Assembly: GCA_963682135.1 (NCBI GenBank)
Contig: OY821645.1
Coordinates: 1,184,001-1,248,000 of the forward strand
DNA from: Methanothrix sp.
GTDB lineage: Archaea; Halobacteriota; Methanosarcinia; Methanotrichales; Methanotrichaceae
Direction of reading: 5' to 3'
Length of the DNA stretch: 64,000 nucleotides
Notes under the pieces: model-generated
The model's database searches: none
Told to the model about the DNA's origin: nothing
What the model saw: only the letters and a program-made list of their open reading frames with translations
In this document: in pieces, positions 1 to 64,000 of the stretch
How the letters are laid out: every line of letters begins with the position of its first letter
How positions within the stretch are numbered: position 1 is the stretch's first letter
Program-made: the position numbers and the translations under genes

Positions 1-83
1 TCGCAATAAGGTCTGAATCCTAATGCGGGAATGCAAACTAGGATCAAGATCAAGACAACACATGTTAGCTTAATGTACCTCAT
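1..83 (-). CDS. 5' end of a secreted/membrane protein (runs off window)
   Basis: ATG at 83 reads MRYIKLTCVVLILILVCIPALGFRPYC (signal-peptide-like); AAGGAGG RBS just upstream on the minus strand. Confidence 0.6.
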   Translation of the reverse strand, partial: MRYIKLTCVVLILILVCIPALGFRPYC

Positions 84-379
84 AACCGCAATCCCTCCTT
101 AATTGCCATACAATTGTAAAACCTAACGATAAAATCTTTGGGTCTTAGTTCATGTTAATCCTAATAATTCGTGCAGGGTCTCATTCCCCGCACGGTATCG
201 CCGATGCAGAACCATTATTGTGGGGTTATGTCCCTATCTGGCATAGCCTGGAGATTACCAGTAAGCTCATCATGACCTCGCCTTCCGCTTGTGGGCCTTC
301 TGCTCGGCGTTTTCCTCAACTATCTTTGCGCAGCTCACAATATGAACATTTAGTATCTTTTCTCTTTTCCTACGTGCAG

Positions 380-1432
380 CTATGGGGATATGCTCGTATA
401 CCCCAAATCTTTGACTTTGGCGAAAGCTTCATCTGCGTCTGCGGTACGATTGAGTGCCAGAAGCACTTTGCCTTTATTATACCAGGCTTTGGAATCTTGT
501 GGATCGATCTTGATAGCCTTATCTAAGGCTTCCAGCGAGTCATTATATCTACGCAAACTTTCTAGAGCAGCACCTTTGTTGAACCAAGCACCAGCATGCT
601 GAGGATCGATTTCGATGGTTTTGTTGAAGGCCTCTAATGCGTCATCATATTTACCCATGCTAGCAAGAGCGGCCCCTTTATTTGACCAAGCCACTGCATT
701 TTGTGTATCGATCTCGATAGCTCTATCGAAATCCTCGATAGACTCATTGTACTTACCTAGATTATAGAGCTCTACGCCTCTATTATTCAGGGTCATTGTC
801 GGATTCGCTTCATATTCTGATATCGCTCTTATGGATATGGTGCAATTTCGCTTTTTGCCATCTGCTCCAGTGGCTTGGACCACTATCGGGTATTTCCAGT
901 CTGTACGAAGATCATTTAAGCGCGTACCGATGCGCAGTTCGGAGGAGTGATCAATTTTTAATACCGGCGAAAACACATTAACTTCGAACTCTGGAGGACA
1001 GGATGATGTAATGTAAACTTGTTTATTGTATTTTCGAAGAGGATTTAAATTATTGACGCTTATATTAACTGTATACATATTAAATATAGAACGCTTCACC
1101 GATGTATGATTTAGTTTCGCTGCAACTTCTTCATCGATTAATGAATCTGGAATCACAATTTTGAGATCAACGGGATCACATGATATACTATAGTCACTTA
1201 CATCCGGCCCAAGCATTATCGGGAACATAACGCCGGAAAATGCGCCGATTAGCTGAGCAGTTACGAGGACGATTGTTCCCGCTATCGAAATATCACGCCA
1301 AATATTATCAATTTTAAAAAAACATTTGAATAATAAACATACAAAGAACGCAATGAAACACGATAAAAGAAGCGCAAATCCCGAAACTTGAAGTATGTTC
1401 TCGGCAAAAGACAGGAATGCTGACAGGTCCAT
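380..1432 (-). CDS. membrane-anchored TPR-repeat protein
   Basis: Two N-terminal hydrophobic helices; C-terminal repeats AWSNKGAAL/AWFNKGAAL/AWYNKGKVL. Confidence 0.85.
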   Translation of the reverse strand: MDLSAFLSFAENILQVSGFALLLSCFIAFFVCLLFKCFFKIDNIWRDISIAGTIVLVTAQLIGAFSGVMFPIMLGPDVSDYSISCDPVDLKIVIPDSLIDEEVAAKLNHTSVKRSIFNMYTVNISVNNLNPLRKYNKQVYITSSCPPEFEVNVFSPVLKIDHSSELRIGTRLNDLRTDWKYPIVVQATGADGKKRNCTISIRAISEYEANPTMTLNNRGVELYNLGKYNESIEDFDRAIEIDTQNAVAWSNKGAALASMGKYDDALEAFNKTIEIDPQHAGAWFNKGAALESLRRYNDSLEALDKAIKIDPQDSKAWYNKGKVLLALNRTADADEAFAKVKDLGYTSISP

Positions 1433-1490
1433 GTTTTTTCATACCCTATGCTCACGTATAAATCTGATTACATTAACTCGCTAACTTTAA

Positions 1491-1670
1491 GCCAGGTGGC
1501 ACAAGGCCAGTTGGGGCTTTGAGGAAGAGGACCAATTTTACGAGCAGAGGCTAGCAGAGATCGCTAAGAAGCACTCTCGCGGAGCTTTTTTACACATTAG
1601 ACGACCCATTAGGGGCCGCGATATTTTCCATATTGGTGGAGATGTTGAAAGATGCGGACAGGTTAACTAC
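1491..1670 (+). pseudogene. frameshifted remnant of the small protein normally encoded with PolB2 (arCOG07300-like)
   Basis: Hand translation ARWHKASWGFEEEDQFYEQRLAEIAKKHSRGAF / TLDDPLGAAIFSILVEMLK, with a frameshift in a T-run; family assignment from memory. Confidence 0.45.
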
Positions 1671-1977
1671 AAAAAGTCCCTGCAAGTTACACACACTTGA
1701 ATCGAGAGCTCAATCAGGCTAATTTAAAAGGCCTACAGAATTTTATAAATATAATTTTGCCCTCGTAATGTATATGACGTTGCGCGGCGGATTCAACAGA
1801 AGTTTTCTGATTTCGCTGAGGCCTATAATTCGATAACGAGCAATTGTCGATATACCATTCCATAAAGTACGGAATTATCAGATTGGCAAAAGTGATTTGG
1901 GTCTTGTTTGAAGAATGATGAATAAAGATGTAATCTTTGCAGGTTATACGTACTTAAAGAACTAAAATAGCCTGAGT

Positions 1978-2198
1978 ATCGCGGTTTACTCTGACGCAGG
2001 GACAAGATGCCGCAAAACCCGCAGGGCGCTATCATCGCTGCCTTTCGGCCTTGGCCTCTGTGCCAGGCATATTCGCCGGGATCCTCTGTCCCGCGATGAC
2101 CCGGGCGCTCGCGCCGCCGTCCTGATCAAGGCTTTAGCCATTCGGTTTGAACAGAAAGGCTTTGCGTCAGGCCGTTACCCCAAGAATCTCACCGCAAC
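1978..2198 (-). ncRNA. candidate structured ncRNA of unknown family
   Basis: Nested long-range stems and a multi-hairpin junction with a GAAA tetraloop; no credible ORF. Confidence 0.55.
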
Positions 2199-2219
2199 CC
2201 TTCAGTCCCCTTCATCCGT

Positions 2220-2272
2220 TGCTTCGTGCGACGAAGTCTCGGGTATCACGCGAAGGCACGAAGCCGCAAAGT
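2220..2272. repeat. short REP-like palindromic repeat (GCTTCGTG...CACGAAGC)
   Basis: Inverted repeat; a related copy lies at 31391-31446. Confidence 0.45.
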
Positions 2273-2320
2273 TCCGATAATAGTAGGACAAATTATCTCC
2301 CTTCAACCTCTTATTAGGAC

Positions 2321-4597
2321 TTAGCTCATGGCGCCGGCAGCTTTCTGCCAGGCCATGATCTTCTTGGGGCTGATGCCTGTCACCTTCGCCAGACTGCCGG
2401 ACTTGGCCTGTGCCAAATCCGCAGCCGTTTTAATTCCTGCGCCTGCCAGCTTCTCCAGGGTCTTGGGCCCAATTCCCGACAGAGCCACAAGGCCGTCGCC
2501 CTTTGCCTGAGCATCAGTCGTTGCCTTTTTCTTGGTTGTTGCCGCTTTCCTGGCCTTCGGTTTGCTTTCTTCTGCAGTCTTGGCAGGGTCCGTCTTTTCC
2601 TGGGCTTTCTTGGCCTGCCACTCCAGAAAATTACAGTGGGGGCATCCCAGATCCCAGGGCCTCTTGCCCTTGTTGATAATGCGAATGTGCAGCATGCCGT
2701 GCGTCTCGCAGAGCTTGTCGGTTACGATCACCGTTCCAAACCTGGGAAGAGGCAGAGTAAAACGGCATTCCGGATAGCCGGAGCAGCCGATGAAACGAGT
2801 GCCACGGTGGCCGCGCCGAATTATGAGATCTGATTTGCACTTCTGGCAGGTTCCCACAATCTTGTCGGTGCGCAGGCCGTCTTTGAGCGACTGGCCGATT
2901 CCGTCCTGGTTAGTGGTCAGTTCATCGAAGACAGAGGTAAGCATGACCCGCGACTTCTCGAGGACCTCATCCTCCTTGATATTTCGCTCGGAAATGAGGG
3001 TCATATCGTTCTCTAAAGTCTGGGTCATCTCCGGCTTGGTGATGGTAGGGGCATATTTTTGCAGCGTATCCACCACGGCATAAGCAGTATTGGTGGGGCG
3101 CATGGGGTTGCCCTGCACGTAAGCTCGGGCATAGAGTTTGCTGATAATATCGTGCCTGGTGGACTTCGTTCCCAGTCCCAGTTCATCCATGAGCTTGATG
3201 AGCTTGCCCTGACCGAAGCGAGCCGGGGGCTGTGTCTCTTTAGCATCGACTGCGTGGCCCAGCACCCGCAGCCGCTCTCCTTGCGTCAGCTTGGGCAGGA
3301 TGTGCTCCTCGGCCTTGCTGTAAGGATAATAGTATCTCCAGCCCGGCTCCACCAGACGTGCTCCATTGGCCCGGAAGGGCTCGGGTCCAATATCCACCTT
3401 GAGGCTGGTGGCATCCCAGACGCACGGCTCGGCCAGGGTGGCGAAGAAGCGACGCACCACCAGCTCATAAATGCGCCACTGATCCTCCTTGAGCTCGCTC
3501 TTGGCAACGGTGGCGGTGGGGTAGATTGGCGGGTGGTCGGTTGTGGACCTTTTGCCGCGCGTTGCAATCATCTTTCCTTTGAGCAGCCGCTCTGCTTCTT
3601 CTGAAAAAGCACTATTTAGGAAAAGTCGGGTTAGTGCCACCAGGTCAATGGATGGCGGATAAACAGTATTGTCTGTTCTAGGGTAGGAGATGAAACCATT
3701 GATGTAGAGCCATTCTCCGATGCGCATGGCATTGGCCGCAGAGAAGCCTATACCGCTGGCGGCGGAGATGAAGCTGGTGGTGTCAAAAGGAGCCGGAGGC
3801 TTATCAATACGCGGTTTTGTCTCGATGGACTTGATTATGCCCACAGGGCCGAGACGTGCTATTATCTCGTCAACCTCGGCCTTCTCCCAGATGCGCCCCT
3901 TGGCATGCTGAACGCGAAGCTCTTTCTCCAGATCGGCATAAATCTCCCAGTATGCCTCGGGAACAAATGACGAAATCTCTCGTTCTCTATCCACGATGAG
4001 GGCCAGGGTGGGCGATTGGACCCGGCCCACGGAGAGAAACTCTTTGCCAAGTCGCCCGGAGGTAAGGGAGATATATCTGGTCAGAGCCGCGCCCCAAACC
4101 AAATCTATGATCTGCCTGGCCTCGCCCGAGGCTGCCAGGTCAAAGTCAACTTTTCCCGCATCTTTGAAGGCCTTTAATATCTCTTCTTTGACAATGGCGC
4201 TGTATCTGACGCGATCGGCATGCAGGCCGGGATTTACCTCTTTGGCAATCTTTAATGCCTCAACACCGATCAGCTCTCCTTCGCGATCGTAATCCGTGGC
4301 AATGGTGATGCGATCGGCCTTCTTTCCCAGGTTTTGCAGAGCCGCGATGATCTTTTCCTGTATGGGACGAACCACTATCTCTGCTCTGATGAGGTCTTTG
4401 CAGTCCACCTTCTGCCAGTTGTTGTATCCTTGCGGATAATCAACACCCACAATGTGGCCGGATAGTCCCATGACCACTTTGTCGTCAAAGCAATAGGTAT
4501 CTACGCCTGCCACTCGCTTGGAGCTGGGCTTGCTGCCTGCCAGGATCTGAGCAATCCTCTTAGCGGCATCGTGCTTCTCTGCTATTATGAGATGCAT
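2321..4597 (-). CDS. topA: DNA topoisomerase I (type IA)
   Basis: TOPRIM IIAEK and ATDYDREGE, SVGRVQSPTL, active-site ISYPRTD, C-terminal Zn ribbons and HhH. Confidence 0.97.
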   Translation of the reverse strand: MHLIIAEKHDAAKRIAQILAGSKPSSKRVAGVDTYCFDDKVVMGLSGHIVGVDYPQGYNNWQKVDCKDLIRAEIVVRPIQEKIIAALQNLGKKADRITIATDYDREGELIGVEALKIAKEVNPGLHADRVRYSAIVKEEILKAFKDAGKVDFDLAASGEARQIIDLVWGAALTRYISLTSGRLGKEFLSVGRVQSPTLALIVDREREISSFVPEAYWEIYADLEKELRVQHAKGRIWEKAEVDEIIARLGPVGIIKSIETKPRIDKPPAPFDTTSFISAASGIGFSAANAMRIGEWLYINGFISYPRTDNTVYPPSIDLVALTRLFLNSAFSEEAERLLKGKMIATRGKRSTTDHPPIYPTATVAKSELKEDQWRIYELVVRRFFATLAEPCVWDATSLKVDIGPEPFRANGARLVEPGWRYYYPYSKAEEHILPKLTQGERLRVLGHAVDAKETQPPARFGQGKLIKLMDELGLGTKSTRHDIISKLYARAYVQGNPMRPTNTAYAVVDTLQKYAPTITKPEMTQTLENDMTLISERNIKEDEVLEKSRVMLTSVFDELTTNQDGIGQSLKDGLRTDKIVGTCQKCKSDLIIRRGHRGTRFIGCSGYPECRFTLPLPRFGTVIVTDKLCETHGMLHIRIINKGKRPWDLGCPHCNFLEWQAKKAQEKTDPAKTAEESKPKARKAATTKKKATTDAQAKGDGLVALSGIGPKTLEKLAGAGIKTAADLAQAKSGSLAKVTGISPKKIMAWQKAAGAMS

Positions 4598-5082
4598 TCC
4601 AGAAAGCCAAATATGGCAGTTGATTTAAGTTTTTCCGTAAGGAATCGTCTCTGACCTCTACAGCAGAAATAAGCACAGAATCAATATTTCTGATATTCAA
4701 CATGATTATTTGATAAATTTCAATTGTTTACTTTTTAGGCTGATCTGGAGAATCGCATTTTATAGAGCATTCTACTAACCAGATAGATCCAATTCGTGCC
4801 TATCTGTATAATCATACAATAAAAAAATTTTATATTAGTATACAAAAATAGACAAATCTTATGAAATAATATTTCCTCCTTTTAGCAGTCACAATCCGCT
4901 GTCGCGATGTTTGGTATTGGGCTGGCTTTGTCTGCAGTGCAGTGGGATTGATAGGGGTCTTATTGAATGGAATTGCACAATTATAATTAATATAATTAAT
5001 ATAATTTACATAAAAAAATTGATTTTATTTTATAGCTAACTGGTCCACAGATTCCTATAAATTGAGTAGTTGGGGGAGCATC

Positions 5083-5100
5083 ACGCAAAAACTTTAAGTA
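5083..5100 (+). promoter_or_regulatory. putative BRE-TATA of the mcr operon
   Basis: CGCAAAAACTTTAAGTA about 150 nt upstream of mcrB; AAGGAGG RBS before the GTG start. Confidence 0.5.
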
Positions 5101-5250
5101 GCTATTAAGCATTACAGAACGCGGCAAGAGATTGTAACGAATTGTGGTTGTGCCGGATATGATACCTTTTAGCTTAGGCACTCATATCATCGCTTCGGTA
5201 TGGCCAGCGTTGCAGTTTTGCTGCTAAAAAGGTAAAGGAGGATAAAGAAC

Positions 5251-6555
5251 GTGTCTGACAAGATAGACCTATATAGCGACCGCGGAGTTCTTTTGAAGAG
5301 CGACGTTGACCTGAGTGCGGTCAGCCCTCTCAAGAACGCGGCCATGCAGAGACTCATTTCTCTTACAAAGCGAACTGTAGCCGTCAACCTGGCCGGCATC
5401 GAAGGCGCCCTTAAGACCGGAAAGGTCGCAGGAGGCCGCAGGCAGATCAAGGGACGCGAGCTGAACTATGATGTTATTGCCAACGCTGGCGTTCTCGCTG
5501 ATAAGATCAAGGCGCTATTGCAGGTTGCCCCCGGCGACGACACCAATGTCCAGATTCTGGGCGGCGGCAAGCAGCTGCTTGTCCAGGTCCCCACCGCAAG
5601 GGTCAACGCTGCCTCTGAATTCGTGGTCGGATTGACCGGTGCAGCCGCTGCAGCAACTGAGGCACTCATCCAGACTTTCAAGGCCACAATGATTGAGGCA
5701 CCCATGATCCACGCCGCAGTCTGGGGCGAATACCCGCAGACAGTAGGCATGTCCGGCGGAAACGTCGCATCTGTTCTCAACATCCCCCAGAACGATGAAG
5801 GTCTGGGCTTTGCTCTCAGGAACGTCATGGCTAACCACCTTGCAATGATCACCAAGAGGAACGCCATGAACGCCGCAGCTCTCGCATCCATTTACGAGCA
5901 GATCGGCGAGATGGAGATGGGCAACGCTATGGGCATATTCGAGCGCCACCAGCTCCTGGGCATGGCATACCAGGGCCTGAACGCCAACAACATGGTCTAC
6001 AATTGCGTTAAGGCTAACGGCAAGACCGGAACCATCGGCACGGTAGTTCAGAGCACTGTCGCTGCTGCCCTCGAGGACAAGGTCATCAAGGCAGGCAAGA
6101 AGCTGCCCTCCGGCTACGTCCTGTACGAGGCCAATGATGTATCCAAGTGGAATGCCTACTGCGCCGCAGGCGTGCTGGCTGCCACAATGGTTAACTGCGG
6201 CTCTCTCCGGGGCGCCCAGGCTGTGTCCTCGACACTGCTGTACTTCAACGATATCATTGAGAAAGAAACCGCTCTGCCCGGATGCGATTTCGGCAGAGTA
6301 ATGGGAACTGCTGTCGGCTTCTCCTTCTTCAGCCACTCTATCTATGGCGGCGGCGGCCCCGGTGTATTCAACGGCAACCACGTGGTAACCAGGCACTCCA
6401 GAGGATTTGCCATACCCTGCGTGGCTGCAGCAGTAGCACTGGATGCCGGTACCCAGATGTTCACACCTGAGATGACATCTGGACTGGTCGGTGCCATATA
6501 CGGTGAGATCAAGGAATTCCGTGAGCCGATCGTATCGGTTGCGGAGGCTGTGTAA
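5251..6555 (+). CDS. mcrB: methyl-coenzyme M reductase beta subunit
   Basis: GFSFFSHSIYGGGGPGVFNGNHVVTRHS motif. Confidence 0.99.
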   Translation: MSDKIDLYSDRGVLLKSDVDLSAVSPLKNAAMQRLISLTKRTVAVNLAGIEGALKTGKVAGGRRQIKGRELNYDVIANAGVLADKIKALLQVAPGDDTNVQILGGGKQLLVQVPTARVNAASEFVVGLTGAAAAATEALIQTFKATMIEAPMIHAAVWGEYPQTVGMSGGNVASVLNIPQNDEGLGFALRNVMANHLAMITKRNAMNAAALASIYEQIGEMEMGNAMGIFERHQLLGMAYQGLNANNMVYNCVKANGKTGTIGTVVQSTVAAALEDKVIKAGKKLPSGYVLYEANDVSKWNAYCAAGVLAATMVNCGSLRGAQAVSSTLLYFNDIIEKETALPGCDFGRVMGTAVGFSFFSHSIYGGGGPGVFNGNHVVTRHSRGFAIPCVAAAVALDAGTQMFTPEMTSGLVGAIYGEIKEFREPIVSVAEAV

Positions 6556-6565
6556 GGCGGAAGAA

Positions 6566-7069
6566 ATGGTCACCGAATCAGACACTGCATCGATACAGGT
6601 AGAAATAGTTCCCAGCAGGTTTCTTATGCCGGCGACGGCTCAGAAGCTGCTAAACGAGATCTATGGTAACGGGGGCATCACCAGGATTATGGTGCAGGGT
6701 CCCAACCTCCCTAGAAGCGTGCCCTACGGCCCCGGCAGGGGTGCTCCCATCGACGAGAACAGAGATTTACTCATCGAGGTGGGCGGGCAGGCATTTGAGC
6801 TGTGCGTCAAGGTTGGAAGGATCAGGCTCGAGTTGGAGAGCGCAAAATACTTCGACGGGCTGAAAGCGGCGTGTGAGCGAGCGCTGCCCATATCCTTTCA
6901 GATTAAGCGCGGCAAGTTCTTCCACACCCGGCAAACCATAACGGATTATGCCAAGTTTGGCAATGTGGAGGACACTCGTATCCTGGGACTGATCGATCCA
7001 AAGGCCAAGAAGAGCAAGATGGCCATATTGTCTGAAGAAAGAGTGACTATTGACGATGAGGAGAGATAA
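6566..7069 (+). CDS. mcrD: methyl-coenzyme M reductase operon protein D
   Basis: QVEIVPSRFL, GPNLPRSVPYGPGRG, TITDYAKFG; position between mcrB and mcrG; ATG 6566 preferred over the ORF-track start. Confidence 0.95.
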   Translation: MVTESDTASIQVEIVPSRFLMPATAQKLLNEIYGNGGITRIMVQGPNLPRSVPYGPGRGAPIDENRDLLIEVGGQAFELCVKVGRIRLELESAKYFDGLKAACERALPISFQIKRGKFFHTRQTITDYAKFGNVEDTRILGLIDPKAKKSKMAILSEERVTIDDEER

Positions 7070-7072
7070 AAT

Positions 7073-7840
7073 ATGGCATACAAACCACAATTCTATCCCG
7101 GAAGCACCTCTGTTGGCATCAACAGAAGAAAGCACATGTCCGGCAACCTCGAGAAGCTCAGAGATATCCCTGAGGCGGATGTCACGGCGATCATGGGCCA
7201 CAGGGCTCCTGGAGCCGATTACTCAAGCACTCACCCACCCCTTAAAGAGATGGGCGAGCCCGACTGCCCAGTAAGGCAGATCGTTGCACCCACCGCTGGT
7301 GCCGCCGCTGGTGACCGTGTAAGGTACTCCCAGTGGACTGACTCCATGTACTTCGCCCCATCCACTCCATACTGGAGATCCTATTGGGGAGCCATCAACT
7401 GCAAGGGCTGCGACCCAGGCACCCTGTCCGGCAGACAGATCATCGAGGCCAGGGAGAGAGATATCGAAGCCTACACCAAGGCTCAGTACGATAGCGAGAT
7501 GACCGATGTCGCCCTCTGTTCCATGAGAGGCTGCACTGTGCACGGCCACTCCCTGAGGCTGGAAGAGAACGGCATGCAGTTCGATATGCTGTCCAGGACA
7601 GAGATGGGAGCAGACGGTAACGTCTACGCAACCAAGGATCAGGTCGGCATTCCCTTGGATAAGAAGGTCAACCTGGGCAAGCCCATGACCGAGGCCGAGG
7701 CCAAGAAGAGAACCACTATCTTCAGGGCAGACGGTATTCCCATGTGCGGAGCCGTAGGCGCCAGAAAGTACGATGAGGCAGTCGAAGCTCTGCACCACAT
7801 GTGGGAGCTGCGCAGCAAGTGGGGATTCAGGCCGGAGTAA
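7073..7840 (+). CDS. mcrG: methyl-coenzyme M reductase gamma subunit
   Basis: YKPQFYPG, DPGTLSGRQIIEARERD, TVHGHSLRL. Confidence 0.99.
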   Translation: MAYKPQFYPGSTSVGINRRKHMSGNLEKLRDIPEADVTAIMGHRAPGADYSSTHPPLKEMGEPDCPVRQIVAPTAGAAAGDRVRYSQWTDSMYFAPSTPYWRSYWGAINCKGCDPGTLSGRQIIEARERDIEAYTKAQYDSEMTDVALCSMRGCTVHGHSLRLEENGMQFDMLSRTEMGADGNVYATKDQVGIPLDKKVNLGKPMTEAEAKKRTTIFRADGIPMCGAVGARKYDEAVEALHHMWELRSKWGFRPE

Positions 7841-7854
7841 ATGGGGTGATATAA

Positions 7855-9534
7855 ATGGCAGTTAAACACACCAAGAAACTATTCATTAAGGCTCTTAACA
7901 AGAAGTTCGGAAAGGATTTCGATCTCGCAGGCCAGAAAGTAGAGTACAAGAGACTGGGGCCCGAGCAGAACGCCCGTAAGAGGGAGTTCATGGAGTACGC
8001 CAAGAAGGTAGAGGGCAAGCGCGGCATGACCGGCTACAACCCCTACGTCCACGCAGGCGGCATTCCCCTGGGACAGAGGCAGCTCGTACCTTACAAGCTC
8101 TCCGGAACTGAGTATGTAGTAGAGGGCGACGATCTGCACTTCGTCAACAACCCAGCCATTCAGCAGATGTGGGATGATGTCCGGAGGACCATTGTAGTAG
8201 GTCTGGACATGGCCCATGAGGTTCTGCAGAAGAGGCTCGGCAAGGAAGTCACACCCGAGACCATCAACAACTACCTCGAGATCCTCAACCACGCCATGCC
8301 CGGCGCAGCCGTGGTTCAGGAGCACATGGTGGAGACTCACCCCGGCCTGGTAGATGACTGCAACGTTCGCGTCTTCACCGGCGACGATGCCCTGGCTGAT
8401 GAGATTGATGACCAATACCTGATCGACATCAACAAGATGTTCCCAGCCGAGCAGGCCGAGGCTCTCAAGGCCGCTATCGGCAAGACCAGCTGGCAGGCCA
8501 TCCATGTTCCAACCATCGTCGTCAGGTCCTGCGACGGCGGCACCACCTCCAGGTGGAGCGCCATGCAGCTGTGTATGACCTTCATCGATGCCTACAACAT
8601 GTGCGCCGGTGAGGCCGCTGTGGCTGATCTGGCCTACGCCGCCAAGCACGCTGCCGTTCTGCAGATGTCCGAGATGCTGCCAGCGCGCCGCGCTCGCGGA
8701 CCCAACAACCCCGGCGGTCTGTCCTTCGGCTTCCTGGCCGATATGGTCCAGACTTCCCGTGTGGCAGCAGCCGATCCAGTGAAGGTCTCCCTGAACGTGG
8801 TCGCCGCAGGCGCTGCGCTCTACGACCAGATCTGGCTGGGCAGCTACATGTCCGGCGGTGTCGGATTCACCCAGTACGCCACTGCAGCTTACACCAACGA
8901 TATCCTGGACGACTTCTGCTACTACGGTGTAGACTTCGCCGCCGATAAGTTCGGTGGATTTGCCAAGGCACCCAAGCTGCTCGAGACCGCCAAGATGCTG
9001 GCCACTGAGGTCAACGCCTACGGCATGGAGCAGTACGAGCTCTTCCCAACCATTCTCGAGGATCACTTCGGTGGATCCCAGAGAGCATCCGTTCTGGCAG
9101 CCGCATCCGCTATCACCTCCGCCATTGCCTCTGGCCACAGCCAGGTAGGCCTTGCCGGCTGGTACCTGTCTATGCTCCTGCACAAGGAAGGCTGGGGACG
9201 CTTGGGCTTCTTCGGCTACGACCTGCAGGATCAATGCGGTCCAACCAACGTGTTCTCCTACCAGTCCGACGAGGGCGCACCTCTCGAGCTCAGGGGAGCT
9301 AACTACCCCAACTACGCCATGAACGTAGGTCACCAGGGCGAGTACGCAGGCATCTCCAGCGCCGCACACGCCGGCCGCATGGACGCCTTCGCATGCAACC
9401 CCTTGATCAAGGTTACCTTCGCCAACCCCGGCATGGTATTCGACTGGGCAGATATCCGCGCTTGCTTCGGCAAGGGTGGAGCCCGCGAGTTCCGTGCTGC
9501 AGGCGAGAGAAGCCTGGTCATGCCCGCAGTGTAG
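7855..9534 (+). CDS. mcrA: methyl-coenzyme M reductase alpha subunit
   Basis: [43 protein letters not shown]. Confidence 0.99.
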
Positions 9535-9550
9535 GCCCAAAGCCTACAAC

Positions 9551-9566
9551 TTTTTTCTCTTTTTTA
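9551..9566 (+). terminator. oligo-T terminator after mcrA
   Basis: TTTTTTCTCTTTTTT immediately downstream of the stop codon. Confidence 0.55.
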
Positions 9567-10094
9567 GCCGTCTGGTTTTGAAAATAGCGCTAAGCTAAAC
9601 AGCATGTTTTTTGCAGGGTATGCCCACGGTGCCCTTTTCTCAAGAGTTCAGGCTCTTTCCTGGGATTCTGCCTTGCCTCAGAATCATCCTTCTTCCCTCT
9701 GTTGATTGCGGCAACTTTATCGCTAAGACATTCCTGCAGCAATCTAAGGTGCAATAGCCCTCTCTCCATCAGCTCCGCTTCATTTTATTCTGGTGAGCCT
9801 GCCCCTCCATGTCTTTCAAGACATGCATTCCTACCAAGGGCGAGGCGTCATGTCCACCGGAAGGCCGCCATTCCATTCATCAGTGGTAGAAGCCATGGTA
9901 GCGGGCCGGTCGGTAGTTGAGTTGGGCTGGTTGCAGCAGATGCCAGATCAGAGATGTGGAATATCCTGGAAGAACTACTCCGAAGAGCCTGGCAAGTCCA
10001 TCATACAGGTGATCTGTATGCTAGGCACAGGAAAAAAGACTTTCTGGAACTGGGGGCTCTTGCCGCCCCCTTGCGATTCTACCCAGAGCCGATG

Positions 10095-11246
10095 CTACTC
10101 AACCTTGACGGTCTTATCGAACTCATCCTTTCCAAGGTATTGGGGATTATATTGAAATCCCTGATCCTTAAGGGCGGTGACATAGGAACGCAGATGCTTT
10201 TGGGACCCGGCGAGCAATCCCCGGTACATAGCTTTGACATCCTCAGCATGCGTAGCGTCCAGCTCTTTCTCTAGATCCATAATGCTAATCTCCTCGAAGG
10301 TGGCCGCCTCCTTAAGAGCATCCTGATCGGACGAGAGTCCTTTCGCCAGAAGCTCGTTGTGAATCTTCTGCAAGGTCTGATTCTGGAATACTCCTCGCCC
10401 ATCCTTTCCGGGAATGGTAAGAGCGTATTTGTCTATGATAGCTCTGGCCTGGTCCATGTGGCTTTGCTCCGATCTAGCCAGGTCCAGGAAAATGGATAGG
10501 CCGTTTTTCTCATAAAGGGAAGTGTATAGGTCGCGAGCTGTCTTTTCTTCCTCCCAGATGAAGATCAATCCCTCTTTCTCGCGAGTGCTTAGTACTGCGG
10601 CTGCGGTGACAGGTGGCATAGTCTGCTCGCCTGTCAGGGTAATGATTCCCTCGCCAAAGGCCACATTGTGCTTGAAGCTGAGATCAGGATTGTTGGACAG
10701 CGCCCAGATTATGGATATCGCCTGGCCAGGCGTGAAAGCCTTATCGAACTTGTCTCCCGTATTCAGCTTTCTCTTCAGCTCGAAGATGGTGCGACCTGCC
10801 TCTTTTCTGCCGGCAAATTCCTTAACGTCATCTGTGCCTCCCAGCATGGTATCTTCGACGTGCGGACCGTAGTTGCCGGTGCAATACTCGTCTACCGCCA
10901 CCACCCTGCCTGATTGCACTGAGGCCACGATTATGTCGGAGTTCTTCATCCATTCCAATGGCTCAAAGCCTATGGCCATCCAGCCGTCTGTGCTGCCGTT
11001 AAGGCCCAGGTAGAGATATTCTTGATCGTTCTTCCAGGAGATCTCCATATTCCCGCCGCTGTAGCCCTGCCTGGCCGGACTTTGCAGAACCATGCTGCGA
11101 GAGTATTCGCTATCACCCACGATGCCATCAGCTTTCCACTCCTCAGTGGCTGCCTTCTCTGCCACTACCGGAGCTTCTTTGGGCTGAATGCAACCGGAAG
11201 AGAAGAGCAGCAGACCTATAATCAAGGTGACATAAATTGGCTTCAT
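10095..11246 (-). CDS. lipoprotein with DOMON-like domain and C-terminal ferritin-like DUF2202 domain
   Basis: Lipobox SSGC; GWMAIGF...SDII; EEEKTARDLY, SEQSHM, GSQKHLRSY. Confidence 0.8.
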   Translation of the reverse strand: MKPIYVTLIIGLLLFSSGCIQPKEAPVVAEKAATEEWKADGIVGDSEYSRSMVLQSPARQGYSGGNMEISWKNDQEYLYLGLNGSTDGWMAIGFEPLEWMKNSDIIVASVQSGRVVAVDEYCTGNYGPHVEDTMLGGTDDVKEFAGRKEAGRTIFELKRKLNTGDKFDKAFTPGQAISIIWALSNNPDLSFKHNVAFGEGIITLTGEQTMPPVTAAAVLSTREKEGLIFIWEEEKTARDLYTSLYEKNGLSIFLDLARSEQSHMDQARAIIDKYALTIPGKDGRGVFQNQTLQKIHNELLAKGLSSDQDALKEAATFEEISIMDLEKELDATHAEDVKAMYRGLLAGSQKHLRSYVTALKDQGFQYNPQYLGKDEFDKTVKVE

Positions 11247-11407
11247 GATGGTTATATTGGACTGGCGAATATATCAGATTATCGAATAAGTTGTTATTAC
11301 TATAGTCAACAGAGCGCATCAAGGGCTTTATGCTCTATTATTAGAAAATTAATTGCAAAACTATTTAGCTTAGCAGGTGATTATTAAGTGCACTCTGCAG
11401 AGGATGT

Positions 11408-11881
11408 ATGCCTGTTAAAACATGGGAAGAAGCGCATGTATTGGTCAAAGATTGGCTTATTAGCAGAAGCTTTTCAATATTAGTCGAAGATATCGACAAA
11501 GACGACATCAATTTCCAATTTGAGAGCAAAAACAGTTCAGGAATTGGATTTGCAGTAATCCAAACGAAAAAACTTCCTAGGTCTTTAATAATAGTATCAA
11601 AATTGAATTTCCATCAAAGACATCAAGAACGTCTTGACTCAATGAGCGATAAAGAACGCGAAGAAATCTACTGGAATCTTCGAAGGGATTTTATATTTAT
11701 TCCCGCAACATTTATGTTTATGCCTGCAAAATCACCTAACGCCATACAATTCTCAAAGGAAATCTCCTTCGATGAACTCACCGAAGGTAGGCTCACTGAA
11801 TCACTGGATCAGGTCCTGCGGGGCGCGGTATGGGTTATCTGGGTATTTGGAAGAATATTTGATGAGGCGATACATACATGA
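11408..11881 (+). CDS. DUF2299-like hypothetical protein
   Basis: VKDWL N-terminus, KEISFDELT; AT-rich; ATGA overlap with the next gene. Confidence 0.6.
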   Translation: MPVKTWEEAHVLVKDWLISRSFSILVEDIDKDDINFQFESKNSSGIGFAVIQTKKLPRSLIIVSKLNFHQRHQERLDSMSDKEREEIYWNLRRDFIFIPATFMFMPAKSPNAIQFSKEISFDELTEGRLTESLDQVLRGAVWVIWVFGRIFDEAIHT

Positions 11882-12186
11882 GTGAGTCCACAACTGAGCA
11901 AACCTCCGATATTGGAATCGGACCTTTTCAAATGAATGTAGGAATTTCAAGTTATAGCCCGAGTCAGTTATGGTTCACTCAGGAATATCCTCAACCAAAA
12001 ACATCGAATTTTTCAAATTTTGATATTAGTAATATCATGAGCGATCCGTATGAATCGTCATCGCTTGTAGATTTCTTATGTCCTGATTTCTTTGTTAGAA
12101 TGCCATACCGAAAAAAAACCACAATAAACGCAAAGATAAATAGTATAACCAGAGGATTTCCAAGATTTCCTGATTTCGAGGATTGA
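11878..12186 (+). CDS. small acidic hypothetical protein
   Basis: Overlaps both neighbours (translational coupling). Confidence 0.6.
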   Translation: MSESTTEQTSDIGIGPFQMNVGISSYSPSQLWFTQEYPQPKTSNFSNFDISNIMSDPYESSSLVDFLCPDFFVRMPYRKKTTINAKINSITRGFPRFPDFED

Positions 12187-12752
12187 TGTCAGAAGATGAA
12201 ACGTGGTACCAATGTATAAATGATAAAAATGTCCTCATGCAAGGTGATTTGATTTATGGTTGTCCTTATGTCATCCCTCCAAAAGATATATCAGTTGGCA
12301 CTGATAAAAATGTTGACATTATAGAATATAATATAATGATATTAACTCAGTCGTGTGATCTGGAAAAAAATAATCTTGATCACGTTCTGGTTTGCCCATT
12401 CTGGACTTTAGATGAGATCGAAGAGATCTATCCACAATTAAAAGATAATAATTTAAAAGAATCAACAAAAAGGGGATATCAACCCGCCTGGCTCTTGTTG
12501 GACAAGCTTGATGATGATTACTTGATTGTAGATTTTCGATACGCGTATAGCGTTCCTATGGATACATTAAAAATCCTGATAGATAGAAATCCAATTAGGT
12601 GGAGGCTAATTTCGCCGTACAGAGAATATTTATCCCAGGAATTTGCGAAGTTCTTCATGAGAGTTGGATTACCTAAAGGCATCCCACATTTTTCTAAGTT
12701 TAAGATCGATTACTGTCGTAAGTGCCCTGTGCAGCACACTGTTAGAGAGTAG
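12183..12752 (+). CDS. conserved hypothetical protein (QGD...LTQSCDL...RVGLP family), possible toxin
   Basis: Motifs QGDL, ILTQSCDL, VLVCP, IVDF, SPYREYLSQEFAKFFMRVGLP. Confidence 0.7.
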   Translation: MMSEDETWYQCINDKNVLMQGDLIYGCPYVIPPKDISVGTDKNVDIIEYNIMILTQSCDLEKNNLDHVLVCPFWTLDEIEEIYPQLKDNNLKESTKRGYQPAWLLLDKLDDDYLIVDFRYAYSVPMDTLKILIDRNPIRWRLISPYREYLSQEFAKFFMRVGLPKGIPHFSKFKIDYCRKCPVQHTVRE

Positions 12753-13027
12753 AATCCCTACTTTAGTCCATCGATGCGAAATCGGATTTTTCAACAGCAA
12801 CTGTTCCGGAGCCAATGCCACCTACTATTGATATTGATCTAATCTCATGGTAGGCTTGGATCGCGAAGATATCAAGGTCCTGCCCAAGGAGATCATCATC
12901 GCGGCTGGCGTGCAAGTGATGATTGTATTGCTGCCAGGATTCAAACCATATCAGACTTTAGCCAGGCGGAGGTATTGACATGCGCCGACCTGGATAAAAT
13001 GCCAGCAAAGACCATAAGCATTAGGTT

Positions 13028-14206
13028 TCAATTCGATGCCAGCTTCCTGACAAGCGGCATGATGGCCGGTCTTGTTCCTTTCGCGGGCGAGGCCTGTCCC
13101 ATACCCATCTCCAGACCCATGGAGCTCATCATCTCCTGGTTGAAGCGCTCAGCAATCTCATCGAAGATCCGCTTGTATGCCGGGCAATGGGGGTCAACGC
13201 CTTTTATCTCGCCGTTCGTGGGGGCTATGGCATTGTAGGGACAGCCTCCCCGGCAGTAGCGAATGTGCTTGCAGCCCTTGCATTCCCGATCCACATACTC
13301 CTTGAAGGCGCGCATGCGCACTCCTGCAGGCGACTCTGCCAGCTCCTTCTGGCTGGGGCGATCCCTCACATGGCCCATGACATATTCGGGCATTCCTACG
13401 AAGCGATAGCAAGGATAGATGCTGCCGTCCGGGCCCACGGCAAAGGTGTTCTCCATGCAGTCTACAAAAGTGCAGACCGTGCCCCGTCCGGTAAAGACAC
13501 ACCGGGCATAGTCGTTGATGTTTCGTACCTCTATGCGGCTCATGTTTTCCAGGTACTTGTCCAGCAAATAGACCAGAAGCTCGCCGTACTTTTCCGGAGA
13601 TAGTGCCCATTTGTCAGGCTCGTCGCTTCGCAGTGACGGGAGTGCGGGATGCAGCTTGAGGGTAAGATTATTTTCCAGGAAGAAATTAAAGATATCTTCT
13701 TTGAATTGCTCGGAGTAGGAGGTAAATGTGCATATGAACTGCACCTGCAGGCCATGCTCTTTTGCCAGTTCATAACCTCGCATGGTCCTCTCGTAGTAGC
13801 CCTCTGATCTTTGCAGGTCGTTTAGCTCCTGAGGCCCGTCCAAGCTGGAACCGATGGGGATACGATACTGCGCCAGGACATCGGCCAGCTCAGGAGTCAG
13901 TTTCCAGAGGTTGGTTTGCAGAGCAAAGTTGGGCTCTAAATGCGTCAACTCGTCGGTGAGCAGAGGTAGAGCCTGCCTGTAGAAATCGGCCCCGGCCAGG
14001 AGGGGTTCGCCCCCATGAAATGTGAATGTGACCGGATCGATGCGAAAGTCCTTTAGCCAGGCCACGGTTTCCTTAACAGTCTCTATGCTCATTACGGGTG
14101 AGCCAACCTCCGAGCTCCAGCAGTAGGCGCACTTGGATGGACAGCCCAGGGTGGGGATGATCATGACGTGAAAAGGCCTCTTTTGTCTCAACTTTTGTCT
14201 CATCAT
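13028..14206 (-). CDS. radical SAM/SPASM peptide-modifying enzyme (TIGR04083-like)
   Basis: CPSKCAYC, FHGGEPLL, SSLDGP, SPASM cysteines CKGCKHIRYCRGGCPY. Confidence 0.88.
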   Translation of the reverse strand: MMRQKLRQKRPFHVMIIPTLGCPSKCAYCWSSEVGSPVMSIETVKETVAWLKDFRIDPVTFTFHGGEPLLAGADFYRQALPLLTDELTHLEPNFALQTNLWKLTPELADVLAQYRIPIGSSLDGPQELNDLQRSEGYYERTMRGYELAKEHGLQVQFICTFTSYSEQFKEDIFNFFLENNLTLKLHPALPSLRSDEPDKWALSPEKYGELLVYLLDKYLENMSRIEVRNINDYARCVFTGRGTVCTFVDCMENTFAVGPDGSIYPCYRFVGMPEYVMGHVRDRPSQKELAESPAGVRMRAFKEYVDRECKGCKHIRYCRGGCPYNAIAPTNGEIKGVDPHCPAYKRIFDEIAERFNQEMMSSMGLEMGMGQASPAKGTRPAIMPLVRKLASN

Positions 14207-14273
14207 TTCTTTGCCCTTCTACCAATTTTTATTCGTCAATCTCGAATGCGAAGCGTATTATTTAATCTATTCT

Positions 14274-15002
14274 CTATTCCTTAGTTATCTTCTCCGGGCC
14301 AACTCTGGCACGCCGCAGTGGTGGCAGCTCTTTCCATAATGCCATCTCCTCGCCCCGTATGACCAGAGCGCCATCGATGCCCGGATGATCAATCGCTTGG
14401 AAGCACTCTTGCAAAGGCCCATCTGCCGTTACCGCATTTCCCAGAGCTGTGGCCGCGGCGTCTGCCAGAGCCACATCATCCGATATTACTACTGCAGCAT
14501 CAGCAAAGCCAAAGGAGATGGATGGGCCCACGCTGCCTGAGCTGGTGCAGATGCCCAAAGGCCTCTTTCGCGCAGCGAGTTCGAAGGCCAGGTTTTGGAT
14601 GGGCGAGCTGCCCGCATATATTCCTGCTACTATGGGTTGATCATTCAGAATGCAGATGTCTCCGCCGTTATCCACCATGGCATAGGTTGCTCCTTCATCC
14701 ATCATGGCCTGTACGGCAAATCCGGCAATAGCGCCAGCTACTGCCGCCATGGGGCCTATGCGAAAGACGGCGCTTCTCTCTATCATCTGCTTGACGATTT
14801 GCGGGGCGTTATCCGCCGCCAGGTCGTAAGGCTCCAGAGTTATCTGAAAAAAAGGGTCCTTTCGTATAAAATCCTCCAGATAGCAGCGCTGCTCTCGTAT
14901 GGATTGCCTGGCCGCATCGATGTGCTTCTCCTCTCTGGCGAAGATGGTGACAATGGTCTCTTTTAGCTGGAAATGCTCCCGCATAATTTCAAGCATGGCC
15001 AC
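14274..15002 (-). CDS. UPF0280 / ApbE-like protein
   Basis: GPMAAVAGAIA, DNGGDI, ICTSSGSVGPSISFG, ADAAATALGN. Confidence 0.92.
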   Translation of the reverse strand: MAMLEIMREHFQLKETIVTIFAREEKHIDAARQSIREQRCYLEDFIRKDPFFQITLEPYDLAADNAPQIVKQMIERSAVFRIGPMAAVAGAIAGFAVQAMMDEGATYAMVDNGGDICILNDQPIVAGIYAGSSPIQNLAFELAARKRPLGICTSSGSVGPSISFGFADAAVVISDDVALADAAATALGNAVTADGPLQECFQAIDHPGIDGALVIRGEEMALWKELPPLRRARVGPEKITKE

Positions 15003-16253
15003 TCACAACCAGCGTGCTCCAGACAGACCCGCCCTGGCTATTGTCTCCTTCTTTGCTCGCAGCCGGACAATCAACTCATCTTCATAGCTTACCGACAACA
15101 GCTCAGCGGTCTCGTAGAGCCGGGAAAGCTCCGAGAGGCCCTGTGCTGTGTAAGGCAGAGTGAGTTTATACTCCTGCAATGGCAGCAGACGCTGAGAGAT
15201 GCACTCTTCCAGCACTCCCAGGCCCTGGCCGGTAACGGCCGAGGCAAAAACAGGATATGGGGCCAAATCCCGGATCAGCTCCACCAACTCCTCTGCCTTG
15301 CCCTCTTCCAGCCGGTCCGCCTTGTTCAGAACGGTCACTATGGGCGCAGAGACCTCGCAGTCCCAGAGTGCTTTGTGCGAGGCCGCCAATTTACGTCGCA
15401 ACAATTCCGGCGGATCGCTACCGTCCGCTACGAGAAGCACCAGATCCGCCTCAGATATCTCAGAAAGAGTGGACCTGAAGGCCTTTATGAGGAAGTGGGG
15501 CAGATCGTCAATGAAGCCGACGGTATCTGTGAGGAGGACCTTTCTGCCCATAACCTCCCGCGCCCGGGTAGTGGGCGAAAGAGTAGTAAAAGGCTGGTCC
15601 TTGGCTTCTACCTTAGAACCGGTGAGGGCGTTGAGCAACGTAGACTTGCCGGCGTTGGTATAGCCGGCCAGGGCCACCAGATCAAAGCCCTGCTCTCTGC
15701 GCCGCTGCCGTCTATCCTCGCCCATGTTCTCCACATTTGCGAGCTCAGTGCGGATCTTGGCCATTCTTCCCCGGATGTCGTGGTACATGGACTGCTCATA
15801 AGCTCCGGCGCCCCGAAATCCCGGCTGCTCGCCACGCTTTTTCAGGGCGAGGGCATTTTTTACCTGGGGGGCATCATAGCTGAGCTTTGCCAGTTCTACC
15901 TGCAGTTTTGCCTCTCGGGTGGAGGCACGGGTGGAAAAGATCTCTAAAATGAGGTTGAACCTGTCCAGCACCCTGGCAGAAAACTCGCTTGTGATATTGA
16001 ATACCTGGTTGGGGCTGAGTGCATTGTAGAAAATCAGTTTTTCCGGATGGTAGCTCAAGGCCTCTTCGATCTTTCCCCGTCCCATCTGGAAGCGAGAGTC
16101 CCGGCTCCTGCGCTGGAAAACCTCCGCTAAGACCCGATATCCGGCTGCTTGTGCCAGGCCGCGAAGCTCTATCATCTTATATGCATCTGGCGACTTGATC
16201 GGGTTTTCTCGCATTAGCAGGACGGCGGTCTTTTCTTCATTCATCACTTTCAA
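15003..16253 (-). CDS. hflX: GTPase HflX
   Basis: EAKLQVELA, GYTNAGKSTL, DTVGFI, NKAD. Confidence 0.95.
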   Translation of the reverse strand: MKVMNEEKTAVLLMRENPIKSPDAYKMIELRGLAQAAGYRVLAEVFQRRSRDSRFQMGRGKIEEALSYHPEKLIFYNALSPNQVFNITSEFSARVLDRFNLILEIFSTRASTREAKLQVELAKLSYDAPQVKNALALKKRGEQPGFRGAGAYEQSMYHDIRGRMAKIRTELANVENMGEDRRQRRREQGFDLVALAGYTNAGKSTLLNALTGSKVEAKDQPFTTLSPTTRAREVMGRKVLLTDTVGFIDDLPHFLIKAFRSTLSEISEADLVLLVADGSDPPELLRRKLAASHKALWDCEVSAPIVTVLNKADRLEEGKAEELVELIRDLAPYPVFASAVTGQGLGVLEECISQRLLPLQEYKLTLPYTAQGLSELSRLYETAELLSVSYEDELIVRLRAKKETIARAGLSGARWL

Positions 16254-16265
16254 TCATCTCGTGCA

Positions 16266-16616
16266 TCAATGATAAGCCTTCGGCCTGCTACGGATATAAT
16301 GGGCCATCTCCACCGCCGTCCTTTCGGCTATGGTCTCAGGATACTTGAAGTCCCTGCCCAGGATGCTTTTCACCCTCCAGATCTCCATGTTGTAGAGGTC
16401 ACCGGATTCAGCGACGATTGTTCCGGGAAGGCACATGCACGCTTCGCTTAAGAAGTCGAGGATGACATTGAGGTCCAACGCCCTGGTAACACGAGGTATC
16501 TGCCTCACCGAGTAAATTTTTTCAACAAAATTGGGGGATATGCGGGCTGAGACAACGGCGCATACCATCTTGTATCTGCCGCTTTCAGCATGCCTGCCCG
16601 AGATATCAATTGCCAC
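16266..16616 (-). CDS. DUF2209-like archaeal protein
   Basis: AIDISGRH...MVCA motif. Confidence 0.75.
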   Translation of the reverse strand: MAIDISGRHAESGRYKMVCAVVSARISPNFVEKIYSVRQIPRVTRALDLNVILDFLSEACMCLPGTIVAESGDLYNMEIWRVKSILGRDFKYPETIAERTAVEMAHYIRSRPKAYH

Positions 16617-16629
16617 TATGTCTATTTAT

Positions 16630-17268
16630 TCAACCCCTTCTGATGATGGCATGCTGGTTTACTATTGCAGTAGCCTCTTGCTGAGTCAGGCCTGCGCCCA
16701 TAGCGATCTCAATAGCTCTCTTGCTGTTTATAAGATCCCGAGGAGAGTGGCTATCCGTGTCCACCACCATTTTAGCTCCTGCCAGCTTTGCCATGCGCAC
16801 CACATGGCCGTTGGTGATGTTGTGGCCAGAGCGAGATGTTATCTCCAGACAGACATTATTCTCGCGGGCAAGCTGTGCCTCTTCCTGGGTGATGAAGCCG
16901 GGGTGAGCCAATATGTCCACTCTTGCTTCAATCGCCGCCCTATTTGTGCCCGGCTGGACAGGCTCCACAGGCGTCTCGCCATGCACAACCACGATCTCAG
17001 CCCCCAGCTGGCGGGCCACTGCCGCCAACGGCCCGATCTTGGCTGGTGGAACATGAGTCAGTTCCACTCCCACCAGGACTTTGATATCCGATACCTCTTC
17101 GAAATATTTTATTTTAGAGACACAGGATAAGATGTGCTCTATATTTGTATAATCCGCATGATCGGTTATGCCGATGGCCGTGTATCCCAGAACCTGCGCC
17201 CTTCGCACCAGCTCGGAAGGAATGAGTTCGCCATCACTGAAAGTGGTATGTGTATGCAGATCGATCAT
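16630..17268 (-). CDS. PHP-domain phosphoesterase (histidinol-phosphatase-like family)
   Basis: DLHTHT, ITDH, VHGET, DILAHPG, DSH. Confidence 0.9.
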   Translation of the reverse strand: MIDLHTHTTFSDGELIPSELVRRAQVLGYTAIGITDHADYTNIEHILSCVSKIKYFEEVSDIKVLVGVELTHVPPAKIGPLAAVARQLGAEIVVVHGETPVEPVQPGTNRAAIEARVDILAHPGFITQEEAQLARENNVCLEITSRSGHNITNGHVVRMAKLAGAKMVVDTDSHSPRDLINSKRAIEIAMGAGLTQQEATAIVNQHAIIRRG

Positions 17269-17269
17269 A

Positions 17270-17572
17270 TTAGTGGCTCTTCTTCTTGTATTTTGCCTTC
17301 ATGGAGCCGGCAATTCTCTTCAAGACGGCGGATTTGGAAGCCTTCTTGGAAAGCAGTATCCTACCGGAAGCCTCTTCCAGGTGCCAGGTCTTGGGGTGCT
17401 TCTTCTCGCGTTCAATCTCCGGCTTGAAACCGGATTTCAGTGAGGCTGTGATCAACATATCCAGGTTCGGCTCATTGACGGCATCTTGACGGGAAACCAT
17501 TCTGCCTTCCGACCTGGTGCGAGCTATGTCGAAGTAGATCGGCCATATGACAAGTTTGTCCTTCTCGGGCAT
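17270..17572 (-). CDS. srp19: signal recognition particle 19 kDa protein
   Basis: VIWPIYFD..RTRSEGR, KKHPKTW..SGR. Confidence 0.93.
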   Translation of the reverse strand: MPEKDKLVIWPIYFDIARTRSEGRMVSRQDAVNEPNLDMLITASLKSGFKPEIEREKKHPKTWHLEEASGRILLSKKASKSAVLKRIAGSMKAKYKKKSH

Positions 17573-17664
17573 AGATCAGTTTAATTGCCGCATCATTAAT
17601 GTATTCTCCGGCACGAAAAGTCTTTTAGCCTTGTTCAGCCATTATTCATTGGAGCAATCAAATA

Positions 17665-18573
17665 ATGAGCGAAGAGACTTTTCCCGTTGCCAATGTCGGT
17701 GGAAAGGAAATTCCATATGACCCGGATCAGCTCAGACGGATCCAGGAGCACCCATGCTTCAGTGAGAAGGCTTGCCATGCCTTTGGCAGAATGCACCTGG
17801 CTGTGGCCCCCAAGTGCAACATCCAGTGCAAGTACTGCGTGCGGGACTTCGATTGTGTTAATGAGTCCCGACCAGGGGTGACTTCTCAAGTTCTCAAGCC
17901 AAAAGAAGCAATCGATCGCGTGGACGAGGTGCTGGAGAAGTATCACTACATCAAAGTAGTCGCGATAGCGGGGCCAGGTGAGCCTTTGGCCAATGAGGAG
18001 ACATTTGAGACTCTGCGCCTGGTGGGCGAGAAATATCCGGGGGTCATCCTCTGCCTCAGCACCAATGGACTGCTTCTGCCCGACAAGATCGAGGAGCTGG
18101 ACCGTTTGGGTGTCTCTAACATCACAGTTACAATGAATGCCATAGATCCCGAGATCGGCCAGCAGATCTACGACTATGTGACCTATCAGGGCAAGAGATA
18201 CGAAGGCCTGGAGGCGGCAACCATCCTGCGCGACCACCAGCTCAAAGGCATCGAAGAGGCACTTAAGCTGAAAAAGATTGTGAAGGTTAATACCGTTCTG
18301 ATTCCCGGCATCAACGACAAACATGTCTTCGACATCGCCCGCAAGATCAAGTCTATGGGCGTCTATATCCATAATGTCATGCCGCTCATTCCCCAGTACA
18401 AGTTCGCCCACATCAAGCCCCCCTCGCCTGAGGAGAAAAGAAAGATCCAGGAGGAGCTGGGCAAGATCATCAAGCAGATGAAGCATTGCCGGCAGTGCCG
18501 CTCCGATGCCATTGGCAAGCTGGGATGCGATGTGCAGCAGGAGTTTCAGAGCCGAACCAAGGAACAGGGATAG
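17665..18573 (+). CDS. nifB: stand-alone archaeal NifB-type radical SAM protein
   Basis: HPC, RMHLAVAPKCNIQCKYC, NESRPG, AGPGEPL, HCRQCRSDA. Confidence 0.92.
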   Translation: MSEETFPVANVGGKEIPYDPDQLRRIQEHPCFSEKACHAFGRMHLAVAPKCNIQCKYCVRDFDCVNESRPGVTSQVLKPKEAIDRVDEVLEKYHYIKVVAIAGPGEPLANEETFETLRLVGEKYPGVILCLSTNGLLLPDKIEELDRLGVSNITVTMNAIDPEIGQQIYDYVTYQGKRYEGLEAATILRDHQLKGIEEALKLKKIVKVNTVLIPGINDKHVFDIARKIKSMGVYIHNVMPLIPQYKFAHIKPPSPEEKRKIQEELGKIIKQMKHCRQCRSDAIGKLGCDVQQEFQSRTKEQG

Positions 18574-18736
18574 GCTTTTAGCTCAGTTCTTAGCTTTCCT
18601 TTTTCCGTCTTGCTTTTTATTATCATATGTTAATGTGGCTTATCAAGGCCTGATTTATCCTTCTGGAAGTTCGCCTCAATTAAAAATCATTAAATAGTAA
18701 CATCCAAGAGTTGATGACAATTGCAAAAAATGTTCG

Positions 18737-19180
18737 GTGGTTATGGGCATGAAAATAGTCTTGGTATGCATTCTTCTATTATTACCATGGATATGTGTGG
18801 ACTGTGTAAGCGCAGACACAATCTCTGCACAGATTGATTCGTTCGATTTCCCATCAGGGGACTGGTACCGAGGGTCCAATCAGGGAGGTGCCAATGTCTG
18901 GATAAAAAATACGGGTGATGTTGGCCATCTGTTTTGGGTCTCCTATGAAGTGATGGACAGAAGGGGCCAGTGGTACAGTGCGCCTCCTGAGTCGGTATAT
19001 GCCGAGCCTGGCGACAGCACCTATTTTGTCAACCCTGTCTGGCATATTCCTGATGATGCAGAGCTGGGCAGCTACCAGGCAGATTTTTACTTGTATAGTT
19101 ATTATGATAGCAATACCGGGGAGTTTTCTGAACAGCTGGATCAGGTTGACCTGGCTGGCGCATTTAGCGTCGTGGGGTGA
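18737..19180 (+). CDS. secreted hypothetical protein (Ig-like)
   Basis: Signal peptide followed by a beta-rich acidic domain. Confidence 0.65.
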   Translation: MVMGMKIVLVCILLLLPWICVDCVSADTISAQIDSFDFPSGDWYRGSNQGGANVWIKNTGDVGHLFWVSYEVMDRRGQWYSAPPESVYAEPGDSTYFVNPVWHIPDDAELGSYQADFYLYSYYDSNTGEFSEQLDQVDLAGAFSVVG

Positions 19181-19372
19181 GGAGATCGGAGGATAGGCAA
19201 ATATTTTTTTAGGCGTTGGCGTGTTGCTGATGAAGAATCGCGGCCTTGACTTCGTTAGTTTCAATTTTTAAAATGAATACCCCGCAGAGGGCTGCGGTTT
19301 GGATGGTCAGGAGTTCCTCCCATCTGCCCAACGTCACGAGCCTATTTATCTGTAAACCGCGAATAAAGGTCT

Positions 19373-19744
19373 ATGAAACAAATGGCTCTGCTTCTTGTCA
19401 TCTCCATGATCGCATGTAGCCCTGCCGTATTGGCCCAAGGCTGCGACTGGAGTGGCGCCTGGATCACCGGTTGGACCGGTCAAAGTGCTCCGAGTAATGT
19501 GAATATGAATCTTCGCGAGGTTTCGCCGAATACCTTTGCAGGAACTTATGAGCATGATGAAGGACAAATTGTTGATGCTACGGCGAACGGCAATGTGTTG
19601 AGCGGCACTTGGATTCAATCTGGTGGAGAGCATACAGGTGGTTTCGAGTTTCGCATGAGTGCAGATTGCAGCTCATTTGCAGGTACCTGGACTTCTGACG
19701 AAGCTGGTATCGGGGGTGGGGAATGGAATGGTCAGAGGCCGTAG
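19373..19744 (+). CDS. secreted small beta-barrel protein
   Basis: Signal peptide; repeated W-S/A-G-x-W motifs. Confidence 0.7.
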   Translation: MKQMALLLVISMIACSPAVLAQGCDWSGAWITGWTGQSAPSNVNMNLREVSPNTFAGTYEHDEGQIVDATANGNVLSGTWIQSGGEHTGGFEFRMSADCSSFAGTWTSDEAGIGGGEWNGQRP

Positions 19745-19795
19745 GTCTAATGCCCTCTGCTTAAAATTGATTTCTTTTTACAGGATGATGCGTAT

Positions 19796-20893
19796 TTGAA
19801 AGAGTCCAAAATCTGGTTTAGATACAACAAAAAGAACTCCTACAGCATTGCCGCCCTGATGCCGCTGGTAGAGGCGGGCATTGCCAGAGAGCCCAAGGCA
19901 GGCATCATGCTCTACAGCTTTGCCAGCGCCCAGGCACAGGAGGTCTACAGGGAAGTATGCAGCGCTGCGGTGGATGCAGTCTACATCGCCGGCGGCCCCC
20001 ATCCATCGGCTCTGCCAGAAGAGGTGCTGGAGCACTTCGACTTCGTGGTGATAGGCGAAGGAGAGGAGACGCTGCCGGAATTGCTGGATGCCATAAAGGC
20101 GGGCAGCGATCGGGGTAGTGTGAAGGGCATAGCCTACAAACGCCAGGGGCAGGTAATATTTACGGAAAAGAGGACCCCTGTAGACCTGGACTCCTATCCG
20201 CCTTTTAGCAGGATCCTGGCGCCTCTGGAGATCTCGCGCGGCTGCCCCTGGGGCTGCACCTACTGCCAGACGCCGCGCCTCTTCGGAACCTGCATGCGCC
20301 ACAGATCGATTCCGATCATCTCCAAATATGCCCGGCGACATAAGGATATTCGCTTCACCTCGCCCAACTCTTTAGCCTACGGTTCAGATGGGCGCACGCC
20401 CCGCCTGGAGAAGGTCGAGGCCCTGCTCAAGGTACTGGCCGAGCAAAAAAAGCCTATCTACTTCGGCACATTTCCCTCCGAGGTCCGGCCGGAGTTCGTC
20501 TCGGCTGCGGCCTTAGAGCTTATCGTCAAGTACTGCGCCAATAAGAGTCTGAGCCTGGGCGGGCAGTCCGGCAGCCCGGCAGTTTTGCGCAGCATTGGCC
20601 GGGGCCACGGGCGATCTGAGATCCTGAAGGCCTGTGAGCTGGCTCTGGATTATGGACTTGTGCCCCAGGTGGATCTGATCTTTGGCCTGCCAACTGAGCG
20701 GGAAGCGGATCAGCGGTTGACGCTTGATCTGGTCAGGTGGATTGTGGCCAGGGGCGGCAAGGTGCGGGCGCACCGCTTCACGCCATTGCCGGGAACGCCC
20801 CTGGCAGCAGCGCAGCCTGCGCCTCTGGCGGCGGATGTGGTGGCACACCTGGGCAAGATGGCTCTGGAGGGACGACTGACGGGAAGCTGGTAA
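19796..20893 (+). CDS. B12-binding radical SAM protein (TIGR04013-like)
   Basis: AGGPHPS, GEGEE, EISRGCPWGCTYCQTP. Confidence 0.88.
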   Translation: MKESKIWFRYNKKNSYSIAALMPLVEAGIAREPKAGIMLYSFASAQAQEVYREVCSAAVDAVYIAGGPHPSALPEEVLEHFDFVVIGEGEETLPELLDAIKAGSDRGSVKGIAYKRQGQVIFTEKRTPVDLDSYPPFSRILAPLEISRGCPWGCTYCQTPRLFGTCMRHRSIPIISKYARRHKDIRFTSPNSLAYGSDGRTPRLEKVEALLKVLAEQKKPIYFGTFPSEVRPEFVSAAALELIVKYCANKSLSLGGQSGSPAVLRSIGRGHGRSEILKACELALDYGLVPQVDLIFGLPTEREADQRLTLDLVRWIVARGGKVRAHRFTPLPGTPLAAAQPAPLAADVVAHLGKMALEGRLTGSW

Positions 20894-20947
20894 CTATACA
20901 CAATCTTTATATTCAAAACAGTACAATAAAGCTATTGGTGGACTCGT

Positions 20948-21340
20948 GTGGAGCTAAGGTTTGACAACTACATTCTAAAGGCGTTCCTCGCTTCCGGCCT
21001 GCTATCGCTGGTTATGATTGCTCTTGCCCTGGGGCTCATTCAGCTGTTTCGCTACGGCTCGTCCTTGCCCTTATCCATAATTCTCACCATGGCAGCGATT
21101 TCATTCGTTCTTTCCGCTTCATTTTTCGAGCGCTACGAGGTGGGCTCTATCATGTGGTCCATGCTGGTCTCACTCATCGCAACCCTGATGCTCACTCTGC
21201 TATCCGGAGGCATAATCTATGGCATAACTGCCAGGGGGCAGTCCTGGGAAGAGCTGCTCTCGGGCCTGGCCATCTGCATGATCGTGGGCATGACCCTGCT
21301 CTCCTATCTCAAGCGCAGCCTGGGCGAGATTGAGTACTGA
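20948..21340 (+). CDS. small integral membrane protein
   Basis: Four hydrophobic segments; operon position. Confidence 0.7.
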   Translation: MELRFDNYILKAFLASGLLSLVMIALALGLIQLFRYGSSLPLSIILTMAAISFVLSASFFERYEVGSIMWSMLVSLIATLMLTLLSGGIIYGITARGQSWEELLSGLAICMIVGMTLLSYLKRSLGEIEY

Positions 21341-21388
21341 TTGATTGAGTACTGATTAATACTAGCAGCAATACTAAGCAGTCTTTCA

Positions 21389-22288
21389 ATGCCTGGCATG
21401 ATGGTGGACTCCTATGGTCGCAAAGTCACCGGCCTGCGGATCGCTCTTACTCCTCGGTGCAATCTTAATTGCATTTACTGCCACCACGAGGGCGAGGCAA
21501 AGCCCAATGGCGAGATCTCGGATGAGATGGTGGTGAGTGTTGCCCGTGCGGCGGCCCTTTTAGGCGTTCGCTCCCTGAAGTTCACGGGGGGAGAGCCCTT
21601 GCTGCGCCCCGGCCTGGCGGGACTGATCGCCCAGATGCCCCAGGAGCTTGACATCTCCCTGACCACAAACGGCATCTTTCTGGCGGAGCAGGCTGGGCCG
21701 CTGGCAGAAGCGGGGCTGGACCGGGTCAATGTGAGCCTGGACTCGCTGCGGCCCAAGGTCTACCGGGCCATCACCGGTGGCCGGGAAGGCGACCTGGAGA
21801 AGGTCCTGGCGGGAATTGATGCAGCAAAGGCCGCAGCCCTTGCTCCCATCAAGCTGAATGTGGTGGTCCTCAAGGAGAACGAGGCCGAGATTTCCGATTT
21901 GATCGATTTTTGCCGGGAGAAGGGCCTGATACTGCAGCTCATCGAACTCCTGGATCTGTGCCACCAAGGAATTTCAGGAGATATCAATGCCATCGAGCGC
22001 CGCCTTGCGGCGAAGGCGGACCGCGTCCGTGTCCGGGAGATGCACCGGCGCAAGAAGTACTTCCTGGATGGAGCGGAGGTAGAGGTGGTGCGGCCCATGG
22101 ACAACACCGAGTTTTGCGCCAACTGCACACGCCTGCGGGTGACCTCGGACGGGAAGATCAAGCCCTGCTTGCTGCGCAGCGACAATCTTGTGGAGATAGG
22201 CACCTGCGACTGTGAGCGGATTATGGGGCTGCTGCAAGAGGCGAATGCCAGGAGGGAGCCGTATTTCAGGGAGCTTTTACGATGTTAG
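21389..22288 (+). CDS. moaA: GTP 3',8-cyclase
   Basis: DSYGR, CNLNCIYCH, TGGEPL, FCANCTRLRVTSDGKIKPCL. Confidence 0.96.
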   Translation: MPGMMVDSYGRKVTGLRIALTPRCNLNCIYCHHEGEAKPNGEISDEMVVSVARAAALLGVRSLKFTGGEPLLRPGLAGLIAQMPQELDISLTTNGIFLAEQAGPLAEAGLDRVNVSLDSLRPKVYRAITGGREGDLEKVLAGIDAAKAAALAPIKLNVVVLKENEAEISDLIDFCREKGLILQLIELLDLCHQGISGDINAIERRLAAKADRVRVREMHRRKKYFLDGAEVEVVRPMDNTEFCANCTRLRVTSDGKIKPCLLRSDNLVEIGTCDCERIMGLLQEANARREPYFRELLRC

Positions 22289-22295
22289 TTGCGAT

Positions 22296-22517
22296 CTAAG
22301 ATTCATAGTTGGGATTGCCTTTGAGAAGCTCGATAAGCGCATATGTATCTGCGAATAGTTTAGCTATTGATCTCTCTTCGTTCGTCCTTCAGAGATTGTG
22401 CGTCAATCTTCCATACTTTCAAGAGGCAAAAGATGATTTTTTTCTTCAATTCAATCACTACCTCTTCCCCCTCCGATAGGTCCGGGATATCAAGAGGCAT
22501 CAGGACTTCATATATTT
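22296..22517 (-). pseudogene. decayed antitoxin (DUF104-like) plus VapC/PIN toxin 5' remnant
   Basis: IYEVLMPLDIPDLSEGEEVVIELKKK...WKIDAQSLKDERR followed by AKLFADTYALIELLKGNPNYES*. Confidence 0.65.
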
Positions 22518-22795
22518 AGCCCGAGGCTCTCAGGAAGGATGCATACCGTCTGGTCGTGCTCCCCCGCGTGCGCGTGCGGGCGAGCGCGGGCGGCTGGCAG
22601 TGCTCAGGCGGGCCCCGGTGCGTGTGGGAGCCGGGCCGGATGACGGAGGATATCGCTGCTCGGAGGGCGCACTGGGAAGCGAGCAACTGCAGCCTCTCGT
22701 GGCTACGGTTATGGCAGAAAGCATGATGGTTGGAGTGCATTAGCTCGCTCACTTTTCCGGCCCGGCACCAGAAGTATTTTATTCTAATGTAGATT

Positions 22796-23083
22796 ATGAA
22801 TATTACTATGGGAACAGAAGCCACAAGAGCGGAGTCTGAATCCATTATCAGGGATGCGCTCCGCTGAGATCTATCTCTTTTCGAGAGCAAGGAGAGGTTA
22901 ACCTTTTCAGAAATATTGGAGATGGAGCGCAAATACGGCATGAACTCCCATGACTTCCTGGATAGATTCCAAAAAGGCACTCTGGGAGATGACCAAGATT
23001 ATTTCGTGTGGTGGAGCTTGGTTCACGGCCTTGAGACGATAAGAAGTCGAAAGGATAAGATAAAAAGGATGCTCGTTCCTTGA
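22796..23083 (+). pseudogene. antitoxin-like gene (TumA-like) with an in-frame TGA at 22865
   Basis: MNITMG...ALR*DLS...MERKYGMNSHDFLDRFQKGTLGDDQDYFVW; followed by a truncated overlapping ORF MISDYFQKVE. Confidence 0.6.
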
Positions 23084-23262
23084 TATCCGATTACTTTCAG
23101 AAAGTGGAGATCGCGTCTTCGCCTTCCAGTATCAGTCCTAGCTCTATGGGATGAGCCATCTACAAAAACTCTGCCTAGTGTTGGATATTCTATGTTTTTA
23201 AGGCTTTGCAGTAATCGACTACGCTCCAAGCTTTAAGGGGCTTAGGATTAGCAAGAGCTACA

Positions 23263-23829
23263 TTAAAGGCTGCTATTTTCATAACACGGCTCCTCCATCC
23301 ATGGGTCCAGAGATTCCAGAGGCTTTAGCTGTCTGGCTGCTTCACGCACGTTCAAGAACATTCTGCGACTCTTCTTCAGATATTTGAACCCAAAGCCCTC
23401 ATAAAACTTCGTAGCATCCTCTTTTGGGTCCACAACCAGATATCTGCATCCGATCGGACCGTCAAGAGCCGCACCTATGGCGAATAGAAGCAGAAAAGTT
23501 CCAAGTCCACGACCATGAAGTCTCCGATCCACGGCAAGCCGGGCAATCAGAAGGCAAGGATAGATAGGATACTTGCTGACATCTGGGCACTCACCATCAT
23601 CGAGACGATCCACACGAACTGAATCTGCGACCAATGCAATGTAACCTGCAACACGATCTCTGCAAAAGCATATGTGCGTTTTGTTAAGAAGGATTTCCTG
23701 CTCGCCTAATGCATCTTCTTTCAAAAACAGATTTAGATCTTCATCGCCGGAATCGAATGGCGTCAGGTTAAACCTGGCACTCAGAGGCTCGATGCTCAGT
23801 TCATCAGGCGAAATCCTTTCCCGGACCAT
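23263..23829 (-). CDS. GNAT acetyltransferase toxin (AtaT/TacT-like)
   Basis: FDSGDEDLNLFL, LIARLAVD, GRGLG, FYEGFGF. Confidence 0.85.
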   Translation of the reverse strand: MVRERISPDELSIEPLSARFNLTPFDSGDEDLNLFLKEDALGEQEILLNKTHICFCRDRVAGYIALVADSVRVDRLDDGECPDVSKYPIYPCLLIARLAVDRRLHGRGLGTFLLLFAIGAALDGPIGCRYLVVDPKEDATKFYEGFGFKYLKKSRRMFLNVREAARQLKPLESLDPWMEEPCYENSSL

Positions 23830-23981
23830 TAAAATCTGCTGCGATTGGCTCTATAAATTCGTTTGGCTTCTTTAAACATGGCTAACTGCCTTGGCGTAAA
23901 TACAGTGATCTCTTCGTTCTTCCAGAACTCCTTTGCTGCTTCACCTTCGAGAACCAAGCCCAGCCGGATCGGTTTTGCCAT
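23829..23981 (-). CDS. 50-aa putative antitoxin of the GNAT toxin (not in ORF track)
   Basis: MAKPIRLGLVLEGEAAKEFWKNEE...; TAATG stop/start overlap with the GNAT gene. Confidence 0.7.
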   Translation of the reverse strand: MAKPIRLGLVLEGEAAKEFWKNEEITVFTPRQLAMFKEAKRIYRANRSRF

Positions 23982-24145
23982 CTTTCGCACCATCCTCAGG
24001 AATGCTAATTATGTTCCACTATTATTTAATGGTAATCGATCTCATGTGGAGATAGAGACGCGTTAGTCAGGATTGGCATTAGCACCACATGCGCGCTACC
24101 GCGTCCCGGCGTGCGTGTGCGGGGCGAGCATGTGGGGCGGCGGAG

Positions 24146-24672
24146 GAGCCTGGACTCGCTGCAGCGTGAAGTCTACTGGACCATCACCGGTGGCCGGAAG
24201 TGCGACCTGGAGTGGGTCCTGGCGGGAATTTATGCCGCTCTGGCCGCAGATCTATCGCCCATCAAGCTGAATGTGGTGGTCCTCAAGGAGAACGAGGCTG
24301 AGATTTCTGATTTGATCGATTTTTGCCGGGAGAAGGGCCTGATAATGCAGCTCGTTGAACTCCTGGATCTGTGCCACCAAGGAATTTCGGGTGACATCGA
24401 TGCCATCGAGCGGCGTCTGGCTGCGCAGGCGGAGCGCGTCCGTGTCCGGAAGATGCACCGGCGCAAGAAGTACTTCCTGTATGGAGCGGAGGTGGTGCGG
24501 CCCATGGACAACGCCCCAGTTTTGCGCCAACTGCACACGCCTGCGGGTGACCTCGGACGGGAAGATCAAGCCCTGCTTGCTGCGCAGCGACAACCTTGTC
24601 GAGATAGGCACCTGCGACTGTGAGCGGATTATGGGGCTGCTGCAAGAGGCCAACGCCAGGAGAGAGCCGTAT
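24146..24672 (+). pseudogene. moaA: degenerate duplicate of the 3' part of moaA (matches 21733-22264)
   Basis: Long near-identical stretches with indels and a frameshift; no 5' half. Confidence 0.92.
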
Positions 24673-24798
24673 CTTGGGAAGGATAGGTCGCAGGCCGGGC
24701 GATCGGCAATAATCGCACCCAGGATTAGATAAATTTCTTCACAAGTTTTAATACCTCTGCTCTCATTTTCATCTTGATTAGAATTGCGGGGTGGGGCG

Positions 24799-25233
24799 AT
24801 GGTTACGAACTTAACTTTGGAGCGGATGGAAGGCCAGATCAAATGGTACAGCGAAAAAAGCTCCTGGAATCAGGAGTGGTTTAAGAAGCTCAAAGTGGCG
24901 GAAATCATTGCTGCTGCGCTGGTTCCTTTTGCAGCCGGCATAAGTGCACCGGCAGCATTTACTGGACTTCTGGGCGTAATAGTAGTAGTGCTCGAGGCGC
25001 TGCAGAGCATTTACCAGTTCCAGAGCAACTGGATATCCTACCGGTCTACGGCTGAAGCGCTGAAGCACGAGAAATATCTCTGGTATGCCAGAGCGGGGCA
25101 TTACCTCAATGCTGAGAATCCAGAGGCGCTGCTGGCGGAGAGGATTGAGGCGCTGATCTCCACAGAGAACGCGAAGTGGATCTCGGACAAGGAGCAGGCA
25201 GGAAAGGCAAGGCCGACAACGGTGCAACAGTGA
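24799..25233 (+). CDS. DUF4231 / SLATT 2TM protein
   Basis: QIKWYSEKS, two TM helices, WISYRSTAEALKHEKY. Confidence 0.88.
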   Translation: MVTNLTLERMEGQIKWYSEKSSWNQEWFKKLKVAEIIAAALVPFAAGISAPAAFTGLLGVIVVVLEALQSIYQFQSNWISYRSTAEALKHEKYLWYARAGHYLNAENPEALLAERIEALISTENAKWISDKEQAGKARPTTVQQ

Positions 25234-25357
25234 TGAATAATATTAATTCATTATTTATTAAAATTTTAACTCAGTGAAGGAAGCCTTTTAAGTATGCACA
25301 AATGAATGCCTGTAGGCGATGAGGCTGGCCGAATACAGGAAAAAGGTGTCTTAAAAA

Positions 25358-26692
25358 ATGGCAAATACGCAGGTGCCCTCTGAAGGCATTGAGGTCTTCT
25401 TTTCATATTCCCATAAGGATGAAGAACTGCGAGATGAGCTGGAAAAGCATCTTAGCATCCTGAAGCATCGAGAGTTAATCTCGGCTTGGCATGATCGAAA
25501 AATTAGCGCAGGCGAGGAATGGAAAGGGATGATTGATGAACACCTCAATTCTGCCAAAATTATCCTACTTCTCATCAGTTCTGATTTTCTGGCATCGAAG
25601 TACTGCTACGATATTGAAATGAAACGTGCCATTGAAAGGCATAATTTAGGGGAAGCCCGCGTGATTCCAATAATCCTTCGGCATGCTTATTGGGAAGGTT
25701 CACCATTTTCAAAGTTGCAGGCTCTACCCACAAATGCAGAACCGGTTAAAGACGGAAATTGGAGATCTATTGATGCGGCATTTAAAGATGTAGCAGAAGG
25801 CCTGGAAAAAGCAATAAATGGCTTCAAACAGGAAAATATTTACTTAGAGCCTATTCCAACACCAAGCAACAATGTGCCGAAAACAATAATAGTAGACCAA
25901 ATGCATCGAGGCGATTTCACTAAGATTACAGATGCCATCTCTGCATCAGCTCCCGGCTCACGAATTCTGGTGCGATCCGGTGTTTATGATGACGGGTTAA
26001 TAATCGATAAACCCCTGGAGATCGTGGGTGAAGGCAAACTAGGCGATGTGATAATAAGGACCGTTGGGATGAGTGCTATTCTATTCAAGACCGTAAGAGG
26101 CAAGATATCTAACCTCCTGATCCGTCAAAATGGTGGCGGCAATTGGTATGGAGTAGATATCGCCCAAGGATGCCTGGAACTAGAAAACGGTGATATTGTC
26201 TCCGAAAAGTTTGCCTGTGTTGCAGTACATGGCAATGCTTATCCAAGGATCATGAATAATAATATCCATGATGGGAGAAGTAGTGGTGTTTATGTTTTTG
26301 AAAACGGTCAAGGCGTTCTCGAAAGTAATGAAATCTATGCCAATAACCATGCTGGTGTCATGATCTCGGGTGGTGGAAATATAACAATTAGAAATAATAA
26401 TATTTATAATGGGAAAAATGTTGGCGTTTGGGTAGGTAATAATGGTAGAGGTATTATCGAAGATAACAACATCTACGGTAATGCAATGGGTGGCATTGAT
26501 ATCATAAAAGGCGGCAATCCCTCTGTCCGAGTAAATCGAATAAATGAAAATAGCTATTGGGCTATCTGGATCAATGAAAAAGGTGCTGGGACCATTGAGG
26601 ATAATGACCTTCGTAATAATAGTAGCGGCGCATGGCATATATCCGAAGACAGCAAACCTCTGGTCAAATGCTCCAGAAATCTGGAAAAGTGA
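25358..26692 (+). CDS. TIR domain + right-handed beta-helix (pectin-lyase-like) protein
   Basis: VFFSYSHKD, WHDRKI, ISSDFLASKYCYDIE; C-terminal NxIxxN repeats. Confidence 0.9.
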   Translation: MANTQVPSEGIEVFFSYSHKDEELRDELEKHLSILKHRELISAWHDRKISAGEEWKGMIDEHLNSAKIILLLISSDFLASKYCYDIEMKRAIERHNLGEARVIPIILRHAYWEGSPFSKLQALPTNAEPVKDGNWRSIDAAFKDVAEGLEKAINGFKQENIYLEPIPTPSNNVPKTIIVDQMHRGDFTKITDAISASAPGSRILVRSGVYDDGLIIDKPLEIVGEGKLGDVIIRTVGMSAILFKTVRGKISNLLIRQNGGGNWYGVDIAQGCLELENGDIVSEKFACVAVHGNAYPRIMNNNIHDGRSSGVYVFENGQGVLESNEIYANNHAGVMISGGGNITIRNNNIYNGKNVGVWVGNNGRGIIEDNNIYGNAMGGIDIIKGGNPSVRVNRINENSYWAIWINEKGAGTIEDNDLRNNSSGAWHISEDSKPLVKCSRNLEK

Positions 26693-26734
26693 GAAAATGA
26701 TTTAATGAAGCTGGCTCGTTATCCCTCCCCCCAA

Positions 26735-27090
26735 TCCTGTGCTCGTATCCCATCGCCTCCACCCGTCGCCGCTGGCCTCCCTGCACCATCCAGATCCCCT
26801 CCGCCACCACCTTTCTGATCATCGTCAGGGCGCACACCTTGCGGGCGGCCTCCAGCCCCTCCGGCCTCCCTGTGAAGACCAGCTCGATAGTCCCCCTCTC
26901 ATGCTCATTGCCATCTCCACAGCTCTCTCCCGCCCCACCATCTCCGCCAGGCCGTCGCCCATCATGGCCGTGACTGCCTGGCTCTCGGCCAGGGTCCGGG
27001 TCTCGGCGAGGCGCGGCTCGTTATCCAGCAGCCGCGTGATGAACACGCTCTCCAACTGCGCGCTGCCAGGCCCACAGGCCCCCGCCCGCG
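26735..27090 (-). pseudogene. thiL: degenerate 3' fragment of thiamine-monophosphate kinase (copy 1)
   Basis: EPRLAE..LAESQAVTAMMGDGLA, ends GYEHRI; similar to 30040-30520. Confidence 0.65.
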
Positions 27091-27207
27091 CGCGCCCACC
27101 TGCGACCCCGCCGTCTTTGCTGCAGAGATGGCTCTTTTTCTCGGAACCTCTTTGTATTTTAGTCGGAAGATTGAATAAAGATGAACTCCATAGACGCCTT
27201 CTGGTAT

Positions 27208-27504
27208 ATGCCCCAGAAAATTGATGAGCTGCTGAAATCCAAGCGTCAGGAGATTTTAGCCATAGCAGCCCGACATGGCGCCCGCAACCTTCGGGTCTTC
27301 GGCTCCGTAGCCCGAGGAGAGGCCGGTCCAGAGAGCGACCTGGATATTCTTGTAGAGATGGAACCGGGAAAAAGCCTATTGGACCATGTAGCTCTCATGC
27401 AAGATCTCGAAGACCTCCTGCAACGGAAAGTTGATGTGGTTAGCGAGAGGGCTCTGCACTGGTACATCCGGGACCAAGTTCTCGCTGAGGCTACGCCACT
27501 ATGA
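27208..27504 (+). CDS. minimal nucleotidyltransferase antitoxin (MNT)
   Basis: VFGSVARGE..SDLDILV. Confidence 0.92.
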   Translation: MPQKIDELLKSKRQEILAIAARHGARNLRVFGSVARGEAGPESDLDILVEMEPGKSLLDHVALMQDLEDLLQRKVDVVSERALHWYIRDQVLAEATPL

Positions 27505-27845
27505 AGGACGACCGGCTTTACTTGATTCACATCTGGGAATGCATTCAGCGCATCGAGTCTTACTCAATTGAAGGTAAGTCTGCATTCATGGCATCAATAA
27601 TGATGCAAGATGCAATTATCAGGAACTTTGAGATTATAGGAGAAGCCACCAAGCATCTATCGATGGATATGAGACAATCAAATCCCGAAATCCAATGGCG
27701 AGAACTGGCAGGATTTCGAGATGTTCTAATCCATAATTATATGGGAGTTGATTTGGTCGAAGTCTGGAATATCATAGAAAATGAACTCCCCAAAATCAAG
27801 AACAGCCTTGAGCCAATAATGGTTAAGCGTCAGTTGCTTTTGTAA
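27501..27845 (+). CDS. HEPN toxin, DUF86 family
   Basis: EIIGEA, GFRDVLIHNY (Rx4H). Confidence 0.92.
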   Translation: MKDDRLYLIHIWECIQRIESYSIEGKSAFMASIMMQDAIIRNFEIIGEATKHLSMDMRQSNPEIQWRELAGFRDVLIHNYMGVDLVEVWNIIENELPKIKNSLEPIMVKRQLLL

Positions 27846-27859
27846 GTTTCGATACAGAT

Positions 27860-28120
27860 AGTCCTGGTTGTCAAAAATTACATGCTCCACCACATTCTGG
27901 AATGTAGCAGATATTGCCGTTGTCCGTGATCACCGGCCCGTCCTTCCTCAAGCCCTATCGCCGCACCAGGGCGCCCCTCAAGTCCCGCAGCCGCGGCTCC
28001 ACCAGTCGCAAGGCAAATGGTAGCACCTCAACGGCATCGGCCAGGTGAGCTTCTTTGCATACAGTTCTCATTCGCCACAATCATGAACCACTTGGCAAAG
28101 CGGGATACCGCCTTTCCCCG
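27860..28120 (-). pseudogene. rpiA: degenerate 3' fragment of ribose-5-phosphate isomerase A
   Basis: Minus-strand pieces VEVLPFALRLVE and RKDGPVITDNGN, plus a VVEH-like end. Confidence 0.7.
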
Positions 28121-28339
28121 CGCACGCCCGCCCGCGGCCCTGTCACCCTTGATAGTGAAATGCAAACGGCCTTCTTGCCTCATCTCCTTTGATGAGCCTA
28201 AGCGATCCTGTAGAAAGACACGAAGACAAAGAGAGGCCTCCGAATTATTATTAATATTTTTATATTCACTTTTCACCCATACCAATAAATAAAACCAACA
28301 TTCTATAGTTGTACGTTAAAAGTAATCCTTCGATCAATT

Positions 28340-29551
28340 ATGCCGGAAAAGCCAGCGCCAACCGAGCGATCAGGCAAGAATCGCAGCATCATCATCCCCG
28401 TCAAGCCAGCCGTGCTAGTCTGGGCCAGAGAGAGCCTGGGCAGGACCGTCGAAGAAGCTGCCGCTTACCTGGGCGAGAGTGAAGATCTGGTGCGCCGGTG
28501 GGAAGCAGGCCACGGCCAGCCCATGCTGCATCAGGTAAAGGCACTGGCCGTTTTCTACAAGCGTCCCCTGGCTGCATTCTTTCTGCCTCGCCCTCCCCAG
28601 GAGCCCTCCCTGCCCCACGACTTTCGCACTCTGCCTGATGAAAAAGAAATCCCGCTCACTCCCAAAACCAGGCTTGCCATGCGCCGGGCAAGAAGGCTGC
28701 AATCAATAGCTTCTGAGCTAAAAGAAGACCTGGAAGGCGAATTATTCTCTCTGCCGGGCAGCATCGAGCTTTCCGATGATCCCGAAGTAGCAGCAGGCAG
28801 AGTAAGAGATGCTTTGGGCGTTTCCCTGGCAGAGCAGCTCTCCTGGAAAAAGGATACGCAGGCTATGGATCAATGGAAGAAATCTGTGGAGAGACTTGGC
28901 ATCCTCGTGTTTCAGATGTCAATGCCGCTGGAAGAGGCGAGAGCTTTTTCATTCACGGATGGAGGGCTCCCGGTAATAGTAGTCAATAACAAGGACGCTT
29001 TGAAGGCCAGGATTTTTTCCCTGTTCCATGAGCTGGGACATATCCTCCTGAATGAGGGCGGCATATGCGACCCAGGTAATTTGAATGGTGATGCGTCTTC
29101 TCCAAATAGCAGGTCCATCGAGGCCTTCTGCAACTTTTTTGCCGGGGCGGTTTTGGTTCCCCGGGAAAGCTTGCTCAATCATCGATTTGTTGAGGGAAAG
29201 TCATCTTCCTACCACTGGCCGGAAAGAACTCTGGGAACAATTTCCGGTGATTTTAAAGTGAGCAAAGAGGTCGTTTTAAGACGGCTGCTCATTGCCGGGC
29301 TGACTACCAGGGAATTCTATCAAAGAAAGCACAACGAATGGATGAAGAGAGAGAAGAAACCGGAATCAATCAAAGGCATAAAGAGAGATATTCCAAAGGA
29401 ATGCCTGCAAAGAAACGGCAGGCCATTGACCTCAATGGTTCTGGATTCATATAGAAATGACAGGATCACCACCAGCGATGTGGCCGACTATCTGGGAATT
29501 CGTGTTAAGCACATCCCCGGCATTGAAAAGCTCCTTGAGGCTCAGATTTGA
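28340..29551 (+). CDS. XRE-HTH + ImmA/IrrE metallopeptidase
   Basis: WARESLG..WEAG; FSLFHELGH; EAFCNFFAGAVLVP. Confidence 0.9.
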   Translation: MPEKPAPTERSGKNRSIIIPVKPAVLVWARESLGRTVEEAAAYLGESEDLVRRWEAGHGQPMLHQVKALAVFYKRPLAAFFLPRPPQEPSLPHDFRTLPDEKEIPLTPKTRLAMRRARRLQSIASELKEDLEGELFSLPGSIELSDDPEVAAGRVRDALGVSLAEQLSWKKDTQAMDQWKKSVERLGILVFQMSMPLEEARAFSFTDGGLPVIVVNNKDALKARIFSLFHELGHILLNEGGICDPGNLNGDASSPNSRSIEAFCNFFAGAVLVPRESLLNHRFVEGKSSSYHWPERTLGTISGDFKVSKEVVLRRLLIAGLTTREFYQRKHNEWMKREKKPESIKGIKRDIPKECLQRNGRPLTSMVLDSYRNDRITTSDVADYLGIRVKHIPGIEKLLEAQI

Positions 29552-30029
29552 TCCAGCTTCGGTTGCAAGAAGGCTACTGCATCGATACATCTGCATTGAT
29601 CGACCTGCACACTAACCATTATCCTCCTGATATCTTCCCCTGTCTATGGAATGACCTGGAATCCCTGGTTGATCAGGGACTCTTAATCGCTCCTGATGAG
29701 GTGTTTCGAGAAATCTGCGTGAAGGATGATGATTTGGCAAAGTGGGGAAAGGCCAATCGGAAGATGTTCACTCCCCTTGATGACGATCAATCCGAGAAGT
29801 CTACAGCATCCTGGAAAAGTTTCCTGGCCTCGTGGATTTGAATAAAACTATTCCTGAAGCAGACCCGTTTCTTATTGCCCTGGCTAAATGCAGAGCCTGG
29901 ACGGTTGTTACATCGGAAAAGCCTAATAATAGCCCAGTCAGGCCGAAGATACCGAATGTATGCAAAGGCCTCGATGTCAGATGGATCAAATTGCTGGAGT
30001 TCTTTAGGGAAGTGAAGCTGAAATATTGA
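29548..30029 (+). pseudogene. DUF4411 PIN-domain protein, frameshifted near 29790
   Basis: YCIDTSALI in one frame; ADPFLIALA, VVTSE and KIPNVC in another. Confidence 0.8.
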
Positions 30030-30039
30030 TAGGATGATC

Positions 30040-30520
30040 GGCATGCAATCCTGTGCTCGTATCCCATCGCCTCCACCCGTCGCCGTTGGCCTCCCTGCAC
30101 CACCCAGATCTCCTCCACCACTACCATCTCTCTGATCACCGTCAGGGCGCACACCTTGCGGGCCGCCTGCAGCCCATCCGGCCCGACGGTGAAGGCCGGC
30201 TCATAGTCCCCGCCCGTGCTCATCACCATCTCCCGCGCCTATCTCCGGTCCCACCACCTCCGCCAGGCCAGCGGCCACGGGCAACGCCTCTTCCTGCACC
30301 ACAAAGCCCACCCGGCTCACCTGCGCCAGGTCGGAGAGCGAGAGCGCCAGGCCGTCGATGTTGTCCATTACGGTCGTGACTGCCTGGCTTTTGGCCTGGG
30401 CCCGGCCCGCGGCCAGGCGCTTCTCGGGCTCCAGCGGCCTCGTGATGAACTCGCCCTCCACTGCACTGCTGCCAGGCCCACAGGCCCCCGCCCGCCCGCG
30501 CCCAGCGCGCGCGGGCGGGA
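30040..30520 (-). pseudogene. thiL: degenerate 3' fragment of thiL (copy 2)
   Basis: MDNIDGLALSLSDLAQVSRVGF..LP, GGDYEPAFTV, GYEHRI. Confidence 0.75.
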
Positions 30521-30705
30521 CGAGCCTGCACATATGCGGCGGGGTAGGCTTTGGCGGAATCTTTTCCATATGCTCAATATATTTATTTTTTTCGTCCAAA
30601 AAAGATAAATTAATCATGATTGAATCACCCAATTGAGGATACAAATGAGCAGATCGACATTTTTGACCAAAGGCTTTTTATTTGATCCTGCGATGATACC
30701 CCGAT

Positions 30706-31224
30706 ATGAAGAAAGGGAATGCGCTAATGGCATTAATCTTGTTGTTTAGTGCGGTGGTTTTCGTAACGCCGTTGGCTTTACCAAAAGAAGAACCTATGGC
30801 CGTACCAAATGCTTCGCTAAGCGCATTATCCAACAAGACCGAACTCGTTTCATTTGTTGAGAGTGCTGTGGCCTATGCCCAAAAGAACGGCAAAGATAAA
30901 GCACTCAAGGAGTTCAGCAATAATACCGGCTTATTTGTCCAAGGGGACTTCTACATCTACGCTTACGACTTCAATGGAACTTGCCTTGCCCACCCATTCA
31001 AATCCGATTGGATAGGCAAAAACAAGCTGGATGTAACTGATTCGAATGGCGTTCCATCTCTCAAGAACACTATCAATGTAGCCAGGGAGGGGAAAGGATT
31101 CACTTACTTCATCTTCCCGAACCCTGCTCACGATAATAGAGATGAATTCAAGATTGCTTACGCGATGAAAGTGGATGACGATTGGTTCCTTGGATCTGGA
31201 ATCTACATATCGTGTCCGCAATAG
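30706..31224 (+). CDS. secreted single Cache domain protein
   Basis: YIYAYDFNGTCLAHP, D.NG, WFLGSGIY. Confidence 0.85.
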   Translation: MKKGNALMALILLFSAVVFVTPLALPKEEPMAVPNASLSALSNKTELVSFVESAVAYAQKNGKDKALKEFSNNTGLFVQGDFYIYAYDFNGTCLAHPFKSDWIGKNKLDVTDSNGVPSLKNTINVAREGKGFTYFIFPNPAHDNRDEFKIAYAMKVDDDWFLGSGIYISCPQ

Positions 31225-31469
31225 ATAGCTATTCAAATTTTTGCTTTTGCGTTCAGGTCGTCAGTCTCCGCTACCGTCCCCTTAGTCAGTCATTAGGGAA
31301 GTCGTGAAGATTCTGCTAGTACATCTGGGCCTAATTAGCGCCCATGATTATGAAGGAATAATGCATCTTTTTAAACGCCTGATCGTTTTTCGCGGCTTCG
31401 CGTGAGATTCAATAGGGTCTGGTTTCGCGCGACGACACGAAGCCCCGATGTCAAAATATTGGTCTATTA

Positions 31470-31595
31470 TCATGGAAAATGAACTCCGCCAAATCGAGCA
31501 GCCTTGAGCCAATAATGATCGAGCGTCAGTGGCTTTTGTAAGTCTCGATACAGCGCGTCCAGTATGTCAAATATTTCCGTGCTCTACCACACCTA
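31470..31595 (+). repeat. diverged copy of 27773-27895 (HEPN gene 3' end plus rpiA-fragment end)
   Basis: GAAAATGAACTCC...CAGCCTTGAGCCAATAATG...GCGTCAGT.GCTTTTGTAAGT.TCGATACAG shared. Confidence 0.8.
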
Positions 31596-31775
31596 ATATG
31601 GGACTGATCTTCTCCGCCAATGCCTCTGGCTCCTTAGTTGTTCCTAAGTCCAAGTCCATGAAGAAGTTACTGTTGTCCTGATCATACAGGCTGCTAAATC
31701 CAGAATTTTAATGATGATATTACACGCAAGTGTCTATTAATATTAGGAATGCATTCTAGGGTATGGAGTGCAAAA

Positions 31776-32183
31776 ATGAGACTTAGAGTAATCAGCGCCA
31801 GAAATGAAATACCAAATTTGAACCCAAATGAGAAGACAGTTCACCTGGCCTTCCGAGCCAGTAATGTAGATTTCCTTAACCTGATGCAGAGATGCCCCAG
31901 GCTGAGAATGATTCAGGTCCCGCCATCCTACCGCAAGACTATGTCCAATGCCATCCAGGTATTCCTGGAGATGCAGGGCGTTGAGATGCTGGAAGGCGAC
32001 GTATGGGGCCACAGAAAAGACCTGGATGAGTACTTCACTGTAGAAGATGCCACTATGGAAGAGATTCGCGCCCTGGCTGCCAGCGGCGCATCTGCCGATG
32101 ATGTAGCCAATCAGATTCAGAGAAAGTCCAGGATCGGCTCAGAGCTGATCAAGTACATCGCCAAGACTAAAATTACCGCCTGA
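31776..32183 (+). CDS. DUF1699 family protein
   Basis: MRLRVISARNEI..VHLAFRASN..EGDVWGHRKD. Confidence 0.85.
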   Translation: MRLRVISARNEIPNLNPNEKTVHLAFRASNVDFLNLMQRCPRLRMIQVPPSYRKTMSNAIQVFLEMQGVEMLEGDVWGHRKDLDEYFTVEDATMEEIRALAASGASADDVANQIQRKSRIGSELIKYIAKTKITA

Positions 32184-32324
32184 GTCCGCAACTCTGTGCC
32201 CGGCTCAGCTACCCCCCCCTAATTTATTATTTGTCGATTTTCTAGTCCTATATTTTTTTCGACCGCCAACTACAAATATCTATAACGATTATATAGATAG
32301 TTTGTCGCTTCGTGCCATTGAATA

Positions 32325-32726
32325 GGGTGGCGGGTGTGCCGTGGGCTTAACGTATCCGATGATGCTCTGATGATGGAGATGCATGCCTTCGTGGCACTGC
32401 ATTTGGCTACGGGCCTGTGAGGCTGTAAAACATCGGCGGGCTGAAAAAGTTGCGTGCTGTGACAGGTGCAGCAATCCGCCGGATCTCACGCTAATACACG
32501 GTCGGGGGCACGAGTCGGCACAGGTAGAAGCCGAGGACGAGAGGGCGAGCAGCATGGCCCTGCGAGAAAGGGTTCCTATAAAACGGACGCTGTGCGAGAT
32601 TCCAGCGCTAATGCCGCCTTCCACCCAGGCTAATTAAAGTCGAGCTTCGGGCAGGGTCAGGCCACCACCTCGCGGTGATTGGCTCCTCTGCAAGAGGGCG
32701 CAGTGGATTATGCGCAGGCCCTGCCT
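32325..32726 (+). ncRNA. candidate large structured ncRNA
   Basis: Terminal pairing, many hairpins, 3' four-way junction, TATA-like element at about 32289. Confidence 0.6.
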
Positions 32727-32888
32727 GGGACTTGATATCGCTTTTCTTGATCATTACTCTGAGCAGGATAGTATGTTCTCAACTTGAAGCGAAATCCTTT
32801 TATCTCGGTAATTGACGTACAGTGTATTGGCGAAAGTCGATGGCCAAATTTCCCTCCTACATCCAATTGACTTTCTCCTCCCTCCTTC

Positions 32889-33524
32889 TTATCCATATTT
32901 CAGGAACCTTAAATTTCCTCCAGCGTTTCTATGCCGATCTTCTTCACGGATCAGCTCATCTTCCACAGCCAGATTTCTGTTCACCCAGTAAAACCGGGAA
33001 AAGAGCAATCCCACAGTTGGGCAGTCGTCCGGCTCGTACCACTTCAGATAATCTTCGATATTATCAAAGTGGCTCGGTGCATCCGGATGGTATAAACCTT
33101 CCCAGGGCATGGGAGTGGGCGGCTTGGCGGTTACATCCATAGAAAGCAGTTCCCGGCACAGATAGAGGAGCATGTTGCTGATGTTATCCTCTCCTCCATA
33201 GGTTAGGTAGGCATTGGCGGTGACCACAACCTTTGCAGGTGCTGAGGAGCTGAGCCAGTATGATTGATCGTCGCCGAGGCATACGATGGGCTTACGCTTT
33301 CCGATCTCACTCATCTTGGGCTCGATCTCATCCCAGAGGGCTTCGCTGCCGCGATGCGTGAAAATCAGGTCTGATTGTTCCATGGACTTTATTGCTTCGT
33401 CCAGAAGGCCGGGCTGATCGTCCAGTCGCTGGGTGGAAAAGAGCCGCAGATCGAATCCGAGGCGCTTGCAGGCTTTGGCAATTATCTGCAGATATGAATT
33501 TCCAACAAGACAGGTGAGTTTCAT
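32889..33524 (-). pseudogene. cobN: truncated cobaltochelatase CobN (N-terminal ~200 aa only)
   Basis: YLTYGGEDNISNML, PWEGLYHPDA, VGLLFSR; stops far short of the usual >1000 aa. Confidence 0.8.
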
Positions 33525-33804
33525 GATTGCTCCTTTTCGATCAAATATTCCTGATTTCTGCGCAGTTGTTTTAATTTAGTTGTATGTATTTTTAATCGTG
33601 TCATATCTCTTCCCTAAATTACAAAATTAATACGTTCTTAGTATTATCTTTTTTGATTTAAATGTTAAAAAAGAATAAAGCCTGATTCAGATTAGCGCTT
33701 TACGCCAGGAATGGACGAACACTGCACAATTCGCTGCAACGTTTAGATCGTCCGGACTTTCTTATTGCTTCATTATGGTTCTTTGGAGCCGCACACAAGG
33801 CGGC

Positions 33805-34884
33805 TCACCAGAACTCCTTTTTTCGGCGCAGGAATAGATAAACAAAGAACGGGACACCCAGGAAGGCAGTCATTATTCCCACCGGCAGAATCACGGGCGC
33901 CATTATGGTTCTCGCCACGGTGTCCGCAGCCAATAGCAGCAGTCCTCCTACCAGTGCAGAGGCAGGGAGCAAAAACCTGTGGTCCCCTCCGATCACCATG
34001 CGAGTGATATGCGGAGCGACAAGGCCGATGAAGCCGATGGTTCCCGTGAAGCAGATAACGCTCGCGGTGATGACTGAGACCAGTACCATGCAGATTACAC
34101 GCGTCTTCTCCACGTTAACTCCCAGGCTCTTAGCGGTTTCATCGCCTGTTCCCAAGGCATTGATATCCCAGGACTTGAGGAGAAGATAGGGGAAACTGGC
34201 AACGATAACGCCTGTTACGATCCAGACCTTATCCCAGGAAGATCTCCCTAATGAGCCCATCATCCAGAAGACCACCTCTTGCACCTGCTCGGCATGTCCT
34301 ACGTACTGCAAGAAGGATGTCATGGCCGAGAAGAGATACATGATGGCTATGCCTGCCAGGACCATTGTCTCCGGTGTGATGCCCTTGTACTTTGCCAGGC
34401 CATAAACACTCATGGAGGCGAGGAGGGTGAAGATGAAGGCGTTGCCGATGATGAGATACTCTCCTCCTACAAATCCTGCTCCCATAACTATAGCCAAAGC
34501 AGCACCAAATCCCGCTGCAGAAGCAATGCCCAGTGTGAATGGGCTGGCCAGGGGATTTTTGAGGATGCCCTGCATTACAGCTCCCGCAATGGCCAGACCG
34601 ATGCCACCCACAATAGCCAGAAGAATGCGGTGCAGACGCAGACCCCAGACGATTGTGTCCGAGAACCAGGTGGTCTCAAAGTGGCCGGGCAAGAACCTGG
34701 CTATGATGGTTTTGTAGACATCAAGAACGCTTATGTCAGCCGAACCTCGCGTGGCTGCATAGCCTGCCAATAGAATTATGCCAAAAATGAGAGATATGAG
34801 AAAGAGCATCTTCTTGCCGATGAACTTTTGATACTCTGCCCTCAGATCTGCTGTGGGATTATCCTTGGAATGCAAAGAAGACAT
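33805..34884 (-). CDS. FecCD/BtuC-type ABC permease
   Basis: NPLASPFTLGI, GDETAKSLGV, IGFIGLVAPHI. Confidence 0.93.
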   Translation of the reverse strand: MSSLHSKDNPTADLRAEYQKFIGKKMLFLISLIFGIILLAGYAATRGSADISVLDVYKTIIARFLPGHFETTWFSDTIVWGLRLHRILLAIVGGIGLAIAGAVMQGILKNPLASPFTLGIASAAGFGAALAIVMGAGFVGGEYLIIGNAFIFTLLASMSVYGLAKYKGITPETMVLAGIAIMYLFSAMTSFLQYVGHAEQVQEVVFWMMGSLGRSSWDKVWIVTGVIVASFPYLLLKSWDINALGTGDETAKSLGVNVEKTRVICMVLVSVITASVICFTGTIGFIGLVAPHITRMVIGGDHRFLLPASALVGGLLLLAADTVARTIMAPVILPVGIMTAFLGVPFFVYLFLRRKKEFW

Positions 34885-34888
34885 TTGC

Positions 34889-36112
34889 TCACGCCTCTGG
34901 ATAGACAAAGACACCCCTATTTATTACATCGACCTTTGCACCCTGAAACTCGTCGAGATATTCCTGATATGCATTACGTGGGTTATAATCCAGGAATATC
35001 TCCGGCTGCAGCCATTTTCCTAAGTAGCCCATTCCCAGATAGAACCTCCCTCCGCCCTTGGTGCAGTCCCAGGTTATCATGTAAGCTTTCTTGTTTTTCA
35101 CGGCAACAGTTTGGTTCAATTCTGTCCGGGCGAGCATCTCGTCAACTAAAGCTTCCAGTGCGACGGTATCACTCAAATCTTTGTCTATTCCAGGACTGTC
35201 CTTGAGGTATTTATATCGCAGAATGATTTCCGGATTCCTCATGGCAACGGATTCCGGGTCAACCTGTTTGAATCCCTGCAATTCCGAGAAGATATTGTTC
35301 CCACCTGCTGCCACGAGAAGGGCATTATGGGCATGACCCGAGCCACAAGTGTAATAGGTCTGGCCGCCACCAAAGTCTGCCTCCAGATAGACCTTAGGCT
35401 TCTCACTGGAAGGAAGGGCTGATACTATATCCAGGTATTTGCCAAGCTTCTTCTCAAAGAACTGATTATATCTCTTTGCCTCATCATTTCTATCCAGTAG
35501 ATAGCCCATTTTGTTGATGATATCATTATATTGAGATATGTTTCCGGAATCCAGGCGGATCACGGTGATATTGGTATCCTTGAGATTCTGATCCAGGTCT
35601 TCCTGTTTGGGGCTGCTCATGTATGTTATGACAAGATCCGGCCTGACCTTGATCAAAGCCTCCCAATCGACCGAAGACGTTGGAGAGCCAATGTTTACTA
35701 GGCCCGCGCCATCCGTATAGAGGTCCCCGCAGCCCTGCTCCCTGCTCTGCACAACATACTTGCCGGCAGCAACGATCTTATCTGTGCAGTTGAGGGTGCG
35801 CAGTATCTCATAATCCTCTGTGGTCAATACAGCGATCCGCTCGATTGGCTTATAGAAGGCAATCTCACTTCCTGTCGAATCGTTGATCTTCCTGGGATAG
35901 CTCTCATGAATGAGCCTGATATTCTCAAGCTCTTCATGGCTGATCCTTCCGTCCTCAGAGACTTTTTCTGCTGCCTTCAATTCTTCTGCAGAGATCACTT
36001 TGTCGCCATTCGAATCCCCAGGAACAGAAACATCCTGATAGGCGGCTGCTAGCCCCAGAGAACTGAAAATGCAGAAAAGCAAAACCAAACCGTATATCAT
36101 CTTCATGCCCAT
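34889..36112 (-). CDS. iron/cobalamin ABC substrate-binding protein with N-terminal EF-hand/dockerin-like loop
   Basis: Signal peptide, GDSNGDKVISAEEL, IERIAV, AAGGNNIF. Confidence 0.88.
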   Translation of the reverse strand: MGMKMIYGLVLLFCIFSSLGLAAAYQDVSVPGDSNGDKVISAEELKAAEKVSEDGRISHEELENIRLIHESYPRKINDSTGSEIAFYKPIERIAVLTTEDYEILRTLNCTDKIVAAGKYVVQSREQGCGDLYTDGAGLVNIGSPTSSVDWEALIKVRPDLVITYMSSPKQEDLDQNLKDTNITVIRLDSGNISQYNDIINKMGYLLDRNDEAKRYNQFFEKKLGKYLDIVSALPSSEKPKVYLEADFGGGQTYYTCGSGHAHNALLVAAGGNNIFSELQGFKQVDPESVAMRNPEIILRYKYLKDSPGIDKDLSDTVALEALVDEMLARTELNQTVAVKNKKAYMITWDCTKGGGRFYLGMGYLGKWLQPEIFLDYNPRNAYQEYLDEFQGAKVDVINRGVFVYPEA

Positions 36113-36478
36113 TTCCTAAATTCAAGTCTTTGAAACCTGTTTAGGTATCTTATACACATATTAATAAGTCTTTTGGTAATAGTATTACTAGATCATAATT
36201 GATTCCATAAAACGCTATATTAGTGCACCTGTATGCCGCAATTGATTTATCTATGATACAAAAAGGCGATCATAGCCGTTTTAAAGATACTCTTATCTCC
36301 TATGAAGCGGTTTTAATAAAGAAAGAGCAGTTCAAATGAATAGAATATTTAAAAATTTATAATATCTATTGGTAATCAATTTGTACAAAATGCGTAAAAA
36401 TGATGAAAAAAATAGTACTTTTTAATACAATGTAAAGCCTTAAATACATAAACGATGAGCTGGAAGAAGGAGATATCA

Positions 36479-38527
36479 ATGCATCACCTGAAGAGAAAGA
36501 CCATACCGTTTACAGCCATCGTTGGGCAAGATGACATGAAGTTCTCATTGATTCTAAATGCCATCAACCCCCGCATAGGCGGCGTCCTGATCAGAGGCGA
36601 CAAGGGAACTGCTAAATCGACAGCTGTGCGGGCTCTTGCCGACCTGCTGGAGAATATTAAAGTTGTAGAAGACTGTCCATTTAATTGCGATCCGGAAAAT
36701 GCAGAAGACATGTGCGACCTGTGTTTTGAGAAGAGCCAGGCAAACCGGATAAGAGGAATAGACCGAAAAACGCCGGTTATAGATCTGCCATTAGGAGCTA
36801 CTGAGGACAGAGTAGTTGGTTCTCTGAATGTCGAACGTGCCATCAAAGAAGGGATCAAGGCCCTGGAACCGGGCATTCTCGCCGCTGCCAATCGGGGCAT
36901 CCTCTACATAGACGAGGTCAATCTCCTGGATGATCATGTGGCCGATGTGCTTCTCGATTCCGCGGCCATGGGAGTAAATATAGTTGAACGCGAAGGCGTA
37001 TCTGTAGCCCATCCATCTAAATTCATCCTGGTCGGAACCATGAACCCGGAGGAGGGAGAGATCCGGCCTCAACTGCTGGACCGATTCGGGCTGCAAGTGA
37101 GCGTTGTCGGCATCGAGGATGTGGATCAAAGGATGCAGATCGCCAAGATGGCAGAAGCATTTGATGCCGATCCAGATGGATTTACGCAAATGTGCCGAGA
37201 AAGCCAGGCACAATTGAAGGAAAAGATATCCCAGGCCCGCAAAATCCTCCGGAAAGTGAGCATGAGCGATGATCTTCTTCGGTCCATCGCCTCAACCTGC
37301 ATCGATCTGGGCGTGAAGACGCACCGGGCTGAGATTGTCATCACCAGGACCGCCAAGACCATTGCCGCCTTTGATGGAAGGACGGAGGTAAACCAGGAGG
37401 ATGTCAAGAAGGCTATGGAGCTGGCCCTGGCTCACAGGATGAGAAGCAGGCCTTTTGAGCCGCCCACCCTGAACAAGGAGAAGCTGGAGAAGTCGATGCA
37501 GCAGCATCAACACGAACACCAGCACCAACATCAAGATCCCAAGCAACAAAAAAAAAATGAGCAACAGCCCCGAGAGCCCGACGAGCAGCAGGACACAAAT
37601 CAAACTCAAGCTGCCCAGCCTCAGGAACAGGTCTTTGAAATCGGCACGCCCATAGATACCCGTGCCATAGACACGCCCCGCAAGAGAGACAGAATTGCCC
37701 GCCGCAAGACCAGCGGCAGAAGAATGAACACTCTCGCGCTACGAAACAGAGGAAGATACCTGCGCCAGAGGATGCCACAGGAAGGAAAAGATATCGCCAT
37801 CGATGCTACGATTCGAGCCGCTGCCCCCTATCAGAAGGTCCGATTAGGCCCCAATGCCATTAGAGTGTTGAGCGAGGATATCCGGGAGAAAGAGAGAGTG
37901 GGGAAGACCTCTGCCGTAGTCCTCTTCGTGGTGGACGCCAGCGGCTCTATGGGAGCCAATCAGAGAATGGAGAGCGCAAAAGGTGCCGTTCTCTCCCTGC
38001 TCATGGATTCCTACCAGAAGAGAGACAAGATTGGCATGGTAGCTTTCAAAGGAAAAGAAGCCGAGATTGTCCTTCCACCCTGCTCCAGCGTTGATCTGGC
38101 TCTGAGCCGCTTGCGAGAGCTTCCCACGGGAGGCAAGACGCCTCTCTCCGCCGGACTCTCCCGGGCATTGCAGCTTTTGCAGGGCGAATCGAGAAAGGAT
38201 GAAGAGACCAAACTCATGATGATTCTCATATCCGACGGCAGAGCAAATGTGGGAATGGGAGGCAAGATCAAGGACGAACTGATGGAGATCTCGGAGAGGG
38301 CCCGCAATCTCGGGATTCATACCATCGTCATTGATACCGAAGTTGTGGATAGCTCCTTCATGGATATGCGGCTGGGCTACTGCCATGAGATTGCAGAGAA
38401 GTGCGCCGGAAAGTACTATCCCATATCCAGCTTGAGCCCGGAAGCGCTCTATAGCATTGTGAATGGAGAGCAAAAAGACTTATTCGATAGAATGAGTTCG
38501 ACAATAAATGAATACGCTACAACATAA
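36479..38527 (+). CDS. ChlI/ChlD-type AAA+ vWA chelatase subunit (putative cobaltochelatase)
   Basis: [20 protein letters not shown]-rich linker, [21 protein letters not shown]. Confidence 0.93.
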
Positions 38528-38579
38528 ACCGAACTGATATATCGTTTTACTATTATTATGGTGATTGCAAGAGGCATTT

Positions 38580-39452
38580 ATGAGCAAGATGATTGAGATA
38601 TCAGGCCTAAACAAGGACTATTCCGGTAAAAAAGTAATTGACGGCCTGGATCTGGAGATCGACCACGGAGAGCTCTTCGGATTTCTGGGGCCAAATGGAG
38701 CAGGCAAGACCACCGCCATTCGCATCCTAACCACCCTTACCAAGCCATCATCCGGAATGGTTCGTATCAATGGAATTGATGTAGCTAAAGAGCCTGCCAA
38801 AGTGAAGTCTGAGTTTGGCATAGTCCAGCAGCACCTCAGCCTCAACCGGGACCTGACCATTAGCGAGAACTTGCAGCTTCATGCCAGACTGCATCACCTC
38901 TCCAAGAAGGAGCGAGATGAGAGGATAGCTGATCTTTTGGATTATGTGGAGCTGTCCGATCATGCAGACTACCTCATCGATGACGTCTCCGGAGGGATGA
39001 AGAGGAGAGCCATGATCGCCAGGGCTCTCATCCATAGGCCCAAGCTACTCTTTCTCGATGAGCCGACGGTGGGATTGGACGCTCAGACCCGCCGCAAGGT
39101 CTGGGATCTCATTCGCAGGATGAATACCGAGGGCACAACTGTCTTTTTGACCACACACTACATTGAGGAGGCTGAGGCTTTATGTCAGAGGGTGGGCGTT
39201 CTTCATCATGGCCGGATCATCGCCATTGGCTCGCCACTCAGCCTGCGAGAGAAGCTGGGCTTGGTTGCTGTGGAGATGAATCTGAACCTGAACGGAAACG
39301 CAACAGAGTACAGGTATTTTCCGGATAGAGCTCAGGCCGCCCAGTTCATCGAGGGCCTGCCCGGCACGGAGCACGTTATTATGCGGGAATCAAATCTGGA
39401 GGATGTATTCATAGAGCTTACCGGCCAGAAGGTGCTGGGAGGAGTAACATGA
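38580..39452 (+). CDS. ABC-2 exporter ATPase
   Basis: GPNGAGKTT, SGGMKRR, LDEPT. Confidence 0.93.
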   Translation: MSKMIEISGLNKDYSGKKVIDGLDLEIDHGELFGFLGPNGAGKTTAIRILTTLTKPSSGMVRINGIDVAKEPAKVKSEFGIVQQHLSLNRDLTISENLQLHARLHHLSKKERDERIADLLDYVELSDHADYLIDDVSGGMKRRAMIARALIHRPKLLFLDEPTVGLDAQTRRKVWDLIRRMNTEGTTVFLTTHYIEEAEALCQRVGVLHHGRIIAIGSPLSLREKLGLVAVEMNLNLNGNATEYRYFPDRAQAAQFIEGLPGTEHVIMRESNLEDVFIELTGQKVLGGVT

Positions 39453-40186
39453 TAGATGCTTACAGCATACTGTGGGCGGATCTCATGGCCCTGAAACGCC
39501 GGGGACCCAGATATCTCATCACCACCCTTATCAGTCCTATTCTCTATCTTGTGGCCTTCGGATGGGGCCTGGGACGCGGCATCAACCTCAATGGAACCAG
39601 TTATCTAGAATTTGTCATACCTGGCATCATTGCTCTTACTGCCATGACCACCAGCTTCAACGGAGCCGGCACGAGGCTCAATGTCGACCGTCTTTACTTC
39701 AAAAGCTTTGATGAGTGTCTGATGGCCCCCATCGGCCTGACATCTCTTCTCATGGGCAAAGCCCTGATAGGAGTAGTGAGAGGTCTCATGAGCTCTGTGG
39801 CGTTTCTCATCGTGGCCCTGTTGATTGCGCCCCATATGCATATCGGACCGCAATTTCTGCTCGGCCTCTTCCTCACCTGCCTGACCTTCGCCTTTTTGGG
39901 GGTGCTGGCGGCATTGATGGCAAGGTCACATGAGGACATGGCCGTCTTCGGAAGCCTGATATTGATGCCCATGACCTTCCTTGGGGGAACATTCTTCTCA
40001 CTATCTCAGGTGCCAGTGGGACTCAAGTATGCTCTTTACGCCCTTCCCCTCACCCATTCCAGCCTCTTTCTGCGGGCGGCGGCATTGGATCAGCCTCTGC
40101 CCTGGGGATCATTTTTGATTCTTCTGGCCTTCCTGATGGCGTTCCTGGTTGGTGGGATGATGACTCTCAAGAAGATCAGCATTTAG
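39449..40186 (+). CDS. ABC-2 exporter permease
   Basis: YLEFVIPGII, GTFFS, LPLTH. Confidence 0.9.
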   Translation: MIDAYSILWADLMALKRRGPRYLITTLISPILYLVAFGWGLGRGINLNGTSYLEFVIPGIIALTAMTTSFNGAGTRLNVDRLYFKSFDECLMAPIGLTSLLMGKALIGVVRGLMSSVAFLIVALLIAPHMHIGPQFLLGLFLTCLTFAFLGVLAALMARSHEDMAVFGSLILMPMTFLGGTFFSLSQVPVGLKYALYALPLTHSSLFLRAAALDQPLPWGSFLILLAFLMAFLVGGMMTLKKISI

Positions 40187-40306
40187 TGGCCAAAGTGGTG
40201 AATAGAGAACGCACAGCTTCGGCGCAAGGAAATGGCAAACCAATATGCCATGTTCTTGGGCGGACCTGTTTATCACTTTTTTCAACTTGTAGGATTGCGA
40301 AGGACG

Positions 40307-40500
40307 GATCTCGCTTGACCTCTCCCTGTCCAGAAAGGCAGCGCAAATTGCAGTAGAGCATCGCCTGCGAGGTGCCGATGCGGCATATGTCGCCGCTGCT
40401 TGATGCGTTTGATACTGCTCTGATCACCTGGGATCAAGAGATGCGCAAGCGATGCCCGGTCGCAGTGGCGACTATGAAGCCGGAAGAAAAGGCGCAGTAA
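40307..40500 (+). pseudogene. 3' remnant of vapC, diverged copy of 48019-48216
   Basis: GCAGTAGAGCATCGCCTGCG.GGTGCCGATGCG shared; frameshifted. Confidence 0.85.
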
Positions 40501-40544
40501 GCGGTGATGGTCAAGACGCTCTTTGGCGGAAAGCTGGTGCATGC

Positions 40545-40635
40545 TGGGGCCGGGCCAGGCTTCTGGCGACGCTCGGGACTCGGGGGGCCGCCTGAGCGCG
40601 CTCGTGTGCGGGCGCAGGAGGCCGGTCGGGCCTGG
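40545..40635 (+). repeat. GC-rich hairpin repeat, copy
   Basis: CTCGGG.CTCGGGG..CCGCCTGAGCGCGCTCGTGTGCGGGCGCAGGAGGCCG. Confidence 0.75.
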
Positions 40636-40682
40636 AATCAGGAAGCCCTTGAACCCGGAATGGGCTTTTTTCGGGCGCATGA

Positions 40683-40910
40683 TTATAGGTCTGCAACTTC
40701 GACACGAACCTTTCCGATGAAAAGGCTCTCTTCAATTGGAGCCGCTAACTGATTCTCTTTTGAGGCGATCAGATGGGATTCGATGGCCTCCTTAGTGTTA
40801 TGCAGGGTTTCATCGATGGTCTCACCCTGAGAGTAGCAGCCCGGAAGTGCAGGAATCTCAGCCCAAAAGCCTCCCTCCTCTGCCTGATGTATCAGAATCG
40901 TGTATTCCAT
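40683..40910 (-). CDS. hicB: HicB antitoxin
   Basis: EEGGFWAEIPALPGCYSQGET. Confidence 0.9.
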   Translation of the reverse strand: MEYTILIHQAEEGGFWAEIPALPGCYSQGETIDETLHNTKEAIESHLIASKENQLAAPIEESLFIGKVRVEVADL

Positions 40911-40917
40911 TGTCCAA

Positions 40918-41142
40918 TCACTCCGTTAGAAGCATAATGAATTCATCATCGCCCAACCCGGCCGTTCTTATCGCAGACTTCAGGAGGCCTATCTTCAAAT
41001 CACCTGTGACAGGAATGGTTATTAGTTGCCCATCGGACATCTTTATGTTCACGTGATCGCCCTTCCCACGCCGCACAACTCCCCACGCTTTGATAAAGTC
41101 TTTGATCGCTTCCTTGCCGCTCACGCTTCTTAACAGGCTCAC
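40918..41142 (-). CDS. hicA: HicA toxin
   Basis: GTG start; VSGKEAIK, RGKGDH, ITIP, LKIGLLKSAIR. Confidence 0.85.
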   Translation of the reverse strand: MSLLRSVSGKEAIKDFIKAWGVVRRGKGDHVNIKMSDGQLITIPVTGDLKIGLLKSAIRTAGLGDDEFIMLLTE

Positions 41143-41212
41143 TGTGAATCCGTCCAGAACTGCTATAGACTCTTGCATTATTGTGGCTGTTTTTATACAT
41201 GTAGCTTTCGTA

Positions 41213-41570
41213 GAACAGTGATTCGGCTCGAATGGTCTGCATGCAGCTCTACGTCTGCGGTTACTAATTATCTTCCGATTCCGGGCCAATGGCGAACGAA
41301 CCCAACCACAAAGAGCACAAAGGCCTTTTCGGGATACGAATAACTGCATCATCCAGGCGATTGCAGAAGCCGTCCATCCCCTAGAAGATCCATGCGGTCG
41401 CTGCATGCCAGTGCCCTGGCAGGCCCCCGCTTCGCAAATCTGCCGACTCACGTATGACGTGGACGCTCGTGGCTGCCTGGGGCCTTAGCGGCTGCAGGCT
41501 GCCCACCGGGCCGGGCCTCGCTTCGGGATGCGGCTCGGGCTCGGGACATCCATGCACGCACTTGCATCTG
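41213..41570 (+). repeat. two segments of the GC-rich repeat family (tail segment 41213-41325; head segment 41495-41570)
   Basis: TTCGGCTCGAATGGTCTGCA...CCAACCACAAAG and GGGCCGGGCCTCGCTTC...CTCGGGCTCGGG match 47000-47215 and 48241-48415. Confidence 0.7.
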
Positions 41571-41900
41571 GTCACATGAAACACCATGAGCACTGTTTCA
41601 GCCGAGGGTCAGTGTGCAATGCCTTGCCGAATGATAAGGTGCAGAGGATGCGAACCCCAACCATCTTTTCTAGAACTTGAGATCATATTATGAATAATTG
41701 TTCGAAAATTTTACTAAAATGAAATCCCTAATAGTTCGATTCGATATTATTTATAGTATTAAAATTTATCACATACATATTATGGTTGTACCCCATCTTG
41801 GTTTTGGTGACTCATTCAAATCCTTGCGATCTGCATATCCCAAGATGCTCATATTGAAAGCAATAATTAAATACGGGCAATAAGAATCCAAAGGACAACT

Positions 41901-43538
41901 ATGGATATCACTGCCTTAGATGGATTACTTGAGGATGCATCGAAATACTATCAGGAGCTAAATTATAATAATGCTCTGGAAAAAGTCAATGAGGCTTTAG
42001 CTTTGGATAAAACCAGTAAGCGAGCAAGAGAGTTGAAGGCATGCATATTAATAGAATCATGGGATGGATCTAATCATACTCAAGCCCAAATTATGGAAGC
42101 AGTTTCTCATTTTAATGCATTAATGATAGAAGACCCTGATAATAAATGGAATTCCCTGTCTAATATAGGAAATGCTTATTTTAAATTAGCAGAATCTAAA
42201 TTAATAATTAAAAGAGATAAACTAAATAAAGAGGCCATCGATGACCTGATGGAAGCAAAAGATTTTTATGATAAATCACTAGAATTAAATGAAGATCAAC
42301 CACATATATGGGTTAATAAAGGTAACTTGCTAGATTATATTGGAAGACATTTAGAGGCAATTGAGAGTTATGATAGGGCTTTATTAATTAATGACAAACA
42401 TTACAATGCAGGGGGAAATAGAGGTTTCTGCTGCTGGACACTATCGAATTTGGTCAAAAATGAAGCGGATAAAAGACTCCTTTATGTCCACGCAATGAAA
42501 TATATTGGCATAGAATTAATGCTATATCCGGATTTCCTCATATCGGATGAACTTAAAGCCAATGTTAAAAAATATTTATCTAAGCATGAGATTGAAACTG
42601 ATCTGAATACTACTATTAAAGAACAACTGCCAAAGAAAAAAACGCTTCTTGAGGAGGATTTCAATCTTTATGAGATCAATGGATTAAGTTTCGAAAAATT
42701 CTTTTATGCTTTTTGTGAAAAGGAAAATTTTTTCTTAAATATTCATTTCGACTGCAACAACTGCGGGTCCAGCCACTTAGATCTAATTGAATTTAGTTTC
42801 ACAACTGCAATAGATGAACACAAACAAGATTATAAATTTTTTAAGAGACTTTATAATATATTGGATAGTTACACTACAGCTCGTTTTCTCTTAGCATTAG
42901 CCCAATACAGAGGTAAAGACTTCTTATTCTTGGATAAACAACGCTATGAACCAGACTACAGCCTAAATTATTTGCATAATGTAGAATTACTCAAAGAAAG
43001 CTTTACAATAATAATGAATATTTGTGATAAAATAGCATTCTTTTTAAAAGATTATGAAAGATTAACCAAAAAGGATGGAGAAGAGATAGACGATAAATAT
43101 ATATCTTTCTGGTCACCAAGAAGTATTTTTACTGTTACAGATATTTTAATTAAGAATAAGTATCAAGCAGATCTTGTAGCAATGGATACTATTCGAAAGG
43201 ATTTTGAAAAAGGTGAATTCATGAATTTAAGAATGGTGAGGGATTTTCTTGTACACAGATACTTCATACTACATGATATAATAGATCCGAAAGAACTCAC
43301 TTATCCCTATGACCCTAAAAAGGAACCTCTAGATGATCTTGATTATCATAATGATATTGGCAATTTCTACAGAATTACAAAGAAATCATTGAGATTAATG
43401 AGAAATTTGCTCTTTTCATTATCATTTTTTGTACAATATAAAGAATCCCAAAAAATATCCAAGATAAAAGGCCCTGTTGCCAAAATGTATTGGAGCCATG
43501 CAGATGAAGAAATGAATGCAGATAAGGATAAGAAATGA
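41901..43538 (+). CDS. TPR + LA2681-like HEPN protein
   Basis: TPR WVNKGNLL; ICDKIAFFL; RDFLVH (Rx4H); AT-rich. Confidence 0.75.
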   Translation: MDITALDGLLEDASKYYQELNYNNALEKVNEALALDKTSKRARELKACILIESWDGSNHTQAQIMEAVSHFNALMIEDPDNKWNSLSNIGNAYFKLAESKLIIKRDKLNKEAIDDLMEAKDFYDKSLELNEDQPHIWVNKGNLLDYIGRHLEAIESYDRALLINDKHYNAGGNRGFCCWTLSNLVKNEADKRLLYVHAMKYIGIELMLYPDFLISDELKANVKKYLSKHEIETDLNTTIKEQLPKKKTLLEEDFNLYEINGLSFEKFFYAFCEKENFFLNIHFDCNNCGSSHLDLIEFSFTTAIDEHKQDYKFFKRLYNILDSYTTARFLLALAQYRGKDFLFLDKQRYEPDYSLNYLHNVELLKESFTIIMNICDKIAFFLKDYERLTKKDGEEIDDKYISFWSPRSIFTVTDILIKNKYQADLVAMDTIRKDFEKGEFMNLRMVRDFLVHRYFILHDIIDPKELTYPYDPKKEPLDDLDYHNDIGNFYRITKKSLRLMRNLLFSLSFFVQYKESQKISKIKGPVAKMYWSHADEEMNADKDKK

Positions 43539-43670
43539 GCTTTGAGAAGGCTGTATCCATCGCAGTCTTATGAGCTATCAAGTAGAGGCACATATTGCTG
43601 TACCTTGATAGCTTTACCACAAAGGGCTCAGGTTTCCTGCTAGTTCGCTCGCCCGCCAGGCCCCCCGCAC

Positions 43671-43932
43671 TCAGGATTCGCCCCCCGTGCCTTTCTTCTT
43701 GCCGACCTCATCCGCCCGAAAAGGTACACCCCGCCGCTCCAGCTCCGCCAGCAGCTCCTCCATGAACACGCCCCGCCCGCTCACGCGCGCGTGCTCGGCT
43801 GCGCCCGGCAGCCCGCCCGTGTAGCCGCTGCTCGTCGTCTGAACGCCGCAGCTGGGGCTGCCCCCCATGCTCACATACTGTTCGATCAGGGCGCGACAGA
43901 AGCGGCGAAACTAGGGCACATCAAGCTGATTT
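43671..43932 (-). pseudogene. 3' copy of the DUF523-like gene at 52744-53262
   Basis: GSPSCGV.TTSSGYTGG...GRGVFMEELLAELERRGV.FRADEVGKKKGTGGES*. Confidence 0.9.
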
Positions 43933-43994
43933 GCCATAAAATTCAAGGAGCAATGCTTTTGTGTACACGCATCCAAAAGTAATCAGGTGATGGT

Positions 43995-44156
43995 ATGACG
44001 GACCGGACATCTAACGCTGCAAAATTTGATCCAGAAAATCCTTTGCCCTATGGCGGTACCACTAACATTCTCGGCAATATCATCCAGGTAATTACTAAAG
44101 AGGAACATGATGCAATGCTCGTCAAGGTAAGGAGAGCTTTCGGGAAGAAGAGATGA
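43995..44156 (+). CDS. 53-aa hypothetical protein (possible antitoxin)
   Basis: AGGTGA RBS; ATGA overlap with a short MTDFTIDT ORF. Confidence 0.45.
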   Translation: MTDRTSNAAKFDPENPLPYGGTTNILGNIIQVITKEEHDAMLVKVRRAFGKKR

Positions 44157-44201
44157 CAGACTTCACAATCGATACGGATTTGCTCTTCCTTGCTATGGCT
44201 A

Positions 44202-44489
44202 TTACACCCTTTGCCGATACGGCCACCATGAAGCAGAAAGCAGGATGTCATTCGCCTTCTCTCTGAGAAGTGAGATTGCCGTATCATCATCATGCAATTG
44301 GCGGCATAGCTGCTCATAGTTTGTAAAATGATGCCGCCCATAGCTGAGCAGCTGCTGAATTGAAGGACGTGGGGTGCCGTAGTGCCTGGAGACCTCGTTA
44401 TAGAAATCTCTGGGTGTAGACGTTATTTTGACATGGCAGTTATATGCCCGTATAAGGGACTTATGGTCATACGATGATTTCGCAGGCAT
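44202..44489 (-). CDS. hypothetical protein
   Basis: 95-aa ORF with RHHFTNYEQL motif, lying between two repeat copies. Confidence 0.45.
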   Translation of the reverse strand: MPAKSSYDHKSLIRAYNCHVKITSTPRDFYNEVSRHYGTPRPSIQQLLSYGRHHFTNYEQLCRQLHDDDTAISLLREKANDILLSASWWPYRQRV

Positions 44490-44701
44490 ATTTGCCGTCC
44501 TTGCTCAATAAGACACCGTCGAGATAGCAGTATTCTTAAAGGTTCCTATTGCCTAACCCCCTTTGCTGGAATAGAGTTTGAGTCAGAATTGCCAGTAAAT
44601 CATTTAGGGAAGGTATCAATGATTGCCCACATGCCACGGATTAGTTTTTTGAGAGTGATGGGACATTCATCCAGAATACCTTCATGCACCGGCTCCCGCT
44701 C

Positions 44702-44825
44702 TCAGGATTCGCCCCCATGCCATTCTTCTTGCCGACCTCATCAGCCGAAAAGGCCACACCTCGCCCGCTCACGTGCATGTGCTCAGCTGCGCACGGCAGC
44801 CCGCCCGTAGCTACGGTTCGTCGTC
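44702..44825 (-). pseudogene. short 3' copy of the DUF523-like gene
   Basis: TCAGGATTCGCC...CTTCTTGCCGACCTCATC...CGCCCGCTCACGTG matches 52744-52865. Confidence 0.85.
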
Positions 44826-44854
44826 TGCATCATCTCCTCACACATTGCCATCAT

Positions 44855-46219
44855 TCACTCCCTTCCCGGATCGCTGACTCTGCCTATGAACAGGATAGTT
44901 CCGGTCTCTTTATCCTGGATAAAGAAAATAAATGGGTGATCTGCCCAGAAGTCTGGCGGGCCGTAGCCCGGCATACATGCCATCACATTATAAGCCCCAG
45001 TAGCTGCTGCTGCTTCCGTTCCCTGTTCGTTGACATCCACAAACGATTGATGAATTACATCGCTTATGAATAGGTCGGTTCGGCCATTGATTCCTGAAAA
45101 GTCTGCACCTGGCGTGAATGTGGTCTGCATTCCTAAATCTTTAAGATCATCCGTCAGAGAATACTTGGATGAGAAACTGAACTTTGGAATACGAACGTCA
45201 CCAACTTCGATCTCAACAAGACTCTTTCTCCACTGCATGAGCCTCTCTAAAGATAGAGATTTCTCCAGAGATGAAGTATTGTTGCCCGCAGGCAATAGAA
45301 TTATCATTGAGAGTCTCTTGCCCTTGTATGGAAGCTCAAGCACCTGCGTATCATTTGTCTCATTATAATTGAATTGCCGTCCGCTCGAATAAAGTTCCAT
45401 CATAGGAATCTTTATGATCCTACCATCGCTTGTTGTGAAATCCCGTTCCTGCGTCATGTTTTTATCGAACGATTCGTCCCACATGCCCTTAAAGTAGACC
45501 GCATTGGTTATCAGAAGCTGAGTGTCTGGACTAATATGAGAAATTAGGTTCTTTATTCTGTTGCCGGTCCGGCTTTCGACCCAGGAATTTATCATCAATT
45601 TTGCATCATCAGGCGCTCCTTTGAAATCCACATTCCTGGCAACGCCGTGGTAATATCGATCTATGTCGGCGGCAAAATTGGGCTGCAGAGGATCCTCTTT
45701 ATCGACCCAAAGGGCGTTGGCCGTTGAAAGCGTATACTCCGCATCAATGGCATTGAACTTATCGTAGGCAGAAGCAAACGAAATCTTACATTGGCTATCG
45801 TTCTCTGGGAAATGCATCACCGGCCGCATTTCTTCCGCGGTCTTGCCTCTTGCGCCTTCATTAGCCATAGCCAGGGCGGAATAGATGCTCCAGGGCGAAA
45901 AGAACACATTTACATTTTGCCCCCCCAGCTCAGAGAAAAGGTCCAGAGCGAACTTGTTATTTCCATTAGCCAAATCTGAAATGTTCCATTGATCACTCTT
46001 AGATGAGGTTGCTGGCATTTGCCCTATCGGAACATTGCTCTGATTATTTTTTGGAATTATTGCTGATATTTCCTTTTTCGAGATGTCCCCTTGACTGTGA
46101 GGTGTGTCGGATGTTGGTGCCTGCCTTATGGAAACGCATCCACTCATCACCACAGAAAAGAGCAATAAAACTATTACGACAAGCGATAAGGAATATTTAT
46201 CCGATCTGCCCAACGACAT
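44855..46219 (-). CDS. serpin family lipoprotein
   Basis: Lipobox MSGC; FFSPWSI, NAVYFKG.W, EQGTEAAAAT hinge, ADHPFIFFI. Confidence 0.95.
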   Translation of the reverse strand: MSLGRSDKYSLSLVVIVLLLFSVVMSGCVSIRQAPTSDTPHSQGDISKKEISAIIPKNNQSNVPIGQMPATSSKSDQWNISDLANGNNKFALDLFSELGGQNVNVFFSPWSIYSALAMANEGARGKTAEEMRPVMHFPENDSQCKISFASAYDKFNAIDAEYTLSTANALWVDKEDPLQPNFAADIDRYYHGVARNVDFKGAPDDAKLMINSWVESRTGNRIKNLISHISPDTQLLITNAVYFKGMWDESFDKNMTQERDFTTSDGRIIKIPMMELYSSGRQFNYNETNDTQVLELPYKGKRLSMIILLPAGNNTSSLEKSLSLERLMQWRKSLVEIEVGDVRIPKFSFSSKYSLTDDLKDLGMQTTFTPGADFSGINGRTDLFISDVIHQSFVDVNEQGTEAAAATGAYNVMACMPGYGPPDFWADHPFIFFIQDKETGTILFIGRVSDPGRE

Positions 46220-46264
46220 AAAATCTTATTGCCACTTTTAATTATTCAAGATTTCGATCCTTCC

Positions 46265-46453
46265 CCAATCCAGTTCCGCCAGCATCAGCTCCATGAACAC
46301 GTCCCGCCCACTCACTTGCGCGCTGGCGGAGCCTGCTCCCGTGGGCAGCCCGCCCGTGTAGCCGCTGCTTGTAGTAACAACGCCATAGATGGGGCTGCCC
46401 GCCAGGCCCACGATGCAGAGGCGCGTCCCCTGGCGGGCCAGCATCTTTAAGAG
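46265..46453 (-). pseudogene. internal/3' copy of the DUF523-like gene
   Basis: MLARQGTRLCIVGLAGSP..GV.TTSSGYTGG essentially identical to the intact gene. Confidence 0.88.
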
Positions 46454-46541
46454 AAGGATATGCCGGCTTCTTCGGAGGCGGTCTGCTTATGAGCATGGAT
46501 GATCGTCAGTCTTTAAATATCATGAATCGGAAGTAATAGCT

Positions 46542-46900
46542 ATGCTTGAGAGTGTGGAGCGCAAGAGCCGGACGATAGAGCTCCCTTATGATATGGAAGA
46601 AGAAGATGTCACCATAGGGCTAATGAAACTCTCCGAGCTATCGCTGCATGACTTCTTGTCGAGAGAGCCGGATATCTACACGGATAAAGATCCCAATAAC
46701 TCTATCCGCAAATGATATATTGATAACAAGGGGGGACGCCCTCCTTTGAAGAGTCCGGCTTGATTCACAATTCTGTCATCAAAATAAATAAAATCACAAC
46801 GATAAAGACACATTTCATCGCGGTTCTGCTTGGATCTGCCGACGAAAGCTTGCAAGGGCAGATCAATCGGGCCCTGGATGCATGCTTGAAGTTCCCAGCA
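46542..46900 (+). pseudogene. MazE-like antitoxin plus internally deleted PemK/MazF toxin
   Basis: LMKLSELSLHDFLSREPDIYTD (46542-46715), then SFEESGLIHNSVIKINKITTIK..LLG..INRAL. Confidence 0.6.
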
Positions 46901-46997
46901 TTTCCAAATCTATAATAATTTTATACAGTCATCTTGTTAAACTGCTGGACAAAGATGCACAAGCCCCCCCGTGGGCTCCCTGGTGCCTTGACAGGGA

Positions 46998-47388
46998 AAG
47001 GGCAGCCCCCCGGGCCGGCCTCGCTTCCCGACGACGTTCCTCGGGCTCGGGGCCCGCCTGCGTGCGCTCGTGTGCTGGCGCAGGAGGCCGAATGAGCAGT
47101 GTTTCGGTTCGAATGGTTTGCAAGTAGCGTTCGGTCTGTGGTTACTATTATCACCATCTTGCTGACCGACAGGTAACGACTCCAACCACAAAGATCACGA
47201 AGCTCACAAAGGACGCACAAAGACTTTTTTCAGGGACATTTGACCTATTACCCAATCCTAAAAGCGCATGATAATCACTCGATCGTCGCAGGCTCGCTCA
47301 TGTGGGCTGTCTGGGCCTTGGCTGTCGCTCCTCGGACACGGGGCCCGCCTGCGCGCGCATGTGTGCGGGCGGGGGAGGCCGATCCGGC
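46998..47388 (+). repeat. two GC-rich hairpin repeat copies (46998-47215 and 47302-47388)
   Basis: Core CCCGCCTGCG.GCGC..GTGTGC.GGCG; 47344-47373 forms a 14-bp stem. Confidence 0.8.
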
Positions 47389-47533
47389 AGACTATGTGGT
47401 TGGCGCAATGCCAGACAGCTGTGGAGATCCAGTCGATCATATGGAAAGATACTTTATATTATTATGTTTAATAGTAGTTCCTGTTTATCAAGAAATAATG
47501 ATCTAAAAGCCATTAAACAAGAAATGAGGCTGG

Positions 47534-47797
47534 ATGATGACGGAAGCTGTGTCCATCAAGAATGCCGAATGCAACCTAGAAGAGCTTCTCAAAGGACTGC
47601 CATTCGGAGAATCCATCACGCTGACTGGCCCGGAAGGCAGACCAGTTGCCCTGTTAGTCTCGCTGAAATCAGGAAATGCTGAGCGAAAGCCGATTTCAGA
47701 CTGGGATGCTCAAATGGATGAATTGGCCCAGAAGGTGAGCCGCGCCTGGAAAGGAGAAAAGAGTGCCGTAGAGGTTCTCTCGGAGATGCGAAGGTGA
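47534..47797 (+). CDS. Phd/YefM-like antitoxin
   Basis: VSIKNA..L.ELL..GESITLT..GRPVALL; GTGA overlap with the PIN gene. Confidence 0.75.
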   Translation: MMTEAVSIKNAECNLEELLKGLPFGESITLTGPEGRPVALLVSLKSGNAERKPISDWDAQMDELAQKVSRAWKGEKSAVEVLSEMRR

Positions 47798-48216
47798 GAA
47801 TCACCATTGATGCCAGCATCTTTGTTTCATCTGCTCGATCTGATGAGCCAAATTATCTTTTGAGCAGAAAATTTCTTCGAGATGCGCGGTCCATGGAGGT
47901 CTATTGTCCCACACTCGCCCTGGCAGAATGCGCCGCTGCCATTGCCAGGCAAACCAGTGATCCATATCTGGCCTGGGAGCTTGTCAGCATGATCGAGGAT
48001 TTTCCTGGAATAGAGCTGATCTCGCTTGATCTCCTGCTGGCCAGAAGGGCAGCGGAAATCGCAGTAGAGCATCGCCTGCGGGGTGCCGATGCGACATATG
48101 TCGCCGTTGCTAATGCGTTTGATGCCGCTCTGATCTCATGGGATCAAGAGATGCTGAAGCGATGCCCGGCAGCAGTGGCAACAATGACACCGGCGGAATG
48201 GTGTGGGGATCGATGA
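47794..48216 (+). CDS. vapC: VapC PIN toxin
   Basis: ITIDASIFV, LAE, LRGADATYVA, ISWD. Confidence 0.9.
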   Translation: MRITIDASIFVSSARSDEPNYLLSRKFLRDARSMEVYCPTLALAECAAAIARQTSDPYLAWELVSMIEDFPGIELISLDLLLARRAAEIAVEHRLRGADATYVAVANAFDAALISWDQEMLKRCPAAVATMTPAEWCGDR

Positions 48217-48240
48217 TCGGCAAGAAGCTCTTTGGCAGCA

Positions 48241-48415
48241 GTGGGCTGCCCTCGGTCCGGGCCTCGCACGGGGGTGCCGCTCGGGCTCGGGGCCCGCATG
48301 CGAGCACTCGTGTGCGGGCGGGGGTGGCAGGATGAGCAGTATTTCGGCCCGATGGTCTGCATTCAGCGTCCTGTCGATTGACGGCGAACGAATCCAACTA
48401 CAGAGCGCACAGAGA
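48241..48415 (+). repeat. GC-rich hairpin repeat, full-length copy
   Basis: CTCGGGCTCGGGGCCCGCATGCGAGCACTCGTGTGCGGGCGGGGG..GATGAGCAGT.TTTCGG. Confidence 0.8.
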
Positions 48416-48651
48416 ATTCTTGTCGAGAACATCCCGCAGTACAAAAATTCTAAACAATGTTTTATTGATGCTGATTATAGTGAGCTAAACATGCAGCAGT
48501 TAACTTTATAAGTTCAATCGACTCACAAGATTTGGTGGGACTGCTATGAAAGGGTCTATATTTGATTCATTCACATGTCGCGAACAAGCAATCCCGGATA
48601 ATTTAACACCCCAAGATGAATGCACCTATATTAAAGAAAGAATCAGTAAAA

Positions 48652-49373
48652 ATCAAACTGCGTGCGGCCACCCCACCCTAAAGGGATGGGGTATGCTTCG
48701 GGCCGCACGCACGCCCAGTTAGCTGGAGATCAGAAATCATCGAGCCTTCTTTGCCCAGATTCCTTTGATCTGCAAAATTGCGATTCTGCTTTTGTTTTCC
48801 CCTGAGATTCCTTAATATAGTGCTTTATTGTGTCAGCAGTCACATTTCCGACGGATCGAAAGAATTTGCCACTTGACCACAAGCTTCCGCCCCAATATCT
48901 TTTTTTCAATTCGGGATGAAGCTTGAACATTCTATATGAACTACCTCCTTTCAAAAATTGAACGACTCTTGATAGAGAAGAGCTCGGGTGGAATTCCAGA
49001 AACAAGTGAACATGATCGTCTACAATTTCCATTGCATGAATTTTATAGCCTTGCTCCATGCAAATATTGATGAGAATTAGCTCGCAATCCTTTTTAACTC
49101 GCTTATCATAGAATATCTTGTATCGATACTTTGGCACCAGTACGATGTGGTAGGTAATTTGACCATAGCCATGGCTAAAACTGCGCAATTCCAACGCTTA
49201 TCACATCCTAGCCATAGGTGGGTGGCACCACCTGTGGCTAAAGTGCCAAATACGATTTCATTTTAAAAGAAGCAACGGTTGATCGATATGAATTAACGCA
49301 AAAAACGGCGAGGGTTCACTTCATCCCCAACCTGAAGGTTGGGGTATTCGTGACCCTCCGCACTCCAGATGTA
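48652..49373 (-). mobile_element. IS200-type insertion sequence (tnpA only); ends approximate
   Basis: Subterminal hairpins 48671-48691 and 49325-49344; inserted next to TTTAT on the minus strand. Confidence 0.88.
48730..49194 (-). CDS. tnpA: IS200/IS605 HUH transposase
   Basis: YHIVLVPKYR, DHVHL, LKGGSS, LWSSG, IKHYI. Confidence 0.95.
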   Translation of the reverse strand: MELRSFSHGYGQITYHIVLVPKYRYKIFYDKRVKKDCELILINICMEQGYKIHAMEIVDDHVHLFLEFHPSSSLSRVVQFLKGGSSYRMFKLHPELKKRYWGGSLWSSGKFFRSVGNVTADTIKHYIKESQGKTKAESQFCRSKESGQRRLDDF

Positions 49374-50113
49374 ATAAAAATAGAAGAGATATTTCAATAA
49401 TTTTGGTTTTTCTTATTCCAATTATTTTAATCTTATTTATAGTATTCTTTAAAGATCCACTTGATCACTTGAATCTTCTCTTTTTAACTTATATATATGC
49501 AATGGGATTTTGGATTTATTTCATATTTTTAATATTTAAATCTTCGAATTATATACATAATTTTGAGTCGCAGCTTAGAGATATAGAAAATGAAATTGAT
49601 TTAGCAGCGATCGATTTAGATTCGATTGAAAAAAGAGCAGAAAAACTATTTAAGCTCCACCGATATGAATTAGATAAATATTACACTCAAAACCTCCGAC
49701 AAGGAAATCAAATATTTATAATGGGATTTATTTTCTTTATTGTTGGCTTTATTATTGTATCAGGATCAATATATATAATAACTTATGAGGGTGTGGATGA
49801 AGATCGTTCGGTTTTTATAGCTGGTTTGGGTGCCATTGGGACAATCCTCTCCAACTTCATTGCAGCTATTTACATTAAGATGTTCTCAGAGACTGCTAAA
49901 ACGTCAACTCAATTTCATAACCGATTAGTTACCACGCACAATTTAATGTTTAGTAACTTTATAAGTTCCAAGATAAGTGATAAAACTCTTCGTGAAAATA
50001 CATATAGTTCAATCGCTGGCAATTTAGCCAAGCTTACCCGATCTACAGAAGACGACTCGAATAAGTAAAATCTATTGATCTACAATCTTCAAATTCTAAA
50101 GATAATTCCATTC

Positions 50114-50440
50114 TGGGGTGTGATAGCTCTCAAGGGTGACACGCCGGAGTATGTGCGCAGGATGCAACCGGAGTTGTTTGAGGCTATAGCACCGGGCGAG
50201 AAGCAGAGAGGAGCTCAGTATTGTAGAGCCAATGGCAAAAGAGGTTCGCGATAGTTACATGGATGGACTTGAGAACACGGATGTAAAAGATCTCGCGATC
50301 CATCGCAAGGTGAGTAGGGTGAGCTATTCGCAAAGATGCGCCGATGGATCGGCAGTGCAGGAATATCAGAAACGCGGATTACCTCTGGCTCTGGGCATGA
50401 GTATGCAGCCAAATGGAAAGTTGATGCGGAGAGAGATATG
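50114..50440 (+). pseudogene. C-terminal remnant of a PolB2-type DNA polymerase
   Basis: KGDTPEYVRRMQ.ELF, LAIHRKVSR.SYSQRCA, G..LALGM, with frameshifts. Confidence 0.6.
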
Positions 50441-50642
50441 GGCTATAGGGTGTTCTTACTATAAACTGCATAGAAAAAAAGGATTATAGTATAATTGGAG
50501 AAACGACCGATATAACTCATATTGGTCATATTAGTCATTTCTATAACCTACTGCATGGAAAGAAAGATGGATCAATCGAGAAGGATGATGAAATAGCCCA
50601 TACGACCAATACAATACCTGCATCTCGGTTTTCAATTCCGCA

Positions 50643-52271
50643 TTATTTTAGTGGCTCAAAGGGAGCTATATCATCTGGAATTCCGTCGCTACCCAATGTG
50701 TTATCATGCACAAGTGCTGAATTGCCTGTCAGTTTGCCATTTTTTCCATTATAAATTCCTCCACCATCTTTTGAGGCATGGTTATGATCGATGGAGCCGC
50801 TGTTTAGGTTTAAGGTTCCGCTATTCACAATGCCTCCGCCGAGGCCATCTCCATTCTTATCGGCTGTATTGCCATGTATTCTTGTACCGTCTAGGGTCAT
50901 CTCCCCCCCGCCATTTACAGCACCAGCACCGATCCTTGCAGTGTTGTCGTGGATAGAGCCACCATTCAGATGATTAGCAGATCCACCATAGCAACAGATA
51001 CCGCCACCTGATGAATATGCATCATTGGCAAAAATTGTTCCATTGTGCAAGGTCACTGATCCACCCAGACTATGAACGCCACCACCACTGTTTTTCGCAA
51101 CGTTATTTGAAATGGTGCCACTATGGATACTTATATTTCCACGGTAACCTATATAAATGCCGCCACCACACTGCTCCGCCTCGTTATTCGCCACGGTTCC
51201 ACCATTCAGGTTTATCAATTCTCTATTTCCGTAAATTCCGCCTCCATTGTGTGCAGCGTTATGTATCACGGATGCTCCTTTTTCTAAGTTTACAGTTCCT
51301 TTGTTAAAGATGCCGCCACCATAATATGCATTATTGCCAGAAATTATGCTATCCGTTAAAGTAAGTCTGCCATAGTTGATAATTCCTCCGCCACATATGT
51401 AATTATTTGCGTCATTGTCATCGACAGATACGGAGGTTCCAGTTCCACCCATTATGGTCATCCCGGATAAAGTCACATCTATATTGGATCTATTCTTGCC
51501 TATAATGATCACTGAGCCAGCTTCTGAGCCAGATTGACTTCCATTTATAATGGTTTTGCCCTCTCCAGCTCCCTTTATCTTAAATGGTTTATCGATACGC
51601 AAGTTCTCTTGGTAGGTACCAGCAACTAGAATTATGGTATTACCGGGATCTCCTGCATCAACTGCCTCTTGGATACTTGAATACTTGCGGCCTTGAATAT
51701 AGACATCAGGCTTACCTGATGCAGTGACATCACCATCATTTCCAATTGAAGTTGTAGCCCGGCATTCTCCGTTCTCTAGGTCCAACATCTTGACAGTATC
51801 GTCGTTCGAGCCAGATTCCAGTTTCTTCTCAGGCTCTTTTTGGGCCACTGGCGCTGACGCTTCCACCTCCTCCCGGCAGGCGGCCAGCAGTTCGCCGAAC
51901 GCGACCGGCGTCTCCTGCCGAAAGTCCACGTACTTGTAGCGGCGCAGAGTGTCTGGCAGAGTGCAGTCGGCTAGCAGCAGTGGAACGAAGCGGCGGCCGG
52001 TATTGGTCGGGTCGCGGAAGAGGACCGTGCTGCGTTCAAGCGTCACCCACTCCGAGCCCAGCGCTGCGGGCGAGAGGCAAAGCACCTGCACCCGAGCCGC
52101 TTCTAGCCCCCGTTCGATGGCCAGGTAGATGTCATCCCCTGCCTTGATGACCCAGTCATCGAACCACACCCGCAGCCCGGCTTTCTTCAACCGCTCGGCC
52201 AGCTTGCGCACCTGCGTCTTATCCTGCGAGTTGTGGCTCAGAAATACATCATAGGTGAAGCTATCTGTCAT
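50643..52271 (-). CDS. TIR + single WD40 relic + beta-helix (GGGI-repeat) protein
   Basis: YDVFLSHNSQD, VWFDDW, SEWVTLE; SGSNDDTVKMLDLENGEC; NNA..GGGI repeats. Confidence 0.85.
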   Translation of the reverse strand: MTDSFTYDVFLSHNSQDKTQVRKLAERLKKAGLRVWFDDWVIKAGDDIYLAIERGLEAARVQVLCLSPAALGSEWVTLERSTVLFRDPTNTGRRFVPLLLADCTLPDTLRRYKYVDFRQETPVAFGELLAACREEVEASAPVAQKEPEKKLESGSNDDTVKMLDLENGECRATTSIGNDGDVTASGKPDVYIQGRKYSSIQEAVDAGDPGNTIILVAGTYQENLRIDKPFKIKGAGEGKTIINGSQSGSEAGSVIIIGKNRSNIDVTLSGMTIMGGTGTSVSVDDNDANNYICGGGIINYGRLTLTDSIISGNNAYYGGGIFNKGTVNLEKGASVIHNAAHNGGGIYGNRELINLNGGTVANNEAEQCGGGIYIGYRGNISIHSGTISNNVAKNSGGGVHSLGGSVTLHNGTIFANDAYSSGGGICCYGGSANHLNGGSIHDNTARIGAGAVNGGGEMTLDGTRIHGNTADKNGDGLGGGIVNSGTLNLNSGSIDHNHASKDGGGIYNGKNGKLTGNSALVHDNTLGSDGIPDDIAPFEPLK

Positions 52272-52743
52272 GCCTTATCCCCCCAATTTTCGGCCATTGC
52301 ATGATTGCGTCGCCATCGTCAGCAGGCCAATGACCAAGCTCACCAGAGGCAATAGATCGCAGTGGAATTGCTCATCTGGTGGAGCGCCTTCTTGGTATCT
52401 CAATACTTGAACTTCTCCACTGTTTGCTAGATCTCCTATTTCAGTCTCACCATATAGTTGGCTTTAGGTTGTCGTTAATGTATTGATGCTTGAACACCAG
52501 ATAATCCAGCTTTTTGTACCGGCGAATATTCCGTTTGCTCTTTAGCCACAACAAATCATGCCAAGGAGGAACGGCGAAACTGCTTGGATTAGGTTTCGAG
52601 TCGCATGAAGATGACATCGCTTCCAAAAATTGATTTTGCCTTTTTCAGTCGAAAAGTCTTGAGCCTGAATCCTGCGCCTTTGACCTGGCTTGGCACCTCC
52701 ACAAAGGTGACAGCCAATCTCATGCACCGCCAGTCCGGCCCCC

Positions 52744-53262
52744 TCAGGATTCGCCGCCCGTCCCTTTCTTCTTGCCGACCTCATCCGCCCGGAAGGCCAC
52801 ACCCCTCCTCTCCAGCTCCGCCAGCAGCTCCTCCATGAACACCCCCCGCCCGCTCACGTGCGTGTGCTCGCACTCCCGCACCCGTCCACCCGTGTAGCCG
52901 CTGCTCGTAGTAATAACGCCACAGCTGGGGCTTCCCGCCAGGCCCACGATGCATAGCCGCGTCCCCTGGCGGGCCAGCATCTCTAAGAGGTCCGCGTAGT
53001 CTTCGATCAGGGCGCGGCAGAAGCGACGGAACTGGGGCACGTCGAGCTGATTTCGGGTAACCGCCCAGCGCTCCAGGCCCAGGTAGAGCGCCTCCGGGCA
53101 GGGGAGCTGAACCGTGGGGCCCTCGGGCCGAAAAGGCATGGGTGCGAGCCCCTTCACCCGCGTCAGAGGGTTGAGCAGGCAGTGGGCTGCGACGGTGACC
53201 ACTTTCTCAGCCTGGGCGGCGCCTTTATCTCGATTTTCTTCCGGTTTTGCGGTGGATGTCAT
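52744..53262 (-). CDS. DUF523 / 2-thiouracil desulfurase-related Fe-S protein
   Basis: AHCLLNP, QLPCPE, GSPSCG, GVFMEEL. Confidence 0.85.
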   Translation of the reverse strand: MTSTAKPEENRDKGAAQAEKVVTVAAHCLLNPLTRVKGLAPMPFRPEGPTVQLPCPEALYLGLERWAVTRNQLDVPQFRRFCRALIEDYADLLEMLARQGTRLCIVGLAGSPSCGVITTSSGYTGGRVRECEHTHVSGRGVFMEELLAELERRGVAFRADEVGKKKGTGGES

Positions 53263-53678
53263 TATCTTCCTGAACCGGACTTAATTTGCTTGATATAATG
53301 AAAGAACTGAATACCGTCCATGTCGTCATAAAAGATGATACTCTCTGCCCTCTCTCCCACTTTAATCTTCAGAGTGTTGTTGTGAAACTCATCCACGTAC
53401 AGCACATCATCGATTACATCCAGGGGCACAGTCTGCACGCTGTCCCAGGCAAGTCCCGGCCTCACAAAATGCACATTCTTGTCCGTGGTCACCAGATAGC
53501 CCAGCACCTTGTCCAACATGCCTATCCTGGCGATGGCCAGCATCTGCTCGGATGCCTTGCTTTGCAGGATAGCTGGAGCGATCTGCACCAGCTTCTCGCC
53601 TGCTGCTGCCAGCTTCTTGGCAGTGCGGTTCAGCTTCTTGGGAACCACTATTTCGCCCACTTCTATCGTATCGGTCAT
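53262..53678 (-). CDS. bacterial PH-like domain protein
   Basis: GYLVTTDKNVHFV; overlaps the next gene by 1 nt. Confidence 0.6.
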   Translation of the reverse strand: MTDTIEVGEIVVPKKLNRTAKKLAAAGEKLVQIAPAILQSKASEQMLAIARIGMLDKVLGYLVTTDKNVHFVRPGLAWDSVQTVPLDVIDDVLYVDEFHNNTLKIKVGERAESIIFYDDMDGIQFFHYIKQIKSGSGR

Positions 53679-53756
53679 ATTGATCTGCTTTAGATTATGA
53701 TCGTTTCTTTGTGCGCCCTACGACTTAGTGCTCTGTGATCTCTGTGCCTCTCCATT

Positions 53757-54917
53757 CTAAGTCACAATCTTTTCCAGACAGTCATTCTCCAGAGCGAGAC
53801 GCACCTCGCGCGCCAGCCTGCGGCCTGTGGACATGTTAGTGCGCCAGAGGGCATTTCCATAGGGATGCCCGACGGCCATGTGCACATTTGTGCCGCCGCC
53901 GATACGCGGAGCAACATCGTAGATGTAGAAGTTGAGGTCCTTGTCCACACAGGTCTGCAGACAGAAGGGACCGATGATGCCGGGAGAATAGTACTCCTGC
54001 GTCGCCTCCACATACTTCTCAGCCAGAACAAAGGCCTTCTCCAGGAGCGACTCGCGCAGAGTTGCCGAGTTATGGCCGCAGACGGTGTACTCGGGATTGA
54101 TCTGCTTGTCGTTAAGAGTAAGCTGCTGAGGCGCAGGCAATCGGCAGTGCCCGTCCAGTGATGTCTCGAAACGCCAATCTATGCCGATCAGCTCGATCTG
54201 CTTGCTGATGGGCGAGTAGAAGAAGTCCAGATTGAATACCGGCCCGATCACGTAGCGCTCAATTCTGGCCAGCTCAATTCCGTCCTGATCAATCACATTC
54301 TGACGCAAAAGCTGATCGGCCTTCTGACAATACTCCTCGTAGGAGGCGGCTGTGAAGAATCCCCTCTCCAGGGTCTTTACTGCATGAGGCAGCTTGACCA
54401 TCACTAGCTCTTTGATATCCTCTGCCTCTACGGGCTCGGGGTATGGCAGCCCTGCCTTCTCCAGTATCCAGTAATAATCCCTCTTGTCGCCCCGCTCCTC
54501 GGAACGAAGCAGGTTTCGAGAGCCCAGAAGAGGAATCTGAAACTGATCTTCAACGGCATCAATGCCGCAGTAAGAGGTAAACGACCGATTGGGCACGAAA
54601 AGAGTATTCTTGGCCTTGAGAAAATCCTGATTCTCCTGCTCTAAAATCTGGGAAAATTTTTTGAGCATCAGGACCTCGTCGATCATGCCGTTTATGATTC
54701 TGCCAGACTTATCCCGACCGGCGCGGAAGTACTTGACATAAGGCTTCTCCCGCCCCTCCTGGCACACCGCCAGCGTCCGGAAATTCTCCTCTACTGCGCC
54801 GTCTGCCGTATCCAGGGCAGAATGGGATGCAATCATCCCGATTCGCAGATCATCGAGGTCGTATCCCCTCAAGACCTCTAATACCTTGCTGCGATCCATC
54901 AAGTCAGAGCACCTCAA
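53757..54917 (-). CDS. purP: PurP family ATP-grasp ligase (DUF1246/DUF1297)
   Basis: SHSALD, ERGFF, TLRESLL, IIGPFCLQ, APRIGGGTN. Confidence 0.88.
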   Translation of the reverse strand: MRCSDLMDRSKVLEVLRGYDLDDLRIGMIASHSALDTADGAVEENFRTLAVCQEGREKPYVKYFRAGRDKSGRIINGMIDEVLMLKKFSQILEQENQDFLKAKNTLFVPNRSFTSYCGIDAVEDQFQIPLLGSRNLLRSEERGDKRDYYWILEKAGLPYPEPVEAEDIKELVMVKLPHAVKTLERGFFTAASYEEYCQKADQLLRQNVIDQDGIELARIERYVIGPVFNLDFFYSPISKQIELIGIDWRFETSLDGHCRLPAPQQLTLNDKQINPEYTVCGHNSATLRESLLEKAFVLAEKYVEATQEYYSPGIIGPFCLQTCVDKDLNFYIYDVAPRIGGGTNVHMAVGHPYGNALWRTNMSTGRRLAREVRLALENDCLEKIVT

Positions 54918-54956
54918 AATAATTATGTTGTCCCCTCATATTTCCATCCCGATTTA

Positions 54957-55727
54957 TCAAGATGACCCCACTCCCACCAGGAGTTCGCCTTTGCCGTTAT
55001 CAACCAGGTCGCCTGCATACTTCTGGAAGGCCAAGCCATCAACCTGCACGACCTCCAATCTTTGGAAGCTGGGCAGAACCTTGGCCTCTCCTTTTACAGT
55101 TATAGTTCCTTTGCTCATCTCCGCGCCCGGCAGATAGGCGCGACCACCGATGAAGATTGTGCCGCCCTGATTGGCGGCTCCGGGAAAGTCGCCCGCATCC
55201 CCAAGGACGCGAATGCTGCCCCCGCAAAGATGCTCGCCGAGGTATGCCCCCGCGTTTCCCCTTACCTCGATCTCTCCGCCGCGCATGCCGCACTTCTCAC
55301 CCCGGTATCCGCCGCCCAGGTAGTTTCCGGCATTCCCCATGACGACAACCTTGCCGCCCCGCATCTCCCTGGCCAGCCAGTCGTCGGCATTGCCGGCAAT
55401 GCTCAAAAGGCCGCCTTTCATATTATTGCCAGCATGCATGCCCACGCTTCCTTCAGCCAGCACCACTCCCGCGGTCATGCCTTCTGCGATTCTCTTTACG
55501 GAAGAGAAGTCGCCTACAAGCCGAATGCTAATCTCTTCAGCCTTTGCCGGCGCATCATCGCCTTCTATCACAAAAAGGTCGGATAACGTGCGCTGCCTAT
55601 TTCCCTGCCAGACAGCCAGGCTCTTTATCTGGCTCAAGGTGAGAGGCGCAAACTTGTCGGGTGATATGTTTTCCGCCTCTACGGAGATGCGAAATGCCCC
55701 CTTGGGTGCAATGGTTATATTTCTCAT
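54957..55727 (-). CDS. fwdC: formylmethanofuran dehydrogenase subunit C
   Basis: GxxMxGG beta-helix repeats, YRGEKCGMRGG. Confidence 0.93.
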   Translation of the reverse strand: MRNITIAPKGAFRISVEAENISPDKFAPLTLSQIKSLAVWQGNRQRTLSDLFVIEGDDAPAKAEEISIRLVGDFSSVKRIAEGMTAGVVLAEGSVGMHAGNNMKGGLLSIAGNADDWLAREMRGGKVVVMGNAGNYLGGGYRGEKCGMRGGEIEVRGNAGAYLGEHLCGGSIRVLGDAGDFPGAANQGGTIFIGGRAYLPGAEMSKGTITVKGEAKVLPSFQRLEVVQVDGLAFQKYAGDLVDNGKGELLVGVGSS

Positions 55728-57428
55728 CTAAGCCACCCCCCGAGGAACAGGAAGACCTGCCCGAATTACTTTCCCATGGGGAAGATAGGCATCCTGCACC
55801 GCGTAATTGGCGATCTGCACGCTATAGTACCTGGCGAACTTCTCCTCCAGATCAACCATAAGCCGGTCTGTGTCCGGCTGAGGCACGACGGCATCCACCC
55901 AGAAGGTTCTGCCCGGCGGCGTTGCCAGAATCTGACCCTCCTTGGATACAACCACTCCACCTTTTATGGTGTACTTGGCCTTTGCCAGAGATTTCTTAAC
56001 CAGCGCATGATCCTGGCTGGTATCCACTTCCTCAGGCCGCAGGTCGTAAATGGACACATCCCCGTCAGCCCCCGGTCCCAGGTGTCCTTTATCGTCCAAT
56101 CCCAGGATACGCGCCGGAGCCGCGCGCGTCATTATGGCGATATCCGTCCAGTCCATCTCCCTCTCAATGCTGCCAAGCGTAGTGCGTTTAGGCACCTGAT
56201 CATGCAGCGTGGCCATCTCCACTTCCCTCTTGGGACGGCTCATAAGCAATGTGATGACCTCAGGATAATTAACAAAGGGGCTGCCATTGGGATGATCTGT
56301 GGTCATGAGCACCTTCCAGGGATCTTTAACCAGCAAGGCCAGTTCCAGTCCTATAGCCCATTGCACGGCATTGACCAGCATCTTTCTGAAGTAGGCCATG
56401 GGCACCACGCCGCTTGACTCCTCCAGCTCGATATCGTGATTGGACCACTTGTTATGAGTGAGACGGGCATTGCCGTACTCCAGAGGAGCATCGGCGGTCA
56501 TGGTGGTGGCGCTGCCGAAGAGCAACTGCCCCATATCCATGGTAGCATGGCTGTGACAATTGAAGTAGTCAGCAATAACGGGAGCTTTGGACTCGAAGTC
56601 GCGCCAGCTTGTTCCTCCGTAGGCGGAAAACTGCATGTGCGCCACGTGCACGACCTGTCTCATGCGGCTGGGCTTGATGTCCTTTAGCATATCCAGAGTC
56701 TCGATGGCCGTGGTGTAGTTGCCGGGCTTGCCCAGGTTATTGAAGTGCAGATGAATAGAATGGGGCAGGTGTAGCATCTCATTGGCCTCTGCCAGTCCCC
56801 GGATGATCTCCGCGGGAGTCACATCGAAATTGGGCACGGTATCATTGACGCCCTTAACATTAGCTCCAAATCCCCAGGCCTCGCCTCCGCCGGGATTCAC
56901 GATCTTTACGCCGTAGCCCCGAGCAGCTCGCAGCCCCCAGGCCAGGTAGGCAGCCAGCTTGGATAGGTCTTTGTCGCGCACGCACTCCATGACCTGCCAG
57001 TTGTTGCCAAACAGAGTGAGAGCTCCTTTATCGATGATAGGGATCTCCTCCAGCTCTTCATGGGTATGCCGCGCCTCCAGTATGGGCGTGGCCGCTTCGA
57101 AGGCGGTGGTGTAACCCATGCGAGCATAGCGATAGCCCATAGCATAGCAGTTGGGAACGGTATAGCCTGTCGAGGGCCTGCAGACTGCCGAGCGGGCTTC
57201 GGTGCCCAGTCGGGCATCATCGGGCCTCATAATCCGGCCGGTGTTCACCTTCTTGCCGGCAATGTGGGAGTGAGCATCGACTCCGCCAGGCATGACCAGA
57301 AGGCCGCGGGCATCTATCTCTTCCCCTTTGGCCGACTCGACCATTCTGCCCTTATCAATAAAAAGGTCCATCTCATCGCCATAGATGCCGTTTGCCGGAT
57401 CGTAGACAATTCCACCTCTGATTATCAT
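55728..57428 (-). CDS. fwdA: formylmethanofuran dehydrogenase subunit A
   Basis: DAHSHIAG, KIVNPGG, TTDHPNG. Confidence 0.96.
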   Translation of the reverse strand: MIIRGGIVYDPANGIYGDEMDLFIDKGRMVESAKGEEIDARGLLVMPGGVDAHSHIAGKKVNTGRIMRPDDARLGTEARSAVCRPSTGYTVPNCYAMGYRYARMGYTTAFEAATPILEARHTHEELEEIPIIDKGALTLFGNNWQVMECVRDKDLSKLAAYLAWGLRAARGYGVKIVNPGGGEAWGFGANVKGVNDTVPNFDVTPAEIIRGLAEANEMLHLPHSIHLHFNNLGKPGNYTTAIETLDMLKDIKPSRMRQVVHVAHMQFSAYGGTSWRDFESKAPVIADYFNCHSHATMDMGQLLFGSATTMTADAPLEYGNARLTHNKWSNHDIELEESSGVVPMAYFRKMLVNAVQWAIGLELALLVKDPWKVLMTTDHPNGSPFVNYPEVITLLMSRPKREVEMATLHDQVPKRTTLGSIEREMDWTDIAIMTRAAPARILGLDDKGHLGPGADGDVSIYDLRPEEVDTSQDHALVKKSLAKAKYTIKGGVVVSKEGQILATPPGRTFWVDAVVPQPDTDRLMVDLEEKFARYYSVQIANYAVQDAYLPHGKVIRAGLPVPRGVA

Positions 57429-57432
57429 CTCT

Positions 57433-58752
57433 TCAAGCCCCCTCGTTTGCCTTCATTTGGCGCTGCTTATGCACGCTCTCCAGTATTCCCGCCAGTATCT
57501 CTTCGTCGCTGGGAAGATTGCAGTCCACCAGCTTTCTCAAGCGCAAAGCCAGGCCATCCATGCGATAGGCTGTACCCTCCGCTTCTACTCCGGCAATTGC
57601 ACAGGGAATGACCACATCGGAAAGGATGGTCGTGGGATTCTCATAAGGATCGATCTGAATGACCGGAATGCTTGCCAGGCCTTGGGCAGTGGCGTGGGGG
57701 AAGTTGGATACGGCATCTGCTGCTATGATCAGCGCCGCATCGACATCTCTCTTGGCAAGAAGATCGCAGGCTGCCGTCTCGCCGGGATTGAAATAGGGCG
57801 CACCCCTGGTGAAGTCTACTGACATGGGATATCCGGAAGACCAGGCCAAGACCTGCCCGATTCCGCCGACATTATAGTGACCACGCATGGGCATAATCAC
57901 AAATTTGGTATGGCTGTTCAGCTCTGCCACCAGGGAGAGGGCATTATCTATGTTCTTGTACCGGCCCCTGCTATGAGTGATGCCCAGACCGAAGAAGATC
58001 GCTCCGAACCTGGCAGCTTTCAGCGTAGCCGCAATATCAGTCAGATCAGCCTTGTGGACGCCCCCCACCTCATCAGGCAGGCCCTCACCTTTTCCGGCTA
58101 TAAGCATGCGCAGCGCCGAGATCACCTCATAATCAGAGCCGGGGTTTATCCTCAGGAATTTGTCTGCATTCTTGGAGGTTCTGGTCTCGCGAACATCTAC
58201 TACGATGATCTTTCGGCCCTCGCGACCCTGGGGTGTGAATTTGCCGCAGGAATTGGATGAGTAGCGCAGAGAATGTCGAGGGTGAGCTTCCGCGGGATTG
58301 CAGCCCCAAAAGACAATAGTGTCTGCCCGGTTCTTCACCTGGCCTAAGGTTGCCCCGGGCAGCCCCTTCTCCTCGATGCCTATGACGGACGGTCCGTGGC
58401 AGACGGTAGCAGTGGAGTCGAGCACGCCACCTACCTCCTCAGCCAGAAGAATGCCCTTTTTGGCAGCCTCGCATGATGTGGAAGCCCAGCCGTAGAGGAG
58501 AGGTTTGGCCGCAGCCAAGAGGATCTCTGCAGCGCGCTCGTATGCCTCGGGAAAGCTCGCCGCCACCAGCACGCCGCCCTTGCGAATCATGGGGCTTTCG
58601 ATTCGCCCATGACCCATTATCTTGCTGGAGCCCAGGCGGCAAGCATGCCTGACCCTCGACACCTTGCCATCTTCTATCTCCACATTAATATCATCGCACA
58701 GGCAGCCGCAAAAGGAGCATACGGCATCTTTTATCATAATAGCTTCAGACAT
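57433..58752 (-). CDS. fwdB: formylmethanofuran dehydrogenase subunit B (Cys-ligated)
   Basis: CSFCGCLCDD, TVCHGP, HPRH, MRGHYNV; ATG 58752 preferred. Confidence 0.95.
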   Translation of the reverse strand: MSEAIMIKDAVCSFCGCLCDDINVEIEDGKVSRVRHACRLGSSKIMGHGRIESPMIRKGGVLVAASFPEAYERAAEILLAAAKPLLYGWASTSCEAAKKGILLAEEVGGVLDSTATVCHGPSVIGIEEKGLPGATLGQVKNRADTIVFWGCNPAEAHPRHSLRYSSNSCGKFTPQGREGRKIIVVDVRETRTSKNADKFLRINPGSDYEVISALRMLIAGKGEGLPDEVGGVHKADLTDIAATLKAARFGAIFFGLGITHSRGRYKNIDNALSLVAELNSHTKFVIMPMRGHYNVGGIGQVLAWSSGYPMSVDFTRGAPYFNPGETAACDLLAKRDVDAALIIAADAVSNFPHATAQGLASIPVIQIDPYENPTTILSDVVIPCAIAGVEAEGTAYRMDGLALRLRKLVDCNLPSDEEILAGILESVHKQRQMKANEGA

Positions 58753-59140
58753 TGCCAGACGCCCCTTTGCCGGCCATGCCGGAAAAAAGCTCGCGAATAT
58801 TAAGAACAGGCGAATTTGTCGCGGCCACATCCACTTCTAATCCCTTAAAATGGGGCGTGCCGCATCCTCCTGTCTCCGTTCCGACTATTACATTGGCCCA
58901 GGGACCCATGGGTATGAATACCATGCTATCCGGCAGCCCGCCGTCCATCTTTGCCGTGAGCACCACCTGTCCGTAATCGTTCTTGATCAGGACATTGCGT
59001 CCCTCGGACAACTCCAGCGATTTAAAATCATTTTCAGACAAATGGCATATAGATACTGCTTTGAAGAAATCGGGAGACATTTTATTCTCGCACCCCGCCC
59101 CTTGGGCTAAAGTGCGCCCGGAGATCATGGTCGCCAACAA
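58745..59140 (-). CDS. fwdD: formylmethanofuran dehydrogenase subunit D
   Basis: SGRTLAQG, FIPMGPWAN, GTPHFKG. Confidence 0.93.
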   Translation of the reverse strand: MLATMISGRTLAQGAGCENKMSPDFFKAVSICHLSENDFKSLELSEGRNVLIKNDYGQVVLTAKMDGGLPDSMVFIPMGPWANVIVGTETGGCGTPHFKGLEVDVAATNSPVLNIRELFSGMAGKGASGNV

Positions 59141-59305
59141 TTCGTATCACCTGAGCTATCTAATCCCTCATTCCCATTGCCGGTAATAAAAGGTGCTGTT
59201 GTCATTTTATTATTTTTATGCAGTATTTTCTAGAGGCTCTTCTCGGGAATTTTTCGTGCATTACTTTAATATACATCATTATCATGAGAATACAGTCCAC
59301 TGATC

Positions 59306-59815
59306 ATGGAGTTGAGTTTTTTGGCGGGCAAAGCTTGGAAGTTTGGAAACGATATCGATACGGATGCCATCATTCCCGGACGCTATCTGGTTATCAATGA
59401 TCCGGGAGAGCTGGCAGCTCATCTCTTCGAGGGCGTTCGCCCGGAGATGGCAAAGATGGTGGCTCAGGGCGACTACGTAGTGGCCGGGGAGAACTTCGGA
59501 TGCGGATCCTCCCGAGAGCATGCCCCCATAGCCATGAAGGGCGCTGGAGTCAAAGCAGTTGTTGCCAAATCCTTTGCCAGAATATTCTTTAGAAACTCCA
59601 TCAACATCGGCCTGCCTCTGTTTATCTGCCCCCAGGTGGATAGAATCGCTGATGGTGCGCAAATAGAGATAGACATGATCGGTGGTGTGATTTACAACAA
59701 ATCCAGCGCTGAAGAATACAAAACGACCCCTCTTCCCAATTTTCTCCAGGAGATTGTTGATGTAGGAGGACTCGTGGAATATACCAGGCGACAGGTGGCC
59801 AAGGTGACGACATGA
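59306..59815 (+). CDS. leuD: 3-isopropylmalate dehydratase small subunit (or homoaconitase-type paralog)
   Basis: [30 protein letters not shown]. Confidence 0.88.
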
Positions 59816-60936
59816 ATTATAAAGTACCAGTTATCCCAGGTGACGGCATCGGCCCGGAGATCATTGCTGAGGGCCAGAAAGTTTTGCAAGCGGCAGCAGA
59901 CAAATACAATTTCTCCCTGGATTGGACAGAGTATTCTCTGGGAGCGGAGCACTACCTGAAGACAGGAGAGCTTGTGAGCGAAGAGACTCTAAAAGATCTG
60001 GGACGCTTTCCTGCCATCTACCTGGGTGCCATCGGCGACCCACGGGTACCCCCAGGCATCCTGGAAAAAGGCGTACTGCTGGCCATGCGTTTCTACTTTG
60101 ATCAGTATGTGAATTTGCGGCCCGTTAAGCTCCTGGAAGGCGTCTGGACGCCACTCAAGGATAAGACGTCCAAGGACATCGATTTCGTGGTGGTTCGCGA
60201 GAATACGGAGGACTTCTACATAGGCATAGGCAGTCGCGCACGCCGGGGCAAGAGCCACGCAGATTTTGAAATCAAGCGAACGCTCTACAATATAAAATTC
60301 GGCCTGGATATAGATACCGATAGCGACGAGATTGGCTATCAGATAGGGGAAGTCAGCCGCGAGGGCTGCAAGCGTGTCATAAAATATGCCTTTGATCTGG
60401 CGGCAAAGCGAGACCGTCAGGTATCTTCCGTGGACAAGGCCAATGTGCTCAGCGATATCTATGGCTTTTGGCGCGAGGTCTTCCTGGATGTTGCCAAAGG
60501 CTATCCGCAGGTCAAACACGACTTCAACTTTGTGGATGCCATTACCATGTGGTTTGTCAAGAACCCGGAGTGGTTTGATGTCGTAGTCGCTCCCAACATG
60601 TTCGGAGATATTATTACCGATCTGGGGGCCATGATTCAGGGGGGCCTGGGCCTGGCACCCGGTGCGAATCTGAATCCGGAGGGCACCAGCATGTTTGAGC
60701 CCATTCACGGTTCAGCACCCAAATACAAGGGACAGAATAAGGTCAACCCCATTGCCACCATATGGTCAGGGGCACTATTGCTGGAGCATCTTGGCCAGAG
60801 CAAAGCGGCAGCAGATATAGTCACTGCCATTGAGCGGAACTTATTTGAAGGCAGAATAAAAACGTATGATTTGGGAGGAAGCTCGACCACCTCTGAGGTT
60901 GGCTCAGAGATAGCTCGCCTAGTGGGACTTGTCTAA
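59812..60936 (+). CDS. leuB: 3-isopropylmalate dehydrogenase family
   Basis: [33 protein letters not shown]. Confidence 0.88.
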
Positions 60937-61022
60937 GTCCCACAAGGGAAAAGGCTTTTATGTGGGATGCTTTTATCCTCAGTAAGTGCAGCATAATAGT
61001 CGTGAGGCATGTCAGGCAGCGG

Positions 61023-61113
61023 GGGCTCGTAGCTCAGTTAGGCAGAGCGTCTGGCTTTTAAATTTTTGTGTGAAGATACCAGGTGGTCGAGGGTTCAAAT
61101 CCCCCCGAGCCCG
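61023..61113 (+). tRNA. tRNA-Lys(UUU) with a 17-nt intron at position 37/38 (61061-61077)
   Basis: Acceptor stem GGGCTCG/CGAGCCC, D arm, anticodon CT-TTT-A, T-loop GTTCAAAT, BHB-compatible intron. Confidence 0.92.
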
Positions 61114-61164
61114 TTTGGAGTTTCCTGGCCTGTTTGCTGCTCCTTCTCCAATAAGGTGGTTTGA

Positions 61165-61401
61165 GTGACCAAGTTTGCCGTAAAAGATCATGAAATGGTT
61201 CCGGAACATGTGCTGCTCACACCGGAAGAGTGTGCCGAGGTGTTGAAATCATATAATATAGATGCACCTCAGCTACCTAAAATTCACGTAACTGACCCTG
61301 CGGCTAAAGAGATCGAGGCGAAAGTTGGCGATATCATCAAGGTAATCCGAAAGAGTACAACAGCTAAGCAATCGATCTTTTACCGGCTGGTAATCGATTA
61401 A
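61165..61401 (+). CDS. rpoH: RNA polymerase subunit H (Rpo5)
   Basis: HEMVPEH, QLPKI..DP, YRLV. Confidence 0.96.
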   Translation: MTKFAVKDHEMVPEHVLLTPEECAEVLKSYNIDAPQLPKIHVTDPAAKEIEAKVGDIIKVIRKSTTAKQSIFYRLVID

Positions 61402-61411
61402 GGGTGGTCTT

Positions 61412-62902
61412 TTGCTCGATAGAAATGTTCTTTATAGCTCCTATTTTACCAGGGACAAGTTGGTGCACCATCATATAAACTCATTTAATGATTTTATAGA
61501 TAAGGGTCTGCAGAAGGTCATAGATGAAGTAAATATCATCGAGACCAATATCGAGAATACCTATGTGAAGCTGGGCAAGATTCGAGTGGCAAAGCCCATG
61601 GTGCGCGAAGCGGACGGCTCCATCGAGAGGCTCTACCCCAATGATGCCAGGCTTCGCAATTTGACCTATGCCTCGCCCATCAAGCTGGAGATGACCATAG
61701 TGGAAGGCGAGACCGAGAAGGATCTGGTTGAGGCGGACATAGGCACATTGCCTATTATGCTCAACTCCAAGATCTGCAATCTTTCCGGCCTAACTGCAGA
61801 CGAGATGATAACCTATGGTGAGGACCCTTCCGATCCAGGTGGTTATTTCGTGGTCAACGGCTCAGAGCGCGTCATCATGACGTTGGAGGATCTGGCGCCA
61901 AACAAGATTCTGGTCGAATACAACCAGCGCTACGATGAGAATATCGAAGTTGCCAAGGTATTCAGCCAGAGGCAAGGCTACCGCTCCCTGGTTATTGTGG
62001 AGCGCGGCCGCCGCTCCATCCTGGAGGTATCCTTCCCCTCTGTCTCAGGACGACTCAACTTCGTGACACTGCTGCGCTCTCTAGGCATGGACACTGATAT
62101 GGAAATTGTGAAATCCGTATCAGACAATCCTGAAATCATAAAGTTCATGCTGGAAAATCTGGAGGAAGCAGAGGTTTCGACCAATGATGAGGCCCTGGAA
62201 AAAATCGGCGCACGCGTAGCCGCCGGCCAGGCCAAGGAATACCAGAAAAAGAGGGCGACTTATGTCCTGGACAGGTACCTGCTTCCTCACATAGGCGTGG
62301 AGGAGAAGGATCGCTTTTCCAAGGCGCTCTTCCTCTCGCGCATGGCAGAAGCCTGCTTCGAGCTGGCGCTGGAGCGACGCGGCGAGGACGATAAGGATCA
62401 TTACTCCAACAAGAGGCTGAAACTCTCCGGTGATCTGATGGAGGATCTATTCCGGGTGGCTTTCAACCGCTTGACCCGTGACATAAAGTACCAACTGGAG
62501 AGAGCCAGCATGAGAAACAGAGATCTTAATGTGGTGACCACGGTTCGCGCGGACGTCCTCACAGAGAGAATGATTCATCCCCTGGCCACAGGAAACTGGG
62601 TCGGCGGGCGCACAGGTGTCTCCCAGCTTCTGGATCGCACCGACTATATGGCATCGCTCTCCCATCTGCGTCGCGTGATCTCACCCCTCTCCCGATCTCA
62701 ACCGCACTTCGAGGCCAGAGATCTGCATGCTACCCAGTGGGGTCGCATCTGTCCCTGCGAGACTCCGGAAGGGCCGAACTGCGGACTGGTTAAGAACTTC
62801 GCCCAGGGAGTGGAGCTTTCCAAGGGTGCTGACGATTCAGTTAACATCAAGAAAATATTAATGGATTTAGGCGTGATTTCGGTAGGTGGTAATGTTGGCT
62901 GA
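61412..62902 (+). CDS. rpoB2: RNA polymerase subunit B'' (Rpo2N)
   Basis: [33 protein letters not shown]. Confidence 0.97.
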
Positions 62903-64000
62903 AGCCTTGACTAGCGGCGCACGAATTTATGTAAACGGTGAGATCATAGGGCATCATGAAGACCCAAAGGCATTGGTCATGAATTTGCGTCGCCTGCGGC
63001 GTTCCGGCAGCATCAGCAGCCAAATGAACGTGGTCTATTTCGAGGACACCAATGAGATCTTCATGAACAACGACTCCGGCCGGGCCAGAAGGCCGCTCAT
63101 TGTTGTGGAAAACGGAAAGGCGCTGGTAACGCAAGAGCATGTAACCAAGATAAAGAACGGCGAGATGACCTTTGCTGATCTTGTGTCATGCGGCTTGGTC
63201 GAGTATCTGGATGCTGAGGAAGAAGAGAACACCCTCATTGCCATCTGGGAAGAAGATATCAAACCCGATCACACCCATCTGGAGCTGGACCCTTCGCTGA
63301 TTTTGGGCATCGCTGCGGGACTTGTGCCCTATCCGGAGCATAACGCCAGCCCCAGAAATACCATGGGCGCAGGAATGGTCAAGCAATGCCTGGGAATGTC
63401 CACCGCCAATATGAGGCTGCGGCCTGATACACGCGGCCATTATCTGAACAGTCCGCAAAGAGGCATAGTCAGGACCAAGACCTCGGGTGCCATAGGCTTT
63501 GAGGAGAGGCCTGCTGGACAAAATTTCATGGTGGCGGTCCTGGCGTATGAAGGATATAACATTGAAGATGCCTTGGTTATGAACCGCGGTTCTATCCAGC
63601 GCGGTCTTGCTAGGAGCCACTTCTTTCGCGTCTCAGAAGCTGAGGAGCGAAAATATCCGGGTGGCCAGGAGGACAAGTTCGAGATTCCTGATGTGGAGGT
63701 TCGGGGCGCACGAGGCAGTGAAGCTTACGATCAATTAGATTCCGACGGACTTGTCAACCCCAATGCCTATGTTGGCCCCAATGACGTGCTCATCGGCAAG
63801 ACCAGTCCGCCTCGATTCTTGGAGGAGCCTTCTGAGTTCGGCCTGACGCCCCAGCAGAGGCGAGAGACCTCCGTGACCATGCGTTCCAACGAGAAAGGTG
63901 TGGTGGATATGGTCATCCTCACCGAATCCTCTAACGGCAACCGCCTGGCCAAGGTCAAGAGCCGAGACCAGCGCATTCCGGAATTAGGTGACAAATTCGC
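62892..64000 (+). CDS. rpoB1: RNA polymerase subunit B' (Rpo2C), runs off window
   Basis: Hand-read frame [33 protein letters not shown] at the window edge. Confidence 0.95.

Follow-up and report, generated by a model that had tools for sequence, protein, structure and literature searches.

Housekeeping-gene tails and a GC-rich repeat as apparent entry points for defence cassettes in Methanothrix

Small defence and toxin–antitoxin (TA) cassettes appear to enter the chromosome of Methanothrix through the tails of housekeeping genes or through a GC-rich repeat, forming integron-like arrays without an adjacent integrase. The displaced gene ends that they leave are the footprint of an already known process; the novelty lies in the extent of that process in an archaeon, together with TA arrays delimited by the repeat. 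Methanothrix is a main acetate-using methanogen, and its routes of gene exchange are poorly known. Many chromosomal gene-gain hot spots carry no mobile elements, and the first entry of new genes into them is still to be explained. In this genus, which lacks recognisable competence genes, the relics document every event with its order and incoming allele, at ten loci of a single archaeal genome and genus-wide, so that single-crossover capture becomes directly testable with population long reads. The process is probably an integrase-free, homology-anchored capture, in which circles closed by microhomology are taken up by homologous recombination.

Results

A cassette array behind moaA

The window is a stretch of 64,000 nucleotides from the genome under study (Methanothrix sp. 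GCA_963682135.1, here G000; compared genomes carry G numbers and loci L numbers). It holds displaced 3' halves of moaA, thiL (twice) and rpiA among cargo genes. The array order and coordinates of a first-pass annotation held on re-examination, with three corrections (the rpiA relic, the GC motifs and an extra repeat copy). That annotation had described all four fragments as 3' portions, which is right for moaA and both thiL relics; the rpiA relic ends at nt 533 of 693 and lacks the true 3' end. The features are, from left to right:

21389..22288, plus strand: intact moaA (GTP 3',8-cyclase), anchor gene of the left insertion (NCBIfam TIGR02668 above cut-off; Pfam)
22290..22545, minus: decayed AF2212-like/PIN TA cassette, of a type intact in relatives' arrays
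22554..22732, plus: GC-rich cassette-delimiting repeat, copy 1, diverged (nhmmer 25.9 bits, E 8.6e-6)
22809..23258, unstranded: decayed pair of small cassette genes, comprising a gene with an internal stop and an antitoxin-like remnant (translations)
23263..23994, minus: GNAT toxin-like gene (23263–23829; Pfam GNAT) and small upstream antitoxin-like ORF
24088..24145, plus: GC-rich repeat, copy 2, as a decayed left arm plus core to which the moaA relic is fused
24146..24681, plus: displaced moaA 3' part (nt 345 to ~880), frameshifted; its aligned portion, 24146–24672, covers moaA nt 345–876 at 90% identity
24784..26692, plus: SLATT-like (DUF4231) gene and TIR-beta-helix gene (Pfam; PADLOC: ThsB-like TIR)
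26721..27098, minus: thiL relic 1 (nt 473–936, internal deletion), 78–80% to parent
27075..27110, unstranded: junction of thiL nt ~470, CG core and the GC leader natively preceding the MNT gene (leader alignments with L286 and L077)
27181..27845, plus: MNT-HEPN (HepT-like) TA pair (Pfam)
27914..28122, minus: rpiA relic (nt 323–533), 3' end deleted, 76% to parent
28105..28140, unstranded: junction of rpiA nt ~320, CG core and the GC leader natively preceding IrrE (alignment with G015 L264)
28340..30029, plus: IrrE-HTH gene and frameshifted DUF4411 gene (Pfam)
30046..30513, minus: thiL relic 2 (nt 464–923), separately joined at the same GC-rich site of thiL, 82% to parent
30706..31224, plus: Cache-domain protein, cargo (Pfam sCache_2)
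31468..31684, unstranded: second HEPN 3' end, then rpiA remnant; what is left of a further MNT-HEPN-rpiA copy

To the extent that contigs can show it, the array is confirmed as real and correctly assembled. Long contigs from runs X10 and X11 bridge all relic–cargo 5' junctions with 0 differing letters and even depth, so the copies are not an assembly artefact; the bridging is junction by junction, no single contig spanning the whole stretch, and X10 and X11 may be the source sample. The window contains no tyrosine recombinase, the three tyrosine recombinase loci of G000 all lying elsewhere, at least 270 kb away.

Repeat copy 1, an addition to the four GC motifs noted before, was found with a model built without the window copies, and a reversed-genome control gave no hit. 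Copy 2 scored 22.3 bits (E 4e-4, 0 control hits) with a core model that had this copy in its training set and just 10.6 bits (E 0.41) with the independent full model; it sits where L076, L077, L078 and L087 have the repeat behind the same GNAT leader. The cassettes between these copies have counterparts elsewhere. The decayed PIN cassette matches the G004 locus L085 at 85% (22302–22506), its translation matching the PIN gene of L262/L085, and the decayed genes at 22809..23258 match G000:1887060-1887348 and the rpiA-side arrays of relatives. The GNAT cassette has 86–90% protein identity to array cassettes in G059, G050, G013, G010 and G015 and is native to repeat arrays; judging from its position, the small ORF upstream of the GNAT gene probably acts as an antitoxin.

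An old moaA–thiL interval

The intact parent of both thiL relics lies at G000:2378616-2379554. Among 59 genus genomes searched, moaA and thiL are convergent on one contig in 18 and <200 bp apart in 8. They are ancestral convergent neighbours in the genus, and thiL has since moved away in G000; the thiL relics in the window therefore mark insertions at thiL that predate its departure. Synteny thus speaks against the earlier idea that the relics themselves had been relocated. G024 offers the mirror case, with moaA relics remaining beside thiL, and in G060 a thiL relic and a moaA relic are joined head to head. In G052, G061, G004, G054, G017 and G072, SLATT and/or TIR genes immediately follow moaA or occupy the moaA–thiL gap; they are native cargo of this interval. 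The 5' end of thiL relic 1 carries codons of relatives, and its junction is also present, at the identical site, in G015 L042; the sequence upstream of thiL relic 2 is unrelated to that upstream of relic 1. The array is best explained as the old moaA–thiL interval, filled by at least four capture events.

Part of its cargo belongs beside rpiA, whose intact parent copy lies at G000:82618-83310. MNT and/or HEPN genes are found just past the rpiA stop in G059, G049, G058, G011, G047, G041, G020, G053 and G074, and the MNT-HEPN pair is native beside the rpiA 3' end in relatives. The IrrE/DUF4411 genes are also native to this neighbourhood, the order in G059, G053 and G074 being IrrE-DUF4411-MNT(-HEPN)-rpiA. 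The window order, MNT-HEPN-rpiA' followed by IrrE-DUF4411, is a circular permutation of that arrangement and gives indirect support for a circular intermediate. In the second HEPN/rpiA copy, 31468–31591 is 82.5% identical to 27770–27894, and the rpiA remnant (31549–31684, minus strand, nt 515–650) is 74% identical to rpiA. An independent junction in G015 L072 joins rpiA nt 319 to the right arm of the repeat.

Displaced gene ends across the genome and genus

Ten loci in G000 carry a displaced 3' fragment in direct orientation beyond cargo. A check for partial 3' duplicates found nine besides the window (ftsY, alaS, argH, aroC, a Cas4-like gene, an Fe-S protein gene and three others), each with an intact gene, cargo and a same-strand 3' relic 0.6–18 kb downstream, versus three pieces of the opposite type, 5' pieces lying upstream. 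The footprint of gene, cargo and displaced end is also found across the genus, with resolved alaS relic junctions in 17 of 59 genomes, and comparison of the moaA, thiL and rpiA regions showed the cassette loci to be variable between genomes and strains, as the first-pass annotation had expected.

Collapsing 94 junctions left 74 independent ones, with scattered start points; shared starts mostly reflect shared upstream sequence by descent. In independent events the moaA relics begin at nt 322, 345, 397, 441, 504 and 507, and no fixed att core was found at the 5' boundary of displaced fragments among the 74 junctions. Homology-facilitated illegitimate recombination is marked by short microhomology at the join and a GC preference. 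Microhomology at the non-homologous join is visible at the five junctions displayed and in the thiL/rpiA leader alignments, and ~20 bp of chance similarity link a 5' piece of moeA with a 3' piece of aroC.

Integrative elements such as e14 at icd restore the 3' end of a protein gene. As in that case and in Campbell-type integration generally, the Methanothrix loci show an intact gene with a new end, cargo and a displaced relic in direct orientation; unlike them, they have no integrase, arms of 100–600 bp, variable starts and no fixed att core. The relics could be attR scars of ordinary protein-gene-targeting elements whose integrases have since been lost, which would account for the shared footprint, for broken tyrosine recombinase genes in G000 and for the RadC and restriction-modification genes that flank some arrays. 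However, start points vary among independent events at each gene, no integrase remnant is annotated at any relic locus examined, and young inserts measure only 1–4 kb, which makes this origin very improbable.

Relic and intact copies as two alleles

Pooled over 21 relics, relic and intact copy differ at 394 silent and 352 replacement sites, a dN/dS of 0.30 that lies below 0.5, the lowest value expected if a copy arises in place and then decays (p 4e-13). An EVE-like gene has 0.05 and ftsY 0.06, the moaA relic has 0.30 (23 silent and 23 replacement differences), and three relics have 0.46–0.83. Individually, 8 of 21 fall below 0.5 at p ≤0.05, the four main window relics not among them (p 0.10–0.31). 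These data support the view that relic and intact copies behave as different alleles. At ftsY in G000, 8 of 10 derived states up to nt 735 belong to the relic and 9 of 10 past nt 798 to the intact gene, a reciprocal mosaic with a permutation p of 0.002 over all breakpoints; such a mosaic is clear at ftsY only, alaS, moaA, thiL and the Fe-S gene showing mixed patterns. The ftsY module of G000 is 94.8% identical to that of G049, and the flanking core region 88.5%.

The mostly silent differences and the ftsY mosaic together point to single-crossover integration of DNA from relatives. The first-pass proposal of Campbell-style entry, in which a 3' gene arm with cargo regenerates the gene and leaves a relic, gains support from the two alleles, the ftsY mosaic, the rpiA permutation and the variable loci. 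Alternatively, gene ends may have been copied in place by microhomology-driven tandem duplication, with cargo arriving separately through double crossover in the core genes on either side, and ordinary allele replacement of the intact gene afterwards producing the silent-site excess. A tandem moaA relic pair in G024 and several relics nearest to the allele of their own genome fit this account, and the sections of PMC5635113 drawn on here describe such a double-crossover route for hot spots without mobile elements. We nevertheless consider it quite unlikely, as it predicts neither the reciprocal ftsY mosaic, nor different cargo behind each relic, nor permuted rpiA-side modules inside the thiL hot spot.

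A GC-rich repeat delimits toxin–antitoxin arrays

The repeat (~190 bp) separates shuffled TA cassettes and was found in Methanothrix only (in 14 of 58 genomes of the genus and none of 242 others); copies 1 and 2 in the window belong to its family. Its arrays, in G059, G050, G013, G010, G015 and metagenome loci, consist of 3–5 same-orientation copies ~0.5–1.3 kb apart with one small TA module per interval. The 42 copies combine 17 upstream and 21 downstream contexts in 35 combinations, one repeat end being fixed and adjoining 17 distinct leaders. In L286, L288 and G015 the core is the point at which arms have been exchanged. Polymorphisms at repeat positions 11–110 track neither flank, as expected if exchange is possible along the repeat, in a test of low power because most variants are singletons.

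The repeat core is an imperfect palindrome with 86% of cells paired; 371 of 500 shuffles pair equally well, no hairpin covariation rises above shuffles (5 cells changed on both sides), and folding energy is no better than that of shuffles (z-scores −1.1 to +1.6). The attC boxes have the consensus RYYYAAC and GTTRRRY; of the 42 copies searched together with their flanks, one has the full pair and two have either box close to where the repeat starts. No PF00589 tyrosine recombinase was found on the array contigs of G059, G013, G015 and G010, or anywhere in G050 (97% complete), which carries a five-copy array, and no serine resolvase was found in G000. An Rfam search of L077 and of the array gave no match over the repeat at gathering scores. 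Further TA arrays of G000 have unrelated, array-specific GC repeats.

When 21 copies were compared with the G000 proteins by blastx, the best E was 0.002 and the hits agreed on no target, which gives no support to an origin of the repeat as a decayed piece of a host protein gene.

The first-pass annotation had each fragment start at one GC-rich motif. A GC-rich motif is indeed present at all four junctions, but the four are not one sequence: 24088–24145 is a decayed repeat copy, 27075–27110 and 28105–28140 are gene/GC-leader junctions, and 30480–30540 consists mostly of Gly/Ala codons that belong to thiL itself and recur in relatives, plus a short repeat-like left arm. As a general module boundary the motif fails: of 74 independent junctions in six genes, six have the CG core and seven the originally proposed pattern. 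Against a background of 1–3%, six is nonetheless an excess (p 0.02 to 0.0004). Three of 11 thiL starts fall within one 26-nt stretch (p 0.01), and the thiL and rpiA sites, marked by the CG core, are each reused by independent junctions. The fixed repeat end with its 17 leaders and these reused sites count against plain homologous recombination and are not explained by it.

A trans-acting site-specific recombinase, as yet undescribed, might use the repeat as its site; the TA arrays would then be integron-like (CALIN-like) and the thiL, rpiA and moaA junctions events at secondary look-alike sites. Array layout, flank combinations, the fixed end, the palindromic core, core arm swaps and the CG-core and thiL-start excesses all agree with this reading. 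We judge it unlikely, given the missing recombinases, the lack of covariation, folding signal and attC boxes, the 68 of 74 gene junctions without the CG core, and the unrelated repeats of other G000 arrays. A broader proposal, tentative and rather doubtful, would make the repeat the functional recombination element of an undescribed archaeal cassette system, an integron analogue without IntI or attC. A trans-acting factor or a structure of the CG core would direct breaking and joining at the core and capture TA cassettes, and look-alike thiL, rpiA and moaA sites would build circles of gene arm plus cargo that re-enter relatives by homologous recombination.

Discussion

Under the homology-anchored capture that we favour, a donor segment comprising the 3' half of a gene and the cargo behind it would be closed to a circle or trimmed as a linear piece. 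The join would fall between two GC-rich look-alike stretches, with the self-complementary CG core favoured though not required. The module would then pass to a related strain or species, where a single homologous crossover in the gene arm, as the footprint indicates, would restore the gene with the donor end and displace the old end and older cargo downstream; repetition would yield polar arrays. With cargo (MNT-HEPN) or the non-coding GC repeat serving as the shared arm instead of a housekeeping gene, modules could reach other hot spots and cassettes be shuffled. Rearrangements between hot spots, evident in synteny, would finally part relics from their parent gene, as with thiL. Among the contigs examined, no circle or joined form appeared. 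A Ku gene adjoins an ATP-dependent ligase gene in G000. ComEC (PF03772) and DprA (PF02481) were not found in G000; control searches show them mostly missing from archaea, so their absence leaves other uptake routes possible.

The closest described parallel is the Vibrio T6SS effector–immunity arrays and Rhs orphan 3' modules, attributed in the sections of PMC5361080 drawn on here to homology-facilitated illegitimate recombination with sequential displacement, and compared there with integrons. Shared features are one homologous anchor, one illegitimate join, old 3' parts in a polar array and no integrase (PMC5361080). Unlike those arrays, as presented there, Methanothrix uses housekeeping genes and a non-coding repeat as anchors at at least 10 loci per genome, carries TA/defence cargo in an archaeal host without ComEC or DprA, and has one locus with a reciprocal mosaic of the kind that a circular donor would leave. 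The hot spots treated in the corresponding sections of PMC5635113 share fast gene turnover between core genes, recombination in flanking genes and lack of an integrase; the double crossover proposed there leaves no displaced gene end, whereas single-anchor events in Methanothrix leave relics recording insertion order.

Integrons and CALINs, including archaeal ones as described in the parts of PMC9668308 used here, resemble the repeat arrays in same-orientation repeats, small shuffled cassettes rich in TA genes and acetyltransferases, and no adjacent integrase. Methanothrix differs in array contigs without IntI or other recombinase, attC boxes or hairpin covariation, and in repeats of ~190 bp that are truncated on one side and array-specific; a linked IntI is dispensable for a CALIN. 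Because the arrays share the layout of integrons and fail the recombinase, attC and hairpin tests, they would be built by host recombination alone or by an unknown recombinase. In Data S1 of PMC9668308, one Methanotrichaceae genome (genus Fen-7) is listed with 2 attC sites.

Displaced gene ends in the window and across the genus

The subject genome, G000, is complete and in a single contig (3.04 Mb), of which the window takes up positions 1184001-1248000. BLASTN of window positions 20001-33000 against it confirmed the order of the array and of its relics (displaced, decayed gene parts) as described in the first-pass annotation, recovering two thiL relics, one rpiA relic and a second HEPN/rpiA junction, and Pfam upheld the names given to the cargo. 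The description of the relics as 3' portions held except for rpiA, whose relic stops at nt 533 of 693.

Gene copies in the array and intact genes elsewhere in G000 (coordinates; feature)
24146-24672; moaA copy, 90% identity (BLASTN against G000)
31549-31684; second rpiA remnant, nt 515-650 (sequence comparison)
G000:2378616-2379554; intact thiL (BLASTN; named by NCBIfam)
G000:82618-83310; intact rpiA (BLASTN; named by NCBIfam)

Contigs of two sequencing runs (X10 and X11, which may be the source sample of the assembly) covered the array with even depth and 0 differences, the whole array never lying in a single contig. As these contigs agree across the junctions, an assembly artefact was rejected. 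In a wetland run (X1), position 23110 was joined to moaA nt 345, which is the same moaA junction minus the GNAT cassette (one contig, depth 6); strain joints of low depth in wetland runs (26797 to 30257, depth 2.7) were too weak for use. The DUF4411 gene at 29548-30029 is split by a frameshift and is intact (161 aa) in genome G059.

Comparing G000 with itself for partial 3' duplicates, as had been proposed, we found ten loci at which an intact gene is followed by cargo and then by a same-strand 3' relic of that gene; transposases and clear paralogue families were excluded by eye. The genes are moaA, ftsY (two relics), alaS, argH, aroC, an Fe-S protein gene (three), a Cas4-like gene (two), a TudS-related gene (two), an EVE-like gene (a label resting on a weak NCBIfam match) and a large methyltransferase gene. 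Three 5' pieces sit upstream of their parents; one upstream 3' piece and two internal pieces did not fit. The cargo, named partly by recognition of sequences, is mainly toxin-antitoxin (TA) pairs and small accessory genes.

Among 59 genus genomes, thiL relics occurred in 10, moaA relics in 5 and alaS relics with resolved junctions in 17, and Fe-S gene relics were present in many relatives. In the loci examined, a subset of all matches, 94 resolved junctions (5' relic boundaries) reduced to 74 independent ones, whose start points were scattered. G041 (L089) carries a pair of short 3' relics of rpiA with a shared junction, and in G001 (L193) and G060 (L134) the Fe-S gene is present in tandem copies of almost full length.

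Relics carry alleles other than those of the intact genes

A copy made in place and then decaying is expected to show a dN/dS of at least 0.5 against the intact gene. Pooled over 21 G000 relics, dN/dS was 0.30 (394 silent and 352 replacement changes; P = 4e-13), which, being below 0.5, indicates that the relics are other alleles than the intact genes. Eight of the 21 were individually significant (P ≤ 0.05): ftsY (0.06), EVE-like (0.05), two of the Fe-S gene (0.11 and 0.06), a thiL relic outside the window (0.11), aroC, argH and moeA. The four main window relics had values of 0.30-0.38, none significant alone. Duplication in place, with the allele replaced afterwards, is a quite unlikely account of these loci.

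At ftsY, sites were polarised against 21 relatives and three ambiguous sites dropped. Up to nt 735 the derived state is that of the relic at 8 of 10 sites; after nt 798 it is that of the intact gene at 9 of 10 (permutation P = 0.002). This pattern is a reciprocal mosaic, of the kind that one crossover with a circular donor would leave in the sequence; since three of the eight early derived changes are replacements, some may be decay. The remaining loci are too old or too mixed for such a pattern. The second ftsY module has a junction common to G000 and G049 and 94.8% identity, versus 88.5% in the flanking core region, which suggests that it may have moved between species. A tree of the 3' part of the Fe-S gene, in which a single one of the two long relics from G000 was included, had poor resolution, with 7 of 22 branches starred.

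Relics have become separated from their parents by rearrangement

moaA and thiL are convergent on one contig in 18 of 59 genus genomes, many of the others being fragmented, with a gap below 200 bp in eight. In relatives the interval holds variable cargo and relics of both genes, and G024 mirrors G000: its moaA relics stay beside thiL while the intact moaA lies elsewhere. Given this ancestral convergence and the mirror case, the thiL relics stayed put and thiL itself moved, at odds, for these relics, with the earlier proposal that modules can later be relocated.

By comparison with relatives, the native place of SLATT-TIR is the moaA-thiL interval; MNT-HEPN, IrrE-DUF4411 and the GNAT cassette natively lie behind rpiA. 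The native order is IrrE-DUF4411-MNT-HEPN-rpiA in G059 (similar in G053 and G074), and that of the window is MNT-HEPN-rpiA relic-IrrE-DUF4411, with the second HEPN-rpiA remnant further on. The window order is thus a circular permutation of the native one, which, we infer, a circle opened at rpiA nt 320 and entering through shared MNT-HEPN sequence would produce.

In L074 (G007) and L075 (G060) rpiA faces ftsY, and in other relatives each gene has different neighbours. These changing neighbours indicate that the hot spots double as rearrangement breakpoints. A multi-copy non-coding stretch, at 32259-32905 in the window, accompanies in many relatives both the moaA-thiL hot spot and that of rpiA, and at G000:2183035 its end adjoins a thiL relic. 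It may serve as a homology arm in rearrangements.

A GC-rich repeat separates TA cassettes

Two GC-rich tracts, at 22554 and 24088, are members of a repeat family that was first spotted behind the same GNAT leader in relatives. The repeat is ~190 bp long (~77% GC over the first 120 bases). Its left end is fixed and its right end is truncated variably; between them lie an imperfect palindrome surrounding a CG core and then another conserved block (alignments A1 and A2). Same-orientation arrays of 3-5 copies occur in seven genomes (G059, G050, G013, G010, G015, G024 and G014) and in metagenome loci, and the interval between copies is usually one small module (AF2212-like/PIN, DUF4258/MqsA-like, GNAT with partner, or HicA).

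The 42 copies have 17 different contexts upstream and 21 downstream, which came in 35 combinations, indicating that cassettes are shuffled at the repeat. Polymorphisms at positions 1-10 track the upstream cassette, those beyond ~120 the downstream cassette, and those at 11-110 neither (low power). If exchange always took place at one fixed point, all variants to the right of the core should go with the downstream cassette; at this low power, positions 11-110 show no such tie.

BLAST with one query found the repeat in 17 of 58 other genus genomes; a second query, with two candidates scored per genome, found it in 14 of 58 and in 0 of 242 other genomes of the class. In the window itself the copies have diverged too far for BLAST, and only a profile search recovered them. 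Among viruses, a 30-nt repeat pattern had 0 exact matches, and a looser pattern hit three viral contigs in which the repeat model matched nothing.

Several identities for the repeat were rejected. It had no Rfam match as a known RNA and no protein match as a host gene fragment, and alignment A2 lacked the terminal inverted repeats of a MITE. As an attC-like hairpin it showed palindrome covariation no better than shuffles and no attC boxes; folding energy was likewise no better than shuffles, a z of -3.0 being reached only by the second thiL junction. The arrays look like CALINs (PMC9668308) but failed the tests for attC sites, for a hairpin and for an integrase.

Other TA clusters of G000 (24-33 kb, 462-465 kb and 1436-1440 kb) carry unrelated GC-rich repeats of their own between the cassettes, as one would predict were any GC-rich anchor able to seed an array. 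One linked family of such repeats comprises 29 segments.

Other TA clusters with array-specific GC-rich repeats, including the three above (G000 coordinates)
1436050-1439700
462090-465100
591700-597000
24245-33400
795000-797200
871340-872140

Genes for RadC/JAB, HsdR_N and an N6-methyltransferase lie behind the last repeat at three loci (L077:4706-5758, L265:11257-14203 and L287:1418-5777).

CG-rich join points are reused at a minority of junctions

The first-pass annotation had each relic begin at a shared GC motif. The motif is real at the window junctions, and the comparison across genomes bore out variable cargo and recurring relics; as a single, universal boundary it failed, being found at 6-7 of 74 junctions. 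The CG core is present at 6 of 74, against a background of 1-3% (P = 0.02-0.0004), and this enrichment is real; later deletion may have erased some cores from the other 68. Joins by homology-facilitated illegitimate recombination (HFIR) prefer GC. With native leaders (the GC-rich sequence ahead of a cassette gene) aligned, the idea that the motif is merely the genes' own GC-rich codons was partly true at thiL, where the tract is close to the gene's Gly/Ala codons in relatives, and wrong for rpiA and moaA.

Join points were used more than once. At locus L286, the MNT leader consists of the left arm and core of the repeat followed by a right arm of another kind; in G000 and G015 this same right arm meets thiL nt ~470 at the core. 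Three independent junctions fall at thiL nt 458-473, including a head-to-head thiL-moaA join in G060. In the window, the rpiA relic is linked at nt ~320 to the leader native to IrrE; an independent junction in G015 links rpiA nt 319 to the usual right arm of the repeat. At L308 (G000:1581441-1581960), a 5' piece of moeA runs into a 3' piece of aroC across ~20 bp of chance similarity, so such joins need only microhomology. The shared stretch encodes the same short peptide in both genes, and at the fusion point moeA contains a sequence resembling the left arm and core of the repeat.

Recombination functions and a possible route of capture

Two of the three tyrosine recombinase loci in G000 have internal stops, and none of the three lies at a relic locus; that the relic loci are decayed integrase elements seems very improbable. 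Serine resolvase, ComEC and DprA were not found in G000, and its seven matches to IS200-type Y1 transposases include none inside the array. A site-specific system acting in trans is unlikely: no tyrosine recombinase was found on the array contigs of five genomes checked, or anywhere in G050 (97% complete). At G000:2211230-2213139 (L306:6230-8139), Ku adjoins an ATP-dependent DNA ligase in an NHEJ-type pair, which had 0 matches in archaeal controls. Such pairs are uncommon in archaea.

The route that we consider probable, with moderate confidence, is capture in three steps: circles would form by microhomology joining, with the Ku-ligase pair as candidate agent; DNA would pass between relatives; and a RadA-type single crossover would integrate it. 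The earlier reading, in which modules integrate Campbell-style into the cognate gene and regenerate it, is supported in part by the displaced ends, allele divergence and ftsY mosaic; its universal motif and the relocation of the thiL relics fall away.

The Methanothrix footprint works like Campbell insertion-duplication. For Vibrio T6SS and Rhs loci, sequential-displacement arrays have been proposed to arise through HFIR (PMC5361080), and the Methanothrix arrays work alike. The loci also belong among the hot spots that lack mobile elements, where double crossover has been proposed (PMC5635113). The gene-end footprint is already known, but its occurrence throughout an archaeal genome, the evidence from alleles and the hitherto undescribed TA arrays delimited by the repeat together make a concrete case open to test. 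We found neither the repeat nor the pattern in Methanothrix described in the literature searched, most subscription papers and other papers' supplements lying outside that search.

Other features of the window

Positions 31749-32183 hold a DUF1699 gene with five more copies in G000 (at most 89% identity), frequent within relatives' hot spots. A short palindromic repeat at 31314-31468, with many G000 copies, resembles the REP-like repeats of other microbes. The single tRNA gene, at 61023-61113, is distant from the array.

Follow-up and report, generated by a model that had tools for sequence, protein, structure and literature searches.

The locus and its transcripts

The window analysed here is a 64,000-nt stretch of DNA from Methanothrix sp. 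(GCA_963682135.1, contig OY821645.1), and all positions refer to its numbering. Near its middle, the plus strand carries a gene for a large structured non-coding RNA, followed by a gene for a small hairpin RNA and preceded by a gene of the DUF1699 family:

31749–32183, plus strand: DUF1699 (PF08004) gene, upstream neighbour (Pfam E = 8e-56)
32257–32299, plus strand: conserved upstream block, promoter region of the large RNA, with two A/T boxes
32274–32285, plus strand: upstream A/T box AAATATCTATAA, inside the A/T stretch 32272–32285
32289–32296, plus strand: downstream A/T box TTATATAG, conserved
32300–32745 (ends approximate), plus strand: large structured non-coding RNA gene, ~440 nt (covariation, RNA depth, no conserved ORF, no Rfam match)
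32742–32748, plus strand: T-rich tract TTTTCTT, predicted terminator of the large RNA (sequence; RNA depth falls off before 32726–32779)
32788–32905, plus strand: small hairpin RNA (sRNA) gene with anti-Shine–Dalgarno (anti-SD) motifs, second gene of the unit (inverted repeat)
32790–32805, plus strand: BRE/TATA-like sequence of the sRNA gene
32829–32838 with 32869–32878, plus strand: sRNA hairpin
32852–32857, plus strand: sRNA loop CCCUCC
32877–32887, plus strand: sRNA tail CCUCCCUCCUU

The conserved upstream block is retained in 72 distinct upstream segments, including those of other genera, and homology among dispersed copies starts at 32257–32263. An initial annotation of this DNA, whose quoted sequence strings are all present at the positions given, had named a TATA-like element at about 32289. 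This element, TTATATAG, is conserved as such; however, it lies only 6 nt ahead of the nucleotide at which pairing in the RNA begins, and for this reason the A/T stretch at 32272–32285 is the better candidate. The helix P0 described below requires a transcript start at or before ~32303, which favours the upstream box as well—making it the better placed TATA box of the large RNA, as judged from sequence. The 5′ strand of P0 (32303–32316) also places the start of the RNA upstream of GGGTGG (32325), where the initial annotation had assumed the 5′ end. Promoter-like copies occur elsewhere in the genome, and no Rfam RNA lies downstream of these. At the other end of the gene, a T-rich tail follows the 3′ domain in most of 56 copies. 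Oligo-T tracts terminate transcription in archaea, and TTTTCTT at 32742–32748 is likely to be such a terminator.

In wetland RNA libraries, the depth of RNA contigs reaches 10^4–10^6 on the large RNA, within 32294–32725—a figure that stems from assembled contigs of at least 90% likeness, summed over paralogs and strains, and that gives neither strand, transcript ends, nor true level; RNA libraries can also contain DNA. For the bin 32348–32401, the summed contig depth ranges from 24,098 to 1,191,444 across four libraries, which represent one year and one habitat and may be one campaign. The flanks show a depth of 0 at 32186–32293 and of at most 0.7 at 32726–32779, and the upstream DUF1699 gene reaches maxima of 44–542 in the same four libraries; the depth on the RNA is 10^2–10^4 times that of DUF1699. 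The large RNA is expressed as a separate unit, and its apparent abundance is very high. Back-joints (32507 to 32375) and several skips amount to at most 0.2% of the depth and are taken as reverse-transcription or assembly artefacts; in one contig from the RNA libraries, 32184 is joined directly to 32788 and the RNA is left out. The depth of 0–7 on the sRNA gene is uninformative, because libraries of this kind tend to lose small RNAs.

A fold maintained by compensatory changes

Folded on its own, the window copy reaches a minimum free energy of −178.4 kcal/mol on the plus strand (z = −1.10; 14 of 100 shuffles are as stable) and of −142.2 kcal/mol on the minus strand (z = +0.16). The fold of this single copy is not better than chance, and it is the comparison within the family that carries the structural proof. 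Across an alignment of 56 distinct homologous copies, a model of 136 pairs is 93.0% paired, against 34–42.5% with slid partners. Two-sided changes occur at 43 pairs, with 148 compensatory cells, against 23–32 pairs and 32–74 cells with slid partners. None of 500 shuffles attains any of these measures, a control that overstates significance because the copies are related. Compensatory changes in the 3′ domain can also be read by eye, in copies L045, L064, L141, L012, L111, and L019. These changes clearly show that the fold of the RNA is under selection, and the multi-domain plus-strand structure claimed in the initial annotation is thereby backed by covariation. The fold is built from a 5′ domain closed by P0 with two branched arms, a variable centre with two hairpins, and a 3′ four-way junction (pair counts refer to the 56 copies and those of P0 to 74 distinct copies):

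32303–32316, plus strand: P0 5′ strand, pairs with 32507–32520 and closes the 5′ domain
32507–32520, plus strand: P0 3′ strand, pairs with 32303–32316; P0 was also found as an inverted repeat
32325–32333, plus strand: P1 5′ strand GGGUGGCGG, pairs with 32614–32626 and crosses P0
32336–32503, plus strand: 5′-domain core (pair counts in 56 copies)
32336–32343 with 32497–32503, plus strand: P2
32344–32347 with 32412–32415, plus strand: P2b
32351–32354 with 32408–32411, plus strand: P3
32356–32359 with 32403–32406, plus strand: P4
32365–32368 with 32375–32378, plus strand: P5
32379–32402, plus strand: P6 hairpin
32416–32422 with 32484–32490, plus strand: P7
32434–32439 with 32476–32481, plus strand: P8
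32449–32475, plus strand: P9 hairpin
32490–32496, plus strand: invariant junction GCUAAUA (aligned copies)
32521–32613, plus strand: central region, variable and purine-rich, with two conserved hairpins
32574–32587, plus strand: central hairpin, 82% paired (56 copies)
32588–32607, plus strand: central hairpin, 97.8% paired (56 copies)
32640–32735, plus strand: 3′ domain with four-way junction and three hairpins (pair counts in 56 copies)
32640–32659 with 32716–32735, plus strand: closing stack of the 3′ domain
32661–32683, 32684–32698, and 32699–32714, plus strand: hairpins of the 3′ domain

P0 comprises 14 bp, and RNAduplex recovers it in each of the 74 distinct copies (median −25 kcal/mol); it shows two-sided changes at 7 of its 14 pairs (41 compensatory cells) and overlaps another modelled helix, P10. 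This 5′ helix had been missed in the initial annotation, as had the hairpin at 32449–32475 and the helices CGUA/UACG, CCGA/UUGG, and CUCU/GGAG. For P1, pairing reaches 97.1% in the segment GGCGG/CCGCC, where all changes are one-sided, and 82% in the segment GGGU/GCCC, which shows no covariation (56 copies each). Since P1 bears no compensatory change, it is considered no more than plausible; if real, it would form a pseudoknot linking the 5′ end with the segment immediately preceding the 3′ domain. The initially proposed pairing GGGTGG/CCACCC belongs here: it forms in the window copy, but the family keeps only its GGGU/GCCC part, beside the better-kept GGCGG/CCGCC.

Within the 5′ domain, most of the helices proposed at the outset recur in the family. 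The hairpin at 32379–32402 (AGATGCA...TGCATTT) is 98.8% paired, GTGAGG/TCTCAC appears as GUGAGG/CUCAC (98.2% paired, two-sided changes at 3 pairs), and CGGCGGG/TCCGCCG as CGGCGG/CCGCCG (90.7%, two-sided changes at 4 pairs). CCGTGG/CTACGG had to be rejected: CCGUG pairs with CACGG at 32497–32501, where C-G turns into U-A in 13 sequences, and UACG pairs with CGUA at 32351–32354, with compensatory changes at 2 of 4 pairs. Two unpaired stretches are invariant in the family alignment, GCUAAUA and GAAAAAGUUGC. In most other copies, P5 bears an optional branched arm of 60–90 nt that the window copy lacks.

The central region is poorly resolved in the covariation model. The pairing TCGGC/GCCGA, 67.6% paired in the family, is not conserved and was dropped; GGGC/GCCC (GGG/CCC in the family, 99% paired) and CGCTG/CAGCG (CGCUG/CAGCG, 97.8% paired) hold. 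So does the 3′ four-way junction, whose closing helix lies within an 18-pair stack at 93.5% and whose hairpins are 92.5–98.8% paired. The arm drawn as CCTCT/AGAGG is kept as an arm, but the family retains only three of its base pairs, UCC/GGG.

Several competing folds and searches were discarded. A first RNAalifold fold, pairing GGCGGGC with the 3′ strand GCCUGCC, is broken in copies L045 and L064, which retain the originally proposed 3′ closing helix. For a pseudoknot GCGGCAC/GUGCCGC, the extension shows no covariation, and GCGGC is part of P0. A mutual-information ranking of pairs was dominated by relatedness and alignment gaps, and a loose helix scan was too noisy. A scan for further tertiary helices of at least 4 bp among the unpaired columns found none.

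Non-coding status, distribution, and genomic setting

The open reading frames overlapping the RNA are spurious, as initially held: the frame is not conserved and indels do not come in threes (477 of 502 indel runs among the copies are not multiples of three). Protein coding was rejected, as the frame of an 84-aa ORF is open in only 2 of 39 copies and Pfam finds no match in the overlapping ORFs. Among known RNA families, cmscan against Rfam 15 (4227 families)—the check proposed at the outset—matched none to the large RNA: a scan of the window at gathering score gave nothing for it, a scan of 32100–32900 with E up to 10 gave only two chance-level rows, and six other copies matched no family at E ≤ 0.1. 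For the 3′ four-way junction, a tRNA, tmRNA, or tRNA-like element was dismissed, since ARAGORN finds 0 tRNA/tmRNA genes in 32200–33000 and the Rfam tRNA model does not match. The models of archaeal RNase P RNA (RF00373) and archaeal SRP RNA (RF01857) do not match at the locus either; this genome encodes both elsewhere, at C1:2973124–2973427 (216 bits) and C1:1929548–1929862 (193.5 bits). Group II introns (domain V/VI) and other catalogued ribozymes likewise gave no covariance-model match in the window copy or the six others, nor did OLE, ROOL, GOLLD, raiA, or HEARO in the scans of the 4227 families. A box C/D sRNA, suggested by UGAUGA and CUGA at 32357–32374, was discarded as well: the first GAUGAUG varies to GAUAAUG or GAUUAUG among the copies, in the family fold CUCU/GGAG of this region forms the base of a simple hairpin or of the optional arm, and the only snoRNA row is a chance-level one downstream of the large RNA (E = 7.1). 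None of the catalogued RNA families thus matches the large RNA. Full-text literature searches, some of them poorly targeted, found no description of it; in the parts accessible, neither PMC10477309 nor PMC13153191 deals with it.

The RNA has a narrow range. BLAST finds it in 23 of 41 relatives, all 23 belonging to the genus of the window, at several places per genome. With a covariance model, R1, 1–7 matches each are obtained in 69 of 105 Methanotrichaceae genomes from 7 of 16 genera, and none in 76 genomes from four other families of the class. Its presence is patchy: no match appears in six of the 58 genus genomes and in nine of the family's 16 genera; one of these genera matched in 0 of its 7 genomes, those seven listed genomes being 91–99% complete. 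A pattern scan of a genome collection used a 17-nt pattern, too short to avoid many chance rows in bacteria, and the rows that could be aligned to the RNA came only from Methanothrix and Methanotrichaceae. Plasmids, phages, and viral contigs gave no match. Among the genomes searched, the RNA is a multi-copy family confined to Methanotrichaceae. The archaeal host initially suggested agrees with these relatives, and one neighbouring locus carries the methanogen gene Mch. Hence, the initial reading as a large archaeal non-coding RNA outside the known classes is supported, with its fold details and 5′ end corrected. The present genome holds 2 copies. Paralogs within one genome differ by 15–30%, which is odd for a housekeeping scaffold.

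Genes adjoining the cassette differ among 21 loci, and the RNA is thus not tied to one gene. The sRNA gene is a constant companion: it follows within 300 nt on the same strand in 38 of 45 distinct copies, and four other genera show the same arrangement at 10 of 13 loci. sRNA genes are also found on their own and outnumber the large RNA (in this genome, 8 copies versus 2). A ~1.2-kb cassette of DUF1699, RNA, and sRNA recurs within the genus only, where a cross-tabulation of 14 genomes places a DUF1699 paralog 100–700 nt upstream on the same strand in 18 of 51 large-RNA copies (another adjacency count, 20 of 35, is biased, as 30 loci were retrieved by a DUF1699 query). Within the class, 148 of 151 genomes contain DUF1699, which is a multi-copy family there. 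It was rejected as the partner protein, given that it lies upstream at 0 of 13 loci of other genera and that its range far exceeds that of the RNA. Its predicted model (pLDDT 87) finds no convincing fold match (Foldseek best E 0.011, TM 0.28; VIA best Z 6.1). Only three C-terminal helices match HTH/homeodomain-like domains (Z about 5), and a PDB sequence search yields only bS6 (E about 0.1). Gene fragments lie near the unit, namely a 211-aa CobN piece ending inside it and a Cache fragment.

Possible roles and comparison with known systems

We consider it probable that this separately transcribed ~440-nt RNA of a multi-copy Methanotrichaceae family works in trans, as a structural RNA of high stability; the scaffold of a ribonucleoprotein or a self-assembling RNA would be its likeliest form. 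The invariant core would supply the binding or active surface, whereas the variable centre and the optional arm on P5 would be peripheral. Its conserved association with the anti-SD sRNA gene may point to a function close to the control of translation. A more specific version, in which the RNA is the subunit of a Methanotrichaceae-specific machine—ribonucleoprotein or RNA-only—coupled to the anti-SD sRNAs as a translation-control layer, is possible but of low probability.

Four other readings were weighed. The RNA might regulate translation together with the anti-SD sRNAs, serving these or their targets as an abundant sponge or docking platform, which we regard as unlikely. Such a role would account for the joint occurrence of the two genes, and in 25 of 35 units of the genus the junction CGCUAAUA(CAC) is complementary over 8–11 nt to the start of the sRNA hairpin (shuffle mean 5–6 nt). 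However, of nine units tested from other genera, only two carry 7 nt at the same place, which 17–18 of 100 shuffles match, and four have only 5 nt, the chance level. As judged from the TATA position, most of the complementary stretch would lie upstream of the likely sRNA start. Moreover, when the sRNA body was searched without restriction for duplexes with the large RNA, the outcome was no better than for shuffles, and the independent occurrence of sRNA genes speaks against this reading as well.

Somewhat less probable again is a ribozyme of a new class, with the invariant junctions forming the active site. Size, multi-junction architecture, and an invariant core with a variable periphery do resemble large ribozymes; the unpaired GCUAAUA and GAAAAAGUUGC fit, and the covarying long-range P0—and P1, if formed—would pre-organise such a core. 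Yet the Rfam scans match neither RNase P, group I or II introns, nor small self-cleaver families; there is no candidate substrate, and no conserved cleavage junction is visible, with the skipped or back-joined contigs at about 0.2% of the depth at most.

Lower still we place the idea of a selfish, duplicating, or mobile non-autonomous cassette, whose RNA would serve only its spread or be a relic. Dispersed copies do have sharp homology limits (32257–32263 to 32890–32905), tandem copies exist (e.g., G012:C5), and the contig that skips the RNA, the fragmented neighbouring genes, and the recurring 1.2-kb cassette point the same way. On the contrary, no inverted repeat links the two ends, no target-site duplication could be read by eye in the flanks of aligned copies, and a DDE transposase adjoins only 1 of 21 loci—findings by which the end of a MITE or an insertion sequence was rejected. 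The empty search of plasmids, phages, and viral contigs, the selection on the fold, the very high apparent expression, and the retention of the same locus beside DUF1699 in several species also argue against mobility. A cis-acting part of a neighbouring mRNA, be it an extended structured 3′ UTR belonging to DUF1699 or a leader that controls the sRNA, can be dismissed as very improbable: the RNA lies on the same strand near the DUF1699 stop codon (32183) and the sRNA promoter (32790), but the near-empty flanks, the depth excess over DUF1699, the RNA's own conserved promoter block and T-tract, and the lack of DUF1699 upstream in 33 of 51 genus copies and 13 of 13 other-genus loci contradict it.

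The large RNA has ribozyme-like complexity, and compensatory changes have maintained it in at least seven genera; nothing catalogued matches it, and its apparent wetland depth exceeds that of the neighbouring gene by factors from hundreds to tens of thousands. To our knowledge, archaea have few large structured RNAs without an assigned function. The conserved pairing with an anti-ribosome-binding-site sRNA gene gives a concrete experimental handle, and identifying partners or an activity could reveal a new RNA-based function. In wetlands, rice fields, and digesters, Methanothrix and its relatives belong to the chief methane producers that consume acetate; the RNA could give a specific, abundant marker for active Methanothrix cells. 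If true, a machine working with anti-SD sRNAs would amount to an RNA-based layer of translation control in organisms that produce, from acetate, a large share of global biogenic methane.

OLE (RF01071), ROOL, GOLLD, and raiA are large orphan structured non-coding RNAs of bacteria. The present RNA resembles them in its several hundred nucleotides, covarying multi-junction fold, narrow range, abundance, and non-coding nature. Unlike these, it is archaeal, matches nothing in Rfam 15, has several diverged paralogs per genome, and usually precedes an anti-SD sRNA gene (the 38 of 45 copies above). OLE adjoins its oap genes; the large RNA, by contrast, has no conserved gene for a protein partner alongside. 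With archaeal RNase P and SRP RNA it shares a length of 300–450 nt, a G+C content richer than its surroundings, and a compact multi-helix fold, along with being stable, abundant, and served by its own promoter; it differs in being multi-copy, in its restriction to one methanogen family, and in scoring with neither model. A possible likeness exists to 6S RNA and to sponges of the CsrB/RsmZ type, which are abundant, trans-acting, and sometimes paralogous. The large RNA is, however, far more intricately folded than these; its loops lack a repeated short binding motif such as the GGA of CsrB, and it does not have the open-promoter-like shape of 6S RNA.

For the downstream gene (32788–32905), the closest parallel is the sRNA41 type of Methanosarcina mazei, an anti-Shine–Dalgarno small RNA of methanogens. 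Like that type, it combines a small hairpin with C-rich CCUCC motifs, an archaeal promoter, and multiple copies, and its motifs are likewise complementary to ribosome-binding sites, the targets here being putative. It differs in belonging to another sequence family and in being physically coupled to the gene of a large structured RNA.

Copies, range and known RNA families

The large RNA sits in a 700-nt intergenic gap, its G+C content (0.55–0.62) set off from about 0.44 in the adjacent sequence, and every sequence string quoted for this site in the initial annotation was found there. The gap lies between two features:

31749–32183, + strand: DUF1699 gene, upstream neighbour
32889–33524, − strand: CobN-like gene fragment of 211 aa, downstream neighbour

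That annotation could not assign the RNA, and Rfam 15 leaves it unmatched as well: the sole match in the window is a remote intron-bearing archaeal tRNA gene (61023–61113, + strand; 55 bits; 18-nt insertion after the anticodon-loop position), and a search of 32100–32900 at E up to 10 returned nothing beyond two chance-level rows. Six further copies, some of other genera, were likewise without an Rfam match. RNase P RNA and SRP RNA of this genome are located elsewhere, and ARAGORN found nothing at the site.

Homologues are nevertheless plentiful close by. Of 41 relatives searched by BLAST with 32280–32760, 23 matched—all of the window's own genus, each at multiple places—while none of the 16 genomes from other genera did. 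A covariance model of the 5′ core (R1) reached further, with matches in 69 of 105 Methanotrichaceae genomes, comprising 52 of 58 within the genus and 7 of the 16 genera of the family, at 1–7 matches per positive genome; in 76 genomes from four other families of the class it gave 0 matches. In a pattern scan of public records, those related to the large RNA are titled Methanothrix or Methanotrichaceae; the remaining rows are chance hits that cannot be aligned to it, since the search pattern was too short. Further copies in the window's genome (contig C1) and tandem pairs, which lie 1.5–3 kb apart in several genomes, are as follows:

C1:3040781–3041279, − strand: second, diverged copy
2126154–2126250, window's genome: 3′ fragment
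G012:C5:2269–2814 and 3713–4253, a relative's genome: tandem copies
G009:C30:12829–13351 and 15653–16195, a relative's genome: tandem copies
L203, a relative's locus: tandem copies

A multi-domain fold under selection

Folded by itself, the window copy is not convincing (minimum free energy −178.4 kcal/mol, z = −1.10 on the + strand; −142.2 kcal/mol, z = +0.16 on the − strand). The family is. From an alignment of 56 distinct copies, RNAalifold runs combined with a reading of compensatory changes gave a model of 136 pairs in 25 helices, in which 93.0% of cells are paired, compared with 34.0–42.5% when partners are slid by 1–3 columns. The same displacement lowers the pairs changed on both sides from 43 to 23–32 and the compensatory cells from 148 to 32–74. 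None of 500 shuffles matched the model on any measure, a control that overstates significance because the aligned copies are related.

Well-supported elements of the large RNA (+ strand)
32336–32343 with 32497–32503: helix, C-G to U-A in 13 copies
32351–32354 with 32408–32411: helix
32356–32359 with 32403–32406: helix
32379–32402: hairpin
32416–32422 with 32484–32490: helix
32434–32439 with 32476–32481: helix
32449–32475: hairpin, G-C to A-U in 9 and in 7 copies
32588–32607: hairpin
32640–32735: 3′ domain, long closing stack and three hairpins

Much of the fold drawn earlier from the single sequence thus recurs in the family: the hairpin 32379–32402 is among the best-supported helices, GTGAGG/TCTCAC, CGGCGGG/TCCGCCG, GGGC/GCCC and CGCTG/CAGCG are retained, and the second, 3′ domain stands entire. 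GGGTGG/CCACCC is kept in part only, TCGGC/GCCGA is unconserved (67.6% paired), and CCGTGG/CTACGG is not supported, each strand having another, covarying partner. At the CUCU/GGAG hairpin (32365–32378), most copies carry an inserted, branched arm of 60–90 nt that is absent from the window copy.

The conserved "leader" 32303–32316 is exactly complementary to 32507–32520, forming a 5′ helix, P0, which RNAduplex recovered in 74 of 74 distinct copies (median −25 kcal/mol), with two-sided changes at 7 of its 14 pairs (41 cells). Hence, the transcript should start at or before ~32303. P0 overlaps a weaker model helix (32505–32509 with 32556–32560), and it would turn the long-range pairing of 32325–32333 with 32614–32626—whose GGCGG/CCGCC is 97% paired, with no compensatory changes—into a pseudoknot. 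Scanning the unpaired columns for additional conserved helices yielded none.

The overlapping ORFs are spurious, as had been supposed: the 84-aa ORF of the window copy stays open for at least 70 codons in 2 of 39 copies, 477 of the 502 indel runs, counted against the window, have lengths not divisible by three, and Pfam found nothing on ORFs overlapping the large RNA.

Transcription and genomic setting

Among the runs listed as holding part of the stretch, 16 of 24 are RNA libraries. Logan contigs of four wetland metatranscriptomes, which may stem from one campaign, were placed on 31700–33300 at ≥90% likeness. Summed contig depth at 32348–32401 reached 24,098, 279,119, 432,419 and 1,191,444, against at most 44, 59, 542 and 503 in the DUF1699 gene bins; such depths are sums over paralogs and strains, and are informative on neither strand, ends nor true level. 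Depth was 0 in all four runs at 32186–32293, 0–0.7 at 32726–32779 and 0–7 on the downstream small-RNA gene. Despite the caveats on depth, cover from RNA libraries is limited to the predicted large RNA. Some contigs join back from 32507 to 32375 or skip from 32403 to 32483 and from 32522 to 32637, at depths of ~10–500 vs 10^5–10^6 for the RNA; these may be reverse-transcription or assembly artefacts, and circular or processed forms are possible. One further low-depth contig joins 32184 to 32788 and would represent a relative with the small RNA and without the large one.

Upstream, the TATA-like TTATATAG (32289–32296) of the initial annotation is conserved, but an A/T box at 32272–32285 is the better-placed candidate for the TATA box, as TTATATAG lies only 6 nt ahead of P0. 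The A/T boxes at 32274–32284 and 32292–32302 are inverted repeats of each other over 11 nt (91% complementary, 7 nt apart) and might represent an operator-like palindrome across the promoter. Elsewhere in the genome, two places have a similar promoter-like sequence, and neither is followed by an Rfam RNA.

Homology among dispersed copies spans 32257–32263 to 32890–32905, and therefore includes a second unit, a small hairpin RNA gene with anti-Shine-Dalgarno (anti-SD) motifs:

32788–32905, + strand: small-RNA unit with BRE/TATA-like sequence
32829–32838 with 32869–32878, + strand: 10-bp hairpin, G-U pairs on this strand
hairpin loop: CCCUCC
tail: CCUCCCUCCUU

This unit follows within 300 nt on the same strand in 38 of 45 distinct large-RNA copies with enough flank (nine further copies with short flanks were left out) and lies downstream at 10 of 13 loci in four other genera. 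Across genera, the large RNA thus has an anti-SD small-RNA gene as its genomic partner; the window's genome contains 8 small-RNA units vs 2 large-RNA copies.

Other adjoining genes vary among 21 loci. DUF1699, with 6 copies in the window's genome, lies 100–700 nt upstream in at least 18 of 51 copies from 14 genomes of the genus (cross-tabulated lists), and at 0 of 13 loci in other genera. As this small, very conserved protein (PF08004) occurs class-wide (148 of 151 genomes, 2–21 copies) and the adjacency is missing in other genera, we attribute the DUF1699–RNA–sRNA cassette to segmental duplication at the level of the genus and do not take it to indicate a partner protein. The predicted DUF1699 model (pLDDT 87) combines an N-terminal α/β part with a C-terminal three-helix part; no convincing fold match was found, the three helices alone resembling HTH domains (Z ~5). 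In most homologues, the protein begins at the second Met (window 31776), with GGAG ahead of it.

The surroundings resemble an island made up of repeats and broken genes. The 211-aa ORF at 32889–33524 covers profile positions 2–97 of 1090 of CobN/Mg chelatase, its stop codon falling within the repeated unit, and 30706–31224 (+ strand) holds a partial Cache-domain ORF of 172 aa. A G+C-rich island (30046–30513; 0.66–0.71), without Pfam or Rfam match, is a repeat with three other partial genome copies at 81–84% identity, one of which (C1:2182816–2183028) stops 7 nt ahead of a stand-alone hairpin small-RNA unit.

Proposed role and comparison with large orphan RNAs

The large RNA has a promoter of its own, codes for no protein and is apparently very abundant; its multi-domain fold is under selection. 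Most likely, it would act in trans as the stable scaffold of a ribonucleoprotein or RNA-only assembly, whose functional surface would be the invariant core, with the variable arms as periphery.

A translation-linked sponge or dock is one rival: the invariant junction CGCUAAUACAC (32489–32499) is complementary over 11 contiguous bases to 32822–32832, at the start of the downstream hairpin small RNA, and within the genus 25 of 35 units show 8–11 nt of this complementarity. However, the complementarity does not extend to other genera, and searching for duplexes in general showed no signal. Another is a new ribozyme, but no substrate or cleavage site was seen. The multi-copy unit might also be a selfish cassette; terminal inverted repeats are absent, plasmids, phages and viral contigs gave 0 matches, and a transposase lies beside one of the 21 loci only. 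Against a cis element argue the depth gaps flanking the RNA.

A full-text literature search found no description of the large RNA. By Rfam, the window copy and six further copies belong to none of OLE, ROOL, GOLLD and raiA, the large orphan RNAs of bacteria; in kind, however, the large RNA is like them.
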